Assembly (NCBI GenBank): GCA_019057475.1
Contig: DXJO01000004.1
Location: forward strand, 74,953-138,952
DNA: 64,000 nt
DNA from: Candidatus Thorarchaeota archaeon
GTDB taxonomy: Archaea > Asgardarchaeota > Thorarchaeia > Thorarchaeales > Thorarchaeaceae
Direction: 5' to 3'
Positions 1 to 64,000 of this stretch are shown here, piece after piece; position 1 is the stretch's first letter; each line of letters opens with the position of its first letter. The notes beneath the pieces were generated by a model. The model ran no database searches and had not been told where the DNA came from. It saw only the letters and a list, made by a program, of their open reading frames with translations. Position numbers and translations under genes: made by a program.

Positions 1-199
1 CCGGCCAATGGTGAGAATATCGCAATTCCAAGAGTGAATGAAGCGAAGATCATCCCCACCTGGATTGCATTGGCTCCATTGTGACCGCCATGATTGGAAG
101 AATGAATGCCACATAGAAAAAGCCCAAACTGCAGAAAAGCGATGAATTGTAGATTGACTTGGGGCTCGCCCAATCAGTCTTCCTTTGCGAATCTTCTAT
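1..199 (-). pseudogene. MFS transporter 5' end (runs off window), frameshifted; ATA at expected start position
   Basis: Minus strand after GGAGGG RBS: ATA(199) EDSQRKTDWASPKSIYNSSLFCSLGFFYVAFILPIMAVTM, then after a 1-nt shift near 76 (G)ANAIQVGMIFASFTLGIAIFSPLAG, matching MFS TM1-TM2. Not in ORF track. Confidence 0.7.
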
Positions 200-246
200 G
201 TTATCCCTCCCCCTCAGTTTGCTTTCCTGTCTGGGTGTTCTATCCG

Positions 247-1230
247 CTAGAGATAACAGGCTACGAATCTACCGGGCTTGACTTCAACCAGTTCCGGCTC
301 CTCGGCTTTGCACTGAGGACCGAATTCCTGACAGCGAGGCTTGAAGCGGCATCCCGGAGGAAGGTCAATGGGAGTTGGGGTTTCTCCAGGCAGCATTATC
401 CTATGCCTCTTATGTGTGGGGTCTGGTATCGGGATGTTTGAAACCAACGCCTTTGTGTAAGGATGAAGCGGATCCATGATGACCTCCTCCATTGGGCCCG
501 TTTCCACAAGGCGTCCAAGATACATTATGACGATGTAATCGGCGATGTATCGTGCTTGAGCCAAATCGTGAGTGATGAAGATATAGGTGAGGCCATGTTC
601 CTCCTGCAGGTCTTCCATTAGGTTCATGATCTCGGTTCGAATGCTTGCATCAAGCATGGACACTGGTTCATCAGCGATTATGAGCTTCGGCTCCAAGATG
701 AGTGAACGTGCGATTGCCACTCTCTGAAGCTGACCTCCGCTGAGCTCATGTGTGTAGCGCCTTGCAAAATCCTTTGCCGGCATGAGCCTTACATTCTCGA
801 GAGCAGCAAGAACGCGACGGCGCAGTTCGGCTTCATTTTCTTCGATTTTGTGAATGGTGAGCCCCTCACCGACAAGTGTTTCAACGGTAAGCCGGGGGTC
901 TAGGACCTCGAAGGGGTTCTGGAAGATGATCTGCATTTTCAGTCTCAACAGGCGGAGTTCCTCTCGCGTCAAATCGGATATGTTGACTCCTTCGAAGTAT
1001 GCACTTCCTGACGTGGGTTCAATAAGACGAAGGATAGTCCTAGCTAGTGTTGTTTTACCGCAGCCAGACTCTCCTGCAATGGCGATTGAGCCGCCTCTCG
1101 GGACATCAAAGCTCACATCGTCTACAGCCTTTACGTATTTCTTTTCCTGCATGAAAGAAAGGAGTCCTGAACGCACAGGAAACCATTTCTTTAGGTTCCG
1201 AACTTCAAGGATGGGCTCTACTGATGTCAT
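247..1230 (-). CDS. oppF: Oligopeptide/dipeptide ABC transporter ATPase (OppF/DppF)
   Basis: GESGCGKT Walker A, LSGGQLQR signature, IIADEP Walker B, C-terminal HPYT and GCRFKPRC Cys cluster. Confidence 0.95.
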   Translation of the reverse strand: MTSVEPILEVRNLKKWFPVRSGLLSFMQEKKYVKAVDDVSFDVPRGGSIAIAGESGCGKTTLARTILRLIEPTSGSAYFEGVNISDLTREELRLLRLKMQIIFQNPFEVLDPRLTVETLVGEGLTIHKIEENEAELRRRVLAALENVRLMPAKDFARRYTHELSGGQLQRVAIARSLILEPKLIIADEPVSMLDASIRTEIMNLMEDLQEEHGLTYIFITHDLAQARYIADYIVIMYLGRLVETGPMEEVIMDPLHPYTKALVSNIPIPDPTHKRHRIMLPGETPTPIDLPPGCRFKPRCQEFGPQCKAEEPELVEVKPGRFVACYL

Positions 1231-2204
1231 TCAATCACCTCGAAAGACAGTTCTCCAGCGAAGTGACACTTTGCGTAATGTCCCTGCTTGATTTCTCTAT
1301 ACATAGGTTCTTTCTCTTTGCAGATATCCTGAGCGTAGGGACACCTTGGATGGAACCTGCAGCCAGCGGGAGGATTCAGTAGGTTTGGAGGAGTACCTGG
1401 AATGAACTGCAGGCGCTTCTTTTCCCCGATTACACTCGGGAATGCACCAATCAACTTGGATGTGTACGGATGCAGATTGTGCTTGAACACTGCCTTCGCA
1501 CTGCCCACTTCAACTAGGTTGCCTGCGTACATTATGCCTACGTTGTGACAGTTCTCTGCAACAACTGACAGGTCGTGAGTGATGAACAGGACTGCAAGCT
1601 CGTACTTTTCCTGCAGCTTCCTGAGCAAGTCCAGTATCTTGTTCTGGACTATCACGTCAAGGGCTGTCACCGGCTCGTCAGCAATGACGAGCATTGGATC
1701 ACACGCAAGAGACTGGGCAATGATGGCACGTTGGAGCATTCCGCCACTGAACTCATGAGGGTAGTCTCTTTGCCTCTTCGGTTCTAGACCCACCTCATCG
1801 AAAAGATCGGAAACAGTTGCTCTTGCCTCTTCCTTGCTGACACCTTCCTTCTCACGAATCACCTCAACAATCTGGGCGCCTATGCGAAGCACAGGATTGA
1901 ACGCATTCATGGCGTACTGGAAAATTATGGATGCTTTTCTCCATCTTAAATACCTTATCTCCTCTTCACTGAGAGCGGTAATTTCCTCATCTCCAAGCCT
2001 TATCGTGCCCTGTACTATCCGACCGTTCTCAGGGAGCAGACGCATGATGCTGTATGCAGTAGTTGTCTTGCCGCAGCCTGACTCACCAGCGAGCCCAAGA
2101 GTTTCCTTCGCCTCTATCTTGAAGGACACACCATCTACGGCCTTGACTGACTCCTTGCCGAGGTAGTAGTAGGTCTTGAGATTCTCAACTTCAAGAACTG
2201 CCAT
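1227..2204 (-). CDS. oppD: Oligopeptide/dipeptide ABC transporter ATPase (OppD/DppD)
   Basis: GESGCGKT, FSGGMLQR, IADEP, GCRFHPRC. Start refined to ATG 2204 (MAVLEV) just after the oppC stop; ORF track gives 2240. Confidence 0.95.
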   Translation of the reverse strand: MAVLEVENLKTYYYLGKESVKAVDGVSFKIEAKETLGLAGESGCGKTTTAYSIMRLLPENGRIVQGTIRLGDEEITALSEEEIRYLRWRKASIIFQYAMNAFNPVLRIGAQIVEVIREKEGVSKEEARATVSDLFDEVGLEPKRQRDYPHEFSGGMLQRAIIAQSLACDPMLVIADEPVTALDVIVQNKILDLLRKLQEKYELAVLFITHDLSVVAENCHNVGIMYAGNLVEVGSAKAVFKHNLHPYTSKLIGAFPSVIGEKKRLQFIPGTPPNLLNPPAGCRFHPRCPYAQDICKEKEPMYREIKQGHYAKCHFAGELSFEVIE

Positions 2205-2205
2205 T

Positions 2206-3753
2206 TCAGCGTCGCCTCCCTCGTAAGCGTGGATTGACAACTTTGTCCGCTGCGTGACTCACGAACACGAAACCTAACGAGGTCAGTAGGATCAGCAATC
2301 CCGGTGGAAGAATCCACCACCATGCCATATTGAGAAGTGCCGCGTTCTTGTTTGCCCAATGAAGCATGATACCCCAGCTGGGTGGCCCGTGAATATCCAC
2401 GAAACCAAGGAACGCGATACCTGCCTCACCAAGAATAGCACTAACAACACCAAGAATCATGTTTGCCAAGATAAGTGGCAAAGTGTTTGGAAGAATGTGT
2501 TTGATGAGGATGTATCTATCCGAAGCACCTAATGCATGGGCCGCCTCTGTAAGAGGTCTCTCCCTGAGAGATAGCGCCTCACTTCGTACCATTCTCGCTG
2601 TTCCTGTCCAACCAAGAATTGCAATGACAAAAATGATGTTGTGAAGACCCTGTCCAAACATAATCAGAAATACTAACATCAGTGGGAGTGTTGGAAGTGA
2701 AAGGAATACATCAGTTATTCGCATTAGAATAGTATCAACAGATCCGCCATAATAGCCAGATATCAAACCCACTGTAGTACCTAGACCCACGGCGACAATA
2801 CTAGCTGTGAATCCAACTATAAGTGAAATTTGAGTTCCATAAACTAGGCGACTCAAGATATCCTGACCGATGTGATTAGTTCCCAGCGGAAATTCTGCTG
2901 AAGGTGGTAGAAGCAGATTCTCTCCAATTCCAGCTGTTAATTCGCCCCAGTTTCGTATCAACCCTGCCCATTCAAGCACTGGTGCAATTAATGCTAGACC
3001 AACGATTGCGCCAATAATGCCCAGACCGACAAGCCCCATCCGTTCATGAACGAACTCGCTCCAGAATGATTCAATGCTCCTGCGATAATTCCAAATCGAT
3101 TCGATTATTTTGGGAAGGATCATGTATGCTGGAATTAGGATGAATGTTGCGATAAGTGAGATTCCACCCAGTGTATTGTTTAGTGGCACCGAAAGCACTG
3201 CTGGCAAAATAGTAGTTCCAGTTGCTGCTTCGGAGAGGAATCCTTCTAACACAATCCAGATTCCTACACTGCCAACTGCGATTCCACGATAAAGATCAAT
3301 CTGTCGATTCGACCAATGGGCGAGTAGTTTTGGATTCCATAGAAAGAGCACGAATGCGAAAATGAATCCTATTCCTATACCAAATGCAAAGAAGAAGAGT
3401 ATTGTAAGTCCAACTAGTAATAATGGTTGTAGAATTTTTACCAGACGATAATTATAGAACTGCTTGTAATAAAGTGCGAGGAACATTGTTCCTCCGAACA
3501 ATGCCCAACCGCTGATTCGATATGATGTTGTTATGAACAAACTGTAATCTTCAGACAACCCTGTTACTTCGAAGGACAACCATCCAACTAAGATGTTTGT
3601 CACTGAATCTACAATGAATATGACTAAGAGAGTAAGTAAGATGAACGATCCTAGTGAAGCCAATTTTACATGCCAGGGTTTCTTCTTACTTGCTGTTTCG
3701 AATATTTCATTGTCTGAATCCGTTGAGATATCTTGGTGTGTCATTTTCTGCAT
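2206..3753 (-). CDS. oppC: Oligopeptide ABC permease OppC with long N-terminal multi-TM extension
   Basis: PLGTNHIGQDILSRL, EAAHALGASD (EAA loop), PPSWG; ~230 extra hydrophobic N-terminal residues. Confidence 0.92.
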   Translation of the reverse strand: MQKMTHQDISTDSDNEIFETASKKKPWHVKLASLGSFILLTLLVIFIVDSVTNILVGWLSFEVTGLSEDYSLFITTSYRISGWALFGGTMFLALYYKQFYNYRLVKILQPLLLVGLTILFFFAFGIGIGFIFAFVLFLWNPKLLAHWSNRQIDLYRGIAVGSVGIWIVLEGFLSEAATGTTILPAVLSVPLNNTLGGISLIATFILIPAYMILPKIIESIWNYRRSIESFWSEFVHERMGLVGLGIIGAIVGLALIAPVLEWAGLIRNWGELTAGIGENLLLPPSAEFPLGTNHIGQDILSRLVYGTQISLIVGFTASIVAVGLGTTVGLISGYYGGSVDTILMRITDVFLSLPTLPLMLVFLIMFGQGLHNIIFVIAILGWTGTARMVRSEALSLRERPLTEAAHALGASDRYILIKHILPNTLPLILANMILGVVSAILGEAGIAFLGFVDIHGPPSWGIMLHWANKNAALLNMAWWWILPPGLLILLTSLGFVFVSHAADKVVNPRLRGRRR

Positions 3754-3759
3754 TCCTCC

Positions 3760-4779
3760 TTAATATCTAATTCTTGGATCCAGGTACAAGTACAACACAT
3801 CCGCTAGAAAATTCGCAAAAACTGTGATACTTGCTAAGAATAGAAATATCCCCTGTAAAACCGGATAATCTACTGATAATACAGAATGATACGTCAACAA
3901 TCCTAATCCTGACCAACTAAAAACGAATTCAGTAATCATAGCGCCACTGATAAGGTACGGTAGGTTGACTGCAACAACGCTGACCATCGGTAACATTGCA
4001 TTTCTCATAGCATGTCCAAAGAGTATTGTGCGTTCTTTGAGCCCTTTTGCTCTAGCTGCAAGAATATAATCTTGTGTGAACACATCTAGTACCGAATCTC
4101 TCATTATCAGGTAGAAACCTCCAATGAACGATAATGTTAGAACTATCCATGGCCCTGTCATATGCCACAAGTAATCACGCCAATAATCAAGGAAATTCAC
4201 ATGCACATAGCCTCTTGTGATTGTTCCTGCAAGAGGAATAATTCCTAATTGAAATCCGAAAAACATCAGCATTAGTAGACCAATCCAAAATACGGGCATT
4301 GCGTATGCGACAAGAAAAGTTACAGTGGATCCAGTGTCAATTAAGGTGTCGCGTCGAGCTGCTGCAATAACACCGACTACTATTCCGATGATTATTGCTG
4401 CGGCCATTGAAGCTCCCATCAGAATGAATGTGTTTGCAAATCTGAAATCAAAAATCGTTTTCCAAACTGGCTCTCCGAAATGTGAAAAGGAATAGCCCAT
4501 GTCTCCTTGAAAGAGATTAACCAGATAGATGAAATATTGTTCAATGAGACTCTTGTCTAACCCAAATCGTTCAACGATTGCTTGTCTAAGTTCTGGAGGG
4601 ATGCCTTCACCTAGAAGTGCCTGACGAGGATCTCCTGGCATAACTCTGAAAATGATAAAATTCAGTGTTATGATCATAAACCACACTATGATTGTTTGTA
4701 CGAAACGCTGAGCAATATACCGCCGGGTTCCAACACTAGTTCTTGCTGACACAGCACCACTCTCATTCAATATATGCAA
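3760..4779 (-). CDS. oppB: Oligopeptide ABC permease OppB (start possibly GTG 4752)
   Basis: MPGDP, FGLDKSLIEQY, AARAKGL, EFVFSWSGLG, LDPRIRY. Confidence 0.95.
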   Translation of the reverse strand: MHILNESGAVSARTSVGTRRYIAQRFVQTIIVWFMIITLNFIIFRVMPGDPRQALLGEGIPPELRQAIVERFGLDKSLIEQYFIYLVNLFQGDMGYSFSHFGEPVWKTIFDFRFANTFILMGASMAAAIIIGIVVGVIAAARRDTLIDTGSTVTFLVAYAMPVFWIGLLMLMFFGFQLGIIPLAGTITRGYVHVNFLDYWRDYLWHMTGPWIVLTLSFIGGFYLIMRDSVLDVFTQDYILAARAKGLKERTILFGHAMRNAMLPMVSVVAVNLPYLISGAMITEFVFSWSGLGLLTYHSVLSVDYPVLQGIFLFLASITVFANFLADVLYLYLDPRIRY

Positions 4780-4816
4780 TTATGTACTACTTAAAAGACC
4801 GCGGAATTACGTGGGC

Positions 4817-4851
4817 AAAAAGAAAGGAGTAGGGACCTAAGCTAGGCCCCT
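4817..4851 (-). terminator. Hairpin plus U-tract downstream of oppA1
   Basis: Minus strand AGGGGCCTA-GCT-TAGGTCCCT (9 bp, one G.U) followed by ACTCCTTTCTTTTT. Confidence 0.55.
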
Positions 4852-4865
4852 TAAACCAGTTTGAA

Positions 4866-6596
4866 TTATTTCTTCTTCATGAAGAGGTAGGTCACAATTA
4901 CACCTACAATCAGCGCACCAGCACCAATTCCAATCACGAGAACCCAGTCAACGCCTGTTGGAGGTTCAGTAACTAAACCAGAGTCGTACATAAAGACCAT
5001 AGCTCGTGGGTTGAATGATGTAAATGGTCCACCGGGTGGTGTAGTGAAGTTGACCCACTCAGCTCTCATTGCGTGAGTGTCATCAGACAAGAAGAGTGGT
5101 ATGAATGGCTTGTGCTCAAGGCAGTCAAGTTGAACTTGCCTTGCTGCAGCAGCTATTGTCGCGGGTGTAGCGCCCACGAAGTCATCCAAATGTGTGTCTA
5201 CTGCAGTATCACTGAGACCATAACAGTTGTCACCCCAGTCAACAATGTTGTCTGAGTGCATTCTCCACCAGACATGGTCTGGTACAGCACTGTAACCGTG
5301 ACTCATCTCATAAGCGATGAATGCACGTGGTTCTGCATAAATGCCTTCATACATTGGACCATCATCCATAACTTTGACGTTACAGTCGATACCTATTTTG
5401 GCTAGTTGAAGCTTGATACCTGTTCCAGTTGCTACGCTGATGTCATCCCATGAGAGGACCCAGAGGTCAAAATCTAGATCATCAAAGAAGCCATCCTCGT
5501 CTCCGTCTGTGTATGTATCATTCAAAAGGTCGATTGCTGCATCAATGTCCTGAGTTGGGAATGCGCCATCATTATCAAAGTATGCTGGGAAGAACTCGGC
5601 TGGAATGCAACTGTTAGTTGGTGTTCCAAATCCAAGTCTGCCAATGTTGATAAGTTCTTGACGATCAATTCCTAGTGCAATTGCATCTCTAACATCAGGA
5701 TCATCGAATGGTGCAACTGTTGTATTAAATCCTAGAACATAATCCCATTGGGATACAACACCTGTAACTAGTTGTAGTTCGGGTGCATTTAGGATTGAGT
5801 TTACATAAGCACCAAAGACTTCGTAGCGTTCTGTGTCAGCTTCACCACTTCTCATTGCGAGAATACGAGCATCCTGACCGAGTACCACATCAATTCGAAG
5901 GCTTTCGATATTCGGTAGTTGACCCACATATGGATTATCAGGACCCCACCAGTCGTCGTTTCTTTCCATCTGAATAAATTCACTGGGGGTTCGTGAAACG
6001 AACTTGAATGGACCTGAACCAATGTGAGCAGTTACGTTTGTAGCATCATCCCACACAGCTGCATCGGCAGCAACACCTTCTCGAATGTGTTTTGGCAGAA
6101 GATGCATTGAACCTAAGTTATCAACAGCAAATGTAAATGGTTCATCAAATACAACTGTAACAACCTGACCGCTAACGGTAATTGTTGTTGTATGCTGTAG
6201 TAGTGACCAATAGTTTGCATCTGCCGGTGCGGCCTTGTGATGGTCAAAAGTGAATTTGACATCTGCAGGTGTTAACGCAGTACCATCATGCCAAGTAGCA
6301 CCCTCTCTTATGGTGAAGGTGACACTCATTCCATCTGCGGACACTGTCCACGCCTCGGCTAACCAAGGTATCATTTCTAGGTCGTCATCGTATGAGATAA
6401 GTGTATCATAAATCAGCATGTCGTACTAGGTTGAGCGTGCGCTACGGGCAAATATTGGGTTTTGTTCACCAATATCTGAAGGATATGCCATGACGAATTC
6501 CATGACATCATCCTGAGCCGCAACGGGTGCGCCCATCACTGGAAAGAACAAGAGAATAGCTAGAATGATACAGCTTGCTCTCTGAGTGTTTTTCAT
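4866..6596 (-). CDS. oppA: Oligopeptide ABC substrate-binding protein OppA (SBP family 5) with signal peptide and C-terminal TM anchor, interrupted by in-frame TAG at 6426-6428
   Basis: GGAGG RBS then ATG 6596 MKNTQRASCIILAILLFFPVMGAPVAA...RST*YDMLIYDT; LAEAWTVS..TFTIREGATWHDG and GSGPF motifs; C-terminal hydrophobic helix + KKK. ORF track shows only 4866-6419. Confidence 0.9.
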
Positions 6597-6726
6597 ACAA
6601 TCTTTCCTCCTATAACAACTAGAAGTAGAGTACTCTAGTGAACTTAATCATTTGCATCGTATGGTTTAAAGCTTTTGAAAATAGTGATATCGCATGAAGA
6701 AAAAGCTGAATGGAAAGATTCGCTAA

Positions 6727-7521
6727 TCAACAGAAATCATGTTTCAATTTCTTCTGATACAAATCATCCTTTTCACAGATACGTGATAGCGCGATACCGT
6801 TCTGAAGTGCCTTATCTAGAGAACCTTCACCTATGTTCTCTAGAAATAGGAACCTTTCCTTTCCTGATTCTATGTTTTGGAAAATCGCCATTATTGTTTG
6901 AATATATACGCGTTCCTCAATCTCAAAACTGTCAACTCGATATTCTAGTGGGCAATTTGTCACAAGTGATGCAGCTACTGAAAAACTGTGAATTGATTTT
7001 CGCTTCAGAGCTAGATCATTCTCTCTGTGCCGAGATTTTGGTGATCTTGGAATGAAAAGTGGAAATGCCGCACCTGATCCCAATTGAATCCCTCTAAGTT
7101 CCTCATCCATTCCAAGGAGTGTTTTCTTAGATTCTTGGATTTTGTTCACAAATGCATCAATGAAATTTCGAAGATTATCATCATCTGAGTCTAATGCATT
7201 AGTTGAGATAATCGATTTGTCAATGCTCTGAATTCGTTTTTCAGTATGCATCGGTCTCCACAATAGAAACCAATCGTCTGAAATAATGGCAAGAGGTGCA
7301 AGTGTTTCATCTACTAGTGAGCGAAATGTTTCCTTCTGGTTTGTCTTTATTCTTGATGCACCAAATCGCACGAACCTGAAAGGTCTCCAAATTGGTTGAG
7401 ATACTGTTACAGATTCCAATTCTTGTTTACTAAGGATTCCTTTACGTTTGGCCCTCTTTCGAAAGAAGGATTCAATTTCGCCATCATCGAATTCTTCTAT
7501 TTCAAAAACTTTCATCTTCAC
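6727..7521 (-). CDS. Hypothetical protein (264 aa)
   Basis: Long ORF with GAGGA RBS before GTG; same strand as opp operon; no family recognised. Confidence 0.75.
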   Translation of the reverse strand: MKMKVFEIEEFDDGEIESFFRKRAKRKGILSKQELESVTVSQPIWRPFRFVRFGASRIKTNQKETFRSLVDETLAPLAIISDDWFLLWRPMHTEKRIQSIDKSIISTNALDSDDDNLRNFIDAFVNKIQESKKTLLGMDEELRGIQLGSGAAFPLFIPRSPKSRHRENDLALKRKSIHSFSVAASLVTNCPLEYRVDSFEIEERVYIQTIMAIFQNIESGKERFLFLENIGEGSLDKALQNGIALSRICEKDDLYQKKLKHDFC

Positions 7522-7626
7522 TCCTCTAGAAACGTCGAATTAAGCACAAACTAGAACCAAATAAGAAGTTCGACTGATTCTGCATCAGAGGGAGGATAGT
7601 TCACAAGGAACTTCTTCATACAATTT

Positions 7627-7913
7627 ATGACTTCCATGATTGACAAACTTGAGAAGCACATAGAGGAGAATCTTGAGAATGCTTTGAACGATTTGAAAGA
7701 GTTCGTTCGTATTCCTTCTATTGCAACTAAGAATCAAGGCATAGTGGAGGCTGCTGAATTTCTAAAAAGCCATCTTAGTAGTGCGGGAGTGAAAGTGAAA
7801 ATTCACAATACATCAGGTTCACCTGTTGTTACAGGCCATCTTGATGTTGGCGCAAAACGAGCTCCTGAGTTTATTTAAAAGAACGCCGATTTTCTGAAGG
7901 CTGATGGAGGGAT
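7627..7913 (+). pseudogene. Truncated, internally deleted M20 peptidase paralog
   Basis: MTSMIDKLEKHIEENL...SGSPVVTGHLDVGAKR aligns with N-terminus of 8501-9841, then jumps to PEFI*KNADFLKADGGI (intact copy PEFTKKNTEFLKADGGI, ~80 aa later); 7894-7913 identical to 8999-9018. Confidence 0.85.
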
Positions 7914-8025
7914 ATCGGCGGACTATGTCTGTGCTTTCATGAATAGAGGCGTTGCACACGACCGTCCTGCGAAGGAACAAAAGCGCGGACCAGGATGGGC
8001 ATCTCTAAGAGAAAAAGGGTGGACT

Positions 8026-8264
8026 GTACTGCCTGTTTTGCACATAGACGAAGCCTCGCTTGTCTTTGGCGGACGGAAGGAGGATGCTGATCCGCGACTT
8101 GGACTGAAATACTTTGGGCCATTCCACACGGACGAGAGAAACCAACGCCACAGATGCGTATCGGAATCATAGCAATGGGCAGTACACATGCCTTAGCAAG
8201 AGCGTTTCTGGAGATGCTAGGGATTGAGCAGAAGTCACATAGTAGTACGACGAATTCTCTTTGA
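8026..8264 (+). pseudogene. Relic of prokaryotic Argonaute (short pAgo-like N-terminal/MID start), frameshifted and truncated
   Basis: VLHIDEASLVFGGRKEDADPRLGLKYFGPF, then after a frameshift near 8135 QMRIGIIAMGSTHALARAFLEML. Matches the pAgo pattern I.EP.L.FG..DPR.GL..FGP..I+.G.IG as recalled from short pAgos. Confidence 0.7.
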
Positions 8265-8500
8265 TGAATTCTATTCGACGTATCTCTTTGATAGAGTCCG
8301 GGTTAGAGTTTCTTTGTTGAAGATGGGTCCGTCGAGAGCAATCATCATGTTGGCGTCCTTATGGTGGGAAGATGTCCTTAATGTATATGGTTCGGGTATT
8401 CGAAGATAAGCAGTTCGTTTCGACGTTCCGCACATATCGGTCCTCCTAGATGGGAGAGTATTTGACTAAGCAAGGTTCCCCAAGACACTGGTCGATGCAT

Positions 8501-9841
8501 ATGTACGATGCTGTGATTGAGTTCATTGATGATAACATAGAGCGTTCGATAGATTCTCTCAAGGAGCTCTGTCGTATCCCAACTGTGGCCGCGAAAGGAC
8601 AGGGTCTTGAAGAGACCGCGGAACTGGTGAGCAAGATGCTTGAGGACGCAGGTCTTGAGACCCAGCTTCATAAAACATCCGGAGCACCGGTTGTCACAGC
8701 GATTTTCGACGTTGGGGCAAAGAGGACACTCATGTTCTATGACCATTATGACGTCCAGCCAGCGGAGCCACTCGACCTCTGGGATTCAGAGCCCTTTGAG
8801 CCCGAAGCCCGGAATGGCAGGCTGTACGGTCGGGGGGTGGCTGACAATAAAGGCGACACGGTTTCAAGAATCTGGACAATCAAAGCATTCACTGAAACCA
8901 AAACCGACCTGCCGGTCAACATCAAGTTCGTTGTGGAAGGTGAAGAGGAGATTGGAAGCTTGCACCTTCCTGAGTTCACCAAGAAGAATACTGAATTCCT
9001 GAAGGCTGATGGAGGGATTTGGGAGTTCGGCGGCGCTGGAATCGATGGCGTGCAAGAAGCCTGGCTCGGTCTGAAAGGGGTCTTTTTCGTAGAGCTTGAG
9101 GTCGAACGCTTAAACAAGGATGTTCACTCAAGCACGGCCTGCATCCTCCCGTCGGCGGCATATCGTCTAGTTTGGGCGCTGGCTTCACTGAAGGACGAGA
9201 ATGATAAGATACTCATCGAAGGCTTCTATGATGACGCCAAGCCGCTATCAGCAGCTGAGCTTGATGCGATCAAGAAGATAGACATGCACGAGCAGATGTG
9301 GAAGACTGAATACGGACTAGACGAGTATCTAATGAGCCTGTCTGGTGATGCACTGAAGGAGGCCTACTATAATGCTCCAACCTGCAACATCTGTGGTTTG
9401 ACGAGTGGTTATCAAGGCAAAGGCTCCATGACAGTTCTTCCTGCAAAAGCATCGGTCAAGATTGATTTCAGGCTCGTGGAAGACATGGGTCCGAATGACA
9501 TTCATCGGAAGCTCAGGTTGCACCTAGATAGACGCGGGTTCACAGACGTGAAGATTTCCTACTCCGAGGGATATCCGGCAGCCAAAACACCGGTTGACCA
9601 TCCTTTTGTTGAGATTGTCGCAAAGGCTAATCAAAAGGTGTTCGGAGACTTGAGGATACAAGTAACGAGCCCTGGCTCTGGGCCTCTCTATCTTTTCAAG
9701 GAACATGTTCCAATGGTGTCTATTGGATGTGGAGATTCCAAGAGTAGCGTGCACTCTCCAAACGAGAGCATAATCTTGGAGAACTATAGGAAATCCATGC
9801 ATCGTCTTGTCTATGTCATTGACGAGATGGGTCGCTGGTGA
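8501..9841 (+). CDS. M20/M25/M40 metallopeptidase (DapE/ArgE/dipeptidase-like)
   Basis: YDHYDVQP, GRGVADNKG, EGEEEIGS, VHSPNE metal-binding motifs; start refined to ATG 8501 by alignment with the paralog remnant (track 8450). Confidence 0.95.
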   Translation: MYDAVIEFIDDNIERSIDSLKELCRIPTVAAKGQGLEETAELVSKMLEDAGLETQLHKTSGAPVVTAIFDVGAKRTLMFYDHYDVQPAEPLDLWDSEPFEPEARNGRLYGRGVADNKGDTVSRIWTIKAFTETKTDLPVNIKFVVEGEEEIGSLHLPEFTKKNTEFLKADGGIWEFGGAGIDGVQEAWLGLKGVFFVELEVERLNKDVHSSTACILPSAAYRLVWALASLKDENDKILIEGFYDDAKPLSAAELDAIKKIDMHEQMWKTEYGLDEYLMSLSGDALKEAYYNAPTCNICGLTSGYQGKGSMTVLPAKASVKIDFRLVEDMGPNDIHRKLRLHLDRRGFTDVKISYSEGYPAAKTPVDHPFVEIVAKANQKVFGDLRIQVTSPGSGPLYLFKEHVPMVSIGCGDSKSSVHSPNESIILENYRKSMHRLVYVIDEMGRW

Positions 9842-9853
9842 TTGCTCGACGAT

Positions 9854-10837
9854 TTAGAAAAGGTGACATGCAACAGAATGGCCCGTTTCCACCTCTCGGA
9901 ATTCAGGGTCCTCCGTCTTGCATTTCTCCATGCACTTCGGGCAGCGCGGATGAAATCGACAGCCTGAGGGTGGATCTATGGGACTGGGTATCTCTCCCGG
10001 TGGAATTGCTTCTGACCTCCGAGCCTTCGGATCAGGCACTGGAATCGCACCTATCAGTCCCACAGTATAAGGATGAAGAGGGTTCTCGTAGACTTGGTTC
10101 CTGTCTCCGAGCTCAATGACTCGGCCAAGATACATTATCGCTATGCGATCACAGACATGTCTTGCTGTCGCTAGATCGTGCGATATGAAGAGGTACGTCA
10201 GATCAAGGTCCTTCTTCAGGTCAAGCATGAGTTCAAGCAACTGAGCCTTGATGGACACGTCTACCATCGCGACTGGTTCGTCTGTGACCACGAATTCGGG
10301 GTCCATTATGATAGCTCTTCCGAAGACAACCCTCTGCTTCTGTCCACCACTGAGTTGATGTGGGAGCCTATCATAGAATGAACTAGCAGGAGACAATCCC
10401 ACCTTCTCAAGCACCTCTTCGGCTTTCTCCTTCCTTTCTGCGGGGGTGCCAAGCTTTTGGAACTTCAATGCGTCCGCTATCGCTTTACCAACTGACAGGC
10501 GCGGATTCAACGAAGATGTAGGATCTTGAAACGTGAACTGAAGTCTACGCCTGAGAAGCCTGAGTTCCTTCCCTCTGATATCTGCGATATCCTCTCCATC
10601 ATAGATGATCTGACCCTCAGTGGGTTTGAGTAGACGCACGCATAATCTTCCCATTGTAGTCTTTCCCGAACCACTCTCGCCAGCAAGACCAAGGGTTTCG
10701 CCCTTTTCTATTTGGAGTGAAACATCGTCAATTGCTCTGACAAAAGTTGTTTCTCCTTTGAACAGTGAATCGATAAAGCCCCTCTGAACGGGGAAGTACA
10801 TCTTGACATTCTTTGCTTCTATGAGTGCCATCCTCAT
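9854..10837 (-). CDS. oppF: Oligopeptide ABC ATPase OppF (second system)
   Basis: GESGSGKT, LSGGQKQR, HPYT, GCRFHPRC; ATGA overlap with upstream oppD stop. Confidence 0.95.
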   Translation of the reverse strand: MRMALIEAKNVKMYFPVQRGFIDSLFKGETTFVRAIDDVSLQIEKGETLGLAGESGSGKTTMGRLCVRLLKPTEGQIIYDGEDIADIRGKELRLLRRRLQFTFQDPTSSLNPRLSVGKAIADALKFQKLGTPAERKEKAEEVLEKVGLSPASSFYDRLPHQLSGGQKQRVVFGRAIIMDPEFVVTDEPVAMVDVSIKAQLLELMLDLKKDLDLTYLFISHDLATARHVCDRIAIMYLGRVIELGDRNQVYENPLHPYTVGLIGAIPVPDPKARRSEAIPPGEIPSPIDPPSGCRFHPRCPKCMEKCKTEDPEFREVETGHSVACHLF

Positions 10838-11844
10838 TTCCCTCCATAAAGGTGGCATGCCACTAGTCCACCTGTTTCGCTCTCGATAAGGGGCGGAACC
10901 TGCGTCTTGCAGATATCCATTGCCATGGGACATCTGGGATTGAACATACACCCAGGGATGGGATCAACCAGATCAGGGGGAGCTCCTGGAATCCACACAA
11001 GCTTCTTGTCTGGCTTTGTGACATCCGGAACTGAGAGGAGCAGTGCCTGGGCATAGGGGTGCTGAGGAGCCTCAAATACGTTCTCTACAGATGCAAGCTC
11101 AACTAGTCGACCACAATACATGATTGCGATGTCATCTGCAGTTTGCGCCAATACGCCGAGATTGTGAGTGATGAGAATCATTGTCAGATTGAACTTCTTT
11201 TTCAGTTCCGCCATCTGTTCGAGGATTTGCGCCTCCACAATTACGTCAAGCGATGTTGTTGGCTCGTCTGATATCAATAGCCGCGGCCGCAAGACCAGAC
11301 CAAGGCCAATCATCACTCTTTGACGCATTCCTCCGCTGAACTGGTGAGGGTAGTCTGTCACACGCTCAGGCAAAATACCTAGGCCTTCGAGAACCTCCTT
11401 TCCTCGATCAAGAGCTTCTTCTTTTTCTATCTCTGGGTCATGGGCGCGTATCATCTGAACGAAATGGCTACCAATGGTCAGCATGGGATTCAACGATGTC
11501 ATGGGGTCCTGAAAGATATAGGCTATCTCCTTGCCGCGAAGAACCCTCATTTGCTCTTCATTCAGCTCCGTGATATCGACCTCTCCTTTCGGAATATCTC
11601 CCTCCTTACATGGAATATCCTCATCGATGTTGATGTAGATATTTCCATCCGCGATTTGCCCAGGATAAGGGACTAGTCGCATTATCGCCCTACCAAGAGT
11701 AGATTTACCGCACCCTGATTCCCCAGCCAGACCGAGCGTTCTGTTTTCCTCGAGACTTAGTCGAATCCGATCCACCGCACGAGCAACGCCCCTGCGTGTC
11801 TTGTACTCCACCGTCAAATCCTGAATCCTTAGTGCATTGGTCAT
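10834..11844 (-). CDS. oppD: Oligopeptide ABC ATPase OppD (second system)
   Basis: GESGCGKS, FSGGMRQR, ISDEPTTSLD, GCMFNPRC. Confidence 0.95.
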   Translation of the reverse strand: MTNALRIQDLTVEYKTRRGVARAVDRIRLSLEENRTLGLAGESGCGKSTLGRAIMRLVPYPGQIADGNIYINIDEDIPCKEGDIPKGEVDITELNEEQMRVLRGKEIAYIFQDPMTSLNPMLTIGSHFVQMIRAHDPEIEKEEALDRGKEVLEGLGILPERVTDYPHQFSGGMRQRVMIGLGLVLRPRLLISDEPTTSLDVIVEAQILEQMAELKKKFNLTMILITHNLGVLAQTADDIAIMYCGRLVELASVENVFEAPQHPYAQALLLSVPDVTKPDKKLVWIPGAPPDLVDPIPGCMFNPRCPMAMDICKTQVPPLIESETGGLVACHLYGGK

Positions 11845-11850
11845 TCAGCA

Positions 11851-13116
11851 TCACTCTCTAAGTTTCGGTGTAAGTATTTCGCTCAGGCCTTCTCCAGCTA
11901 GCGTGAATCCAAGCGCGAGGAGCACAATCATTATTCCTGGAAATACCATCAGCCACCATTTTCCAATTATCAGCACGCCCCAGCCCGCCGTCAAGTCGTA
12001 TCCCCAATCAGCAATATCAATGGGGAATCCAAGTCCCACGAAGGTCAGTCCCGCGGCTGTTAGGATTGCATCTGCGAAGTTAATGGAGAGGACGACTATG
12101 GCTGATGGCAGTGCATTCGGGAGAATATACTGGAACAGGATTTCCCAATCCCTAGCACCCATGACTACAGCCGCTTCGACATATGGAAGCTCCTTGATTG
12201 AGAGCACTTGACTGCGAATGACTCGATAGTACGAGGGAACGTACACTACAGCGATAGATATCGCCATGTTGATAATTCCGGGGCCAAGCATGGCCGCGAT
12301 TGCGATTGCGAGCACGAGGCCTGGAAAGGCAAAGATGCTGTCCATCACGAGTGAAACCACTCGGTCGACCATTCCTCCCCTATACGCAGCAGCCAAGCCC
12401 GTAGGAACACCTATGATGAAACATACGATCACAGATACAACTGCCACCTGTAGCATAATTGCTCCCCCTGCGATTGTTCTGCTAAGGAGGTCCTGTCCAA
12501 GTTCAGTGGTGCCGAGTGGTGTTCTTGAGCTTGGTGGGGCGAGTGGGAGACCAACGTCAAGAGTGAAGGGGTCGTGAGGAACAATCCAGTAGGAAATGAA
12601 TGTCATGTAGACAATTGAGAGTACAAGTAGGATGCCTGCTGTAACTGCTAGACCTGGATTACCTCGTTCCTTCAGCACTGGGTAGAAATCGTACAGCAAG
12701 AGACACGCAAAACCAAGTGTGAATCCGCCAGACACAAGTGCGAACCAGAGATCCAATGCAGCAGCAGGTAGGACCGCAAAGCTTGCAACAGACACGGCTA
12801 TCACAATGATGACGCAGAAACCAATGAACCAAATGAATGCCCGCTTCTTAGTCAGAAACTCCTGTTCAACCATCCATCTACGCCAGGCACTGCTGACCAG
12901 CACCAGGAGTCCAATGACGAAGGTTCCCGCAACAACTTGGAGTCCTATCCCACTATTGGATCCTACCGCAACCAGAATCAGACCTGAAATATAGATCAAT
13001 GCCAAGCCAACAAGAGCCAGAAGTGCGAACCACCACTTTCCAGAACGGTTTTCGAATGTTTCTTTTGTGGGGATTAGTTGGAAGAATACACCACTGATCA
13101 ATTTTGTTCTATCCAT
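11851..13116 (-). CDS. oppC: Oligopeptide ABC permease OppC with N-terminal TM extension
   Basis: PLGTTELGQDLLSR, EAAVVMGA, ILPNA, DWG motifs. Confidence 0.93.
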   Translation of the reverse strand: MDRTKLISGVFFQLIPTKETFENRSGKWWFALLALVGLALIYISGLILVAVGSNSGIGLQVVAGTFVIGLLVLVSSAWRRWMVEQEFLTKKRAFIWFIGFCVIIVIAVSVASFAVLPAAALDLWFALVSGGFTLGFACLLLYDFYPVLKERGNPGLAVTAGILLVLSIVYMTFISYWIVPHDPFTLDVGLPLAPPSSRTPLGTTELGQDLLSRTIAGGAIMLQVAVVSVIVCFIIGVPTGLAAAYRGGMVDRVVSLVMDSIFAFPGLVLAIAIAAMLGPGIINMAISIAVVYVPSYYRVIRSQVLSIKELPYVEAAVVMGARDWEILFQYILPNALPSAIVVLSINFADAILTAAGLTFVGLGFPIDIADWGYDLTAGWGVLIIGKWWLMVFPGIMIVLLALGFTLAGEGLSEILTPKLRE

Positions 13117-13128
13117 CGATATCTCTCC

Positions 13129-14139
13129 TCACAATCTGATTCTCGGGTCAAGGTAAGCGTAGAGAATATCTACAAACAGCGTTAGCATGCTCACGAGAAC
13201 ACCAAAGAAGACGACTGTCCCTTGGATGGCTGTATAGTCCCGGCGACTGATGCGGGCCACAAGATAAGTTCCCAAGCCCGGCCAGCTGAACGTGGTTTCG
13301 GTAAGTATAGCTCCTGCTAGGAGAGCTGCAAATTGAATTCCAATCATCGTTAGAATTGGCAGGAATGCGTTCCTGAGAGCGTATCTATAGGTGACTGTGC
13401 CATTGGAGAGTCCTCTAGCTTGCGCTGCTATGACAAAGTCCATCCTGAGGGTTTCGAGCATGTTAGTCCGTGTGAAGCGGATGAAGATGCCACACAGTAT
13501 GGTACCCAATGTTATGGTTGGTAGGATGAGGTACGTGACAGAAGTCACCAATGAGAACAAGTCGCCCGCTAGGATACTATCAATTGTGTACAATCCGGTA
13601 ATTGTTGGTGGAGGAGTATAGCGTCCGGGAAATCTTCTTCCTGTGGGTAACCATCCAAGCCATATCGAGAAAATGAATTGGAGAACCATTCCTAGGAAAA
13701 AGACTGGAATCGCGTACGTCACAATGGAAAAGAGCCTTATCGAGTGATCTGTGGTTGTATCATAATTCTTTGAAGCCTTAACACCAAGTGCAAGCCCTAG
13801 AAGAACGGCGAAGAGTATGGAGTAGATTGACAGCTCGAGGGTTGCGGGGAATCTCCCGAACAGGTGCGTGCTAATTGGCTGATAATCTTGCATCGATATA
13901 CCAAAGTCACCGTGAAATATTCCCCACAGGTAATCAAAATACTGCTCAAGAATTGGCTTGTCAAGCCCGAGTCTGGTCCGGAACTCGGCAAGGACTACTG
14001 GGTCTACACCCTTCTCAAAATGAAGCAAGGCGGGATCACCTGGAATAATCCGTAGTATAACAAATACGAGGGTGAGAAGCAGCATGACCATGGGAATCAT
14101 GAGCAGCACGCGAGAGGTAACATACGATCTTAGAGTCAT
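13129..14139 (-). CDS. oppB: Oligopeptide ABC permease OppB
   Basis: IPGDP, LGLDKPILEQY, FPATLEL, AAQARGL, ETTFSWPGLG; start refined to ATG 14139 after GTGGTG. Confidence 0.95.
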   Translation of the reverse strand: MTLRSYVTSRVLLMIPMVMLLLTLVFVILRIIPGDPALLHFEKGVDPVVLAEFRTRLGLDKPILEQYFDYLWGIFHGDFGISMQDYQPISTHLFGRFPATLELSIYSILFAVLLGLALGVKASKNYDTTTDHSIRLFSIVTYAIPVFFLGMVLQFIFSIWLGWLPTGRRFPGRYTPPPTITGLYTIDSILAGDLFSLVTSVTYLILPTITLGTILCGIFIRFTRTNMLETLRMDFVIAAQARGLSNGTVTYRYALRNAFLPILTMIGIQFAALLAGAILTETTFSWPGLGTYLVARISRRDYTAIQGTVVFFGVLVSMLTLFVDILYAYLDPRIRL

Positions 14140-14250
14140 CCAACACCACAACAGCACGTTTCTTTTCTCTACAGCATACTCACACAAACTGAGTCTTAAG
14201 GCATGCGGATTAAGCGAAATCCCAATTCAGATCGACTAGTTCCTTTGAAC

Positions 14251-14302
14251 GAAGAAAAAAGAGAGTTCGGTGCCGCTAAACCGATTAGGATTCAGCAGCA
14301 CC
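14251..14302 (-). terminator. Hairpin plus U-tract downstream of oppA2
   Basis: Minus strand GGTGCTGCTGAATC-CTAATC-GGTTTAGCGGCACC (14 bp, mismatches all G.U on this strand) then GAACTCTCTTTTTTCTTC. Confidence 0.65.
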
Positions 14303-14320
14303 TACCTTTATTGATATATT

Positions 14321-15985
14321 CTACGGGCCGGTTGTTGCCGGAGCTCCCCAGTACACTAGCCAGTGGCGCCAGCTCACTGTGATGTCAAGAACAACACCGT
14401 GAATGCTTGGGCTTGTCACTGCTACAGTGCGGCCTTGCCAGAGCGGAATCATTGAGCACTGCTCGGCTTGAAGGTCCTGCAAATCGTAGTAGGCTTCCTG
14501 CCTGCCAGCGTCAGTTGTTGCGCTGCGGCCATCAACCCAGAGATTGTACTCCGCGACGCCCGCCGCTGGATACGTTTCATTGAAGCCCATGTTGAGCCAA
14601 GAGGCAAATGGCAAGAACGCGTAGTTGTCCGGATCGATGTAGTCTGGATACCAGCCGTATACATATACGGGCATCGTGCCAGCGTTTCTCTGATCTCTGT
14701 ATGCAGACCACTCAAGTGATTTTAGGTTGACTTTCATTACACCGCTTGCTTCAAAATCACTCTTGTATACTGCAGCCTGTTCGGCGCTCTGAGGATAGTG
14801 TCCTGAGCTCTCGTAGTACAGGTCAAATTCCAGCTTGTTGTCTGCATCGTAACCATGCAGAGCAAACATCGCCAAGGTATGGGAGTAGTTTGCACCAGTT
14901 CCATAGATCTCAAATGACGGCCTGTGATATGCCATACCGGCAGGCACTATGGTTTCCAATGGATCTGCATTGCCAAGGAATACAGTTTCGCAGACGTGGC
15001 TCTTGTTAAGAGCTGCTGCTATACCCTGCCTGATATCAGTTTCATTGAATGGATAGATGTCTTGCTGGAAGCACATGTACTGTATCGCAGCACCAATTCC
15101 ATCCCAGACACGAACATCGGCGTTCTCTCTGAAAGCATTTACTTGTGCGGCCGACATGTGCCTGTATGCAATGTCAATATCGCCAGCTAGCATTGCTGAC
15201 GTTAAGGCTGTGTCAGTCGAATAGAATTGGATGATAATCACATCTGCCTTGGGGTATACTGGGCCATTCCAGTAGTTGGGGTTCTTCTCTAGCCGCATCT
15301 GTTGATCTTCACCGCCAACCCGTGTCCAGTTCGCCAAGATGAATGGTCCTAGACCATTTGGATGGCTGCCCCGTGTATCACCTTCAGTATACTCCACGTA
15401 ATGATCAAGTGGTGCATAATCTGGATGAACCATGTATGATGCCGCGCAGGACATCAGTTGCAGAAACGGAGCGAATGACATATGCAGATTGAATCTTACG
15501 ACATAGTCGCTGATTATTTCAACATTGTCGATGATGTCAGCATAACCCATGTTGAATTGCGGGCCATCAGGCTCTTGCAGTCCGGTACCTGTGAGATTGC
15601 AGTTTCTGTCAAAGGTGTATTTAACGACCGAAGCATTGAATGCTGTTCCATCCTCGAAAGTTATACCTTCTCGCAGATTGAAATCCCATTGTTTTCCCCC
15701 ATCGGTTGCTAACCAACTTTCGGCGAGTGCGGGCAGAATATCATCTGCTCCACCGGCCGACCCGGGTTCGATTTCAACTAGCCCCGAACTGAGAGCTGTA
15801 ATAATTTCCCAGCCGAAGTAGTCATATGATTGGGCCATGTCAATGCTCGCTTCCACAGAGTCAGTGGTTCCCATAAGGATAGTACCACCTGGGGGAATTG
15901 GCGGAAACATAATCATGTATCCGGCTACCGCCCCCGCGATAACAACGATAATGACCACAATAGCAATAGTTTGTTTTTGTTCCAA
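14321..15985 (-). CDS. oppA: Oligopeptide ABC substrate-binding protein OppA/DppA with N-terminal membrane anchor
   Basis: PALAESW..FNLREGITFEDG, GLGPF, GWYPDYIDPDNY; TTG start 15985 after AAGGAGG (track 16012). Confidence 0.93.
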   Translation of the reverse strand: MEQKQTIAIVVIIVVIAGAVAGYMIMFPPIPPGGTILMGTTDSVEASIDMAQSYDYFGWEIITALSSGLVEIEPGSAGGADDILPALAESWLATDGGKQWDFNLREGITFEDGTAFNASVVKYTFDRNCNLTGTGLQEPDGPQFNMGYADIIDNVEIISDYVVRFNLHMSFAPFLQLMSCAASYMVHPDYAPLDHYVEYTEGDTRGSHPNGLGPFILANWTRVGGEDQQMRLEKNPNYWNGPVYPKADVIIIQFYSTDTALTSAMLAGDIDIAYRHMSAAQVNAFRENADVRVWDGIGAAIQYMCFQQDIYPFNETDIRQGIAAALNKSHVCETVFLGNADPLETIVPAGMAYHRPSFEIYGTGANYSHTLAMFALHGYDADNKLEFDLYYESSGHYPQSAEQAAVYKSDFEASGVMKVNLKSLEWSAYRDQRNAGTMPVYVYGWYPDYIDPDNYAFLPFASWLNMGFNETYPAAGVAEYNLWVDGRSATTDAGRQEAYYDLQDLQAEQCSMIPLWQGRTVAVTSPSIHGVVLDITVSWRHWLVYWGAPATTGP

Positions 15986-16217
15986 GAGGAATCCTCCTTT
16001 CACGCAGCACAAATAATTGTGTGTGTGCTATAAACTCCCCCTTATGCTGTATATAAGTAATCCCACAAAAGCCATTGTAACAGCGACGATGGTTCGGCAA
16101 GTGACGATGGTGTTATCGAGCTAATCGTTACATTGCTGACCCTTTTGGAACCATATGTGGTGTGCGGCCTTTAATATGTCATAGCCAAGTCTGAGGGACT
16201 AAGGGAAGCAAAACTGG

Positions 16218-17813
16218 TCAGGGAAGTGGTGGTCTTATCGAAACCTCTTTCTCCCATTCAACCGCAAAGCTGTACTCTATGGCTAATTTCTTCTGCGATT
16301 CGATACTCGTTTCCCACTCAATGACACCAAGCTCGGTCTTCTTGGGAATCAATGAAGGCGTCTTCAACTCGACCTCAATCTTCTCGGATGAGCTATATGG
16401 TATTCTGTCCACAATTCGGATCTCTATGGTATCCTTTGAGAAGTTCTTCAGCTCAATCCTGTACTTGTAGTCGCGCCTCTTCTTGCCTCTGGTGAATCCA
16501 GCCTTTTCCGTGTCCTTCTCGACTAGCTTCTTTTCAGCCTTAACATCATATGACGTCCTGGTGCCAAGCTGAAACTTCTCGCGAGGTGCTATGAGTGATA
16601 GATTGGTTTCGCCTATGAAATCACCAGCCGCATAGACTTTAACATTTCCAGGTAGCAGAACAGAATCGCCATTCGTAATCTCGTCCTGTGCAACAACTTC
16701 GGGCATTGCATAAGCATTCCAGAAGTGCAGCCGTCTGGATTCGAACTTCTCCTCTGTGAGAGTGACTGGATGAGGGTCATCATCTGAGGGAATGTCGAGT
16801 CTGCCAGGCACGTCGTAGATTACCGTACCTCCCAAGGTTTCTGTTGCCTCAGCATAGGTTTCAATCATATCAACCAATGGTTCCTCTTCATAGGCCTTCT
16901 CTACTTCATCGTCGAGGTAGTCCATGTCTTTGGACATTTCCGCCTTGGCAACGCGGGTTTCTCCGAAACCAGATGGCCCAGATCCTTCCGCAGCATATGG
17001 TCTATAGACATCCACATAGAACGGTGTTGGTTCTACTGCCTCAACTGGGCGTGCTGATGCTGTGGAGACCACGAGCTCGATATCCTCCCAATCCTCAAGG
17101 GTGTGGTTGTAGATCTGTGCGATTCTCTTTACTGATGCAGTGTTTTCACCAACGTCAACATCATAGGTCGGACTCCATCCTGCTCCCCCTATCTGATATG
17201 TCACCTCGAGTTCGATTCTGGTGTTCTCCTGAACTTCTACCGTAACGTTTACGTCCGTGGTTGTGATTATCCGCATCTGACCTTGGACTCTCTGAATGTT
17301 GCTGTGGAGTACTTGTATCTCAGCATCTAACTTCTCAAGATCTTCGCGAAGCTCTCGCTGTTTCTTCTTGGCATCGCTCAGAAGCTTGAGCGTAGTCCTG
17401 TCCATCGTGCTGAGATGATCCATTGTACTTTCGCCGGCCGCAAACCACTTTCCAAACTCAGCCGAGAACTGTTGCATTATGGATGACAAATGGGCAGCTC
17501 TAGATTCTTGATACTGGATGCTGTCTGAAACTTCAACTCGCTTCTTCTCCAGGACCTCTAGGTTCTTCTTCATCTCCTTGAGTTCACCTGGGGGCTCGAA
17601 GACTGAACTCGTTTTCTTTACATCAATGCCCCTTAGGATGGCAGCTCCCTTGCCTTTCACTCGGAAACTATCATCATGCGCATACTCGGAGATGCCTGTT
17701 ATCAGAACAACGTGTTCTCCGGGTATGAGCTCTGTCTTGCCGGAACGAGTAATTCTAGCACCATCGCGGAATACTGTAACCTCGGTAATCCTTGTAGTCA
17801 TTTCTTTTTTCAT
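16218..17813 (-). CDS. DUF4140/DUF4139 (MuiA-like, TIGR02231) protein, copy B
   Basis: ITEVTVFRDGARITR (DUF4140), long coiled coil, LEVTYQIGGAGWSPTYD, LLPGNVKVY..GDFIGET, IVDRIP. Confidence 0.9.
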   Translation of the reverse strand: MKKEMTTRITEVTVFRDGARITRSGKTELIPGEHVVLITGISEYAHDDSFRVKGKGAAILRGIDVKKTSSVFEPPGELKEMKKNLEVLEKKRVEVSDSIQYQESRAAHLSSIMQQFSAEFGKWFAAGESTMDHLSTMDRTTLKLLSDAKKKQRELREDLEKLDAEIQVLHSNIQRVQGQMRIITTTDVNVTVEVQENTRIELEVTYQIGGAGWSPTYDVDVGENTASVKRIAQIYNHTLEDWEDIELVVSTASARPVEAVEPTPFYVDVYRPYAAEGSGPSGFGETRVAKAEMSKDMDYLDDEVEKAYEEEPLVDMIETYAEATETLGGTVIYDVPGRLDIPSDDDPHPVTLTEEKFESRRLHFWNAYAMPEVVAQDEITNGDSVLLPGNVKVYAAGDFIGETNLSLIAPREKFQLGTRTSYDVKAEKKLVEKDTEKAGFTRGKKRRDYKYRIELKNFSKDTIEIRIVDRIPYSSSEKIEVELKTPSLIPKKTELGVIEWETSIESQKKLAIEYSFAVEWEKEVSIRPPLP

Positions 17814-17824
17814 GTTCTCTCACC

Positions 17825-19414
17825 TCATGGCAATGGAGGATTGATTGAAATCCCTCGTTCCCATTGCACCTCGAAGGCGTACTCGATCTCTGCTTTCTTG
17901 CCAGCGTCCACCTTGCGGTGCCACTCCATAATTCCAAGTTCATGCTTATCGACACCAAGCTTCTCCCAGTCCGCATTCACCTCTATTGAAGTGCTGAGGC
18001 TATGGGGTATTCTATCTAATATCTCAATGTCAATCATTTGCTTGGCAAAGTTTTCGAGCTCAAGTCGATACTTGTAGCTCCTTCTCAGCTTGCCGCGAGC
18101 GATGCCTGCTTTCTCCACTTCGCGTTCAACCAGTTTCTTCTTCGCCTTGACATTGTGGGCAACGCGTGTCCCCAACTTGAACTTCTCTCTGGGGGACATC
18201 AATTCCAGGCTTGTTTCGCCAATGTACTCTCCTTCAGAGTAGACTTTGACTTTTCCAGGAAGGAGAACTGTGTCGCCGTTGGTGACTTCATCCTGAGCAA
18301 CAACCTCTGACATGGCGTCTGCGAACCAGTAGTGGAGTGTGCGTGAGTCCATCTCCTCTTCTATCAAGGTCACTGGGTGTTTCTCGCCATCAGCAGGGAC
18401 TGTGAAGGGCTTGGGTACTTCGTATACTGCAATTCCCGACACTGTTTCAGTGACTTCTGCAAACTCCTCCTCCATCTCTGGCGGGGGTGGAGGGATAGCT
18501 ACCTCCATTAGAGACGCTGATGGCATCGGTGCACGTTTAGCCATCTTCTTCCTGGCTACAGGTCTAGATGCCATCGTTGCCATCCTTCTGCGATCTTCCT
18601 CTGGATCGTAAGCCGCTATCATAAATGGCGTTGGTTCTACTGCTTCAACTGGTCGTGCCGTGGCAGTTGAAACAACTAGATCTACTTCTTCCCACTGTTC
18701 TCTTGTGCGATTCCGAACAACTGCTATTCTTCTGATTTTCGCGATCTTCGGAAGTAGGTCAATGTCGTAAGTCGGAATCCATCCTGCTCCCCTGCACTGG
18801 TATGTTACCTCAAGCTCAATGATGCCTGCCTTTGAAGCCTCCAAGCTGACCTCAACCTCGTAGAAGGTTTCGGTTCTTTTTCTAGATTCAATTGTCCCAA
18901 GGTTCTGCCTAAGAACTTGAATCTGATCGTCTATGTCCTTGAGCCTGTATTTCAGCTCTCTCAGCTTCTTCTTCGTCTGAGCAATCATCTTGCCAGAGGC
19001 ATTGTCAATCTCAGTCAGCTGCGATATTTCCGCTTCATCAGCAGCGTAGACCATTCCAAATGTGGAGGCAAACTCTCCCATCATCCCATTGAGATAGGTC
19101 AATCTACTAGTGTGCATCTCAATCTCGTCAGTAGTGGTCTTGCGATTGCCCTCAAGCTTCTTGAGTTGAGCAATCAGTTGTTTCTTGTCTTCCATTGGCT
19201 CGTAGACGGTTTCCATTCTTCTTACATCAATGCTGGAAATGGTAGCAGGTCCTTTTCCCTTGACGCGAAAACTGTCTTCTTGTGCCCACGCGGTTATCCC
19301 TGATATGAGCACCTTCTGAGCGCCGGCCGCTAAATTCGTCTGGCCTGTTCTCGTCACGCGAGCGCCATCGCGGAAGACGGTGACGTTTGATATTCTGGTT
19401 TCAAGCTCTGTCAA
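17825..19414 (-). CDS. DUF4140/DUF4139 (MuiA-like, TIGR02231) protein, copy A
   Basis: Same architecture; collinear paralog of 16218-17813; TTG start after GAGGAG. Confidence 0.9.
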   Translation of the reverse strand: MTELETRISNVTVFRDGARVTRTGQTNLAAGAQKVLISGITAWAQEDSFRVKGKGPATISSIDVRRMETVYEPMEDKKQLIAQLKKLEGNRKTTTDEIEMHTSRLTYLNGMMGEFASTFGMVYAADEAEISQLTEIDNASGKMIAQTKKKLRELKYRLKDIDDQIQVLRQNLGTIESRKRTETFYEVEVSLEASKAGIIELEVTYQCRGAGWIPTYDIDLLPKIAKIRRIAVVRNRTREQWEEVDLVVSTATARPVEAVEPTPFMIAAYDPEEDRRRMATMASRPVARKKMAKRAPMPSASLMEVAIPPPPPEMEEEFAEVTETVSGIAVYEVPKPFTVPADGEKHPVTLIEEEMDSRTLHYWFADAMSEVVAQDEVTNGDTVLLPGKVKVYSEGEYIGETSLELMSPREKFKLGTRVAHNVKAKKKLVEREVEKAGIARGKLRRSYKYRLELENFAKQMIDIEILDRIPHSLSTSIEVNADWEKLGVDKHELGIMEWHRKVDAGKKAEIEYAFEVQWERGISINPPLP

Positions 19415-19600
19415 AGTCCTCTCCTCACGCCCTTCAACCTTTGTCGCATTTATGCTTTGAGTCAGCTGCCTCCGGCCCTATTATCCCGGCTTGTCAGCAA
19501 TTGCGATTTACCTGGGTTGCCCGTCAATGAATAGGGATATATAAGCGAATATCTTATAATAAAGAATATTATCATCACTCTTGCTAGGAGACATGAAACA

Positions 19601-19864
19601 TTGACTTTGAACTGCCGGGAAGCCAATGGAGGCGCTAACCTCACACTCATGAGAGTACAACATGATGCACTTGGAAAAACCTTCAATGACATACGTCGCA
19701 AGAGATTCGAGCTTGACGAAAAAAAGGACAGAGGACACATCTCAGGACCACTCTATCAAAGGTTACTGCTCAATCTAATCGTCGGGAGCAATGGCATTCG
19801 CTCAGAGCGCGAAGATTTGGAGGGCACAATCAGCCTATTCGAATCAAGCGAGTTCGCCGCATAG
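19601..19864 (+). CDS. Small hypothetical helical protein
   Basis: AGGAG RBS at 19586-19590 and AT-rich TATA-like region upstream; coiled-coil-like sequence; start uncertain. Confidence 0.5.
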   Translation: MTLNCREANGGANLTLMRVQHDALGKTFNDIRRKRFELDEKKDRGHISGPLYQRLLLNLIVGSNGIRSEREDLEGTISLFESSEFAA

Positions 19865-19879
19865 GCATGATGGTTATGT

Positions 19880-20443
19880 TCACTTCTTTTTACCCCATGC
19901 AAATCTCGCTAGAATAACTAGCAGAGTCAATGCCAGAATTATACATGACCACTTCAGTTGAGTGAAGATGTTGGCAATACTGACAGCCAACGGCGAGAGA
20001 TTCGGGTATGACGCAATCAATGCTGCAATCGTGATATTCTCTAGATAGTCGAAGATCATGCCGAGGATGGGTATGAAAACTGCCTTCTCCATTGGGTGCC
20101 CTTCAGGAAACAATCTTGTGACGACACCAGTCAGTGCCAGGGTCATGCTCATGCCATAGGCCAACGGAAAGATTAGATCAAGAACCTGCAGCGTGGTATA
20201 CAATTGCCTACCCTGCTCGCCAAGCACAGTGAAGAGATGTTCGACATCAGCAAAAGTGTAACCTGGTCTGGTATCTAGGATTGGCAAGCCTCCGGACAGC
20301 GCCAGTATCTGGGGATGGACATATCCCATCATTACTACGGCTACAATTATCGTCAGAACGAGGAACAGCAGGAAAAATCTCAGGGTTGTCAGTTTCTTGA
20401 TATGGTCTAGGAGTTTCATCTCTCTATTCTCCGGCATTTTCAT
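19880..20443 (-). CDS. Conserved 4-TM membrane protein
   Basis: ILDTRPGYT..LGEQGRQLY..LDLIFPLAY..FDYLEN..KW pattern with four hydrophobic segments. Confidence 0.85.
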   Translation of the reverse strand: MKMPENREMKLLDHIKKLTTLRFFLLFLVLTIIVAVVMMGYVHPQILALSGGLPILDTRPGYTFADVEHLFTVLGEQGRQLYTTLQVLDLIFPLAYGMSMTLALTGVVTRLFPEGHPMEKAVFIPILGMIFDYLENITIAALIASYPNLSPLAVSIANIFTQLKWSCIILALTLLVILARFAWGKKK

Positions 20444-20528
20444 CGACTTAGTGCACCCTTTAAGAATCCGCGTGATTAACTGTCGGTGCTCAGGTGGAGG
20501 TTATTAGACTTCATCATGATTTGCTGCT

Positions 20529-20759
20529 ATGAGAGCGGAGAAGTGGCTGCTTGTCGGAGGCCAGGTCTTCAGACTCGAACGCGCTTCCATGAACCTCAGA
20601 GAAGCGATTCAGCCTGCGAGTGATTTAAGTCAAGAGAGACAGGTTGTCGTAAAAAAGAGCCGGGCAAATAAATGGATTGTATATTGGAGACACAAGAAAG
20701 ACAGATCGATGTGTCCTTCGTTCACTGAGAGTCTTATTGAGAACGATTGCGCTTGCTGA
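20529..20759 (+). CDS. Small hypothetical protein ending in CAC
   Basis: Fills intergenic gap; globular-looking beta/alpha sequence (WLLVGGQVFRL, KWIVYWR). Confidence 0.5.
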   Translation: MRAEKWLLVGGQVFRLERASMNLREAIQPASDLSQERQVVVKKSRANKWIVYWRHKKDRSMCPSFTESLIENDCAC

Positions 20760-20814
20760 ATCGCTGTTCACGGATAAGAAAGGGAATTTGGGGGCATTCA
20801 GCCCCCGAGAATAT

Positions 20815-20976
20815 TCACTCTAATTTCTCGAAATCTTTCTTAGAAGCGCCGCACATCGGACAGACCCAATCATCAGGTAGGTCTTCGAACTTCGTGCCCG
20901 CTGCAATTCCGCTGTCCTCATCGCCTTTGTCTTCGTCGTATACCCAGCCACAAACTAGACATTCCCATCGTGCCAT
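20815..20976 (-). CDS. Rubredoxin
   Basis: [11 protein letters not shown]...[17 protein letters not shown]; start ATG 20976. Confidence 0.97.
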
Positions 20977-21103
20977 TTTAGCATTCTCCGGTTTCAATTG
21001 AGTATTGCTCATTCAAGGTCGTAATGACCCTATGTGCATTTCTTCATTTCTGGGTCGAAGTGATAAAAGCGTTCGGTTGCGACAGCTTGGGAGTATGAAG
21101 CTG

Positions 21104-22324
21104 CTATTGGTCCTCCTCTTCCCAAAGGTCTTCTTCCAAATCGGAGAGTTTCTCTTCTTCGACATCGGGCTCTTCGGCTTCTGCAGCCTCCTCCACGACT
21201 GGTTCTTCGGAAGGCTCGGTTTCCTCCTCAGTCGTGACGGGCTCTTCTTCAGGTGGCAGCTCTACCGCCGGCTCGAGAACCTTCCCGGCACGTCTGATGA
21301 ACAACAACTCCATCACGAGAGCCACTAACGGAAAGATGAAGAGCTTTGTCAAGTCGCCCATGGCTGCTCCCAACACCGGGTTTACCGTGGGTAGTATTGG
21401 TAGTATTGTGTCTGCAAAGTAGTAGCCAGAAGCAAGGAAAAATGTGAGAGTCACTGCCAGTTCCTTTGATATCTTCCATCTTGTTTCCTTTTCAGCTCTT
21501 GAGGCCAAAGTAGATCCCACAGAGCTCATTGTGTAGAACACAAAGAATATGGTGATTGCAAAACCAACTATATCGAAGCCAAGTGTAGTGGTCTTACCTG
21601 CGTTGTAGATGAAGTATCCCGAGTAAAGGGAGATGAAAAGCCCAATCAATGCCACATTAACGAAGGTTGTCTTTTCGCGCTGGCGACCCAGGATCATCCC
21701 ATTGAAAAAGTTGAAGGCTGCTGCCACCAGAGTTCCTAACACGAGCAGGGCCAGCCTTGGCAAATTGGCTGCGAGTTCGGTGAGATTTATTGACAAGACA
21801 TACCCGAGAGCACCGAATATCACCACGTAGCAGAAGATATGGCTCATTGTGACTAGGACCTTCATTAGTCTGGAGTTCTCCCTGACATCAGCTTTTTCGG
21901 CATAGCCTAAGCTTGTTCTCGTTGAGAAGTACGCCTGGAATGAAATCCAGCCCAAGAACGCGATTCCGAAGTATACAATCATGAACACAGCGAACAAGTT
22001 GAATACGAAGTATACCTGAAGTATAATGCTGACAAGTATCCAAATGATGAACATCACTACGGACGAACCATATGACTCCTCGCTAGCGACGAATCGTTGC
22101 AGCCCAAGTAGTGACAGGATTGCAGTCAGGAGGAAGAACATTGGGAATGCTGCTGACATCAGGGTGGCATATGCCCATGCACTTGGTACGAGAAGCGCCA
22201 GTTGCTGCAACACGGTGGTCAACACTAAGCCCAACACAAAGACAATCGTGAGCCATCGGAGTCTCTTTGACTCCCAGAACATCTTTAGTCCGTTTACAAA
22301 CTTGGTTAGCATAGGAATTTCCAT
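21104..22324 (-). CDS. Polytopic membrane protein (~10-11 TM) with acidic C-terminal tail
   Basis: Repeated hydrophobic segments; Glu/Pro-rich tail ending EEDLWEEEDQ; GGAGG RBS before ATG 22324. Confidence 0.85.
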   Translation of the reverse strand: MEIPMLTKFVNGLKMFWESKRLRWLTIVFVLGLVLTTVLQQLALLVPSAWAYATLMSAAFPMFFLLTAILSLLGLQRFVASEESYGSSVVMFIIWILVSIILQVYFVFNLFAVFMIVYFGIAFLGWISFQAYFSTRTSLGYAEKADVRENSRLMKVLVTMSHIFCYVVIFGALGYVLSINLTELAANLPRLALLVLGTLVAAAFNFFNGMILGRQREKTTFVNVALIGLFISLYSGYFIYNAGKTTTLGFDIVGFAITIFFVFYTMSSVGSTLASRAEKETRWKISKELAVTLTFFLASGYYFADTILPILPTVNPVLGAAMGDLTKLFIFPLVALVMELLFIRRAGKVLEPAVELPPEEEPVTTEEETEPSEEPVVEEAAEAEEPDVEEEKLSDLEEDLWEEEDQ

Positions 22325-22367
22325 TCGACTACCTCCTGCACCATTCGAGCTAGAACAATTATCTCTT

Positions 22368-22847
22368 TTATGTTCTCCCACTCGCTTTTTTCAGTAGGAA
22401 TACGAATTCCTCCTCGAGAGTGGGAGTGAAGTCAGGCTTCTCTATTATCGTGTCAATTCTCTTGCCATTTTCGTCGAAGATCTCAATCCAGGGTATTGCC
22501 TTGACGCCCCAGTCCTCAGCTTCAGGCGGTGACGGTGGGGTTCGCCACTGATGGTCTGGGTCCAGTGCTGCAACCTTCATCGTTCCGAATACGCGCACTT
22601 CCAGACCAAGCTTCTCTTCCAAGTGCAATAGAACTGGTATTGCCTCTCTGCAGTCCTTGCACCAGCTTGCGCCTAGAATAACGACAGTTAGACCTTTCAC
22701 GAGTCCTTTCAGTTCTTTCATCGCCTGCTCGTTCAATTCGTAATTGCTGTATATCTTCATCTGCTCATCTTTCGACTCGCCCTTGGAATTCTCCAGATAT
22801 TCTCTGCACGTTAGGGCTCTGGTTCGGATTTCATCGAGGTCGACCAT
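22368..22847 (-). CDS. Thioredoxin-family protein (WCKDC)
   Basis: LGASWCKDC and AIP cis-Pro motif; start ATG 22847 (the longer track ORF overlaps the GTPase). Confidence 0.9.
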   Translation of the reverse strand: MVDLDEIRTRALTCREYLENSKGESKDEQMKIYSNYELNEQAMKELKGLVKGLTVVILGASWCKDCREAIPVLLHLEEKLGLEVRVFGTMKVAALDPDHQWRTPPSPPEAEDWGVKAIPWIEIFDENGKRIDTIIEKPDFTPTLEEEFVFLLKKASGRT

Positions 22848-22994
22848 GGCAATCAACTTCACAATGGCATACTGGTTAAGCGCTTCTACATTGTGTTTCC
22901 TTTTGTATCTCTCGGAAGTGTCACTTACTGCTTTGACCCAAGATGCCATAAGAATGCTGATAAGTGAGCTTGCGGATGGTAACGAGGCACAAGG

Positions 22995-23561
22995 ATGGTG
23001 CACGCGCTGACCGCTGAAGTCTATAAGACACTCATAGTTGGGCCCCGCAATGTAGGGAAGTCGTCTCTTGTTCGGAGATATCTTCTGGGTCGTTTCGAAA
23101 CCACCTACACTGCTACAGTGGGCGCTGACCTCAGCGTAGCGACTTTCGACTTCCCTGAAGGCACGATTGTTCTTAGTGTGGTTGATCTGGGCGGCCAGCA
23201 GACATTTGCTGCGCTTAGAAACAGATTCTATCAGGGTGCTCACCACGTTATCCTAGTATACGACAAGACTGACCGGTCTACCTTTGAGGACATTCCAAAG
23301 TGGTTTGAAACTCTAACGGAGGGCATCAGAATGCCTAGCTACATCTTCCTAGCTGGCTCCTTGGTAGCAAACAAAGCGGACCTGAAAGACGCCTCTGAAG
23401 TAACAACAGAAGAGGGTCACCAATTGGCCGACTTGCTATCCATGAAATACTTTGAAACCAGCGCGAAGACCGGAACGAATGTCGGCGAAGTCTTCATCCA
23501 CGCAGCCACGTCGTGCAGAGCTAGGGTCAAGAGCGCCATGGCTGAGCAGAGCAGCACCTAG
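22995..23561 (+). CDS. Rab/Ras-like small GTPase
   Basis: G1 GPRNVGKSS, G2 YTATVG, G3 DLGGQ, G4 NKAD, G5 ETSAK; FYQGAH, LVYD. Confidence 0.95.
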   Translation: MVHALTAEVYKTLIVGPRNVGKSSLVRRYLLGRFETTYTATVGADLSVATFDFPEGTIVLSVVDLGGQQTFAALRNRFYQGAHHVILVYDKTDRSTFEDIPKWFETLTEGIRMPSYIFLAGSLVANKADLKDASEVTTEEGHQLADLLSMKYFETSAKTGTNVGEVFIHAATSCRARVKSAMAEQSST

Positions 23562-23600
23562 TCTTTCTCTCTGACCTAGGGATTCTTTCACATCCAGTAC

Positions 23601-24980
23601 TCACTGAGTTGCCGCTGTTATCCTGCAGTCTGCAATCCTCACTGAAGGAATGAATGTGGGCGTATCAACCTCCCACCAGTAGATCTGTCTGCGGTTGTTG
23701 CCAAATGCAGTGATGTTCGCAAACATCCTGAGCATGCTGTCACTGATCCGCACGTTCTTGATTGGCTTCATCTCTCCTTTCTCTATGAGGAACATCGCAT
23801 CACGCGGAATTGTGGAGAAATCTCCGGTTTGGTAGTTGGTGAACCTTGTGTACCAGTTCGACGTGACATAGATGGTTGGCTTGTTCCCCTCTAGTAGCTC
23901 CTCAAATGAGCGATCCCCGTTCTCGAATACAATATTCGAGTTGTCAGGAAGTAGCATTTTCAAACCTTGCCCAAGTCCCACGAGGCGTGAACTTCCTGTG
24001 GACTCAGTTTCGAACATCTTGGCAGTACTCGTATTATGGACGAATGACTTGAGCACACCTTCCTCATAGATATTGAATGTCCTGGTTGGAGTGCCCTCTG
24101 CATCAAATGGCCTACTTGCCAGACCTCCTGCCATTCTTGGATCGTCGGCAACTGTTAGAAACTCCGGTCCCAGCTGCTGTCCCATCTTGTCTCCGAGTGG
24201 TGACATGCCTATCATCACCATGAATGGGTTAGCTGATCCGACCATGAAACCCATTACATTTGCAGCTACGGTAGGATTCATGACAAGATCATAGGTCCCG
24301 GGCTTGCCTTGTTTGGCACCCACCGCTTGTTTGGCCAGTCTACCTGCTTGTGCGCCAGCCTCAATCATACCACTCAGTGCTTGTGAAGGCTTGGTTCCAC
24401 ACTCAAGACCTTGCCCCGAATGGTCCAGCTCATCCATGAATGCCCTGACATTTAGGTCAAATGAGGTGCTTCGTGTTGAGCCTTCAGGACCGTAGCTCGA
24501 TCTGAAGGATTGGAATTCCTTCCCAAACTTGAGCGCGCCTGCGACTCGCTTAGCTCCTTGTGCGCGGGCGGCGTCAATGGCTGCATTGACCAAGCCTGGA
24601 GCCTTATCACTGAAGTCATCGATTTTGCTGTCGAATGTGCCAGCAATCACCTTGTAATCGTGAACGTTGTCTTCGACACCTGCGAAGAATATCGACTCGG
24701 GAAGGCGCTTTGTGAATTCAATGGTGTCATCCACTGCTTTCTTGACATCCTCCGCGCTTGACACTGACCTCTCGCTGAATCCTGTCTTTGCTCCTTCCAC
24801 AATCAGAAAGAGCTGCAGTGAAAAACTCTCCCAGCGCTTATTGATGTCTATGGCGTTCTGCGAGAATCTGATCTGGGAATTGCTGGATAACACTCCCCTA
24901 GCGATTACTCCGTCGGTTTTCTCCTTCGCATGGTCAACTGCTATGTCCACATAGGACTTGAGATCATCGAGATTAGTCAT
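23601..24980 (-). CDS. pmbA: TldE/PmbA family protein
   Basis: SQIRFSQN, SRPFDAEGTP, no HExxxH; directly downstream of tldD. Confidence 0.9.
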   Translation of the reverse strand: MTNLDDLKSYVDIAVDHAKEKTDGVIARGVLSSNSQIRFSQNAIDINKRWESFSLQLFLIVEGAKTGFSERSVSSAEDVKKAVDDTIEFTKRLPESIFFAGVEDNVHDYKVIAGTFDSKIDDFSDKAPGLVNAAIDAARAQGAKRVAGALKFGKEFQSFRSSYGPEGSTRSTSFDLNVRAFMDELDHSGQGLECGTKPSQALSGMIEAGAQAGRLAKQAVGAKQGKPGTYDLVMNPTVAANVMGFMVGSANPFMVMIGMSPLGDKMGQQLGPEFLTVADDPRMAGGLASRPFDAEGTPTRTFNIYEEGVLKSFVHNTSTAKMFETESTGSSRLVGLGQGLKMLLPDNSNIVFENGDRSFEELLEGNKPTIYVTSNWYTRFTNYQTGDFSTIPRDAMFLIEKGEMKPIKNVRISDSMLRMFANITAFGNNRRQIYWWEVDTPTFIPSVRIADCRITAATQ

Positions 24981-26410
24981 TACCCAACACCTCCAAGACG
25001 AATGTCACGGAATCTTACCTCTCCGCCTCCTGCGTACACAGGTACTCCCTGCATCGGGTCACTCTTCCCACAGGTTCCTGGGAAGTCAAATCTAAGGTTA
25101 TTCGAAACTGCATCGACCGCGCTTAGCAGGCCAACGCTTGTAGTTTCCATTACTGGTCTTCTTACCATCGTGTCTGTCAGTTCGCCGTTCTTTATCAGAT
25201 ACGCAACGCATCCCGTGTACTTTGACTGGTAGCGCCTGTCATCTATATTCCATTCCGTGAAAGATTTCATCAGGCAACCCAGCTTGACATCCTCAATCAA
25301 TTCTTCGAGCGAATGATCACCAGGCTCAAAGTAAGTGTTTGCCATTCTGATGATGGGCTCTCGATTATAACTTGAAGCTCTAGCGGAACCGTTCGAACCA
25401 GTTCCAAATTTGACGCCAAACTCCCGGTTGAGCAGGGGTTCATTTAGAATACCGTTCTTGATCAGGATTCTCTTCCTTGCCTTGACTCCCTCATCATCAT
25501 AGAGATAGAAGCCTCCTGTATTGGGTATGGTGGGGTCTTCACTGACCGTCACTGCATCACTCCCCACTCTTGATTCGCCTATCTTGAGGTCTCTCCAGAA
25601 ACTCTCGCCAGCCTGGGCTCCCTCACGGCCCATGATTCTGTCGCCCTCGCTTGGGTGGCCTACATTCTCGTGTGCGATGATTCCCGCCACCTCAGGTCCG
25701 ACTATCATGTCAATCGGGCGTTCCATCAGCTCGGGAACCTTCCTTGCTGTTAGTGCGGCTTTCTGGATGAGACGAACCTCGTCACCGAGGGTCTCAACAA
25801 CATTGCCCTCCTTTATGCGCTCCCAGCCACCAGACTGTGTCATGTCCAAGTATTTCTGTTCTGATTCTACCTTCCCCTTCGCTGTGAGCAATGTCCACAA
25901 CTTGATGTAGGAGATGTGGCCAGTGATTTCAGTTCCATCACTTGTGACGATGTATTTGTCAACGACCGTGGGATTCACGACGAGCATGAATTGGGCGAGG
26001 TCCTTCATTTGAGCGTTAAGCTCTTTGGCAGTGTCCATTAACGTATCAATGTCCACATCTGAAAGCGGCTCCTTGACATCCGTGGTCCACTTGGCCTTGT
26101 TAGCCACGGGTTCGCCCATGTCTATGTGCTCTTCTCGTTGAGCATTCCTTGCCATCTTGAGTGCAACCTGGATTGCATCTTTAGCAATCTCGCGGTCCAT
26201 TCTGTCAAAAGATGCAAAGCCCATGTTTCCGTCAACAAGAAGTCGGACTCCAATCCCCACAGACGGCTTCGTCCCACCTGAGATTGGTTCCCCGTTCCTG
26301 TATGCCAATCCTCTGGCCCGTTCATTTTCATAACGTGCCTCAACATATTTCGCGCCGAGCTCACTTCCAAGTTTCACACAGTACTCGGTTATGTCCTTTC
26401 CATCAGTCAT
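24980..26410 (-). CDS. tldD: TldD metalloprotease
   Basis: AHENVGHPSEGDR, YDDEGV, RMANTYFEPG, CGKSDPMQGVPV. Confidence 0.95.
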   Translation of the reverse strand: MTDGKDITEYCVKLGSELGAKYVEARYENERARGLAYRNGEPISGGTKPSVGIGVRLLVDGNMGFASFDRMDREIAKDAIQVALKMARNAQREEHIDMGEPVANKAKWTTDVKEPLSDVDIDTLMDTAKELNAQMKDLAQFMLVVNPTVVDKYIVTSDGTEITGHISYIKLWTLLTAKGKVESEQKYLDMTQSGGWERIKEGNVVETLGDEVRLIQKAALTARKVPELMERPIDMIVGPEVAGIIAHENVGHPSEGDRIMGREGAQAGESFWRDLKIGESRVGSDAVTVSEDPTIPNTGGFYLYDDEGVKARKRILIKNGILNEPLLNREFGVKFGTGSNGSARASSYNREPIIRMANTYFEPGDHSLEELIEDVKLGCLMKSFTEWNIDDRRYQSKYTGCVAYLIKNGELTDTMVRRPVMETTSVGLLSAVDAVSNNLRFDFPGTCGKSDPMQGVPVYAGGGEVRFRDIRLGGVG

Positions 26411-26560
26411 ACGTTGCCACCAGTTAGCTTATCGTGCTCGCATATTGAAGAAATAAATCATACGGATAAGGTGGGAGTGATAGCGTCCAGGAAATACTGG
26501 TGCCGTCTGGTCACCCAATCCTTTCGTGCACCGGTGCGACACGAAGGGGAGTGATTTGAT

Positions 26561-27073
26561 ATGCCTAAGGTCACTAAGAAGATCATCACATCATTTCCCA
26601 AGTTCAAATCTGAATGGGAGAAGGATGCAGGAAAACCCGAGAACACAATCATGTACTATTTTATCGCAGCACTCAACATTGAGAAAGATCCTGATTTGGC
26701 TGATGCGATGATGACCGTGGTTGTGTCAAAGAAGGACTGCCTTAAGAATGGAAGATCCCCTTCTGGGCTGAAGCTTGGTAGAAGTGCGAAGTATTTCATT
26801 GGACAGTTCAAGAAGAGCCCAAGGATTGCGGCGTCATATGTCGGTGGCACTCCTAAGAATGGATACAAGTTCAAAAAGAGTTCCCTGAACATGACTGTGG
26901 TCAAGAAACAGGACCATGGAACGGGTCTGAAGATATTCATCCAGAGTGGAGGCAAAGATTTCGGTACACCTTTGCAGCTTCGAAAGAACAATTCCGGGCA
27001 ATGGAAACTAACGGAGTATTCATCCGTCTGTACTGGTGTCAAGAAGACTCCTCAGGAAGAAGGCGATTTTTAG
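26561..27073 (+). CDS. Hypothetical protein (DUF6935-like)
   Basis: IAASYVGGTPKNGY, KIFIQSGG..P..L.KN..GQWK..EYSS pattern; C-terminal GDF. Confidence 0.75.
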   Translation: MPKVTKKIITSFPKFKSEWEKDAGKPENTIMYYFIAALNIEKDPDLADAMMTVVVSKKDCLKNGRSPSGLKLGRSAKYFIGQFKKSPRIAASYVGGTPKNGYKFKKSSLNMTVVKKQDHGTGLKIFIQSGGKDFGTPLQLRKNNSGQWKLTEYSSVCTGVKKTPQEEGDF

Positions 27074-27092
27074 CACTCAAAACGCGCATTCT

Positions 27093-27557
27093 TCAGGGGT
27101 TGATAGGGGCAAAGAGAGGAATTGAGTCTTCTAGGTTGCTATTGAATTCATCTCGAATCGGGAGTATGCTTGACGTTTCCATCCACATTCGCAGCTTATC
27201 TACATGTTTCCGCAATCGCAGATTGCTGCCTGCGTACCCGAGTGGGAATGCCATAGGACCGATGAGTCTCTCCTGATTGTGAGCTGTGTAGAAGCATGCT
27301 TGAAATCCCTTTGCTCCAATCTCCCGCGCCCGCTCACTTACGCTCATGACGAGGTCCAGGTCCGCGTCTGATTTCACACTCATGTAGTAAGTAGGATGGT
27401 GCGGATTCGCGGTGTCAGTGAACTTGACAACGCGAGCGCCTGAAGGAAAACGTTTGCTGACACAGGAGCGGCATTTCCATTCAGCTTCATTCACAAGCGA
27501 GTTATACACGACGTGTGTATCTTCAGTTGAGCCGCACGTGCTACATCTCATGTTCAT
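27093..27557 (-). CDS. Hypothetical protein with N-terminal Zn-finger (CxxC-x20-CxxC)
   Basis: CSTC...CRSC. Confidence 0.75.
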   Translation of the reverse strand: MNMRCSTCGSTEDTHVVYNSLVNEAEWKCRSCVSKRFPSGARVVKFTDTANPHHPTYYMSVKSDADLDLVMSVSERAREIGAKGFQACFYTAHNQERLIGPMAFPLGYAGSNLRLRKHVDKLRMWMETSSILPIRDEFNSNLEDSIPLFAPINP

Positions 27558-27751
27558 CGATTTACCCCTGTTTTCATAGAAAAAGCAGAACTTGAGATGT
27601 TATGTTCTCCTCATAATACAGCCAATCGAGCAAAAAAGCGACTGACTTGCTCAAAGCCGAGAGGAAACCCGCAGCATTGTCAATATTCAAATAGAGTTCA
27701 GCGTAATTCTTGGAGCGATGAATGTCGATATCATTCTTGGGAGTGTATCAC

Positions 27752-29092
27752 ATGAGCATGGTTGAAACAATTAGCAGAAAGAAGTGGAATTCGTTTGCTA
27801 TCTTCCTTATACTGGATGTCGTTCAGATTGCCTTTGTGTCTTTGTTGGTTCTTAATGAGTCTACTCCGCTAATAGTTAGCATTGATCCTGGGGGCTCAGA
27901 CCCATTCACCACAGTTTTTCAATTCATCGGAATCGCAGTTGCGCAGGCCGTCATGATATATCTCGTTGCAATGAGCATGTTACGGAAAGAAGGCATGGTT
28001 GAGCTCTATCCCAAGTTCGACGCCAGCACAAAGTGGGAATGTCAACACTCACAGGATAATCTTGTCAAGTGGACTCAGGAACTCGCAGAGAAGAGCGGGG
28101 TTTCTGTGGACAAGGTCTTTATCATGCGTTCTCCTTTGCCGAACGCTTTTACTTTCAGTCTGCCACTCATCGGAACCGTTATCGTAGTTCACACTAATCT
28201 CTTGGATGTGCTTAGCCAAAGTGAGGTCATGTCTGTCATTGCTCATGAGCTTGGACATGTCAAAAACACAGACTCCTTGATCTCTATCCTTGTAAGAATG
28301 CCCGCTTTCTTTGTTGACCTAATCTATCTATACGTATACGTGAGACTCGGACTTGGCGTAGCTAACTCTCTACTGGTGGATTTTGATCTATTTCTGGCGG
28401 TAATTCGTCTTGGCGTTCTGATTGCATTCTTCATCGCATCAAGGATGATAATGTCATGGTCAATCACCTTCGCTCAGAGAGCATCACGGGAAGCAGAGCT
28501 ACTTGCTGACCTTCATGCAGCGGAAGTTCTGGGAGCTGAAACCACCATTAATGCGCTCATTCGACTGGGTCAGAGAGCTGAAGCAGTGACTGCCCTCGTG
28601 AGTGAGATACGCTGGCTTGAGTCTTTGAACCCAGAGAGGATGAACCCCTTGACCAATGCAGAGATTAACCAGATGATTCTGTCGTACCCCCTGGACGCAA
28701 TAGATGAAACCAACGCGAAGCAGATGGCTCCGTGGGTCTTTCTTTCAACTCGCCTCACCAACATGCGCGATGTCTACGGTGTGGAACTTAGTGATCAACA
28801 GATAGAGGACGCTGTAGTTCCTGCGGCGCAGAATCTTCTTACTCGGAGGAAAAAGGAAACTCAGGATGAATCCAGCACAGAGCCCAAAAATCTGATTGTC
28901 GACTGGCGCAAGGTAGACTACGACGGTGACCGCCGGCTTTCGACTGAGGAGCTTGTTGACCTGCTTGCCATGCTTCGCCAAAATCCCAGCAAGATGATGT
29001 TTGACAGTGAAGTTGGCCGAAACCTGCTAATGATCGGCCATCCTGACTTTAGACGAAGGGTCATCTCACTTGCAGATGCTTTCAATCTTTAA
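27752..29092 (+). CDS. M48 (HtpX/Ste24-like) membrane zinc metalloprotease with EF-hand-containing insertion
   Basis: PNAFT, AHELGH, REAELLAD, terminal GHPDFRRRV; DYDGDRRLSTEE loop at 28916-28951. Confidence 0.92.
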   Translation: MSMVETISRKKWNSFAIFLILDVVQIAFVSLLVLNESTPLIVSIDPGGSDPFTTVFQFIGIAVAQAVMIYLVAMSMLRKEGMVELYPKFDASTKWECQHSQDNLVKWTQELAEKSGVSVDKVFIMRSPLPNAFTFSLPLIGTVIVVHTNLLDVLSQSEVMSVIAHELGHVKNTDSLISILVRMPAFFVDLIYLYVYVRLGLGVANSLLVDFDLFLAVIRLGVLIAFFIASRMIMSWSITFAQRASREAELLADLHAAEVLGAETTINALIRLGQRAEAVTALVSEIRWLESLNPERMNPLTNAEINQMILSYPLDAIDETNAKQMAPWVFLSTRLTNMRDVYGVELSDQQIEDAVVPAAQNLLTRRKKETQDESSTEPKNLIVDWRKVDYDGDRRLSTEELVDLLAMLRQNPSKMMFDSEVGRNLLMIGHPDFRRRVISLADAFNL

Positions 29093-29324
29093 ATTTGGCT
29101 TTCTCCACCAATATGTCAGAGCGAAGGGACAAGGTCCTGCTAGGACCGAATGCGTGCTTTGTCGCCTCATAATCACAGTCCAAGAGTGTCGCTGACCACA
29201 TGTTGCGTATTGGTTTGCCATCTACTGCAGCTCCCCGAGTATGACCATTCTGCAATGACTTGCCATACACAAATAGAACTGCCGCGAAGAGCAGAGATGC
29301 GACGAGCAAGACGGTGACGATCAT
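29082..29324 (-). CDS. Small single-TM hypothetical protein
   Basis: MIVTVLLVASLLFAAVLFVYG N-terminal TM; GAGGA upstream. Confidence 0.55.
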   Translation of the reverse strand: MIVTVLLVASLLFAAVLFVYGKSLQNGHTRGAAVDGKPIRNMWSATLLDCDYEATKHAFGPSRTLSLRSDILVEKAKFKD

Positions 29325-29403
29325 AGCTCTTGTTCTTCCTCTTAATGCGTTTAACCCTTGAGAAACCGGATAAATGGCATCACCGCTGGTGCTTTGCCTA
29401 TTT

Positions 29404-30279
29404 TCAGAACTGAGAGAGCGCTCCTTTCCTTCGTACATACCGCTCGGTGTATCTGAACATCAGGATGCCCACAACCACGTATATCACATCGAGTATCAGT
29501 AATGCCACAATTGCTGTCATAATCCCGGGTGCTGCGAATCCATACATCAGGAAGCCTCTGAAGGACTCCACAGTCCACGTAAGGGGCGATGCAACAGAAA
29601 CATACTGGAGCATCGGGTGAAGGATTGCAATAGGATATGCCATGGGCGCTACGAGCATCAGAGCACTCGATATGAATTCGATGATCATCCAGCCCTGTTT
29701 TGCCAGAAGCACAATGCAGGTCAGAGCGAACACGATGCCCTGCAGGGCTAATATTGAAAGCGCTACGATCGCGAGAGCGGGCAAGATGCCCCATGCATTT
29801 ATAGTCACACCGAAGAACAGCACTGCCGCCACAAGCTGAAGGATTACACCGAGACCTCCGTGCTGAAGGTTGTGCATCATGCTTCCCCAGACTATAGTGC
29901 TCCTCTTCATGGGCGTTGTCATGAGGGTTTCCAGGGTGCCAACGCTCTGTTCTCTTCTAAATGACATTCCAGTTCCCCAGAACATGCTCATCGCTAGCCC
30001 TGTGAATGCCGTCCCGATTGCGATGTAACTCAACCAGTCAGTCGTGCCAACAAGCTCCCCTAGAGCTGCAGACTCTGAGCCACCAACAACGGCATTCCCC
30101 GCAATAAGCATAGGAATAAACCAAAGGAAAGGCATAACGATGAACCACAGCACGCTTAGAGGGTAGCTGAACTCCACTTTCCACTGCTTGATTGCAAGAG
30201 CGTTAATCGCTCTTATCTCGGCTCTGAGGCCCTCACGTTTCCACATCTTCTGGAAGATGCTCTCTTTGTCGCCGTTCAT
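29404..30279 (-). CDS. ABC-2 type exporter permease
   Basis: REQSVGTLETLMTTP, YPIAILHP..SPLTW. Confidence 0.92.
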   Translation of the reverse strand: MNGDKESIFQKMWKREGLRAEIRAINALAIKQWKVEFSYPLSVLWFIVMPFLWFIPMLIAGNAVVGGSESAALGELVGTTDWLSYIAIGTAFTGLAMSMFWGTGMSFRREQSVGTLETLMTTPMKRSTIVWGSMMHNLQHGGLGVILQLVAAVLFFGVTINAWGILPALAIVALSILALQGIVFALTCIVLLAKQGWMIIEFISSALMLVAPMAYPIAILHPMLQYVSVASPLTWTVESFRGFLMYGFAAPGIMTAIVALLILDVIYVVVGILMFRYTERYVRRKGALSQF

Positions 30280-30282
30280 ATC

Positions 30283-31182
30283 CTAGAATCCTCCCATACT
30301 GCCACGATTCTTGGTCCAACGTTCTGCGTACTTGAAGGAGGCGATTCCTACAAGCCAGAAGAATAGGATTGTGATTCCAAGCCCAGTCGCTGATGATAGG
30401 AACTGACCAAGCTCGAATACACCAGTAATCGCCAGTTCTCGTATGACGATGATGGCTATCGTCGATGGAACCAGGTATGCAACGTATCTTGCCTGAGTAG
30501 GCAATGCCTGAAGCGGGTAGTTCACCGGCGAAACCGTGAATAGTGCCGTGTCCACGAATTGGGTTAGCACACTGGGGTCCTTGAAGACAAGGATCATTCC
30601 TGCCACCATGAAACCAAAGCCATACAAAGCAAGTATCATCATGAGCAGTAGTACTATAATTGGTGCGATGGCCGTCAGCGCGTAGGAAACCCCAAACAGG
30701 AAAGAGGCACTTATCAGCAATACAATAGCTGAGATTGAAGTCTGAATCGAGTCTGAAAGAGCTGCGCCAGTTAGGATACTAATTCTTGGCACCGGGGTTA
30801 CGAACAATGGCTCTAGTGTTCCAGAGAATTGCTCATAGCGGAAGTTATTCCCTACCGACCAGATGCTTGCATCCACGTACTGGTACACAAACCAGCCAAT
30901 GATTGCGAACTTGACGAAATCGTTGAAACCCGATAGCTCAGTGAAGGATGTGCTTGTGCCAGGCCCACCCAATGCCGTCATCATTAGCACGTAAGGTGCC
31001 AACCAGAGAAGTGGTAGCACTCCCCATATGAGAAAGTTGGCCGGGTATCTCATTGCTATCTTGAGGTTCTTGGCCGCAAATACGCGTGCGGCTGTCCAGT
31101 CCATCAGCCTGGGTTTGAATGAATCGAGATAGAGGCTGCCTGCATGAGGGGTCTCTTCAATGATAGTGTCAGCTATTGTCAA
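30283..31182 (-). CDS. ABC-2 type exporter permease
   Basis: YEQFSGTLEPLFVTP, YPLQALP; paralog of neighbour. Confidence 0.92.
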   Translation of the reverse strand: MTIADTIIEETPHAGSLYLDSFKPRLMDWTAARVFAAKNLKIAMRYPANFLIWGVLPLLWLAPYVLMMTALGGPGTSTSFTELSGFNDFVKFAIIGWFVYQYVDASIWSVGNNFRYEQFSGTLEPLFVTPVPRISILTGAALSDSIQTSISAIVLLISASFLFGVSYALTAIAPIIVLLLMMILALYGFGFMVAGMILVFKDPSVLTQFVDTALFTVSPVNYPLQALPTQARYVAYLVPSTIAIIVIRELAITGVFELGQFLSSATGLGITILFFWLVGIASFKYAERWTKNRGSMGGF

Positions 31183-32177
31183 TCTTCAATCCTCCGACCT
31201 GTTAGCTGAAGAAAAACGTCGTCCAGTGTGGGCTCCTTTACCTCAAAGTGCTCGACTCGAATACCTGGCAACTCGTGAAGATGGTTCAGCAGACGATGAG
31301 CTAGCTCGTATCCATCGTGTGAAGTGGCAATGATCTCTGCATGCCCATCCTTTGAAGTAATCGCCGCAGACATCACACTGTCCATCTTCTTGATTGTTTC
31401 AATGTCCGGTTTGCCCTCCACTCTGATGTGCAGGCTGTCGTAGTCGCGGACTGCTTTCTTGAGAGCCTTGGGCGTATCGAAGCTCTTGACCTCGCCCTCG
31501 TTGATGAGAGCAATCTTATCACAGAGCAAATCAGCCTCATGCATGTAATGAGTTGTCAATAGGATTGTCTTGTCGCTGAGTTTTTCGCTGATGTACTTCC
31601 TCAGGTCTGTTGCAAACGTCGGGTCAAGGCCTTGCGTGGGTTCGTCAAAGAGAAGTACTGGAGGGTCGTGAATTAGTGCCCTTGCGAATACGATCTTCAT
31701 GCGCATTCCATGGCTCAGTTTTTCCGTCTTCTCGTCAGCCTTCTCAAGGAGTTCCATCCTCCCAAGCAGCTCGTCAGCTCTCTCCTTTGCCTCATTGTGC
31801 GGCATTCTGTACAGTTTGGCGAAGAAGATCATGTTCTCCCTTGCTGTGAGCTTCCAGTAGATGCTCCGCTCGTTGCCTTGGCAGACTCCCATTGATGCGC
31901 GAGCGTGGGTTGATTCTCGCAGGATGTCGTATCCGTTAATGCGAGCAGTTCCAGACGTTGGGAGGACCAGAGTTGCTAAACACTTAATCAGAGTCGTCTT
32001 CCCCGCTCCGTTGGGTCCAAGCAAACCGTAGACTTTGCCTTGCGGAATATCCAGTGAAATGCCTTTTAGAGCCTCTACCCGTTTCTTCTCAACGGGAACT
32101 ACGATGGCTCTTCTTCGGATGCTGATGAACGTCTTTGTTAGGTTCTCAATCTCTACGGCATTGACTGTCAGTGTCAT
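31179..32177 (-). CDS. ABC-2 (DrrA-like) exporter ATPase
   Basis: GPNGAGKTT, LSHGM, DEPTQGLD, TTHYM, EPTLDDVF. Confidence 0.95.
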   Translation of the reverse strand: MTLTVNAVEIENLTKTFISIRRRAIVVPVEKKRVEALKGISLDIPQGKVYGLLGPNGAGKTTLIKCLATLVLPTSGTARINGYDILRESTHARASMGVCQGNERSIYWKLTARENMIFFAKLYRMPHNEAKERADELLGRMELLEKADEKTEKLSHGMRMKIVFARALIHDPPVLLFDEPTQGLDPTFATDLRKYISEKLSDKTILLTTHYMHEADLLCDKIALINEGEVKSFDTPKALKKAVRDYDSLHIRVEGKPDIETIKKMDSVMSAAITSKDGHAEIIATSHDGYELAHRLLNHLHELPGIRVEHFEVKEPTLDDVFLQLTGRRIED

Positions 32178-32479
32178 TACCTCCTCAACGAATAGTCGAG
32201 TTGAAGTTCGGGATGTTTGTTGGACACAACGTGTTGACCTTCTTCAATAAGACATCGTCCCTCGGCACTGCCGAGCTTCTGGTCAACTCGGAATGAAAAT
32301 GCAGAGTGGGATGTTAGTCCCTATGTTTCATCACGAACACCGAAGTTTCTCCCCTTTGCGGTCCGATATAAGCATTTCCAATAAAGCTGGGTTGGACTCC
32401 CAGAATAATAAAGATGGAGCAACTAGAATTGTATACTCCGATAACATCTTAGGTGCGAGTAGCGGTCTGAATCCCTACT

Positions 32480-33382
32480 ATGCAAGTCACCCCCGAGATG
32501 ATGATTGGATTAGCGACAGGTCTACTAGCATCAGCTATCTATGCGGTGTCTGTTGTTGTCTACAGGTCGCAGAGCGATTCCGTTCGACCTCTCGCAATCA
32601 GCTCGATCAAGATGTGGGTGGCATTGGCTTTCATGACCGCGCTGGTTATCCTTCCCATTGGTTCTGAGCCGTTCTACATTCCTCAGGGAGCGCTGGCATA
32701 CCTTGTCGTATCGGTGACTTTCGGTGCCGTGCTAGGTGACACTTTCTATCTAATGGCGCAAGAGAGAATCGGTGTTACTTACGCCTTTCCAATTGCGATG
32801 TCGTTTCCAATTTTCACCTATCTATTGGCCATTGCAGTTGGCCTTGAAGAACCCCTGCTGTCCAGATCTGCAGGCATCCTTTTGGCTGTAATGGGAGTCA
32901 TCCTCATTTCAAAGGAACAGGGGCAAGAAGAAGACCACTCAGCCAAGCGCAAGCTCGACAAAATCGGAGTAGGATTGGCTCTCCTGGTTGCCATATTCTA
33001 TGCGATGGGAGCTATCCTCCTACAAGTGGGAGTTGAAGATGTCAGCCCTATCGACGGCAATTTCGTTAGAGTGGCTTTCGGGTCCGTCGCATTCATCCCG
33101 TTGTTCCTCGTCGCCAAGCATCGTGGGATGCCGACACCTCCTCAGCAGTCCGTCAAGATAATAGCTGTTGCAGGACTGTTTGGAATGGGCTTGGGTTCGC
33201 TTCTCTACGTTTCTACTGTGAAGTTTGTGGGTGCCGCAGTCACCTCTGTTATTGGTTCTCTAGCCCCACTCTTCGCGCTGCCAATATCAGTAATCTTCCT
33301 GAAAGAACGTATCACCAGAGTTGCAATGCTCGGCGTCGTGGCTACAATCGCGGGAGTCATTCTCGTTGTTTTGGGATTGTGA
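32480..33382 (+). CDS. DMT/EamA family transporter
   Basis: Two 5-TM repeats; LAPLFA..FLKERIT. Confidence 0.92.
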   Translation: MQVTPEMMIGLATGLLASAIYAVSVVVYRSQSDSVRPLAISSIKMWVALAFMTALVILPIGSEPFYIPQGALAYLVVSVTFGAVLGDTFYLMAQERIGVTYAFPIAMSFPIFTYLLAIAVGLEEPLLSRSAGILLAVMGVILISKEQGQEEDHSAKRKLDKIGVGLALLVAIFYAMGAILLQVGVEDVSPIDGNFVRVAFGSVAFIPLFLVAKHRGMPTPPQQSVKIIAVAGLFGMGLGSLLYVSTVKFVGAAVTSVIGSLAPLFALPISVIFLKERITRVAMLGVVATIAGVILVVLGL

Positions 33383-33453
33383 CTATCACTTCATCTCCCA
33401 TGTCACTTAATAGCTAACCATCTCCAAAAGGTGATTGAGAAATTCATTCTGAG

Positions 33454-34059
33454 ATGGCATCAGTGATTGATTGGATCAACTTCATTGTGCTGGCAATGTC
33501 AACGGTACTAATGGCGCATTTCTACATCAAGAGTGTCGAACCTGCTGCTCTTGAGAAGGAGGTTGGCGAGTCTGCCTATTCCAAGTGCAAGCAGTACCGA
33601 ATCATTGCATCTGTCTTCGAAGTCGTAACGATTGTGAACTACCTAATCTACTACTTCCATCCGCTCTCCATTGATTTTCCGCAGCTCCTTCCGTGGGAAT
33701 ACTGGGTTTCTGTAGTCGTAGGGTTTGTCATTCTCATCCCCTCGCTGACTCTGATGTTCAAGGGCTTGAGGGATGCCGGCAAAGAAACCCTTGAACCTAG
33801 GAAGGAACATACATTGTACAGCGGAATCTATGAAACCCTTCGACATCCGCAGGCCTTTGGGGAGGCTTTCGTCTGGTTGGCCATTTCCTTCTTTCTTAAC
33901 TCGCCGTTTCTAATACTGTACTCATTTCTCTGGTTTCCCATATTCTACGTGTTCTGCATTGCAGAGGAGAGGGATCTAGTAATCAGATATGGGCAGCCTT
34001 ACTTGGAGTACAGGGACCGTGTAGGATTCCTGATTCCAAAGCGGAAACGGAAGGATTAA
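33454..34059 (+). CDS. Isoprenylcysteine carboxyl methyltransferase/PEMT-family membrane methyltransferase
   Basis: GIYETLRHPQ, AEERDL..YG..Y.EY. Confidence 0.88.
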   Translation: MASVIDWINFIVLAMSTVLMAHFYIKSVEPAALEKEVGESAYSKCKQYRIIASVFEVVTIVNYLIYYFHPLSIDFPQLLPWEYWVSVVVGFVILIPSLTLMFKGLRDAGKETLEPRKEHTLYSGIYETLRHPQAFGEAFVWLAISFFLNSPFLILYSFLWFPIFYVFCIAEERDLVIRYGQPYLEYRDRVGFLIPKRKRKD

Positions 34060-34130
34060 CCATTTCGTCTGTGTCTGCAGGAACACCTACATGGAAGAGT
34101 ATTTGACGGTCAAAACATCTTTCCCTCACT

Positions 34131-34988
34131 ATGGCATCTGCCACACCCTACACCAAAGATGGTCGCTTTTTAGTGAGCAAGACCCCTATCAGTGGTGGAT
34201 TGAAGAGTGATATCAAGCGAGCCGTGGAACTCATCGGTGGTTTTGAGGAAGTCATCGAAGATGGTGACACGGTGACCATCAAGCCGAATTTCAACACCGC
34301 TGACCCATATCCCGCATCAAGCGATCCAGAATTCATCAGAGCTCTAGGTGAGCTTCTTCTGGAAGCCGGAGCCGAGAAGATTCGAATCGTTGACAGTTCG
34401 ACTCTGAGGGTGTCGACGCGAGAAGTAGCCAGAAAGATTGGTTTCAACGAAGTAGCTGATGCCTTGGATGCAGACCTGATATTCCTTGATGAGAATGAAT
34501 GGGTGAAGGTGGACTTTCCCCGTGGCAAGTTCCTCAAGAAAGGCTCAATCGGGAAGCCACTGCTTGACCTTGGAAAGCTTGTGCTGGCTCCATGTCTCAA
34601 GACACACAAGCTTGCGAGATTCACTGCGAGTATGAAACTCTTTGTGGGCTGGATTAAGCATAGGGAGCGACTTAGGATGCACGCACGACGATTGGAGCAG
34701 AAGGCTGTTGACCTAGCCTCGTACTTCCAGCCATCTCTAATAGTTATGGACGCCCGGAAGTGCTTTGTGACAGGTGGCCCCATGAGTGGGCAGTTGGAGT
34801 GCTCTGGTTTCATTCTCGCCAGTGGAGATATGGTTTCCATAGATGTTGAGGGCGTGAGGATTCTTCAGAGCTACGGGACAAAGAATCGACTGGACCGGAA
34901 TGTCTGGGAACTCCCTCAGATCGCTCATGCAGTTGAGATTGGCATCGGGGCCAAGAGTGATGCTGAAATCGAGCTAGTTGTTAACTAG
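34131..34988 (+). CDS. DUF362 domain protein
   Basis: VTIKPN, PCLKTH..T.SMK, LIVMDA, ASGDMVSID. Confidence 0.88.
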   Translation: MASATPYTKDGRFLVSKTPISGGLKSDIKRAVELIGGFEEVIEDGDTVTIKPNFNTADPYPASSDPEFIRALGELLLEAGAEKIRIVDSSTLRVSTREVARKIGFNEVADALDADLIFLDENEWVKVDFPRGKFLKKGSIGKPLLDLGKLVLAPCLKTHKLARFTASMKLFVGWIKHRERLRMHARRLEQKAVDLASYFQPSLIVMDARKCFVTGGPMSGQLECSGFILASGDMVSIDVEGVRILQSYGTKNRLDRNVWELPQIAHAVEIGIGAKSDAEIELVVN

Positions 34989-35011
34989 TCAACGTGCAGG
35001 CATGCTAAGAG

Positions 35012-35656
35012 ATGAGAACATTGAACAATGACTCCATGCTATACAACATGCGCTCCCTTGATTATGAGGAAGTGAATGGGTCCGCTCTTCACCCAGGCCT
35101 TGTCTACAGGTCCGCTCTGCCTTTGTTTCAAAAGGAGCCCGAGATGATTCGCATACTGCAGGCTCATGGAGTCAAAACCATAATCGACCTTCGCACTGAT
35201 GGAGAGAAGAGTGATCATTGCTACAGCGAGGCCGTGCTCTCGCGTTTTGAAATCATGTCCGTGCCAATAGATTCGTTCACATCTGTTAGGCGGCCCGATG
35301 ATGACTATTCTGACTACATGAGTCCACTTCATCATATCTTCCAAGAATGCAGAAAGGGCATATCCCAGGTGTTCAGCATTTTACAGGCTCGCGAGAGCTA
35401 TCCCGTTCTCTTCCACTGTTTTGCAGGGCGTGATAGGGCTGGCGTGATTGCTGCTCTTCTTCTCGATCTCCTGGGCTTCAGCAAGGAAACCATTGTACAA
35501 GATTACATGCTGTCGCCGGGGGCCAAAGCAGCAAACATCAAACAGCTAGTTGCTGAGGTACAACGGATGGGCGGAGCCACAGACTATCTTCAGCAAGAAG
35601 TGGGGCTGACTTCGCAACAGATAGACCAAGTACGCTCAAATCTCTTAGTTCGTTAG
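35012..35656 (+). CDS. Protein tyrosine/dual-specificity phosphatase (Y_phosphatase3/IphP-like)
   Basis: VYRSA, IIDLR, HCFAGRDRAG CX5R loop, IVQDY. Confidence 0.92.
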   Translation: MRTLNNDSMLYNMRSLDYEEVNGSALHPGLVYRSALPLFQKEPEMIRILQAHGVKTIIDLRTDGEKSDHCYSEAVLSRFEIMSVPIDSFTSVRRPDDDYSDYMSPLHHIFQECRKGISQVFSILQARESYPVLFHCFAGRDRAGVIAALLLDLLGFSKETIVQDYMLSPGAKAANIKQLVAEVQRMGGATDYLQQEVGLTSQQIDQVRSNLLVR

Positions 35657-35669
35657 TGGCCGGGTTGTT

Positions 35670-37931
35670 CTAGGAGCTCTTGTTGGACTTTCTCCTTTGC
35701 CTCGGGAACCGGATTTTGAACGCGACGCCTTTGCTATGGTTTCCAGCTACACGATCGACGATTAGTATTTCGCCGCCGTACTTGTCAACAATTTGCTTGG
35801 ATTGGTGAAGACCTAAACCCCCAAATCTACGTGACATATCAAAGATTCCGGCCTTCGAAGCATCTGTTATCCCCGGTCCATTATCAGCAATTGAGAGTAT
35901 AAACGCATCCTCTTGCTCCTGCAGTTTCACCCATACCCGCTTGTCTTCTCTAGGATTGTGTTCCACTGCGTTCATCAATAAGTTAGAGATCAGCAGTTCA
36001 AGATACTCATCTGCACGAACCACGGCATCTTGAGTTCCAAACGATGTGTCGAATTCTGCTTCCACACGACTTGAGATGGCCCTTATGCAACCAGCGGCTG
36101 CCAAGTTTAGAGACTTCTCCTCCATCGGGACTGTCATGAGTTGTTCTGTTGCCCGTGCCTCCCCAATCAGCCTTGCACATCTGCTAACAGCTTCATTGAT
36201 GATATCGAGGAATGAGTCCTTGATTGTGTCTTCTGTCGCGCTTCGCATCAGAGTCGCGCTATTCAGGATGACTTGAAGTTGGTTGGTTATGTCGTGACCC
36301 ATAAGGTCTTGATACAGGTGGGCTCTATCTTTTGCTGCTCGAACGTCTTTCTCCGACTTCTTTGCGTGCGTCACATCTACAAATACAGTCTGAATCGCAG
36401 GCGTTCCTTCGTATTCTATTCTATTAGTGAAGTTTTCTACCCAGCGTATTTCTCCGTCCTTTCTCAAGAGTCGTATCTCGAAACTGGATGTCTGGAGCTT
36501 GTCTTCTTCTCCACCAGGCATCCTCTCCTTAAGGAGGTCGACGTCATCGGGGTGGATGAGATCCCACGCTTGCTTCAGCGACATTGTAAGAAGGACCTCG
36601 ACTTCGTAACCAACCAAGTCCGCGAATGCGGAGTTTACGTAGGCAAATCCGTTGTTGTTGAGGATAGTCAGACCCTGCATGGACTGTTCAGCCAGCGTTC
36701 GATACTTCAGCTCTGATCTGCTCAGCGCTTCAATAGAGGTCTTTAGCTGAATATCAGCATGCCTTCTCTTGGTGATGTCCCGAACTAAGCCCATGAATGC
36801 CTTTGGTTGACCGTTGGAGTTTCGAAGCAGAGAAGCGCTCATCTCTGCGGGGAATTCCGTTCCGTCATTGCGAATCATGGTGTACTCAACATCGCGTATC
36901 GCTCCCTCAGCCAATGTCTTCTGGAGGTTGGCCATGGCGAGCTCCCTATCCCCTGGGACAATCATTTCGATGGCAGGCTTGCCTAGCAGTTCCTCTTCGG
37001 TTTCGCAGCCATGCATCTTGATTGCCTGCTTATTGGCCATTATGAGGTTACCTTCTAGGTCAGTTAGCGTGATTGCATCTGGGGAGGTTTCTATCAGAAC
37101 CCTGTAGAGATTCTCCGTTTCTCGTTGTTTTGCTTCTGCCTCTTCTCTCTCTGTCCTGTCGATTATCAGTATTTCGAGTGCACGCTCTCCATCATATTCT
37201 ATCAGGCTTGAGAACGCCTCTACAAATAGGAGAGAGCCATCTTTCTTGATGAACCTGTACTGGTATTGTGTGGGGGTCTGTCTTCCCTCCCTTCGGTCCG
37301 CTGCGTATTCTAGGAGCCTGCTTTTATCATCGGGATGGACAAGTCCCCATCCTTCTTCGGATGTCATCTCCAGAATTTCATCAACAGAGTAACCCACCAT
37401 GTCTGCGAATGCTTGGTTGACGTACGTGTACCGGCTGTTCTGTATCACAGTGACACCCTGAAGCGGCTTCTCTACCAGGGTCTTGTACCTCGCTTCTGAA
37501 CGCGCAAGGGCTTCCTCTGCCTCCTTGAACGCTGTCATGTCAAGGATGACCGCGAACGAGCCCCTATGCTTGCCTTTATAATCGATTAGAGGGGCACCTG
37601 ATACAATCGTAGGGACACCTTCACCGGTCCTAGACGTCCACACTAGCTCGTATTGAGATGCTAGACCTTTCTTTCTTCTTTTCACGTTCGCCTTGAGTAC
37701 TTTGGTGTTCTCCGAATCAAGGAAATCGGTCAGCTTGAAGCCAATCATTGCATCAAGAGTGTATCCGAGCATGTCGGAGAATCGCTTGTTCACGTAGGTG
37801 AAGACATTCTTTTTGTCGACTACGGCGAATCCTTCATTCATCGAGTCCACTAGCGCACGATAACGGAGAATATCATCGCTAGTATCCATGCTTTCCATTG
37901 GCGTTTCTCTCAAAGGAGGCTTGTCACTCAT
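35670..37931 (-). CDS. Cytoplasmic sensor histidine kinase with four PAS domains
   Basis: Four PAS/PAC repeats (YVN.., HPDD, DIT); H-box GHDITNQLQ; NAVEH, DNGPGI, GLGL. Confidence 0.93.
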   Translation of the reverse strand: MSDKPPLRETPMESMDTSDDILRYRALVDSMNEGFAVVDKKNVFTYVNKRFSDMLGYTLDAMIGFKLTDFLDSENTKVLKANVKRRKKGLASQYELVWTSRTGEGVPTIVSGAPLIDYKGKHRGSFAVILDMTAFKEAEEALARSEARYKTLVEKPLQGVTVIQNSRYTYVNQAFADMVGYSVDEILEMTSEEGWGLVHPDDKSRLLEYAADRREGRQTPTQYQYRFIKKDGSLLFVEAFSSLIEYDGERALEILIIDRTEREEAEAKQRETENLYRVLIETSPDAITLTDLEGNLIMANKQAIKMHGCETEEELLGKPAIEMIVPGDRELAMANLQKTLAEGAIRDVEYTMIRNDGTEFPAEMSASLLRNSNGQPKAFMGLVRDITKRRHADIQLKTSIEALSRSELKYRTLAEQSMQGLTILNNNGFAYVNSAFADLVGYEVEVLLTMSLKQAWDLIHPDDVDLLKERMPGGEEDKLQTSSFEIRLLRKDGEIRWVENFTNRIEYEGTPAIQTVFVDVTHAKKSEKDVRAAKDRAHLYQDLMGHDITNQLQVILNSATLMRSATEDTIKDSFLDIINEAVSRCARLIGEARATEQLMTVPMEEKSLNLAAAGCIRAISSRVEAEFDTSFGTQDAVVRADEYLELLISNLLMNAVEHNPREDKRVWVKLQEQEDAFILSIADNGPGITDASKAGIFDMSRRFGGLGLHQSKQIVDKYGGEILIVDRVAGNHSKGVAFKIRFPRQRRKSNKSS

Positions 37932-38295
37932 GTGGACCCCGACCTTCGTCCCGTCATACTCTGGTTCGGCGGACCATATACACAGGATTGTTGAAACTAG
38001 GCTAACGAGCTATATTTGTCTTGACCATATGAATTGACTTTGTGCGAATCTATCTCATGAATACGCAGTGACCTTTCCGGAATGCCTAACGAAGACCGCA
38101 ACATTTCTATCATGCGCAAAGAACTCAGAAAACCCCAGCTCGAAACTCGCATTGACTCTCCGAAGTCAAGCGTCTGGAATAGACGAGAAACTTCAGGATT
38201 GGTAATTCGATCTTGCTGGTCGCCGATGGCATCGGGAGCTTTGAATACCCTGATAGTTAGGTAGGACCCTGTTGCATGAATAAGGAGGAAGTCGA

Positions 38296-38724
38296 ATGGA
38301 AATAGCTAAGTACGAAGACATCAGAATTGGACAGCATGCAGAATATGTACGCACAGTTACATCCGAGGATATTGAGATGTTTGGTCAGGTAAGTGGCGAT
38401 TACAACCCACTTCACTTCGATGAGGATTGGGCGAAGACAACGATGTTCAAGGGTCGAATCGCGCATGGAATACTGACCGCCACCTACGTAAGCACGGTGA
38501 TTGGGATGAAACTTCCTGGTCCTGGAACTATCTACATAAGTCAAAGCATGAAGTTTCGACGACCAGTCCGAATTGGTGATAAAATCACTGCTCGTGTTGA
38601 AGTCATAGATAAGACTGATGAAAAGGAATTCCTCACGTTGAAGACAGTCTGCATCAATCAAGAGGATAAGGTGGTTCTTGACGGAGAAGCTGTCGTCACC
38701 ATGATGAGATTGGACCGCACGTGA
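38296..38724 (+). CDS. MaoC/PhaJ-family (R)-enoyl-CoA hydratase
   Basis: SGDYNPLH, RIAHG, LPGPG, F.RPV.IGD. Confidence 0.95.
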   Translation: MEIAKYEDIRIGQHAEYVRTVTSEDIEMFGQVSGDYNPLHFDEDWAKTTMFKGRIAHGILTATYVSTVIGMKLPGPGTIYISQSMKFRRPVRIGDKITARVEVIDKTDEKEFLTLKTVCINQEDKVVLDGEAVVTMMRLDRT

Positions 38725-38988
38725 AACGCTGGATGATTTAACTCCCGGATAGTGCGCATTGATTCTATATGTAATGGATATGGGGTACCAGCTTTAATCG
38801 TGGCACAAGATATCGCCACCAGAAGCCCATGAAAGGGTTCAGGTAGTCCTTCTTTCTAAGGTCGACGATAGACGAAAACCAGTCCGGCCATCGTTGCGTC
38901 CTTGACTTTTGTTTCCGATGCGAAATCATTAATATGGTGAAGCTAATAGATTGCTGTTGCATTCCGTAATTGAATGAGGTAGAGGACC

Positions 38989-39894
38989 TTGGGCGAGGAA
39001 TCTAATGAAGATGTACTTCCTATCATTCGCTTAACCGTGCGTCTAAACAAACCTGTTGAAGACGTATGGGAAATACTCACAAACCCACTCCTGATGATTC
39101 AGTGGTTGGGCAATGAGATAACAGCAGACATCAAGCTTGGAGGCACCATACGCTTCATGGGCAAAAATGCTCCAACGATTCCTGAGATGGCGGATTACTG
39201 GGAGATAAAGAGGCTGAAGGATAAGAGGGCCATTCTGTGTAGCTGGCGGATTATGGGGGTTGACACTCTTTTCGTTCTGCGACTCACGAAGTCCGATGGC
39301 GGCTCGATATTGGAAGTAAAGCATGGTGCTGTTCCGAGGGAGGCGAGAAATCTCTATCTTCCTGAGCACTGGAATGTGATGTTCGCCAATCTGAAGGCCT
39401 CGTTGGAGCTTGGCGAGCCGGCTCTCCGATTCGACTATTCTAATTACAGACCGTTGAGTACCACTCGATACGACCCTGTCGATTTGCGCCTTAGTGTGCG
39501 GATTAACACTCCACCACAGTTGCCTTTCGATGCCTTCTCAAACCCCGAGAAACTCAGTCATTTCATTAGGGCCGACAAACCAAAGGTTGACCTTCGCTAT
39601 GCTGGCATTTTCACCTGGTGGGCCGAAGGCAAGGGGCCCGTTGTATTCACCAAGGTGGAGCAAGACCGTGAGCTGGAGTTCTCCTGGGTCTACCTAGATG
39701 AGAAAGAAACGCGTGTCAACATTCGATTTGTCCCAGTTGATGATAGTACCGTTGTGACCCTTCATCATTATGGGTTTGAAAAACCCGAGGATGTCATTGG
39801 CTATCGCATTGGCTGGTCAAGCATGCTCGCTGAGCTCAAGCTCGTCTGCGAGCTTGGAGAATCAGGCGTAACAAGGCTGGCAGATTGGACTTAA
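38989..39894 (+). CDS. Tandem SRPBCC/AHSA1-domain protein
   Basis: PVEDVWEILTNP..W and second repeat FDAFSNPE..TLHHYGF..GWS. Confidence 0.85.
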   Translation: MGEESNEDVLPIIRLTVRLNKPVEDVWEILTNPLLMIQWLGNEITADIKLGGTIRFMGKNAPTIPEMADYWEIKRLKDKRAILCSWRIMGVDTLFVLRLTKSDGGSILEVKHGAVPREARNLYLPEHWNVMFANLKASLELGEPALRFDYSNYRPLSTTRYDPVDLRLSVRINTPPQLPFDAFSNPEKLSHFIRADKPKVDLRYAGIFTWWAEGKGPVVFTKVEQDRELEFSWVYLDEKETRVNIRFVPVDDSTVVTLHHYGFEKPEDVIGYRIGWSSMLAELKLVCELGESGVTRLADWT

Positions 39895-39907
39895 ATCAGC
39901 AGGACGC

Positions 39908-40648
39908 CTACATCCCGAAGATAACCAGTCCTGGGAACAATAGAGCCCACATCAACAGAGCAGTGGCAAATGGAATCGCGAAATTATCGATCCAGCCAAT
40001 ACTTAGTATTTCAACAATCGCTATGACCGCGCCAATCAACAGTATCTGCGGGATTACGCAAAGCGGGCATCCAATACTCGAATACAATGCAAGAGCGGTG
40101 AGGACAGCAATACTGGTGAACACCAAGACTGCAACACTCCCCTCCACTGACTTCTGCCCTAGTTTTCTCCTGACGTACTTACCGCCTAGCGGCCTTCCCA
40201 CAGCCTCGCCTGCGGCGTCCCCCCATGATACCGCCAGTATGGATGCGACGAATATCGATGGTTCAGGCATGAACACGATGAACACTGAAATGAACGCGAT
40301 CATTCCCATGAAGGCGGATGCGAATGTGTTGAATCCGCTCTCGCCTTCTCTGCTACCTGAAATGAGCAATTCAGAGATCAGGTTGCTTTTGTGAGCCCAC
40401 GCGTAGATGAGAACAGTGAGAAAAATACCCCCCGCAAGCGTCGGCCCACTCAAGTTCGAGTAGGCAGGTACTGTTAGGGCGATAAATGTGCCTAGGGAAA
40501 TATGGACTATCTTCCTTCCTTGCCACCTGGGTAGGCCTTTCAATGACATCTTGAAAACTATTGCGAGAACAGCGAATGACAAGATACCCGTGAGCCCCGC
40601 CATGACAAGGTCCATGGTGGTCATGTTACCGAAGACAAGCTCAACCAT
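39908..40648 (-). CDS. CTP-dependent polyprenol/diacylglycerol kinase (dolichol/phytol kinase family)
   Basis: RKIVHI, WGDAAGEAVG, KSVEGS, IDNFAIP. Confidence 0.9.
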   Translation of the reverse strand: MVELVFGNMTTMDLVMAGLTGILSFAVLAIVFKMSLKGLPRWQGRKIVHISLGTFIALTVPAYSNLSGPTLAGGIFLTVLIYAWAHKSNLISELLISGSREGESGFNTFASAFMGMIAFISVFIVFMPEPSIFVASILAVSWGDAAGEAVGRPLGGKYVRRKLGQKSVEGSVAVLVFTSIAVLTALALYSSIGCPLCVIPQILLIGAVIAIVEILSIGWIDNFAIPFATALLMWALLFPGLVIFGM

Positions 40649-40865
40649 GTTGCTTCTTCCATTTCGCTTACTGACTTGCATATGTGTTTATTCATGCGCA
40701 ACATCACGTGCTTGAAATGTGGGTGTTCTTGCATTGAATTCTGACTAGATTCGGCGGAAATAATCTATCAACGCTAGCCTTATTTTGTCTATTTGCGTAC
40801 GCATTGAATTGCAGATTCGAATATCTGGACTGGTGGCGGGTTTCAGTCTGTTGGTAGTATGAATC

Positions 40866-41456
40866 ATGAAACCTCGGATTCCCCGAATGATGACCTATAA
40901 GACAGTGCTCATCGGCGATGGGGCAGTCGGGAAAACATCCATCCGACGCGCCTACATGGGGAAGGAATTCATGTCAAGTCATCTCGCGACCATAGGAGTC
41001 GATTTTGCTCAGAAACATATTCAAATCGAAGACGAAACCGTTCGATTCATTATTTGGGATCTAGCGGGTCAGCCAACGTTTGAAAGAGTCCGACGACACT
41101 ACTATCAAGGGTCTCATAGTCTCATTCTTGTGTACTCCGTGGTTGACCGTGAAACCTTCGATAACGCTTCCAAATGGCTCGTAGAGGCGTACAAGTACAT
41201 GGGGCAACTCCCGCCTACGGCAGTCATAGGGAATAAGATTGACCTCCGGTGGGGGTACCCGCGAGAGGATGTCATTTCAACTGAAGAAGGTCGAGAGTTT
41301 ACTGAATACTTCATCGAGAAACTGGAAGTGGACGCGATATTCAGGGAAACGTCCGCACTGACCGGTGTGAGTATCCAAGATATGTTCACCGAGCTGCTCA
41401 AGATGATGAGCAAGGACGCCGCAAAAACTCCTTCACCAGTGGATTCATCGGTTTAA
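40866..41456 (+). CDS. Rab-like small GTPase
   Basis: GDGAVGKTS, TIGVDF, WDLAGQ, YYQGS, NKID, ETSAL. Confidence 0.95.
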   Translation: MKPRIPRMMTYKTVLIGDGAVGKTSIRRAYMGKEFMSSHLATIGVDFAQKHIQIEDETVRFIIWDLAGQPTFERVRRHYYQGSHSLILVYSVVDRETFDNASKWLVEAYKYMGQLPPTAVIGNKIDLRWGYPREDVISTEEGREFTEYFIEKLEVDAIFRETSALTGVSIQDMFTELLKMMSKDAAKTPSPVDSSV

Positions 41457-41543
41457 ACCTATGATAATGACATCTCACCGGTGCTATCTGCTTTGGTGCC
41501 GATCGAGGTAACCTCCATAAGGCCTGGTGTGTGGAACTACGAT

Positions 41544-42776
41544 ATGCTTGAGGTTTCTCAAGAACAGGCTCAGCGATTCATCCTCGATGTTCAAGGACTC
41601 AGGACTGAGAAGCCATCCGAATCCATACTTAAAGTTGTCAGGCGGATTCACAATATCCAAATCGACACAATATCCGTTGTCACAAGAAGTCACGATCTAA
41701 CCATCTTCTGCAGATTACCGAGCTACAAGGAAGGCGAGGTATGGGGTTTCGAACGTCGCGGCAAGCTGTTCGAGTTCTGGTCACATGCAATGTGTCTGAT
41801 CCCAATGGAGTCCTTTCCATTCTACGCTTGGAAGATGGAGCAGCTAAGCAAGCAGACTACAGGTTGGCTGATTGAGTGGGGTGTGAAGAACAAGGACACT
41901 GTTGAAGCAGTCTATCGTCACGTGAAGAAGAACGGTCCGACCCAAAGCGCCAGTTTGGGTGCGAGAAAGAAAGGGAGCAACGGCTGGTGGGAATGGAAAG
42001 CAGAGAAACGCGCCTTAGAGCATTTGTTCACAGTAGGGCGCCTCATGGTTGCCTACCGAAAGGGGTTCCAGAAATACTACGATCTCAGGGAGAGAGTGCT
42101 CCCGTCCGGTCAAGATTCAGAACCCATGACGGACGAGAAAGTGGCCAACTTTGTGGTTCAAACAACTCTTGGTTCCCTGGGTCTAGCGAGCTACGAGGAT
42201 ATCAAGGTCTACCTAGGTCGAATGCCCGCACGTATTTTGTGGAAAAGCAGTCGAACAGCAATAGAAGGGTATCTTGACAATCTTCGTCAAGGTGGAGTTG
42301 TGGAAGAGGTATCTGTCACCGGTCTCGGAAATCGCTATTTCGTTCTCGGAAAGAATCACGATGTACTTGTGAACTCAGTCGACAACCCACTGAATAACGA
42401 AGCAGCACTCATCCTTAGCCCCTTTGACAACATAATGAGGGAGCGTCACCGTCCTCGAAAGATGTGGGGCTTCGAGTACAAGCTGGAAGCCTACACTCAG
42501 GCAGCGAAGCGCGTTTACGGTTACTATGTGCTTCCGATTCTTGACGGCCACGAGCTAATAGGACGGATGGATGCCAAGAAACATCGGGATGAAGGACTGC
42601 TGGAAGTCAAGGTGCTGCATTTCCAGAAAGGCCGCGCAAGTGACAGCTCTCTAGTTGAACGCGTGGCAATGGGTATCATGAACTTCATGCAGTTTCAGGG
42701 ATGCAGCCGCGTGAAGATAGGAGCGACCCACCCCCGAATTGCGAAGCGTGCACTGATGCAACATCTTGAGTTGTGA
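41544..42776 (+). CDS. ycaQ: YcaQ/AlkZ-family (HTH_42) interstrand crosslink DNA glycosylase
   Basis: IQIDTISVV.RSH (QxD), FEFWSH, LSPFDN, YKLEAY, YGYYVLPIL. Confidence 0.92.
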   Translation: MLEVSQEQAQRFILDVQGLRTEKPSESILKVVRRIHNIQIDTISVVTRSHDLTIFCRLPSYKEGEVWGFERRGKLFEFWSHAMCLIPMESFPFYAWKMEQLSKQTTGWLIEWGVKNKDTVEAVYRHVKKNGPTQSASLGARKKGSNGWWEWKAEKRALEHLFTVGRLMVAYRKGFQKYYDLRERVLPSGQDSEPMTDEKVANFVVQTTLGSLGLASYEDIKVYLGRMPARILWKSSRTAIEGYLDNLRQGGVVEEVSVTGLGNRYFVLGKNHDVLVNSVDNPLNNEAALILSPFDNIMRERHRPRKMWGFEYKLEAYTQAAKRVYGYYVLPILDGHELIGRMDAKKHRDEGLLEVKVLHFQKGRASDSSLVERVAMGIMNFMQFQGCSRVKIGATHPRIAKRALMQHLEL

Positions 42777-42784
42777 CGTATTAG

Positions 42785-43750
42785 CTAAGGATCACTGGTC
42801 TTCCACGCGTAGTACTCCTGAGTATGAATCTGTTCAAAACCATACATCTTGTACAGGTTTACTGCAGGAGTATTATCAACATCTGCTTCTAATTGTGCGA
42901 ACTTCACATTTTCCTCTTGTAGGCGGACAATTGTTTCATGAAGCACCGCTTTCATTATGCCCCTTCTCCAATACTTCGGAACAACTCCTACAGGACCAAT
43001 TTCGACACTTTCTTCCTCTGGTCGAACAATGGAGAATCCTACAACCTTTTCATCCATCAAAACAAGAACTGATGCTCTATGTAATGGTCTGTTTCTGTTG
43101 AACCAGTAGTTGAAGGCAGTCTTTTGCTGTGTTTCCGTCACATCTAGAAACAGTCGATCTTTTCCATGTCTGAAAGAATCAAAGAAAGGGCTCTCGATAT
43201 CCTTGTTTTCTACCTTGCCTATCTCTTCTATTCTGAAACCATCTGGGAGCGCTGGTGGTGCAGAGGGTAGAGTGAGGCTTTCTAAATCAACTCTCATGAA
43301 TACTTCTTTGGTGGCTCTATGAAAACCTGAGGTGTCGTACCATGATTTATACTCATCTCGAGCTTTGAGGATTGAATCTTGTATTGGACTAAGGTTCACC
43401 TCAAGTCGTTCTAATCCTGTTTCTTTGACATACTCTTTGCATGCGTGAATCAATGATTGAGCCAACCAAGCTCTATTAGTGGTCCGCTTCACAATTGGAT
43501 GCCAATTGCTGATGAAGGCCATATCAGGGGACCCTGTGTATAATTGCATGGCACCGACTATCTCATCGCCGCTTACAGCAAGGATTCCAATATTGTGGTC
43601 ATCTTGCGTCAGCTCTCCTAGCAATCTTTCAATCCTATCAAGGGTCCTAGTGTCCGAGTAAAACTGCGATGCTTGTCTTGTTTTGAATGTGAACTCTGAC
43701 AGCTTCTTTAGATCTACATCCTTGAGTTTGTCTATTGCTATCTTGACCGT
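42785..43750 (-). CDS. Tandem GNAT acetyltransferase; apparent start is ACG
   Basis: VGVVPKYWRRGI motif A, NTPAVNLYKMYGF, two GNAT repeats; AAGGAG 9 nt before ACG 43750; the track's N-terminal extension overlaps the neighbour and looks spurious. Confidence 0.88.
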   Translation of the reverse strand, partial: TVKIAIDKLKDVDLKKLSEFTFKTRQASQFYSDTRTLDRIERLLGELTQDDHNIGILAVSGDEIVGAMQLYTGSPDMAFISNWHPIVKRTTNRAWLAQSLIHACKEYVKETGLERLEVNLSPIQDSILKARDEYKSWYDTSGFHRATKEVFMRVDLESLTLPSAPPALPDGFRIEEIGKVENKDIESPFFDSFRHGKDRLFLDVTETQQKTAFNYWFNRNRPLHRASVLVLMDEKVVGFSIVRPEEESVEIGPVGVVPKYWRRGIMKAVLHETIVRLQEENVKFAQLEADVDNTPAVNLYKMYGFEQIHTQEYYAWKTSDP

Positions 43751-43821
43751 AGGAGCACGCTCCTTGACTACTGAGGTGCCAACACGTGATTCCGATTCTG
43801 GAATATAGTTTCCGGATGAAT

Positions 43822-44225
43822 CTAGGTTGTTTCCTGCTTTGGCCGAATGATGAAGATGTAGACCAGTACAACAATCACTACGACCACAACGATGGCACCA
43901 ATGATCAATGGCGTCACGTCTGCAGGGGGCGTTGTCACTATCGCAGCAGCCACCACGATGTAGCTGAAGTAGTCTGAACAATTGAGCGCAGTAATGGTTT
44001 TCCCGAACGTGTCCTCAGCAGTGATGTAGTATTCAACCACTGAATCCTCTGGCTGCCCAGGGATGGATGCGTTATAGCTGTCGTCGGGAATTGAACTCAT
44101 CTCCAGATTGGTCCAAGACCCTTCATCTGCCCTGTAGTAGAGCCTGACCGTGTCCAGGCTTGGGTCGATGACGATAGCCACATTAGAACCATAAGTAGCG
44201 CGAAGCGTTTCAGATTCGAGTTCAT
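43822..44225 (-). pseudogene. Internally deleted/frameshifted cell-surface protein: signal peptide plus Ig-like C-terminal domain and TM anchor
   Basis: AGGAG RBS + ATG 44225 MNSNLKRFALLMVLMWLSSSTQA in one frame; DTVRLYY..YNASIPG..VEYYITAEDTFGK + TM + RPKQ in another frame. Confidence 0.65.
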
Positions 44226-44511
44226 TTTTCTTTCTCCTAAGAACAACTGAAGAGCGTGATAACAAGACCGTCGGAAATCTGCCCTTACCTGTTCTTTGTG
44301 CGTGCCCTTGACGTGTTCTGAAAGGCAATCCGCAATCAGGAGGGTGCATACTCGCAAGAGCGCGCCGATTCTGTACGATTCGCTAACCTTATTTCCTCGA
44401 ATTACCAATACCTGAAGTGCCAAAACGTTATCGGGAGGTTCAAGCGGGCCATCATCTATTGATAGTGGACCCAAGCAGGTTCTCCCGAGTCGGTGGAGAG
44501 GAGCATTTCAA

Positions 44512-45111
44512 ATGAAAGACCAGGACGACGGCAGTAGAGTACTAAAAGCTGTGTTGATCGGTGACGGGGCTGTGGGCAAGACTAGCATCAGGCGCAACTA
44601 CCTGGGCGAGGACTTCTTAGAGGGCCATCTTGCGACCATTGGCGTGGACCTTGCAACAAAGCGCGTTCTGTTTGATCAGGAAGTCGTGAAATTTATTCTC
44701 TGGGATCTCGCGGGGCAGCCAACGTTCGAGAAGGTTCGAGGGCATTATTACCACGGGTCCAACGGGATAATTCTCGTGTATAGTGTCGTCAATAGGGACT
44801 CGTTCGACAATGCATCAAAGTGGTTTGTCGAGGCCTATCGGAACATGGGCACTCTACCGCCGACAGTTATCGTGGCTAACAAGATTGATCTGCTGCCTGG
44901 AGCAGATGCGTCCAAGGTTGTCACTACGGAGGAGGGCAAAGCCTTTACCAAGTACTTCATTGACAAGCTAGAAGTTCCGGCGGTGTTCATCGAAACCTCA
45001 GCAAAGACCGGCGAGAACATCCAAGACACATTCACTCACCTGCTCAAGATGATGTCACAGGCGGAGCAGGATGACGAGTCCGGAATCTTTCAGGGTGACC
45101 CTGGGATCTAG
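44512..45111 (+). CDS. Rab-like small GTPase (close paralog of 40866-41456)
   Basis: GDGAVGKTS, TIGVDL, WDLAGQPTFE, NKID, ETSAK. Confidence 0.95.
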   Translation: MKDQDDGSRVLKAVLIGDGAVGKTSIRRNYLGEDFLEGHLATIGVDLATKRVLFDQEVVKFILWDLAGQPTFEKVRGHYYHGSNGIILVYSVVNRDSFDNASKWFVEAYRNMGTLPPTVIVANKIDLLPGADASKVVTTEEGKAFTKYFIDKLEVPAVFIETSAKTGENIQDTFTHLLKMMSQAEQDDESGIFQGDPGI

Positions 45112-45321
45112 TCCTCTACAAAGGCGAGAAACTTCCCTATCGTAAGGGTTATTGCATTCCGAGAGCATCCCATTTTAACCATTGTTATCTCCCAAATGTA
45201 TGTATACGTGGTTAGGAGGGGGATTCGTTGGGGATTGACTATTTTTCGTTCTAATTGAGTAAAATGTATATCTCAAAGACAGGGATAAATCAGAAGAGCA
45301 ACAGTTTAGGGAGAGAGAATA

Positions 45322-46065
45322 TTGTTTAGTAGTAAAGGAAAAGTTGCAGTGGTAACAGGCTCCGCAGGACGCGGGATGGGAAGAAGCATAGCTCTTACTC
45401 TTGCACGTGAAGGAGCAAGTGTGGTTGTCAACTATCTGAATAGCAAGAGTAGAGCCAGTGCAATTGTTGACTACATTGAAGACAATGGCGGGAGTGCAAT
45501 ATCTATTCAAGCCAATGTATTCGTGAAGGATGGTTGTGAAAAACTAATAGATGCAGCCATCAAGGAATTTGAGAAAGTTGATATCTGCATAATCAATCCG
45601 GGTGCAGGTTGGCACCCTGAACCCCTAGATGTCTTTGACCCCGTTCTAGCTCTTGAAGATTTGATTCAAGAGATTGCACCTTTCTTTCATCTGATGCGTT
45701 TACTTCTGCCTGAGATGTATAAAAGACGATGGGGACGTCTTATTGGTATCACATTACATCCTGTGCAAAATTCTCCATCATACTCTTACAACGTTGGGAA
45801 AGCTGCTAGACTGCAAGCAATACATCTCGCCTATGAGGAAGCATGGGAACAGGGAGTAACAATCAATGCAATAGCGCCAGGACCCGTATCACCTTTTGAG
45901 AGCTTTGAACAAGCTGTCGCATATTACAATCATGAAAAAGAGTGGCTAGAGAGGAGAGATGTGACTCCGCAGGATATTGCTGAGAGTATAGCATTCCTTT
46001 GTTCAGAGGTAGGAAGTTACATCTCTGGGAGTGTCATACCCTTTATGTTCCACAAGAAGAGGTAG
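45322..46065 (+). CDS. Short-chain dehydrogenase/reductase (divergent)
   Basis: VTGSAGRGMG, YNVGK (YxxxK), NAIAPG, SYISG. Confidence 0.9.
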   Translation: MFSSKGKVAVVTGSAGRGMGRSIALTLAREGASVVVNYLNSKSRASAIVDYIEDNGGSAISIQANVFVKDGCEKLIDAAIKEFEKVDICIINPGAGWHPEPLDVFDPVLALEDLIQEIAPFFHLMRLLLPEMYKRRWGRLIGITLHPVQNSPSYSYNVGKAARLQAIHLAYEEAWEQGVTINAIAPGPVSPFESFEQAVAYYNHEKEWLERRDVTPQDIAESIAFLCSEVGSYISGSVIPFMFHKKR

Positions 46066-46241
46066 AATTAGCGCTTGAAGTATAATGCAGAAAGATCATC
46101 AAGGAATAGGGGTATTCATTATCGCTTGGATTTCAACAAATCTCGCATGGAGTTGAGATAGATTGAGCGTTGAACTTCCAGACGAATCTTGACGGATCCT
46201 ACCTACTGGCTGCATATTTTAGATTATCAAGAGGCTTTCAA

Positions 46242-46628
46242 TCATGTTTCAGTCGCTACTATGAATTGACTTCTAACGCCTGGTGTCAAGAGATAGACAA
46301 TGATTGCGATGGACAATGCTATGCTTAGGATGCTGTTGAATAAAGTAATGCTGGCTGAAGGGATGTCCATCAGCACTCTAATCAGTATCCCAAGCAATAA
46401 TACCGCATTTGTCAAGACATTCCCCCACCACGCCCAAGAATGCAGAGCATCAAGTGCCCATCCCATGGCGATGAGGACTACACCATAACCTATCAACAGG
46501 AGTCCATTGACTATGTGAAAGAACAACACTAGTAGACCCAGTACAGAAAACCCCATTCCATATAAGATCTCCAGGGTGGCAATCATGCCTACACCCCTAG
46601 GGCTATCTGACGACCTTGTACCTTTCAA
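46242..46628 (-). CDS. Small 4-TM membrane protein
   Basis: PRGV..IA, WAWW, YLLTPGVRSQF pattern; hydrophobic segments. Confidence 0.75.
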   Translation of the reverse strand: MKGTRSSDSPRGVGMIATLEILYGMGFSVLGLLVLFFHIVNGLLLIGYGVVLIAMGWALDALHSWAWWGNVLTNAVLLLGILIRVLMDIPSASITLFNSILSIALSIAIIVYLLTPGVRSQFIVATET

Positions 46629-46848
46629 CTTAGCTTTCCCTCCACATCCTAAGCTTCAATGGCTCCGTCACCTAATAATCATACAGTGGGTCCGCTGCTA
46701 TGAAGGGAAAGGCGACCTTGTACTACTTGTTTATTCAATGGAATATCGCCAAGAATACTAGGTCCCAAAGCCATAAGTATTTAACTATTGTGCATTATTG
46801 TTTTACCATTGTTAACCAACAGTGGCTTTTTTCACTATTCGCGGACTG

Positions 46849-49497
46849 ATGAAATTGAGCAAAACAACAGAAGCCAAAGACAAGAAGAAACGCATATCCA
46901 TGAAGATTGAGGGGATGCACTGCGCTTCTTGTGTGGCATCAATCGAAAAATCACTACTGGCACAAAACGGTGTCATTCGAGCAACGATTAGCCTCTTGGA
47001 TGAGAAGGCTGTTATCGAGTACGAACCAAAACAAGTAGACAGAGCTTCTCTAGAGAAAGCGATCGAGTCAACTGGCTATCGTCCGATGCGACCGGCAATG
47101 ACATTCAGGCTCGCTCAGAAACCAACCGAAGAAGAATGGGGACTGATTCCCTCGCGAATTGGTGATATTGATGGCGTGCTCAACGTGGATACATTTCCGA
47201 AATCCAGCCGCATTATTGTGGAGTATGACGAGGACCTTGTCACACTCAAGATAGTAAACCGCGCCCTGAAAGAGATGGGACTAGAGATAGAGGAAGGTGC
47301 TGTATCACACTCGGATAGGGAAACCCTGGCAAGGGAGAAGGAGGTCCAGTACTATTCCAGACTGTTGGCTTTCTCCCTAGTTCTTACAATTCCTGTAGTT
47401 CTAATTCATTTCGGCCTTCTTGCACCGTATCTTCCAGCGGATTTTCCACACAATCTAGTCATGTTCGTTCTGACAACACCGATTCAGTTCATCGCTGGCT
47501 ATCCTTTTCTCAAGTCGGCTCTTAGAGCTGCACGCCACGCCAAAACGAACATGGACACTCTCATCATGATTGGAACAAGTGCGGCCTACTTCTATTCAGT
47601 TGCGACCACATTCATTCTGACGGGATACTCCTCATTCTATGACACTGCAGCACTGTTAATTACGTTCATACTGCTAGGTCGAACACTCGAGGCTATAGCA
47701 AAAGGCAGGACATCAAGAGCCATTCGAAGCCTCATGGACCTTCAAGCAAAGGTTGCAGTAGTGGTGAGGGATGGAAAGGAAATCAAGATCCCAATTGAGG
47801 AAGTCGAAGTAGGTGATGTCGTACTGGTTCGGCCCGGTGACAAGATTCCTATCGATGGCGAGGTTGTAGAGGGCAAGTCTAGAGTCGACGAATCAATGAT
47901 TACTGGTGAACCAGCGCCGGTAAGCAAGAGTGTTGGCGACTCAGTAGTTGGCGCGACAGTGAACAAGAATGGCGTTCTCAAAGTCCGAGCAACAAAAGTC
48001 GGCAAAGATACTGTTCTTTCGCAGATTGTGAAAATGGTTGAGGATGCCCAGACCAACAAGCCTCCTATCCAGCGCAAGGCCGACGCCATCGCGAATGTAT
48101 TCACGCCAGTTGTCTTGACGATATCGATTGCCACTTTCCTGTTGTGGGCCGTGGTTTTGGGCCAGGACTGGACTCTGGCGCTGAGCTTTTCGATAGCTGT
48201 GCTTGTAGCAGCTTGTCCGTGTGCCCTTGGTCTTGCTACACCCACGGCAATAATGGTGGGCATTGGAAAGGGTGCTCAACATGGCATCTTAATCAAGACC
48301 GGCTCAGGCCTTGAAGTCATTCCCACTATCGATACTATCGTTTTTGACAAGACCGGAACTCTTACGATAGGGAAACCTACCGTCACTGACATACTTGCAG
48401 TATCTGAAGCCAATGAAGAGGATGTGCTCCGCCTAGTTGCGGCTGTGGAGAAGAACAGCGAGCATCCACTAGCGGAGGCAATCGTTTACTATGCTGAGGA
48501 GCAGGGGATAGAGATTCCGCAAGCTAGTGATTTTGTGTCAATGACAGGGTTAGGAGTCCAAGCGACAGTTGAAGGCGCTACTCTTCTCGTTGGCAACGAT
48601 CGCCTGATGAGTGAGAATTCAGTAGAGTTTGGAGACCTTCAAGAACACGCTTCGATGCTTCAGGAACAGGGGAGGACAACAGTCTTCATCTCCGCTGATG
48701 GGAAGCCACTGGCCGTCCTGGGGATTGCAGATAAGCTGAAGGACACCTCTGCCCATGCTGTAAGGGCATTGCAGAAGAAGGGCATCAATGTCTGGATGAT
48801 TACAGGCGACAAGACGAAGACAGCTCAAGCAATCGCCACTTCGATAGGCATCAAGAATGTAATGGCTGAGGTGATGCCGGCAGAGAAGGCGAGCAAGATT
48901 AAACAGCTTCAATCTGAAGGACACGTTGTAGCAATGACTGGCGACGGTATCAATGACGCTCCCGCTCTTGCACAGGCTGATATTGGGATTGCTTTGGGCT
49001 CAGGAACTGATGTGTCTGTTGAAACAGGTGACATCGTTCTAGTGAAAGACGACCTGATGGATGTGGTGTCAGGAATTGAGCTCGGGTCTAGAACAATGAC
49101 CAAGATCAAACAGGGTTTCTTCTGGGCACTTATCTATAATATGGCATTGCTCCCGTTGGCAGCAGGTTTGCTTTATCCTGCTTTCGGGATTGTACTTCGC
49201 CCTGAGTTTGCAGGACTTGCTATGGCGCTCTCCAGTGTCAGTGTTGTTACCAATGCGCTACTGCTCAACAGGTTCAAGCCGGCGAAGCACGAAGAGGGTC
49301 CTGATGCTGAACCAACATCGCAGGAAGCGGTTTCGAAGATTGCGATTGATCCAATCTGCAAGATGGATGTGGACACTGCTTCTGCAGAGCTTTACAGTGA
49401 CTACAATGGCAAGCGCTACTACTTCTGTGCTCCCTATTGCAAGACAACTTTTGATGCTGATCCCAGCAAGTACGAAGGCCAAGATGTGAAACACTAG
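46849..49497 (+). CDS. copA: Cu(I)-translocating P1B ATPase with N-terminal HMA and C-terminal YHS/TRASH domain
   Basis: GMHCASC, TGEP, CPC, DKTGT, SEHP, GDGIND, YN and MALSS, DPICKM..YFCAPYC. Confidence 0.97.
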
Positions 49498-49931
49498 TCA
49501 TCCGTGTCCTCAACAAAATCGCCTGACTCACTGTGGATGTCCTTATAGAAGTCGTCTGGCTCGCTGTAGATTTCATCATAGACGTCATCGGACTCACTAT
49601 TAGATTCAAGTCCTCTGCCCACTAAGAGCTTGATTATCTTGATGAGTGTATTCTCTGCCGCGCCATGAGATCCCCAGTTAATGTTGAGTATTCCTCCCCC
49701 TCCGCCACTTGCCACGACGGTTATCGCGCATTTTCTGGTATCTGACAGCTGCTCCACAACTACGCTAATGGTTTGGTAGCTGCTTGTTCTAAACACATAC
49801 TCATCGTGAATGAACAGCCCCACTAATCCGACTTCATTATGCCATACTCTACTGAACTTCCTGGAGTATCGCCGTTTCAGAACATCCAGTATTTTTCTTG
49901 TGAACTCCCCAGGGACCTCTATCGTTTTCAT
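49494..49931 (-). CDS. Hypothetical protein (DUF6054-like) with acidic repeat tail
   Basis: [28 protein letters not shown] pattern; repeat tail. Confidence 0.75.
49506..49601. repeat. Three imperfect 33-bp tandem repeats (11-aa unit)
   Basis: gtcctcaacaaaatcgcctgactcactgtggat / gtccttatagaagtcgtctggctcgctgtagat / ttcatcatagacgtcatcggactcactatt. Confidence 0.8.
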
Positions 49932-50092
49932 CTGTTGCTTTCCTACATGAGATGCCTTGCGGCAGTGTCCTCAGGTACTTGTTGTTTTGAAAACATATTA
50001 AGATGCAGTAGGTTTCGTTAACTTCGCGGAATTAGGACTAGGCTAGTCCTTAATAGCCGCTTTGAGCTCTAGAAATGTAGCAACATGGTTAT

Positions 50093-51484
50093 TTGGTGGA
50101 TACCGACATGTTAACTCGGCTACAGAAGTTCTACTTCGGGATGGCCCGTTTGGGGCCAAGCGTTATGCTCGACATGCTTGACTTGGCGAGCGCGCTGTTT
50201 TATTTCTCAATACAGGATCTGTCGGCTTTTCACACCGGCGTAGCTATCGCGATGAGCTACATTTCTATCATGGTTTCCGAACTTACATTTGGGAATCTAA
50301 GCGACAGGTTCTCTTCCAAGAAATGGGGCCGCAGAAAGCCGTTCATCATGGTTGGTGCTCCATTGATGGCAGTGACATTTCTCCTCATCTTCACGCCACA
50401 CCTGTTCTTGGTACAAGGTGATTCATGGGGCCTGTTCATTTACGCCCTCGTCACAATGAGTCTGTTCAAGGTCTGCTACGGAATGACGATGACTCCGTTC
50501 CAATCATGGATGCCTGAACTAACCGAACCAGAAGAGCGTCCTTCAGTATCCTCCTGGCAAAACGTGGCAAACTTCCTTGGCTTCGTGATAGGCACATTTG
50601 GGACTGCGTTCATTGCGATTGAGGCTGCGGCATGGGGGCTACCAACTGAGATTCTAGTCATGATTCTGCTCTTCAGTGCGATTCAGTTGATTGGTTTCGT
50701 CGCACCAGTTGCCAACCTGAAGAGAGAAGGTAAGTCTATACTCAAACCTAGTTTCACCAAGGACATCGGCAGAGTCCTTAGGAATCGTGATTTCGTTGGG
50801 TGGTTGGTGGCACAGGGCTTGTTATCAGTTGGAATTGCTATGACTATGAAATCCACTTTCCCATACATCTACGATTATCTTGTCTTCGGAACGACGGAAT
50901 TCCTGATCTTTGCTGTGGAGCTGTTGTCTGTTGTGTTCATCTTCTTCATGATATATCAGTGGATGATCAAGAACAGAGGTAAGAGGTTGACGTTGCAGTT
51001 CGCAATGCTTCTGATTGCATTGTCACTGCCTTTCACATTCGTGATTACAGATGCAATTGGAGGCTTTGCCTTGATTGCCTTCGCAGGGGCCGGGATTGCT
51101 GGTTACTATTTGTTCCCCTACATCGTGTATGCGGACTTCGCACACAAGGATGAGATAATCACTGGTGAAGGTCGTGCAGGATTCTACACCAGCTTTCCGT
51201 CGATTCCCATCAACGGCATGCAAGCGTTCTCAGCGATTCTCTGGGGTTTAATATTCAGCTTACCTGCTATTGTTCCCGTTCCGGGCGACCCCACCGCAGA
51301 TTTGGTGACTCAGGGCTACTTGTATTGGGGGCCCATCTCTGCCATCTTCATCTTGCTGGCCATTCTTGTACTGTTCAAGGTGGATCTGGACCCGGACTTC
51401 AACGCCTTGAAGGCTCAGTACGAATCAAGCGATACCCCTATTGCGGAGGAAGGCTCAGCCGTCAAGTCTGATGGAGAGGAGTAA
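50093..51484 (+). CDS. MFS transporter, GPH/MelB-like family
   Basis: GNLSDR..WGRRKPF, PELT..ER, GEGRAGFY; 12 TM. Confidence 0.93.
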   Translation: MVDTDMLTRLQKFYFGMARLGPSVMLDMLDLASALFYFSIQDLSAFHTGVAIAMSYISIMVSELTFGNLSDRFSSKKWGRRKPFIMVGAPLMAVTFLLIFTPHLFLVQGDSWGLFIYALVTMSLFKVCYGMTMTPFQSWMPELTEPEERPSVSSWQNVANFLGFVIGTFGTAFIAIEAAAWGLPTEILVMILLFSAIQLIGFVAPVANLKREGKSILKPSFTKDIGRVLRNRDFVGWLVAQGLLSVGIAMTMKSTFPYIYDYLVFGTTEFLIFAVELLSVVFIFFMIYQWMIKNRGKRLTLQFAMLLIALSLPFTFVITDAIGGFALIAFAGAGIAGYYLFPYIVYADFAHKDEIITGEGRAGFYTSFPSIPINGMQAFSAILWGLIFSLPAIVPVPGDPTADLVTQGYLYWGPISAIFILLAILVLFKVDLDPDFNALKAQYESSDTPIAEEGSAVKSDGEE

Positions 51485-51499
51485 GCAGTTAATGGAGTT

Positions 51500-51537
51500 C
51501 GGTATCCTGCGCAGGGATGCCGTTCTCTATTCCTTTT
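51500..51537 (+). terminator. Hairpin plus pyrimidine tract after MFS gene
   Basis: CGGTATCC...GGATGCCG stem then TTCTCTATTCCTTTT. Confidence 0.5.
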
Positions 51538-51570
51538 GTCGCCATGCGGAGTTTGAATCATTCATAACGC

Positions 51571-51607
51571 TTATATATATCACATTTGATATCACGCGTG
51601 ATATCAC
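51571..51607 (+). promoter_or_regulatory. TATA-like box plus perfect 20-bp palindrome (putative PadR operator)
   Basis: TTATATATA 51571-51579; TGATATCACGCGTGATATCA 51587-51606; ATATCAC at 51577, 51589, 51601. Confidence 0.75.
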
Positions 51608-51642
51608 TAATGACATAAGTCAGTCATAATAGGTGTAAAGTC

Positions 51643-52401
51643 ATGCATCCATTTGCTAGAGTGGCAAAGGTATTCCTTGAGAAGGGCGCGACAAGCCCCA
51701 AGACCGCTCTCAAATGGAAAGAACTCGGTTTCTCAATGGAACTAAAGAAGAGAGTTGATGCAACGCAGGGTAAGGACAATCCCGTCATACGCACAGATGG
51801 GAAATACTACCTCTCGAAGACGTGTCTGGAAGCGTTTCGGACGCGAATGAGGCAAGCTCACCCGATGAGGCGTTGGCTCCAGCACACTGCCGCTGTGCCC
51901 AAGGGATTCCTCAGGTATCGAGTCATGCAGCTTCTCAAGGAGCGACCCATGTCAGGGTCCGAATTGACCTCTGAGGTCGAGAAGGAAACCGGTGGTCGCT
52001 GGAAACCGAAGCCTGGGTCCATGTATCCGTTGCTGAAACATCTACTGAAAGATGGGCTCACAACGGAGCTACCAGTTGAAGGTGGAATTAAGAGGTATGA
52101 ACTCACTGAAGAAGGCAAGACTTTCTTCGAGGAGGACGTCTGTGGAAGTGGAGAAATCCGGGCAAAGCTGGGTTTCGGGCATTTTCCAATGCACTCTTTT
52201 CCCTTCCTATCTGGACTCTCTGATGCCGAGCTTGAATCGCTTCCTCCTCCTCAAAGGGTGCTCTTGGGACTGGCATCGCTGCGACGCATCATGGCTATCG
52301 ATGTTTCTGAGAAGGCAATGTCCGAGGTGGAGGATATGATGATCCGCTTCGCCAACGAGATTGAGAAGCTAGTCAAGAAATATTCGAAACCTGCCGATTG
52401 A
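51643..52401 (+). CDS. PadR-family regulator with extra N-terminal domain
   Basis: VPKGFLRY..LL.ERPMSG.E..WKPKPGSMYPLL..Y.LTEEG; N-terminal GATSP..ELG..GKYYL module. Confidence 0.92.
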   Translation: MHPFARVAKVFLEKGATSPKTALKWKELGFSMELKKRVDATQGKDNPVIRTDGKYYLSKTCLEAFRTRMRQAHPMRRWLQHTAAVPKGFLRYRVMQLLKERPMSGSELTSEVEKETGGRWKPKPGSMYPLLKHLLKDGLTTELPVEGGIKRYELTEEGKTFFEEDVCGSGEIRAKLGFGHFPMHSFPFLSGLSDAELESLPPPQRVLLGLASLRRIMAIDVSEKAMSEVEDMMIRFANEIEKLVKKYSKPAD

Positions 52402-52440
52402 CCTTTGCTATTAGTGACCTATTAACAAAGGTGTAAAGAA

Positions 52441-53124
52441 TTGACAACAGTATTGGAAGTAGAAGACATAACAAAGACATACATGATGGGAGAAATTCCT
52501 GTCAATGCCCTGCGTGGACTCAGCTTTGAAGTTGAGAGCGGCGAGTATATCGCAGTTGTGGGTCCCTCGGGAAGTGGAAAGTCAACGCTGCTTAACATGA
52601 TTGGTGCTCTTGATAGACCTACCAGCGGGAAACTTATGATTGAAGGTGTTGATGTGTCGACTCTCAGCGACAATCAGCTGGCGGATACAAGGAAGAACGT
52701 TGGATTTGTCTTCCAATTCTTCAATTTAATTCCGCGGCTAGATGCTCGGGGCAATGTGGACTTGCCATTGGCCATCGCCGGTGTTCCGAGAAGCGAGAGA
52801 AAGAAACGCACCGAAGAGGTGCTGACAAGCGTTGGGCTGGAAGATAGAATGCACCACAAGTCATCTGAACTCAGCGGTGGTGAGCGCCAACGTGTGGCGG
52901 TAGCGCGGGCGATTGTGACCAACCCCGCATTCATACTTATGGATGAGCCCACGGGAAACCTCGACTCGAAGACAGGTGGAGAAATCATGGACCTTGTGAA
53001 ACAGCTAAACGAAAAACAAGGGGTCACCCTGATTGTAGTAACTCATGATCAATACATTGGACAGCAAGCAGATCGAACGCTGCATATGCTGGATGGAGTC
53101 ATCGCATCGGACGTGGTGAACTAG
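52441..53124 (+). CDS. MacB/LolD-type ABC ATPase
   Basis: GPSGSGKST, GFVFQFFNL, LSGGERQR, DEPTGNLD. Confidence 0.95.
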   Translation: MTTVLEVEDITKTYMMGEIPVNALRGLSFEVESGEYIAVVGPSGSGKSTLLNMIGALDRPTSGKLMIEGVDVSTLSDNQLADTRKNVGFVFQFFNLIPRLDARGNVDLPLAIAGVPRSERKKRTEEVLTSVGLEDRMHHKSSELSGGERQRVAVARAIVTNPAFILMDEPTGNLDSKTGGEIMDLVKQLNEKQGVTLIVVTHDQYIGQQADRTLHMLDGVIASDVVN

Positions 53125-54402
53125 ATGAAGTCAAGAGACGTTTTTTCATTCTCCTTTGGGGCTGTGCGGCTTAGAAAGATGCGCGCAGGACTGACAATCC
53201 TAGGCATAGTCATCGGTATCGCGGCGATTGTTGCGCTAACCTCCATAACGACAGGACTGCAAGTTACGATAACTTCCGAACTGGGGGCGGGATTCTCAAG
53301 TGATACTGTGACAGTATCTACACAATCGTTTAGGATGTTTGGTGGTGGTACATCTGACTTCACCTTGCTTGTGAATGACACCGATACAATCAACGAGATT
53401 GAAGGTGTTCAGACATCTGCTGCCATAATGTCGAAATCAGTAATGCTTGATTTCGGATCTACAGAGCTTCCGCTGAGTGTAACTGGAGTTGAATATACTG
53501 CTTATGCTTCAATATATTCGAGCTTTGTGGCTGAGGAGGGATCAATACCGGAGACCCCCGTAAACAACTCCGTGGTTATCGGGTCGAGAGTTACAGACCC
53601 ATGGGATAATGGTACTGTGATTGCTGAAGTTGGCGACACTATACTGATTTCATGGACGCATCGGGTTGGCCTCGAGATGGTGGAAGAAAATTACACTGCT
53701 GAAGTTGTAGCAATTCTTGAGGAGATTGGCGGTTTCTCAATGGGACCAAATGACCTCGGACTCTACATTCCCCTTTCCACGGCCCAATCCTTCTTCGACA
53801 CTGATGAGGTGAACTCAATCGCGGTTCAGTTGGTGAGCGATGATGAGGAACTCATCGAAACTGTGTCTCAGGCCATTGAAGACGCATTCGATGGGCTCGT
53901 AACTGTCACATCACCCACGGCCCTCCTTGAAACCATGTCATCAGTCTTTGACATCATCTCCCTATTCTTGATCGGAATCGCTGGCATATCGCTCTTGGTA
54001 GCTGGTATCGGTATCATGAATATCATGATCGTGTCGCTGATGGAGCGAACCCGAGAGATTGGTATCCTCAAAGCTTTGGGCATGAAGAGTCGAACCGTTT
54101 TGGGAATCTTCCTTACGGAGGCGTTGGTGGTTGGACTTGTAGGAGCTGTTGTTGGCGTTGTCACTGGGTACTCCATTGCAATGATATTCGCAGCCTTTTC
54201 TGGCGGACTGCTTGGTGGCATGCCTGGACGCGAGAGCAGCGGTGGCCCATCTTCAAGCTTGATGACAATCACGCCTATCTTGACGATGGACATCATCTTG
54301 GGCGCCATGGCGTTTGGTGTGCTTGTGGCGGTGATATTCGCCCTCTATCCTGCCTGGCGCGCATCGAAACTCAACCCGGTGGATGCTCTAAGGTACGAAT
54401 AG
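53125..54402 (+). CDS. MacB/FtsX-type ABC permease
   Basis: LTILGIVIGIAA, GIMNIM..ERTREIG, YPAWRASKLNPVDALRYE. Confidence 0.95.
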   Translation: MKSRDVFSFSFGAVRLRKMRAGLTILGIVIGIAAIVALTSITTGLQVTITSELGAGFSSDTVTVSTQSFRMFGGGTSDFTLLVNDTDTINEIEGVQTSAAIMSKSVMLDFGSTELPLSVTGVEYTAYASIYSSFVAEEGSIPETPVNNSVVIGSRVTDPWDNGTVIAEVGDTILISWTHRVGLEMVEENYTAEVVAILEEIGGFSMGPNDLGLYIPLSTAQSFFDTDEVNSIAVQLVSDDEELIETVSQAIEDAFDGLVTVTSPTALLETMSSVFDIISLFLIGIAGISLLVAGIGIMNIMIVSLMERTREIGILKALGMKSRTVLGIFLTEALVVGLVGAVVGVVTGYSIAMIFAAFSGGLLGGMPGRESSGGPSSSLMTITPILTMDIILGAMAFGVLVAVIFALYPAWRASKLNPVDALRYE

Positions 54403-54441
54403 AATATCGAATTGCCAACGCGAGCAATTTTCTCTCAATAG

Positions 54442-54485
54442 GCCTGCGTCGTTTTCTCCGCGGCGCAGGTCACCTTTTTTCTTTC
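54442..54485 (+). terminator. Hairpin plus U-tract after PadR-ABC operon
   Basis: GCCTGCGTCG...CGGCGCAGGT stem followed by CACCTTTTTTCTTTC. Confidence 0.6.
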
Positions 54486-54502
54486 GACTGTTCAGTTCTG
54501 AC

Positions 54503-54979
54503 TTAGCAATCAAACTTGTCTAGTTCGCCCTGGCAGGTCTTCTTGTCCTCAGGGTCGCTTACCTCTTCGATAGCCTTCTGAGAGAGTTGTTTGTACTTCT
54601 TGCACTCTGTCTTCTTCCCAGCTACTGCATATGCCCTAGCTAGCACTTCGTACACAAAGGGCATATCCCAGTCATTGAAGTTCTTATCGCTGTCCTTGGC
54701 CTTCTCAGCAAGCTCCAGACATCGCTTTGCATAATGTAGAGCGGGGTCTGCTCGTCCCTTCTTGGCATGGACTCTTGCTATCATGTAGTATCCTCTGACA
54801 GCATTAGCGAGAGTGCCAATCTTGCCCCAGTGATAGGTAGAGGTGTACGCCATGAACATGGCTTCCTCCAGCTCCTCAGCAGTTGGGTCGTCTTTGTCAA
54901 GAGCGCTCCAGATTGCGTTATTTGTTTCCATTGCAATCTTCTTATGAAACTCATTCAACGTCAATTTCTCATCTGTCAT
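54503..54979 (-). CDS. Conserved all-helical (TPR-like) hypothetical protein
   Basis: NNAIW..L, AYTSTYHW, IARVHA, DWD..F.YE.LARA; GGAGG RBS before ATG 54979. Confidence 0.85.
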   Translation of the reverse strand: MTDEKLTLNEFHKKIAMETNNAIWSALDKDDPTAEELEEAMFMAYTSTYHWGKIGTLANAVRGYYMIARVHAKKGRADPALHYAKRCLELAEKAKDSDKNFNDWDMPFVYEVLARAYAVAGKKTECKKYKQLSQKAIEEVSDPEDKKTCQGELDKFDC

Positions 54980-55116
54980 GTTGCGTCCTCCACTAGCATG
55001 TATGCCCAAATGCATTTAGCTGCAGTTACTCATCTACCTTTGGGTTGCATAGGAATTTGGCTCCTATGTCATAAAGGATAGTCAGGCTTTTCCTGTCTGT
55101 TTCCATTTTTGCTAGA

Positions 55117-55893
55117 CTAGTACGCAAGCCATCCGCCATCTACGGCAAGAGTATGTCCCGTGATGTATTTGGCATCCTCACTTGCCAGGAAGCAAGCTGC
55201 GCCGCGAATCCACTCGTTCTTTGCCAGCATGGGTAATGCGGTTCGTGGTTCAATCATGGTTTCCCGCAGCTTCTTGTCCTCCATAGCTCCAATCGACATC
55301 GCTGTTGGAAAGAACCCTGGTGCTATTGCGTTTACTCGAATATTGTATTGTCCCAGTTCCACGGCCAGTGCCTTCGTCATAGTCACTAATCCTCCCTTCG
55401 ATACGTAGTAGCTGACCTCTGTAAACATAGTGCCGCCGAAACCAAATGTCGAAGATATGTTGACGATGGATCCTGACTTCTTCGGAATCATCACCTTTGC
55501 CGCTTCTCGTGTTGCCAGGAATGCTGACGTCAGGTTGACATCCATCACGGTATGCCAATCCTCGAGAGTCTGCTCAATCAGAGGCTTCACGATATACATT
55601 CCTGCATTGTTGACAAGCACGTCGACCGTGCCGAGTTGTTCAACCGTATGCTTCACGAGGTTGATGATATCTGACTCAACTGCAACGTCAGTCTTGTATG
55701 GGATTGCAGTGACTCCATGCTTATCTGAAACGTCCTTGGCTATCTTTTCTAGTAGCTCCATTCTACGTGCAGCAAGAACCACGTTTGCACCTGATTCGGC
55801 GAAACCATGAGCGAACTGTTCGCCGAGTCCAGCTGATGCGCCTGTGATAATCACTGCCTTTCCTTCAAGCTTGTACTTTGCCATGCTAGTCAC
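55117..55893 (-). CDS. Classical SDR oxidoreductase (FabG/gluconate-5-dehydrogenase-like)
   Basis: TGASAGLG, NNAG, NISS, YYVSK, VNAIAPGFF, VDGG. Confidence 0.95.
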   Translation of the reverse strand: MTSMAKYKLEGKAVIITGASAGLGEQFAHGFAESGANVVLAARRMELLEKIAKDVSDKHGVTAIPYKTDVAVESDIINLVKHTVEQLGTVDVLVNNAGMYIVKPLIEQTLEDWHTVMDVNLTSAFLATREAAKVMIPKKSGSIVNISSTFGFGGTMFTEVSYYVSKGGLVTMTKALAVELGQYNIRVNAIAPGFFPTAMSIGAMEDKKLRETMIEPRTALPMLAKNEWIRGAACFLASEDAKYITGHTLAVDGGWLAY

Positions 55894-56045
55894 CAGTTCT
55901 TAGCTTGTGAATTTCCCATTTGCGCATGCTCCCATATAAACTGTAGACAAGGCGCTCACATCGCTGTGTAGCTGCATTGTTCTCAAACTAGACTTATTAG
56001 AATAGAATGGCCTTAGTGAGGTAGACAGCGTGGAGGAATAGGGCA

Positions 56046-59000
56046 ATGCCCCGGATGTCTGAGACCACGGTAGTGCTAGTGCTCCTTATTTTCATATCAC
56101 CGGCCATATCCCTGCCGCGTGAAGCAGGTATTAGAGATTCCTCCGCAATATATGATGAACCTGCAACGGAAACAACACAGGGAAGCCCGTTACAAGACGA
56201 GTATGAAGAAGTCTTGGAAACTTGGAGTCAGCCCGAATACCAACCCGAAATTGACCCGCGTCTGTCCTCATGGCTCGCAGGAAACGAGCTCAGTGACGAG
56301 GTTGTAATCTATGACGGTGTGCCAAAAGCGCTTATCTTCGGCGCGCCGTGGATGGATGTTGAAGACGTCAAGGAGTGCGTACAAGTTGACTGGTACGTGG
56401 ATCTTCAGGGTTTCAAAGTGGTGAGAGCAGCATTGTCTTCAACGATGGCATTGGAGAATCTCTTAAAGATTGACGGAGTTACATTCGTCAATGCTGATGA
56501 GCTCCATAACCTCCCCGATGATGACCTCAATAGGGCCGTGAAATTCGGGGCTTACACTGGCGGGGCGGAACCCGATATGTTCGAGATTCGAGAGAAGGTT
56601 GGGGTTACAGGCTCCATAGCCAGCAACTACACAGGCGATGGAGTCGTTGTCGGTCACCTCGACACCGGGTGCGATTTCGGCAACCCAGACCTGCGGCATG
56701 CATACCATCCCGGATCTTTCGACCCAACTGGATATGGACTAACCCTCACGTGGTACCATGCCAACTCCACTCCTGTTGATGCTGCCCTGTGGACTGCTAA
56801 TCCCTTCAATCTGCTCACCTATGAGAACGCAGGCGGCGACATCTATCTGAATGTAACAGGCTGGGACCCTCTGCTAAACAATCTGGGGGCTGCTCGCTAC
56901 CTGATTGGCGATGGTAACCCTTCCAGCCCATATGAGTCACGAGTAGGTTTTGTATGGTTGTATGCCTACTATTGGGAAATCGATGTAGATGACATGGTCG
57001 ACCTTATTTGGCATGATTGGAAACTGCCTGACCCAAGCAACGTCCAAGGAAACTACTCAGTGGGATGGGCCTTCCAACAGCGCAACAATCCGTATGCAAA
57101 ATTATTCGCTCCATCCCTTGTCTATGAGGGGACAGATAACGAGAACCATCTGATAATCAACTGGGAAGATACGATGGGCTGGAACAAGTTTTGGACCGGC
57201 GGATTCTACTATGAAACCTATAACTTGACCGACCCTGTTGATAAAACCGAGATAGTGAATGAGTTTGACTGGGACTTCACCGACGAGTTCACAGGCGGTG
57301 AGATATTCGGTCTTGATAAGCCAGTAGTTTCCCATGATTACACGAATGACAGTATCGATGATTTCAGCCTTGGTGCCTTATGTTGGTGCTACGATGATTC
57401 GAGATACTTCGATGATGACATCTTTTTCAACGAATACCTCTTCAATGGCTTCAGGTCGGACCGAGATGCATTCGCGCTGTATTTCGACGAAAGTTCACAC
57501 GGGACCTCCACTGCTTCCCATGTCGTGTCATCTGGAAATCACACATACTACAATTATGATAATGCCACCCACTTTACACTTCGCGGAGTGGCTCCGGATG
57601 CGAAGCTGATATCTGTGCGAGCTCTCACCTCTGGGTCCACCTTTGGAGGGTATCTTTGGGCTTGCGGCTTCGATCGACGCCACCTCTCAGGAGAATTTTA
57701 CTACACTGGCAACCATCAGGCTGACGTAATAACCAATTCCTGGGGTTTTGCCAGTGCGCCATCGAACCAGTTCCACTACGAATCCTTTACTTGGGAGATT
57801 CTGTCGACCCCGGGCTTTCTTGACCCTGCATACCCGGGAGTGTTGCATATCTTCTCTGCTGGGGATGAGGGTTCGGGATTCATGACAGTGGGTCCACCTG
57901 GATGCGCGGCAGCAGTCCTCACGGTGGGTGCCTCTACAAGCAGTCACTGGCTTGACTACAAGTACGGTCCCGGACAGGATGTAGAAGGCATTGCGAGTTT
58001 CTCTAGCAAGGGGCCATCCTTCTCTGGCTATCCAAAACCTGACGTTCTTGCACCTGGACTTGCTGGGTATGCAGTTATTCCCTCATATGCGCCACTTATG
58101 GCCTCATCTTGGCAGCCATCCTGGACCACGGACGGATTTGACTGGAAAAATTACACCCTCTTCAGTGGTACAAGTCAATCTGCACCTGTGGCGACGGGAG
58201 TTGCGGCTCTTGTAATCGAAGCCTTGGGTGGTGGGGTTTCCAATCCTGCTGAAGTGAAAGTCATTCTACAGTCAACTTCCGATGACCTAGGATATGACCC
58301 TGCAATTCAGGGCTTTGGAAGGATCAATGCTGAAACAGCCTGTGACTTCGCTGCCAATGGGACCGGGATGATTGTTAGCAGCCAAGATTCTTCCAGTAAC
58401 TTTGCCTCTATTGTGAGTGATGCATGGGAGTACTCGGGCGTTTTCCATCAATCGACATTGGGACTGACAATTGACCCAATAACAGAGTCCTTCCCTGATA
58501 GAAATCACGATGGAGCGGTTTTCTTCGGGCAGGTCATGGCCAGCGGTACTTCCATCTTCCAGCTCTCACTGTTCGACAATGCAAGCGACATGTTCGATAC
58601 TCCAATGGCTTGGGGTGTTGGATGGAGCGCTTCAGCTATTCACATGAGATCTGCTGCTGTCTTGACCTTCCCTGGCACTACATATTCATATAACGACACA
58701 GTTGTACATGGCACGCAGATGTATGGATGGTTCAACCTCAGCGATGAACTTGATGCCCTCTATGATGCTGCGATTGTTTCTTGCCCATACATGACTGTGA
58801 GCGTTTCTTTCGATGCTATTGGGGTTGCAGACGCAGAGCCATGGATGTTTCTATATGATTGGGACGATACCAATCTAGACGAAATGCCGAACCTATGGAA
58901 CTCCACTTCGGGTGTAGGCGATGAGCTCACGCGCTTGGCTAGTGCAATTGACCCGAGCAATACAAACATGATGTCCTTTGCAGTCAGTCCCGGAAACATC

Positions 59001-61124
59001 GGCGACCACCTTGATGGATCTATTGTTCTCGTAGTCCATGATCCAATTCATGACTTGGACTGGAGCGCACTTGGCAACGATTTCATTTGCACTGTCATCT
59101 TCTGGGAGTCTGTTCCTAGTCCGTTGCTCTCATTTGATGCAGGTGGTACAGGGAACACAATCAATATCACATTGAGTCTTCCAGCTGATGCAGAAGTTGG
59201 CATTCATCAAGGGTACATGATGTTCAGCGATGGAATACAGAATGTGAGCGTTCCTTACAGCTACTCTGTCGTGGCTAACCTAACTGGCGCGGAAGGCGAG
59301 GAACATGTAGTTGTTTCCGGGTACGGCGCAGAGCTAAGTCCCTATGATAATCCTGTTTACGGGTGCATGGAAGAAGATCCTGACAACTGGGAATTTAGAA
59401 GCTTTGCTATCTACGTCTCACACTCAAATGCAAGTCTCCTTGGCGTTCGTGTGATCTGGTCTGATGTGGGGAATAACATGTCAGTTGCTGTCCTTGATTC
59501 AAGAGGTCTAGAGCTAGCCTTTGACTCTGGTGGCACTGCGTACACGACCGCAGTTATCGCTGAAATCAATGGTACAGGCACCTACTATGTGCTTGTTCAT
59601 CCAATTGCCCTCAATGGTTCTGGTCCGCTTCCGGTAAACTACACCATGATTTTCATGTGGTATTCGCAGCCATCCTTATCTGATGTCATCTTGAGCTACA
59701 CTGCCAACGATTTGGCAACTCCTGTTGTTATGGCACACGGATCAACAATTGTAGAAGACACTGCGATAGGTGACCATGTGGTTCTCACTGCAAGCTTTCC
59801 TGACTTTAACTTGCTGAACATGCCGGAATTCGAAATTACTGGCATTACAATGTCGTTCTTTACAGGGATTTACTTCCATCAGAGTGCGCCTTTAGTCATT
59901 CCCAATGCTTTCTATGACCCGTTCTCCGGTACGATTCAGCTTGATCAGTTTGCTTGGATGGTTGTCGATGGAATCAGAGCTGGTGAATTTACCGAAATAG
60001 AAGTTGACTTCAGCAACGGTGACTGTGACATCATGGTATGGTGGAACGATGTAGACAACACAACTTGGACCTACGACAACAACCTTGTTGAAGGCGTAAT
60101 GTCCACTGGAGCACATCCAGAGGTCGGTTCATTCGTGGCTGATCGTAGCGGTGCAATTGCTGTTGGATGCTTTGACTACGACTTACAGCCTGGAACTTGG
60201 ACGATAACAATCGACTCTCGTGTCGATCTCGACATCCCTGCAACCGGGCTTGAGGGCACCTTTGATACGTATTGGTTCCATCAGAACATTACCCTCCAAT
60301 TGCAGATATCTGCGGCTACTGGAACGAATCTTGATCTTGAGGTGAGCTATCCCTATCTCACATTTTGCAATTTCTTTGCGCCTCGGCTACACACAATCAG
60401 TGTTGCAGGAAACGGTTCTGTTGCAGATATTTTCTGGACCTACAGTGATCGCAATGGGTATGATGAGCATTTCTTCGATGTGTTAATTTCAGCGGATAGT
60501 GGCTACACCTATCAGCTACTGGCTTCAAGGCTCACCAGTTCATACTATTCCTGGGACGCCACAGGCTTCCTGGCGCGAAACTACAAAATCAAGGTTAGAG
60601 TCTTTGACAATGACCCGGATGTGAACCCAGATGCTGCAAACACAGGTGTCTACTGGATGGGTTTGAGTGATAAAATTGAATCCTCCGAATTCTACATTGA
60701 CTCGGGTTACACAATAGTGCTCCAGCCTATCATTAACCATCCTCTAGATCTCAGATATGTGGAGGGTGACACAGGGAATTGGATCATGTGGACTCTCAAT
60801 GGAACGAATCCACACACATTCGCAGTCACTAGGGACGACGAGTTGATGAAATCTGGCTACTGGAATACTACTGGGGAAACAGTCCGGATTTGTGTGGACG
60901 GGCTGAGTCCAGGGATATACAGGTTTGATCTTGCAGTTACAAACACCTTTGGCCAAACCGCAAGTGATTCGGTGTGGGTCACTGTGTCCGATTATTCGGG
61001 CGCATTGCTACCCGGAACGGGCTTTGACATCCTAGGAACCATAGGAGCCATTGTAACTGGCGCCTCTATTGCTGTAATCGTCATCTTTAGCGCTCTGATA
61101 TGCCAGCACCGAAGAAAACGATAG
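56046..61124 (+). CDS. Large membrane-anchored S8 subtilase (pyrolysin-like) with signal peptide, prodomain and C-terminal beta domains
   Basis: LDTG (D206), SHGTSTAS (H485), SGTSQSAP (S710), SFSSKGP..KPDVLAPG; C-terminal TM + RRKR. Confidence 0.93.
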   Translation: MPRMSETTVVLVLLIFISPAISLPREAGIRDSSAIYDEPATETTQGSPLQDEYEEVLETWSQPEYQPEIDPRLSSWLAGNELSDEVVIYDGVPKALIFGAPWMDVEDVKECVQVDWYVDLQGFKVVRAALSSTMALENLLKIDGVTFVNADELHNLPDDDLNRAVKFGAYTGGAEPDMFEIREKVGVTGSIASNYTGDGVVVGHLDTGCDFGNPDLRHAYHPGSFDPTGYGLTLTWYHANSTPVDAALWTANPFNLLTYENAGGDIYLNVTGWDPLLNNLGAARYLIGDGNPSSPYESRVGFVWLYAYYWEIDVDDMVDLIWHDWKLPDPSNVQGNYSVGWAFQQRNNPYAKLFAPSLVYEGTDNENHLIINWEDTMGWNKFWTGGFYYETYNLTDPVDKTEIVNEFDWDFTDEFTGGEIFGLDKPVVSHDYTNDSIDDFSLGALCWCYDDSRYFDDDIFFNEYLFNGFRSDRDAFALYFDESSHGTSTASHVVSSGNHTYYNYDNATHFTLRGVAPDAKLISVRALTSGSTFGGYLWACGFDRRHLSGEFYYTGNHQADVITNSWGFASAPSNQFHYESFTWEILSTPGFLDPAYPGVLHIFSAGDEGSGFMTVGPPGCAAAVLTVGASTSSHWLDYKYGPGQDVEGIASFSSKGPSFSGYPKPDVLAPGLAGYAVIPSYAPLMASSWQPSWTTDGFDWKNYTLFSGTSQSAPVATGVAALVIEALGGGVSNPAEVKVILQSTSDDLGYDPAIQGFGRINAETACDFAANGTGMIVSSQDSSSNFASIVSDAWEYSGVFHQSTLGLTIDPITESFPDRNHDGAVFFGQVMASGTSIFQLSLFDNASDMFDTPMAWGVGWSASAIHMRSAAVLTFPGTTYSYNDTVVHGTQMYGWFNLSDELDALYDAAIVSCPYMTVSVSFDAIGVADAEPWMFLYDWDDTNLDEMPNLWNSTSGVGDELTRLASAIDPSNTNMMSFAVSPGNIGDHLDGSIVLVVHDPIHDLDWSALGNDFICTVIFWESVPSPLLSFDAGGTGNTINITLSLPADAEVGIHQGYMMFSDGIQNVSVPYSYSVVANLTGAEGEEHVVVSGYGAELSPYDNPVYGCMEEDPDNWEFRSFAIYVSHSNASLLGVRVIWSDVGNNMSVAVLDSRGLELAFDSGGTAYTTAVIAEINGTGTYYVLVHPIALNGSGPLPVNYTMIFMWYSQPSLSDVILSYTANDLATPVVMAHGSTIVEDTAIGDHVVLTASFPDFNLLNMPEFEITGITMSFFTGIYFHQSAPLVIPNAFYDPFSGTIQLDQFAWMVVDGIRAGEFTEIEVDFSNGDCDIMVWWNDVDNTTWTYDNNLVEGVMSTGAHPEVGSFVADRSGAIAVGCFDYDLQPGTWTITIDSRVDLDIPATGLEGTFDTYWFHQNITLQLQISAATGTNLDLEVSYPYLTFCNFFAPRLHTISVAGNGSVADIFWTYSDRNGYDEHFFDVLISADSGYTYQLLASRLTSSYYSWDATGFLARNYKIKVRVFDNDPDVNPDAANTGVYWMGLSDKIESSEFYIDSGYTIVLQPIINHPLDLRYVEGDTGNWIMWTLNGTNPHTFAVTRDDELMKSGYWNTTGETVRICVDGLSPGIYRFDLAVTNTFGQTASDSVWVTVSDYSGALLPGTGFDILGTIGAIVTGASIAVIVIFSALICQHRRKR

Positions 61125-61175
61125 CACACCTAAAATTATCGAATCATTCAATTGCTTTCACGCGCTCCTTGTGGT

Positions 61176-61649
61176 ATGGGGAAGCGTGGTCACGCCAAGA
61201 AACAGGCTGCTAGATTCTGTATTTTGGGTTTGGCTTCATTATTAGGCGCCTTTACTATTGCGTGGATGGGAGGCCATGGATACCTTAACGTTGATCCAAA
61301 CGTTGCGGTTCCTGCTGGATTTGTTCTCCTGATTGTCTTCATGGTTCTTGGGGCCTTCAGTCTTCAGGCTGACACTTCCTTCATTGCTCGGAAATCGTGG
61401 AGGAATCAGCCTCAGACGATTGACTCAAACATTTGCAAGCGCGTTGTGAAATCGATGGAATTCAACATTGAGTACCTGATTTATGGGCCGTGTACTTCGA
61501 GCTTGAGAGAAGCTCTGCTCGATGATTGGCCATTTGAGGATGTGAAATCCGGCTCAGCTTGGTATGTGTTGGATAAGAGAATGAATGATGTTACTGACAC
61601 GCCTCTCTCAGAAATAGAGGGCACTGTCATCCTTGAGGTTGGACTGTGA
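61176..61649 (+). CDS. Hypothetical 2-TM membrane protein
   Basis: Two hydrophobic segments then a soluble domain. Confidence 0.7.
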   Translation: MGKRGHAKKQAARFCILGLASLLGAFTIAWMGGHGYLNVDPNVAVPAGFVLLIVFMVLGAFSLQADTSFIARKSWRNQPQTIDSNICKRVVKSMEFNIEYLIYGPCTSSLREALLDDWPFEDVKSGSAWYVLDKRMNDVTDTPLSEIEGTVILEVGL

Positions 61650-61681
61650 TCTGTCAGTGGCATCTGATTTGAGGAATCATA

Positions 61682-62650
61682 TCATTTTTCCGTCGTGTCC
61701 CGAGTCTGCCTTCGAATCTGAAACAGTCTTAGAAGACCTATAGGAAGTACTATCGCGAGCCAGATGACTAGGTCTCCAAGGGTTGCTATCAGAAAGCTCT
61801 CACCCATTGGGTCCAACCAGAGCTGTCCGAGCTTCATCATCTTCACAAGGGGGAAGACGAGGATTAGGCCAAAGACCTGCTTGAGCTGAACGGCATTGAT
61901 TTTGCGCGCTATCCTTGGACCAATCTGTCCTCCAATGATCATTCCAACACCGAGGTAGAGACCGTAGAGTAAGAGTGCGTAAAATGATTCTGGCCCCAGT
62001 AACAGGTAGTTCATTGTTGTCCCCGCAGTCGCTGTGAACATCATAATGAACATCGACGTGGCAACAGCGATATGCATGGGCAATCCTAACAAAACGCATA
62101 GAACAGGAACCACAATAGCTCCTCCTCCAATCCCAAGGAGTCCAGCTGCCACACCACCGACGAATCCACCGAGAAGCGCAATGGCTAGTCTGCGTCGGCT
62201 CAAATGTGAAAAGTTGAATGCAGCTATCTCACTAGCGAAATCTCCCCTCCCTCCCTTCTTGGCAAGTAGCATCTTCAATGCTACTGGGAACAGCGTGATG
62301 CCAAAAATCAGCCTGAGTATGTAGTCATCCGTTATGAGTGTCCTAAGAGCCACACCAATCAGAGAACCCGGTATTGTTGTGACCGCGAGGAACAGCCCGA
62401 CCTTCAACGAAATTGGCTTTGGTTCTTGCCGCCAGTAGGTCGCCGTGCTAGCGATTGCTACAAAGAACGCGGCAATTAGCGCAGTGACTGGTGCGTTAAT
62501 CGCTAGTAGTCCAAAAGCGATGATGAGTAGAGGCGTATTGATGATCCCACCCCCTATTCCTACCATCGAGGAAAGAGTGCCTACTCCGATTGCAAAGACA
62601 ATCAAGATTAGCGCTTCAGTAAACAATATCTGCAAGGATGCTCCGCTCAA
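61682..62650 (-). CDS. TauE/SafE (TSUP) family transporter
   Basis: GIGGG twice, AVATS, GGQIG. Confidence 0.92.
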   Translation of the reverse strand: MSGASLQILFTEALILIVFAIGVGTLSSMVGIGGGIINTPLLIIAFGLLAINAPVTALIAAFFVAIASTATYWRQEPKPISLKVGLFLAVTTIPGSLIGVALRTLITDDYILRLIFGITLFPVALKMLLAKKGGRGDFASEIAAFNFSHLSRRRLAIALLGGFVGGVAAGLLGIGGGAIVVPVLCVLLGLPMHIAVATSMFIMMFTATAGTTMNYLLLGPESFYALLLYGLYLGVGMIIGGQIGPRIARKINAVQLKQVFGLILVFPLVKMMKLGQLWLDPMGESFLIATLGDLVIWLAIVLPIGLLRLFQIRRQTRDTTEK

Positions 62651-62737
62651 GAGCGCGGAAACAGTATCGGCTACTTAAGGAGTGCCATACGAGCGTCTGC
62701 TGGTGTCAGAGAATTCAAAGCCCTTGAAGATAGTGGG

Positions 62738-63208
62738 CTAGGATGGCGTCTTTCTCATGCTTAAGTAATAGAAACCAGCCATGGTAACTGTCACTCCAAT
62801 CAGCGTTAATACTGCCCCGAAGTTCTCCATCTGTAAATTATCACCTGAGGTCATTAATCCATAGGCTCCTATTACTGCTACAACCATACCAAAAAGAGCG
62901 GCAATTTTCCCGGGTCTTGTGTCGAACTTCATGAAATCGGGAACATCTTCTCTACCTTGAATCACAGGAGCTTCGGAAACCTTTGCATCGTGTTTGAAGT
63001 ACCTCTTTCCATCCTCTGTGAGATACCCATTCAGTGTTCCTTCTTGTGTGAGCTCGGTCAGGATGATCCTAACTTCTTCTTCAGGGATTCCTAACTTGCT
63101 GCTCATCATCTGAACTGAACTCAAATCGTCAGCGGTGACCAGATGAACTAATCTTTCTCTCAAGTCCGTCATAACGCTCTCATATTGTGGACTGGGTTCT
63201 GCGGACAT
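62738..63208 (-). CDS. PCI-like winged-helix protein with two C-terminal TM helices
   Basis: MSSKLGIPEEEVRIILTELTQEGTLNGYLTEDGKRYF; two hydrophobic helices. Confidence 0.75.
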   Translation of the reverse strand: MSAEPSPQYESVMTDLRERLVHLVTADDLSSVQMMSSKLGIPEEEVRIILTELTQEGTLNGYLTEDGKRYFKHDAKVSEAPVIQGREDVPDFMKFDTRPGKIAALFGMVVAVIGAYGLMTSGDNLQMENFGAVLTLIGVTVTMAGFYYLSMRKTPS

Positions 63209-63436
63209 AAACTTGGCGAAACGGCCATGGAGTTCCCGGCGTGCAACTCGGCTATAGTCACTGATTATTGTTTAATGATTACACTCAGATACTTGAATCG
63301 TGGCCTTCTCTAGTTGTTCTCCACGTAAATACACGACGCAGTTTCACCATTTGGCGCTAACATACTTAAACAATCGATTGGTTTTAATAGTATTACCCTT
63401 AATCATCACTGCAGGGATTCATGGGACGGTAGGAAT

Positions 63437-63748
63437 ATGTCACATAGGAATGAGAAGACTACTTGGGACGCCATAGAGGTCAATCCAAGGGATGCACAGG
63501 CGTGGACGCGGCTTGGTCATGTATTTCAAACCAAGGGGCGGTTGGTTGAGGCCGAAGTTGCCTTCAGAAAAGCGACGCAGTTAAACCCGAACTCGTTCAA
63601 GGCCTGGGAGAGTCTACTGCCAGTTATTTCTCTGAGACACAAATATGAAGATACGATCGAGGTTCTAACTACATTGATTCGACTCAAACCTGATCGGGCT
63701 GGCGAGTACAGGAAGCTCCTTGAGATTACCAAGCATATGTACAAATGA
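63437..63748 (+). CDS. Small TPR protein
   Basis: NPRDAQAWTRLG..AFRKATQLNPNSFKAW. Confidence 0.85.
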   Translation: MSHRNEKTTWDAIEVNPRDAQAWTRLGHVFQTKGRLVEAEVAFRKATQLNPNSFKAWESLLPVISLRHKYEDTIEVLTTLIRLKPDRAGEYRKLLEITKHMYK

Positions 63749-63781
63749 AGGAGGGTATGCAACAGCTGCCAAGAACTTGTA

Positions 63782-63828
63782 CAATCCTGAGCATTTTATA
63801 GGCGGTTATAACATACTGCTCAGGATTG
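63782..63828. repeat. Inverted repeat with 12-bp perfect arms
   Basis: CAATCCTGAGCA (63782-63793) / TGCTCAGGATTG (63817-63828). Confidence 0.8.
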
Positions 63829-64000
63829 AGTGGTGTGGATGTTCAATGCAGATTGCTAGGGCCTCCATGCAATTTGGTCGCCGCCAGTTGGACGGAGACA
63901 GAAAACGCCTGTGGAGAGGACGTGAGACTTGTCGCAGATTCAGTAGGATCTGCAGAGCAGACCTCAATGAATCAGGAACCGAACATCAGTCAAGGACATT

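Follow-up and report, generated by a model that had tools for sequence, protein, structure and literature searches.

Short prokaryotic Argonautes (pAgos) and their APAZ partners form complexes that pass through guide binding, DNA recognition, oligomerisation and effector release (PMC9097488, PMC12738770). The published fusions of an effector-APAZ protein with a short pAgo carry SIR2, TIR or DUF4365 only, and Schlafen is not listed among them. Prokaryotic Schlafen domains with the E-x4-D-x-K motif cleave tRNA (PMC13056530), and so does the long-B SLFN-pAgo RzAgo, in which two Schlafen domains must pair (bioRxiv 10.64898/2026.05.29.728809). The same preprint mentions, without assay, two-gene operons in which SLFN-APAZ proteins are the partners of short pAgos. 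A figure of that preprint also includes pAgos with Schlafen and without GHKL; since it does not state whether these are short or long, a fused short form may belong to that set. Two papers on Asgard Argonautes do not mention APAZ or Schlafen, and no description of a fused short form was found in the literature searched (paywalled texts and figure contents were out of reach).

A pseudogene fragment at 7908-8247

The window (the whole stretch of 64,000 nucleotides analysed here) carries on the + strand at 7908-8247 an internal fragment of a SLFN-APAZ-short pAgo gene, a pseudogene relic recognised by its DNA identity to three intact copies: 92.4% to L011, 93.3% to L120 and 94.1% to L121. When the relic is aligned with the intact gene of L011, 315 of 341 bases match with a single gap. 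It corresponds to residues 434-546 of the 967-aa parent P0002 (from Logan and ENA assemblies of other metagenomes), or about 12% of the gene, and no other part of the parent gene was found in this 96%-complete genome. The initial annotation had placed the relic of a short pAgo at 8026-8264, with a slip near 8135. Both peptide pieces are present where it put them and match PADLOC models and P0002, but the homology begins at 7908 and ends at 8247. The slip proves to be the loss of a single base at 8136/8137 (+ strand, codon 509), seen as a gap against L011; it is private to this strain and absent from the relic in the sister strain L117. It separates the N-terminal part of the pAgo at 8026-8135 (+ strand, residues 473-509; PADLOC pAgo matches, alignment and codon table), in which the conserved EP of the first Ago motif has become EA, from residues 510-546 at 8138-8247 (+ strand), which form the first MID strand and helix. 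A profile search with the frame-corrected peptide of about 80 aa had been proposed as a check: the 81-aa peptide aligns with positions 1-70 of the short-pAgo models of PADLOC (E 5e-9 to 3e-7), and Pfam alone gives no match for either piece. Its best PDB match, weaker than the PADLOC match, is the NbaSPARDA Ago; solved SPARTA Agos are also weakly matched, and the best protein match is P0002 (81% identity, E 1e-29).

Upstream of the Ago start, 7909-8025 (+ strand) encodes residues 434-472, which comprise the final strand of APAZ and the linker to the Ago part. BLASTP homology to P0002 runs from 7908 in the frame of the Ago start, with 66 of 75 residues identical, and the strand at 433-444 of P0002 lies within the region (201-453) that aligns with SPARHA APAZ at Z 20.9. 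Position 7914-8025 had been read as possibly the tail of an APAZ partner. It is APAZ-derived, but since it runs in frame into the Ago start, it represents the tail of APAZ and the linker within one chain; APAZ as a separate gene was rejected. Since the relic covers residues 434-546 only and is frameshifted, it does not make a complete ORF. These 340 bp come from the interior of a single-chain Schlafen-APAZ-short Argonaute defence gene and are dead: non-functional, and decaying without selection.

The site has a different layout in each of two related strains. In L117, which is 92% identical in the hypothetical gene, window position 7596 is joined to about 8014-8020, and the Ago fragment 8014-8212 has its own stop at codon 478 and ends at 8212. 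In L116, 7581 is joined to 8306 and the fragment is lost. Changes private to the window or L117 comprise nine that alter an amino acid and one silent, against four altering and eight silent among the changes shared relative to L011 (p 0.011 versus private); with L121 as reference the contrast is weaker (shared, four silent and three altering). These layouts and the pattern of private changes indicate that the fragment was at the site before the strains split and has been unselected since.

The foreign block and the origin of the junction

To the left of the relic lies an imported block. It contains oppA (4866-6596, - strand; 70-72% DNA identity to the allele of the congener G004), a foreign allele of a conserved hypothetical gene (6727-7521, - strand; 33% aa identity to the G004 allele and 71% to that of L118) and the 5' portion of an M20 peptidase allele of foreign origin, now a pseudogene (7627-7862, + strand; 46% aa identity to the native M20 and 79% to an unbroken allele in L118). 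An in-frame deletion has removed about 80 codons, and beyond it lies an internal M20 piece of 51 bp (7863-7913, + strand) with a TAA at 7876-7878. The left block shares 80% identity with L118, where M20 runs unbroken to the contig end, and is diverged from G004, which makes the first M20 a foreign allele. In oppA a private TGG-to-TAG change at 6426-6428 (- strand) is a nonsense mutation and not recoding, because L116 and L118 keep the Trp codon TGG; the imported block is decaying. Its left border is poorly fixed and may lie inside oppC: G001 matches up to window position 178, and GC drops from about 50% to 40% near 2400. Two congeners, G001 and G006, lack the opp-hyp-M20 block (179-7913), and in them about 400 bp of different DNA precede M20.

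At the left junction the M20 piece and the Ago fragment overlap by 6-8 shared bases (AGGGAT[AT]). The right junction (8248-8292), defined by comparison with G004 and the donor L011, is a short stuttered duplication of native sequence, with 18-bp and 10-bp near-copies of 8276-8292. Joins through few shared bases and stuttered duplications are typical of short-homology repair. DNA rightwards of 8271 is 88-91% identical to G004. It begins with a 5' stub, some 26 codons long (8271-8348, - strand), of the native hypothetical gene, which is a full ORF in G004 and normally faces away from M20, and continues with the intact native M20 peptidase (8450-9841, + strand; Pfam PF01546 and PF07687; 92-95% aa identity to congeners), whose start is probably at 8501. 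The initial annotation had pictured a cassette between the M20 copies. The two M20 genes are one foreign and one native allele rather than duplicates flanking a cassette, and a tandem duplication was rejected, the copies being 46% identical and the broken one matching another lineage. The idea of a defence hotspot at opp-M20-opp found no support either: six relatives (G004, G089, G087, G073, G010 and G103) have opp, the hypothetical gene and one M20 with no Ago fragment, and intact Ago copies lie elsewhere.

We propose that, in an ancestor shared by this strain and one or more sister strains, the native opp-hyp block would have given way to a foreign opp-hyp-M20 block, and that short-homology joins and later deletions would then have left the M20 pieces, the Ago piece and the native stub side by side. 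This order of events is our reconstruction of the layout seen at the junction, and the donor arrangement is unseen because no intact Ago copy adjoining an M20 gene was found. As a whole, our best explanation is a dead gene piece at a foreign-block junction, derived from a SPARHA/SPARDA-like parent (probability about 0.8).

A different history, to which we give somewhat less than even odds, is that a whole SLFN-APAZ-pAgo gene, alone or on an island, once separated the foreign M20 allele from the native one, and that successive deletions trimmed it. Stepwise erosion at the site in three strains would suit this, as would the foreign M20's own internal deletion and an Ago fragment oriented as M20. 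However, there is no other island gene or integrase in the window or in the genome near the site, no relative has Ago beside M20, the intact copies are near tRNA ends or on HerA-type islands, and both ends of the relic abut non-Ago DNA, as with a captured repair fragment. The mosaic junction in a metagenome-assembled genome could also raise the thought of an assembly chimera or contamination, but the independent assemblies Logan SRR1964815 and JGI 3300032107 are 100% identical to the window over 6252 bp, so the junction is not an assembly error, and the fragment recurs next to the same gene in a diverged strain whose lesions differ; this reading is already largely refuted and extremely improbable. 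Hardly more credible is a functional small protein or decoy from the 77-codon ORF at 7939-8172: although it has an ATG and is called in two databases, it forms a singleton cluster, has lost its start and gained an internal stop in L117, and shows a changed conserved motif residue and private changes that look neutral. Read as a dead piece at the junction of a foreign block, the locus records the patching-in and erosion of foreign DNA in Thorarchaeia chromosomes.

The parent protein and its relatives

P0002 is one polypeptide in one frame with Schlafen (AlbA_2), APAZ and short pAgo parts. Residues 29-176 match Pfam AlbA_2 above the cut-off, the PADLOC APAZ (Aga) models match at about 204-428, within about 30 residues of AlbA_2, and the PADLOC class I pAgo model matches 475-967 end to end (E 1e-142). 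Pfam and PADLOC gave no GHKL or PAZ match in P0002. Its Ago is MID-PIWI without PAZ, the top 50 Foldseek matches being short pAgos, and the fused parent proteins range from 940 to 1030 aa. For residues 13-190 the predicted fold resembles Schlafen-type folds at Z 8-11 (8.4 for SLFN11, 10.8 for 3lmm), and the AlbA_2 region aligns with rat Schlafen 5yd0 and with CbCash. The alignment shows the Schlafen motif E-x4-D-x-K (E29/D34/K36) without variation, together with an intact SAFAN-type box that is followed in the fused proteins by an acidic residue at 71; the motif is found in 22/22 split and 17/18 fused proteins, the remaining fused one starting inside the motif. The parent therefore has each of the features of a Schlafen nuclease, namely E-x4-(D/E)-x-K, the SAFAN box and the AlbA_2 fold.

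The initial annotation had assigned the relic to the SPARTA/SPARSA type. A short pAgo it is, but the nearest solved systems are SPARHA and SPARDA, and instead of the implied TIR- or SIR2-type effector the parent has a Schlafen RNase domain (AlbA_2). The predicted N-terminal half, residues 201-453, aligns with the SPARHA HNH-APAZ (9om4_A) at Z 20.9, with SPARDA at 20.2 and with SPARTA at 18.5, and the APAZ matches SPARHA APAZ with an HMM E of 2e-36. For the Ago half SPARHA and SPARDA rank first (1e-63 to 1e-57), then SPARTA, and SPARSA last (1e-23). This score ranking suggests that the parent is closest to SPARHA/SPARDA (clade S2B); the trees cover the sequences of the parent's clade only. The PIWI catalytic positions are replaced in 19/19 readable proteins (first site G[IV][SA], second HK), and by its residues the parent Ago is predicted to be catalytically dead. 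The MID positions K680, Q691 and K727 are invariant in the alignment. Intact copies have a dN/dS of 0.03 with saturated dS, which indicates strong purifying selection.

The expectation that relatives carry an intact system was borne out: the fused gene, so far uncharacterised, occurs in 6 of 85 genomes of the Thorarchaeia family, with one copy cut by a contig end, and was not found in the other Asgard families searched. There are 17 full-length or nearly full-length clusters, the named ones belonging to Thorarchaeota or Thermoplasmataceae. Profile scans of species genomes placed the same clade in Bathyarchaeia, Thermoplasmata, Methanoperedens and Methanophagales, and also in Archaeoglobus, Nitrososphaerota, Micrarchaeota and Nanoarchaeota; in the scan of genome contigs a single-protein query found nothing, but an alignment-based profile did. 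Most clade members are overlapping two-gene operons, SLFN-APAZ then pAgo, and only 3 of the best 150 matches (50%-identity representatives) span both halves. Clade support is 100/100, and the fusions of Thorarchaeia type around P0002 group together (100/99). Fused and split states changed 3-4 times on the midpoint-rooted tree; a single fusion origin is not supported, one change being seen in 0/200 bootstrap trees. Neither by protein nor by DNA pattern did the IMG/VR viral contigs yield a copy. Because the clade is pan-archaeal and patchy, it has little bearing on Asgard-to-eukaryote Argonaute evolution, for which the relic had been thought of interest.

At its start L011, an 18-kb contig with the P0002 gene at 8908-11811, carries a tRNA-like 3' end for which this genome has an identical site; the match is 30/30 to the tRNA-like end here and in many relatives, and neither ARAGORN nor Rfam made a call for it. 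The final 46 bases of L011 occur in six genomes of this genus and in only one other, and the contig encodes a HerA-type ATPase. From these features L011 is probably an integrated element whose host belongs to this same genus. In L120 a tRNA lies 280 bases downstream of the gene, and the Thermoplasmata-type P0023 has restriction-modification, SIR2-STAND and IS66 genes as neighbours.

Other loci deserve mention in their own right. This genome (G000) holds two pairs of a HerA-type ATPase gene and an 870-aa gene (C21:65245-70422 and C42:398456-405381), 25-46% related to those beside the intact Ago of L011 and probable integrative elements. A second relic of the same gene, the last 78 codons only, is present in another Thorarchaeia genome (L060:9411-9644, G092:C31). 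A further Thorarchaeia locus (L062:7547-11500, G035:C2) encodes, within a HerA-type island, a split short-pAgo system whose APAZ partner is of a different kind and looks like PD-(D/E)XK. In G018 the fused gene (L008/L014) is followed by small toxin-antitoxin genes (HicA, PIN, NYN and HepT-like). A 704-aa open frame in Thermoplasmata (L098:2278-4392) is a SLFN-APAZ with a long N-terminal extension, a SLFN-APAZ copy in Nitrosopumilus (L108:2974-6164) is broken multiple times, and the cultured archaeon Cuniculiplasma divulgatum has 354-366-aa members of the fused P0021 cluster, possibly a broken copy.

Proposed action and comparison with known systems

By analogy, the intact parent most likely acts in the manner of SPARHA/SPARDA. 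Its dead Ago-APAZ core would load a short RNA guide and bind complementary invading DNA; target-bound complexes would oligomerise, with target-driven assembly replacing an ATPase, and the oligomer would bring the N-terminal Schlafen domains together, leading to tRNA cleavage and cell arrest. Domain order, motifs and folds are read from the parent itself; guide type, oligomer and substrate are proposed. The activation step is borrowed from SPARHA/SPARDA since the oligomerising ATPase of the published SLFN-pAgo is absent in the parent. Judging from RzAgo, RorSlfn5 and Cash, tRNA is probably the substrate. It is unlikely that the Schlafen domain targets rRNA, mRNA or DNA, or merely binds nucleic acid: AlbA_2 domains have long been annotated as DNA-binding (bioRxiv 10.1101/366930), but the E-x4-D-x-K motif is kept in the split and fused proteins as counted above, and 3/3 prokaryotic Schlafen systems found in the literature cut tRNA. 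Taking tRNA cleavage as the preferred reading, we see about an even chance for the full proposal: an undescribed single-chain Schlafen-APAZ-short Argonaute of Thorarchaeia, from a pan-archaeal clade, that acts as a guide-programmed, ATPase-free tRNase, with Argonaute and Schlafen joined independently at least twice and repeated fusion or fission within the clade.

The relic itself is inert, and its value is as a pointer to an intact, testable one-gene system in an Asgard lineage; it has no bearing on how eukaryotic Argonautes arose. The parent couples two protein families that also serve animal immunity. If the proposal is true, an ATPase-free single-chain guide-activated RNase would be a simple model of short-Argonaute effector switching and a possible DNA-detection tool.

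SPARHA (HNH-APAZ) and SPARDA (DREN-APAZ), both of clade S2B, resemble the parent in joining a dead MID-PIWI Ago, APAZ and a nuclease effector, and they give the best sequence and fold matches for both parent halves. Their effector is HNH or DREN, whereas that of the parent is a Schlafen RNase domain; the parent is also one chain, its clade is almost entirely archaeal, and the window holds a dead fragment only. Across SPARTA, SPARSA, SPARDA and SPARHA, the TIR, SIR2, DREN or HNH effector has no counterpart in the parent, whose N-terminus is AlbA_2. Fused effector-APAZ-short pAgo systems share the single polypeptide but have a different effector. HrAgo1 and HrAgo2 are also Asgard Argonautes (PMC11217426); HrAgo1 is long, active and eukaryote-like (PMC11217426), in contrast to the parent clade, which is short, dead and spread over many archaeal phyla. 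The nearest relatives of the parent are the split SLFN-APAZ and short pAgo operons, which have the same effector-APAZ pairing; the split form is already in the 2026 preprint, and the single-chain form seems to be undescribed. RzAgo, the SLFN-pAgo of Runella zeae, resembles the parent in its single-chain form, its N-terminal Schlafen domain, its E-x4-(D/E)-x-K motif and its dead PIWI, and it serves as a model for the parent through its tRNA cleavage upon target DNA recognition. However, RzAgo is a long-B pAgo of 1071-1187 aa with PAZ and a GHKL ATPase, whereas the parent has APAZ, no PAZ and no ATPase in 940-1030 aa. The parent would be a joining of Schlafen and Argonaute independent of RzAgo.
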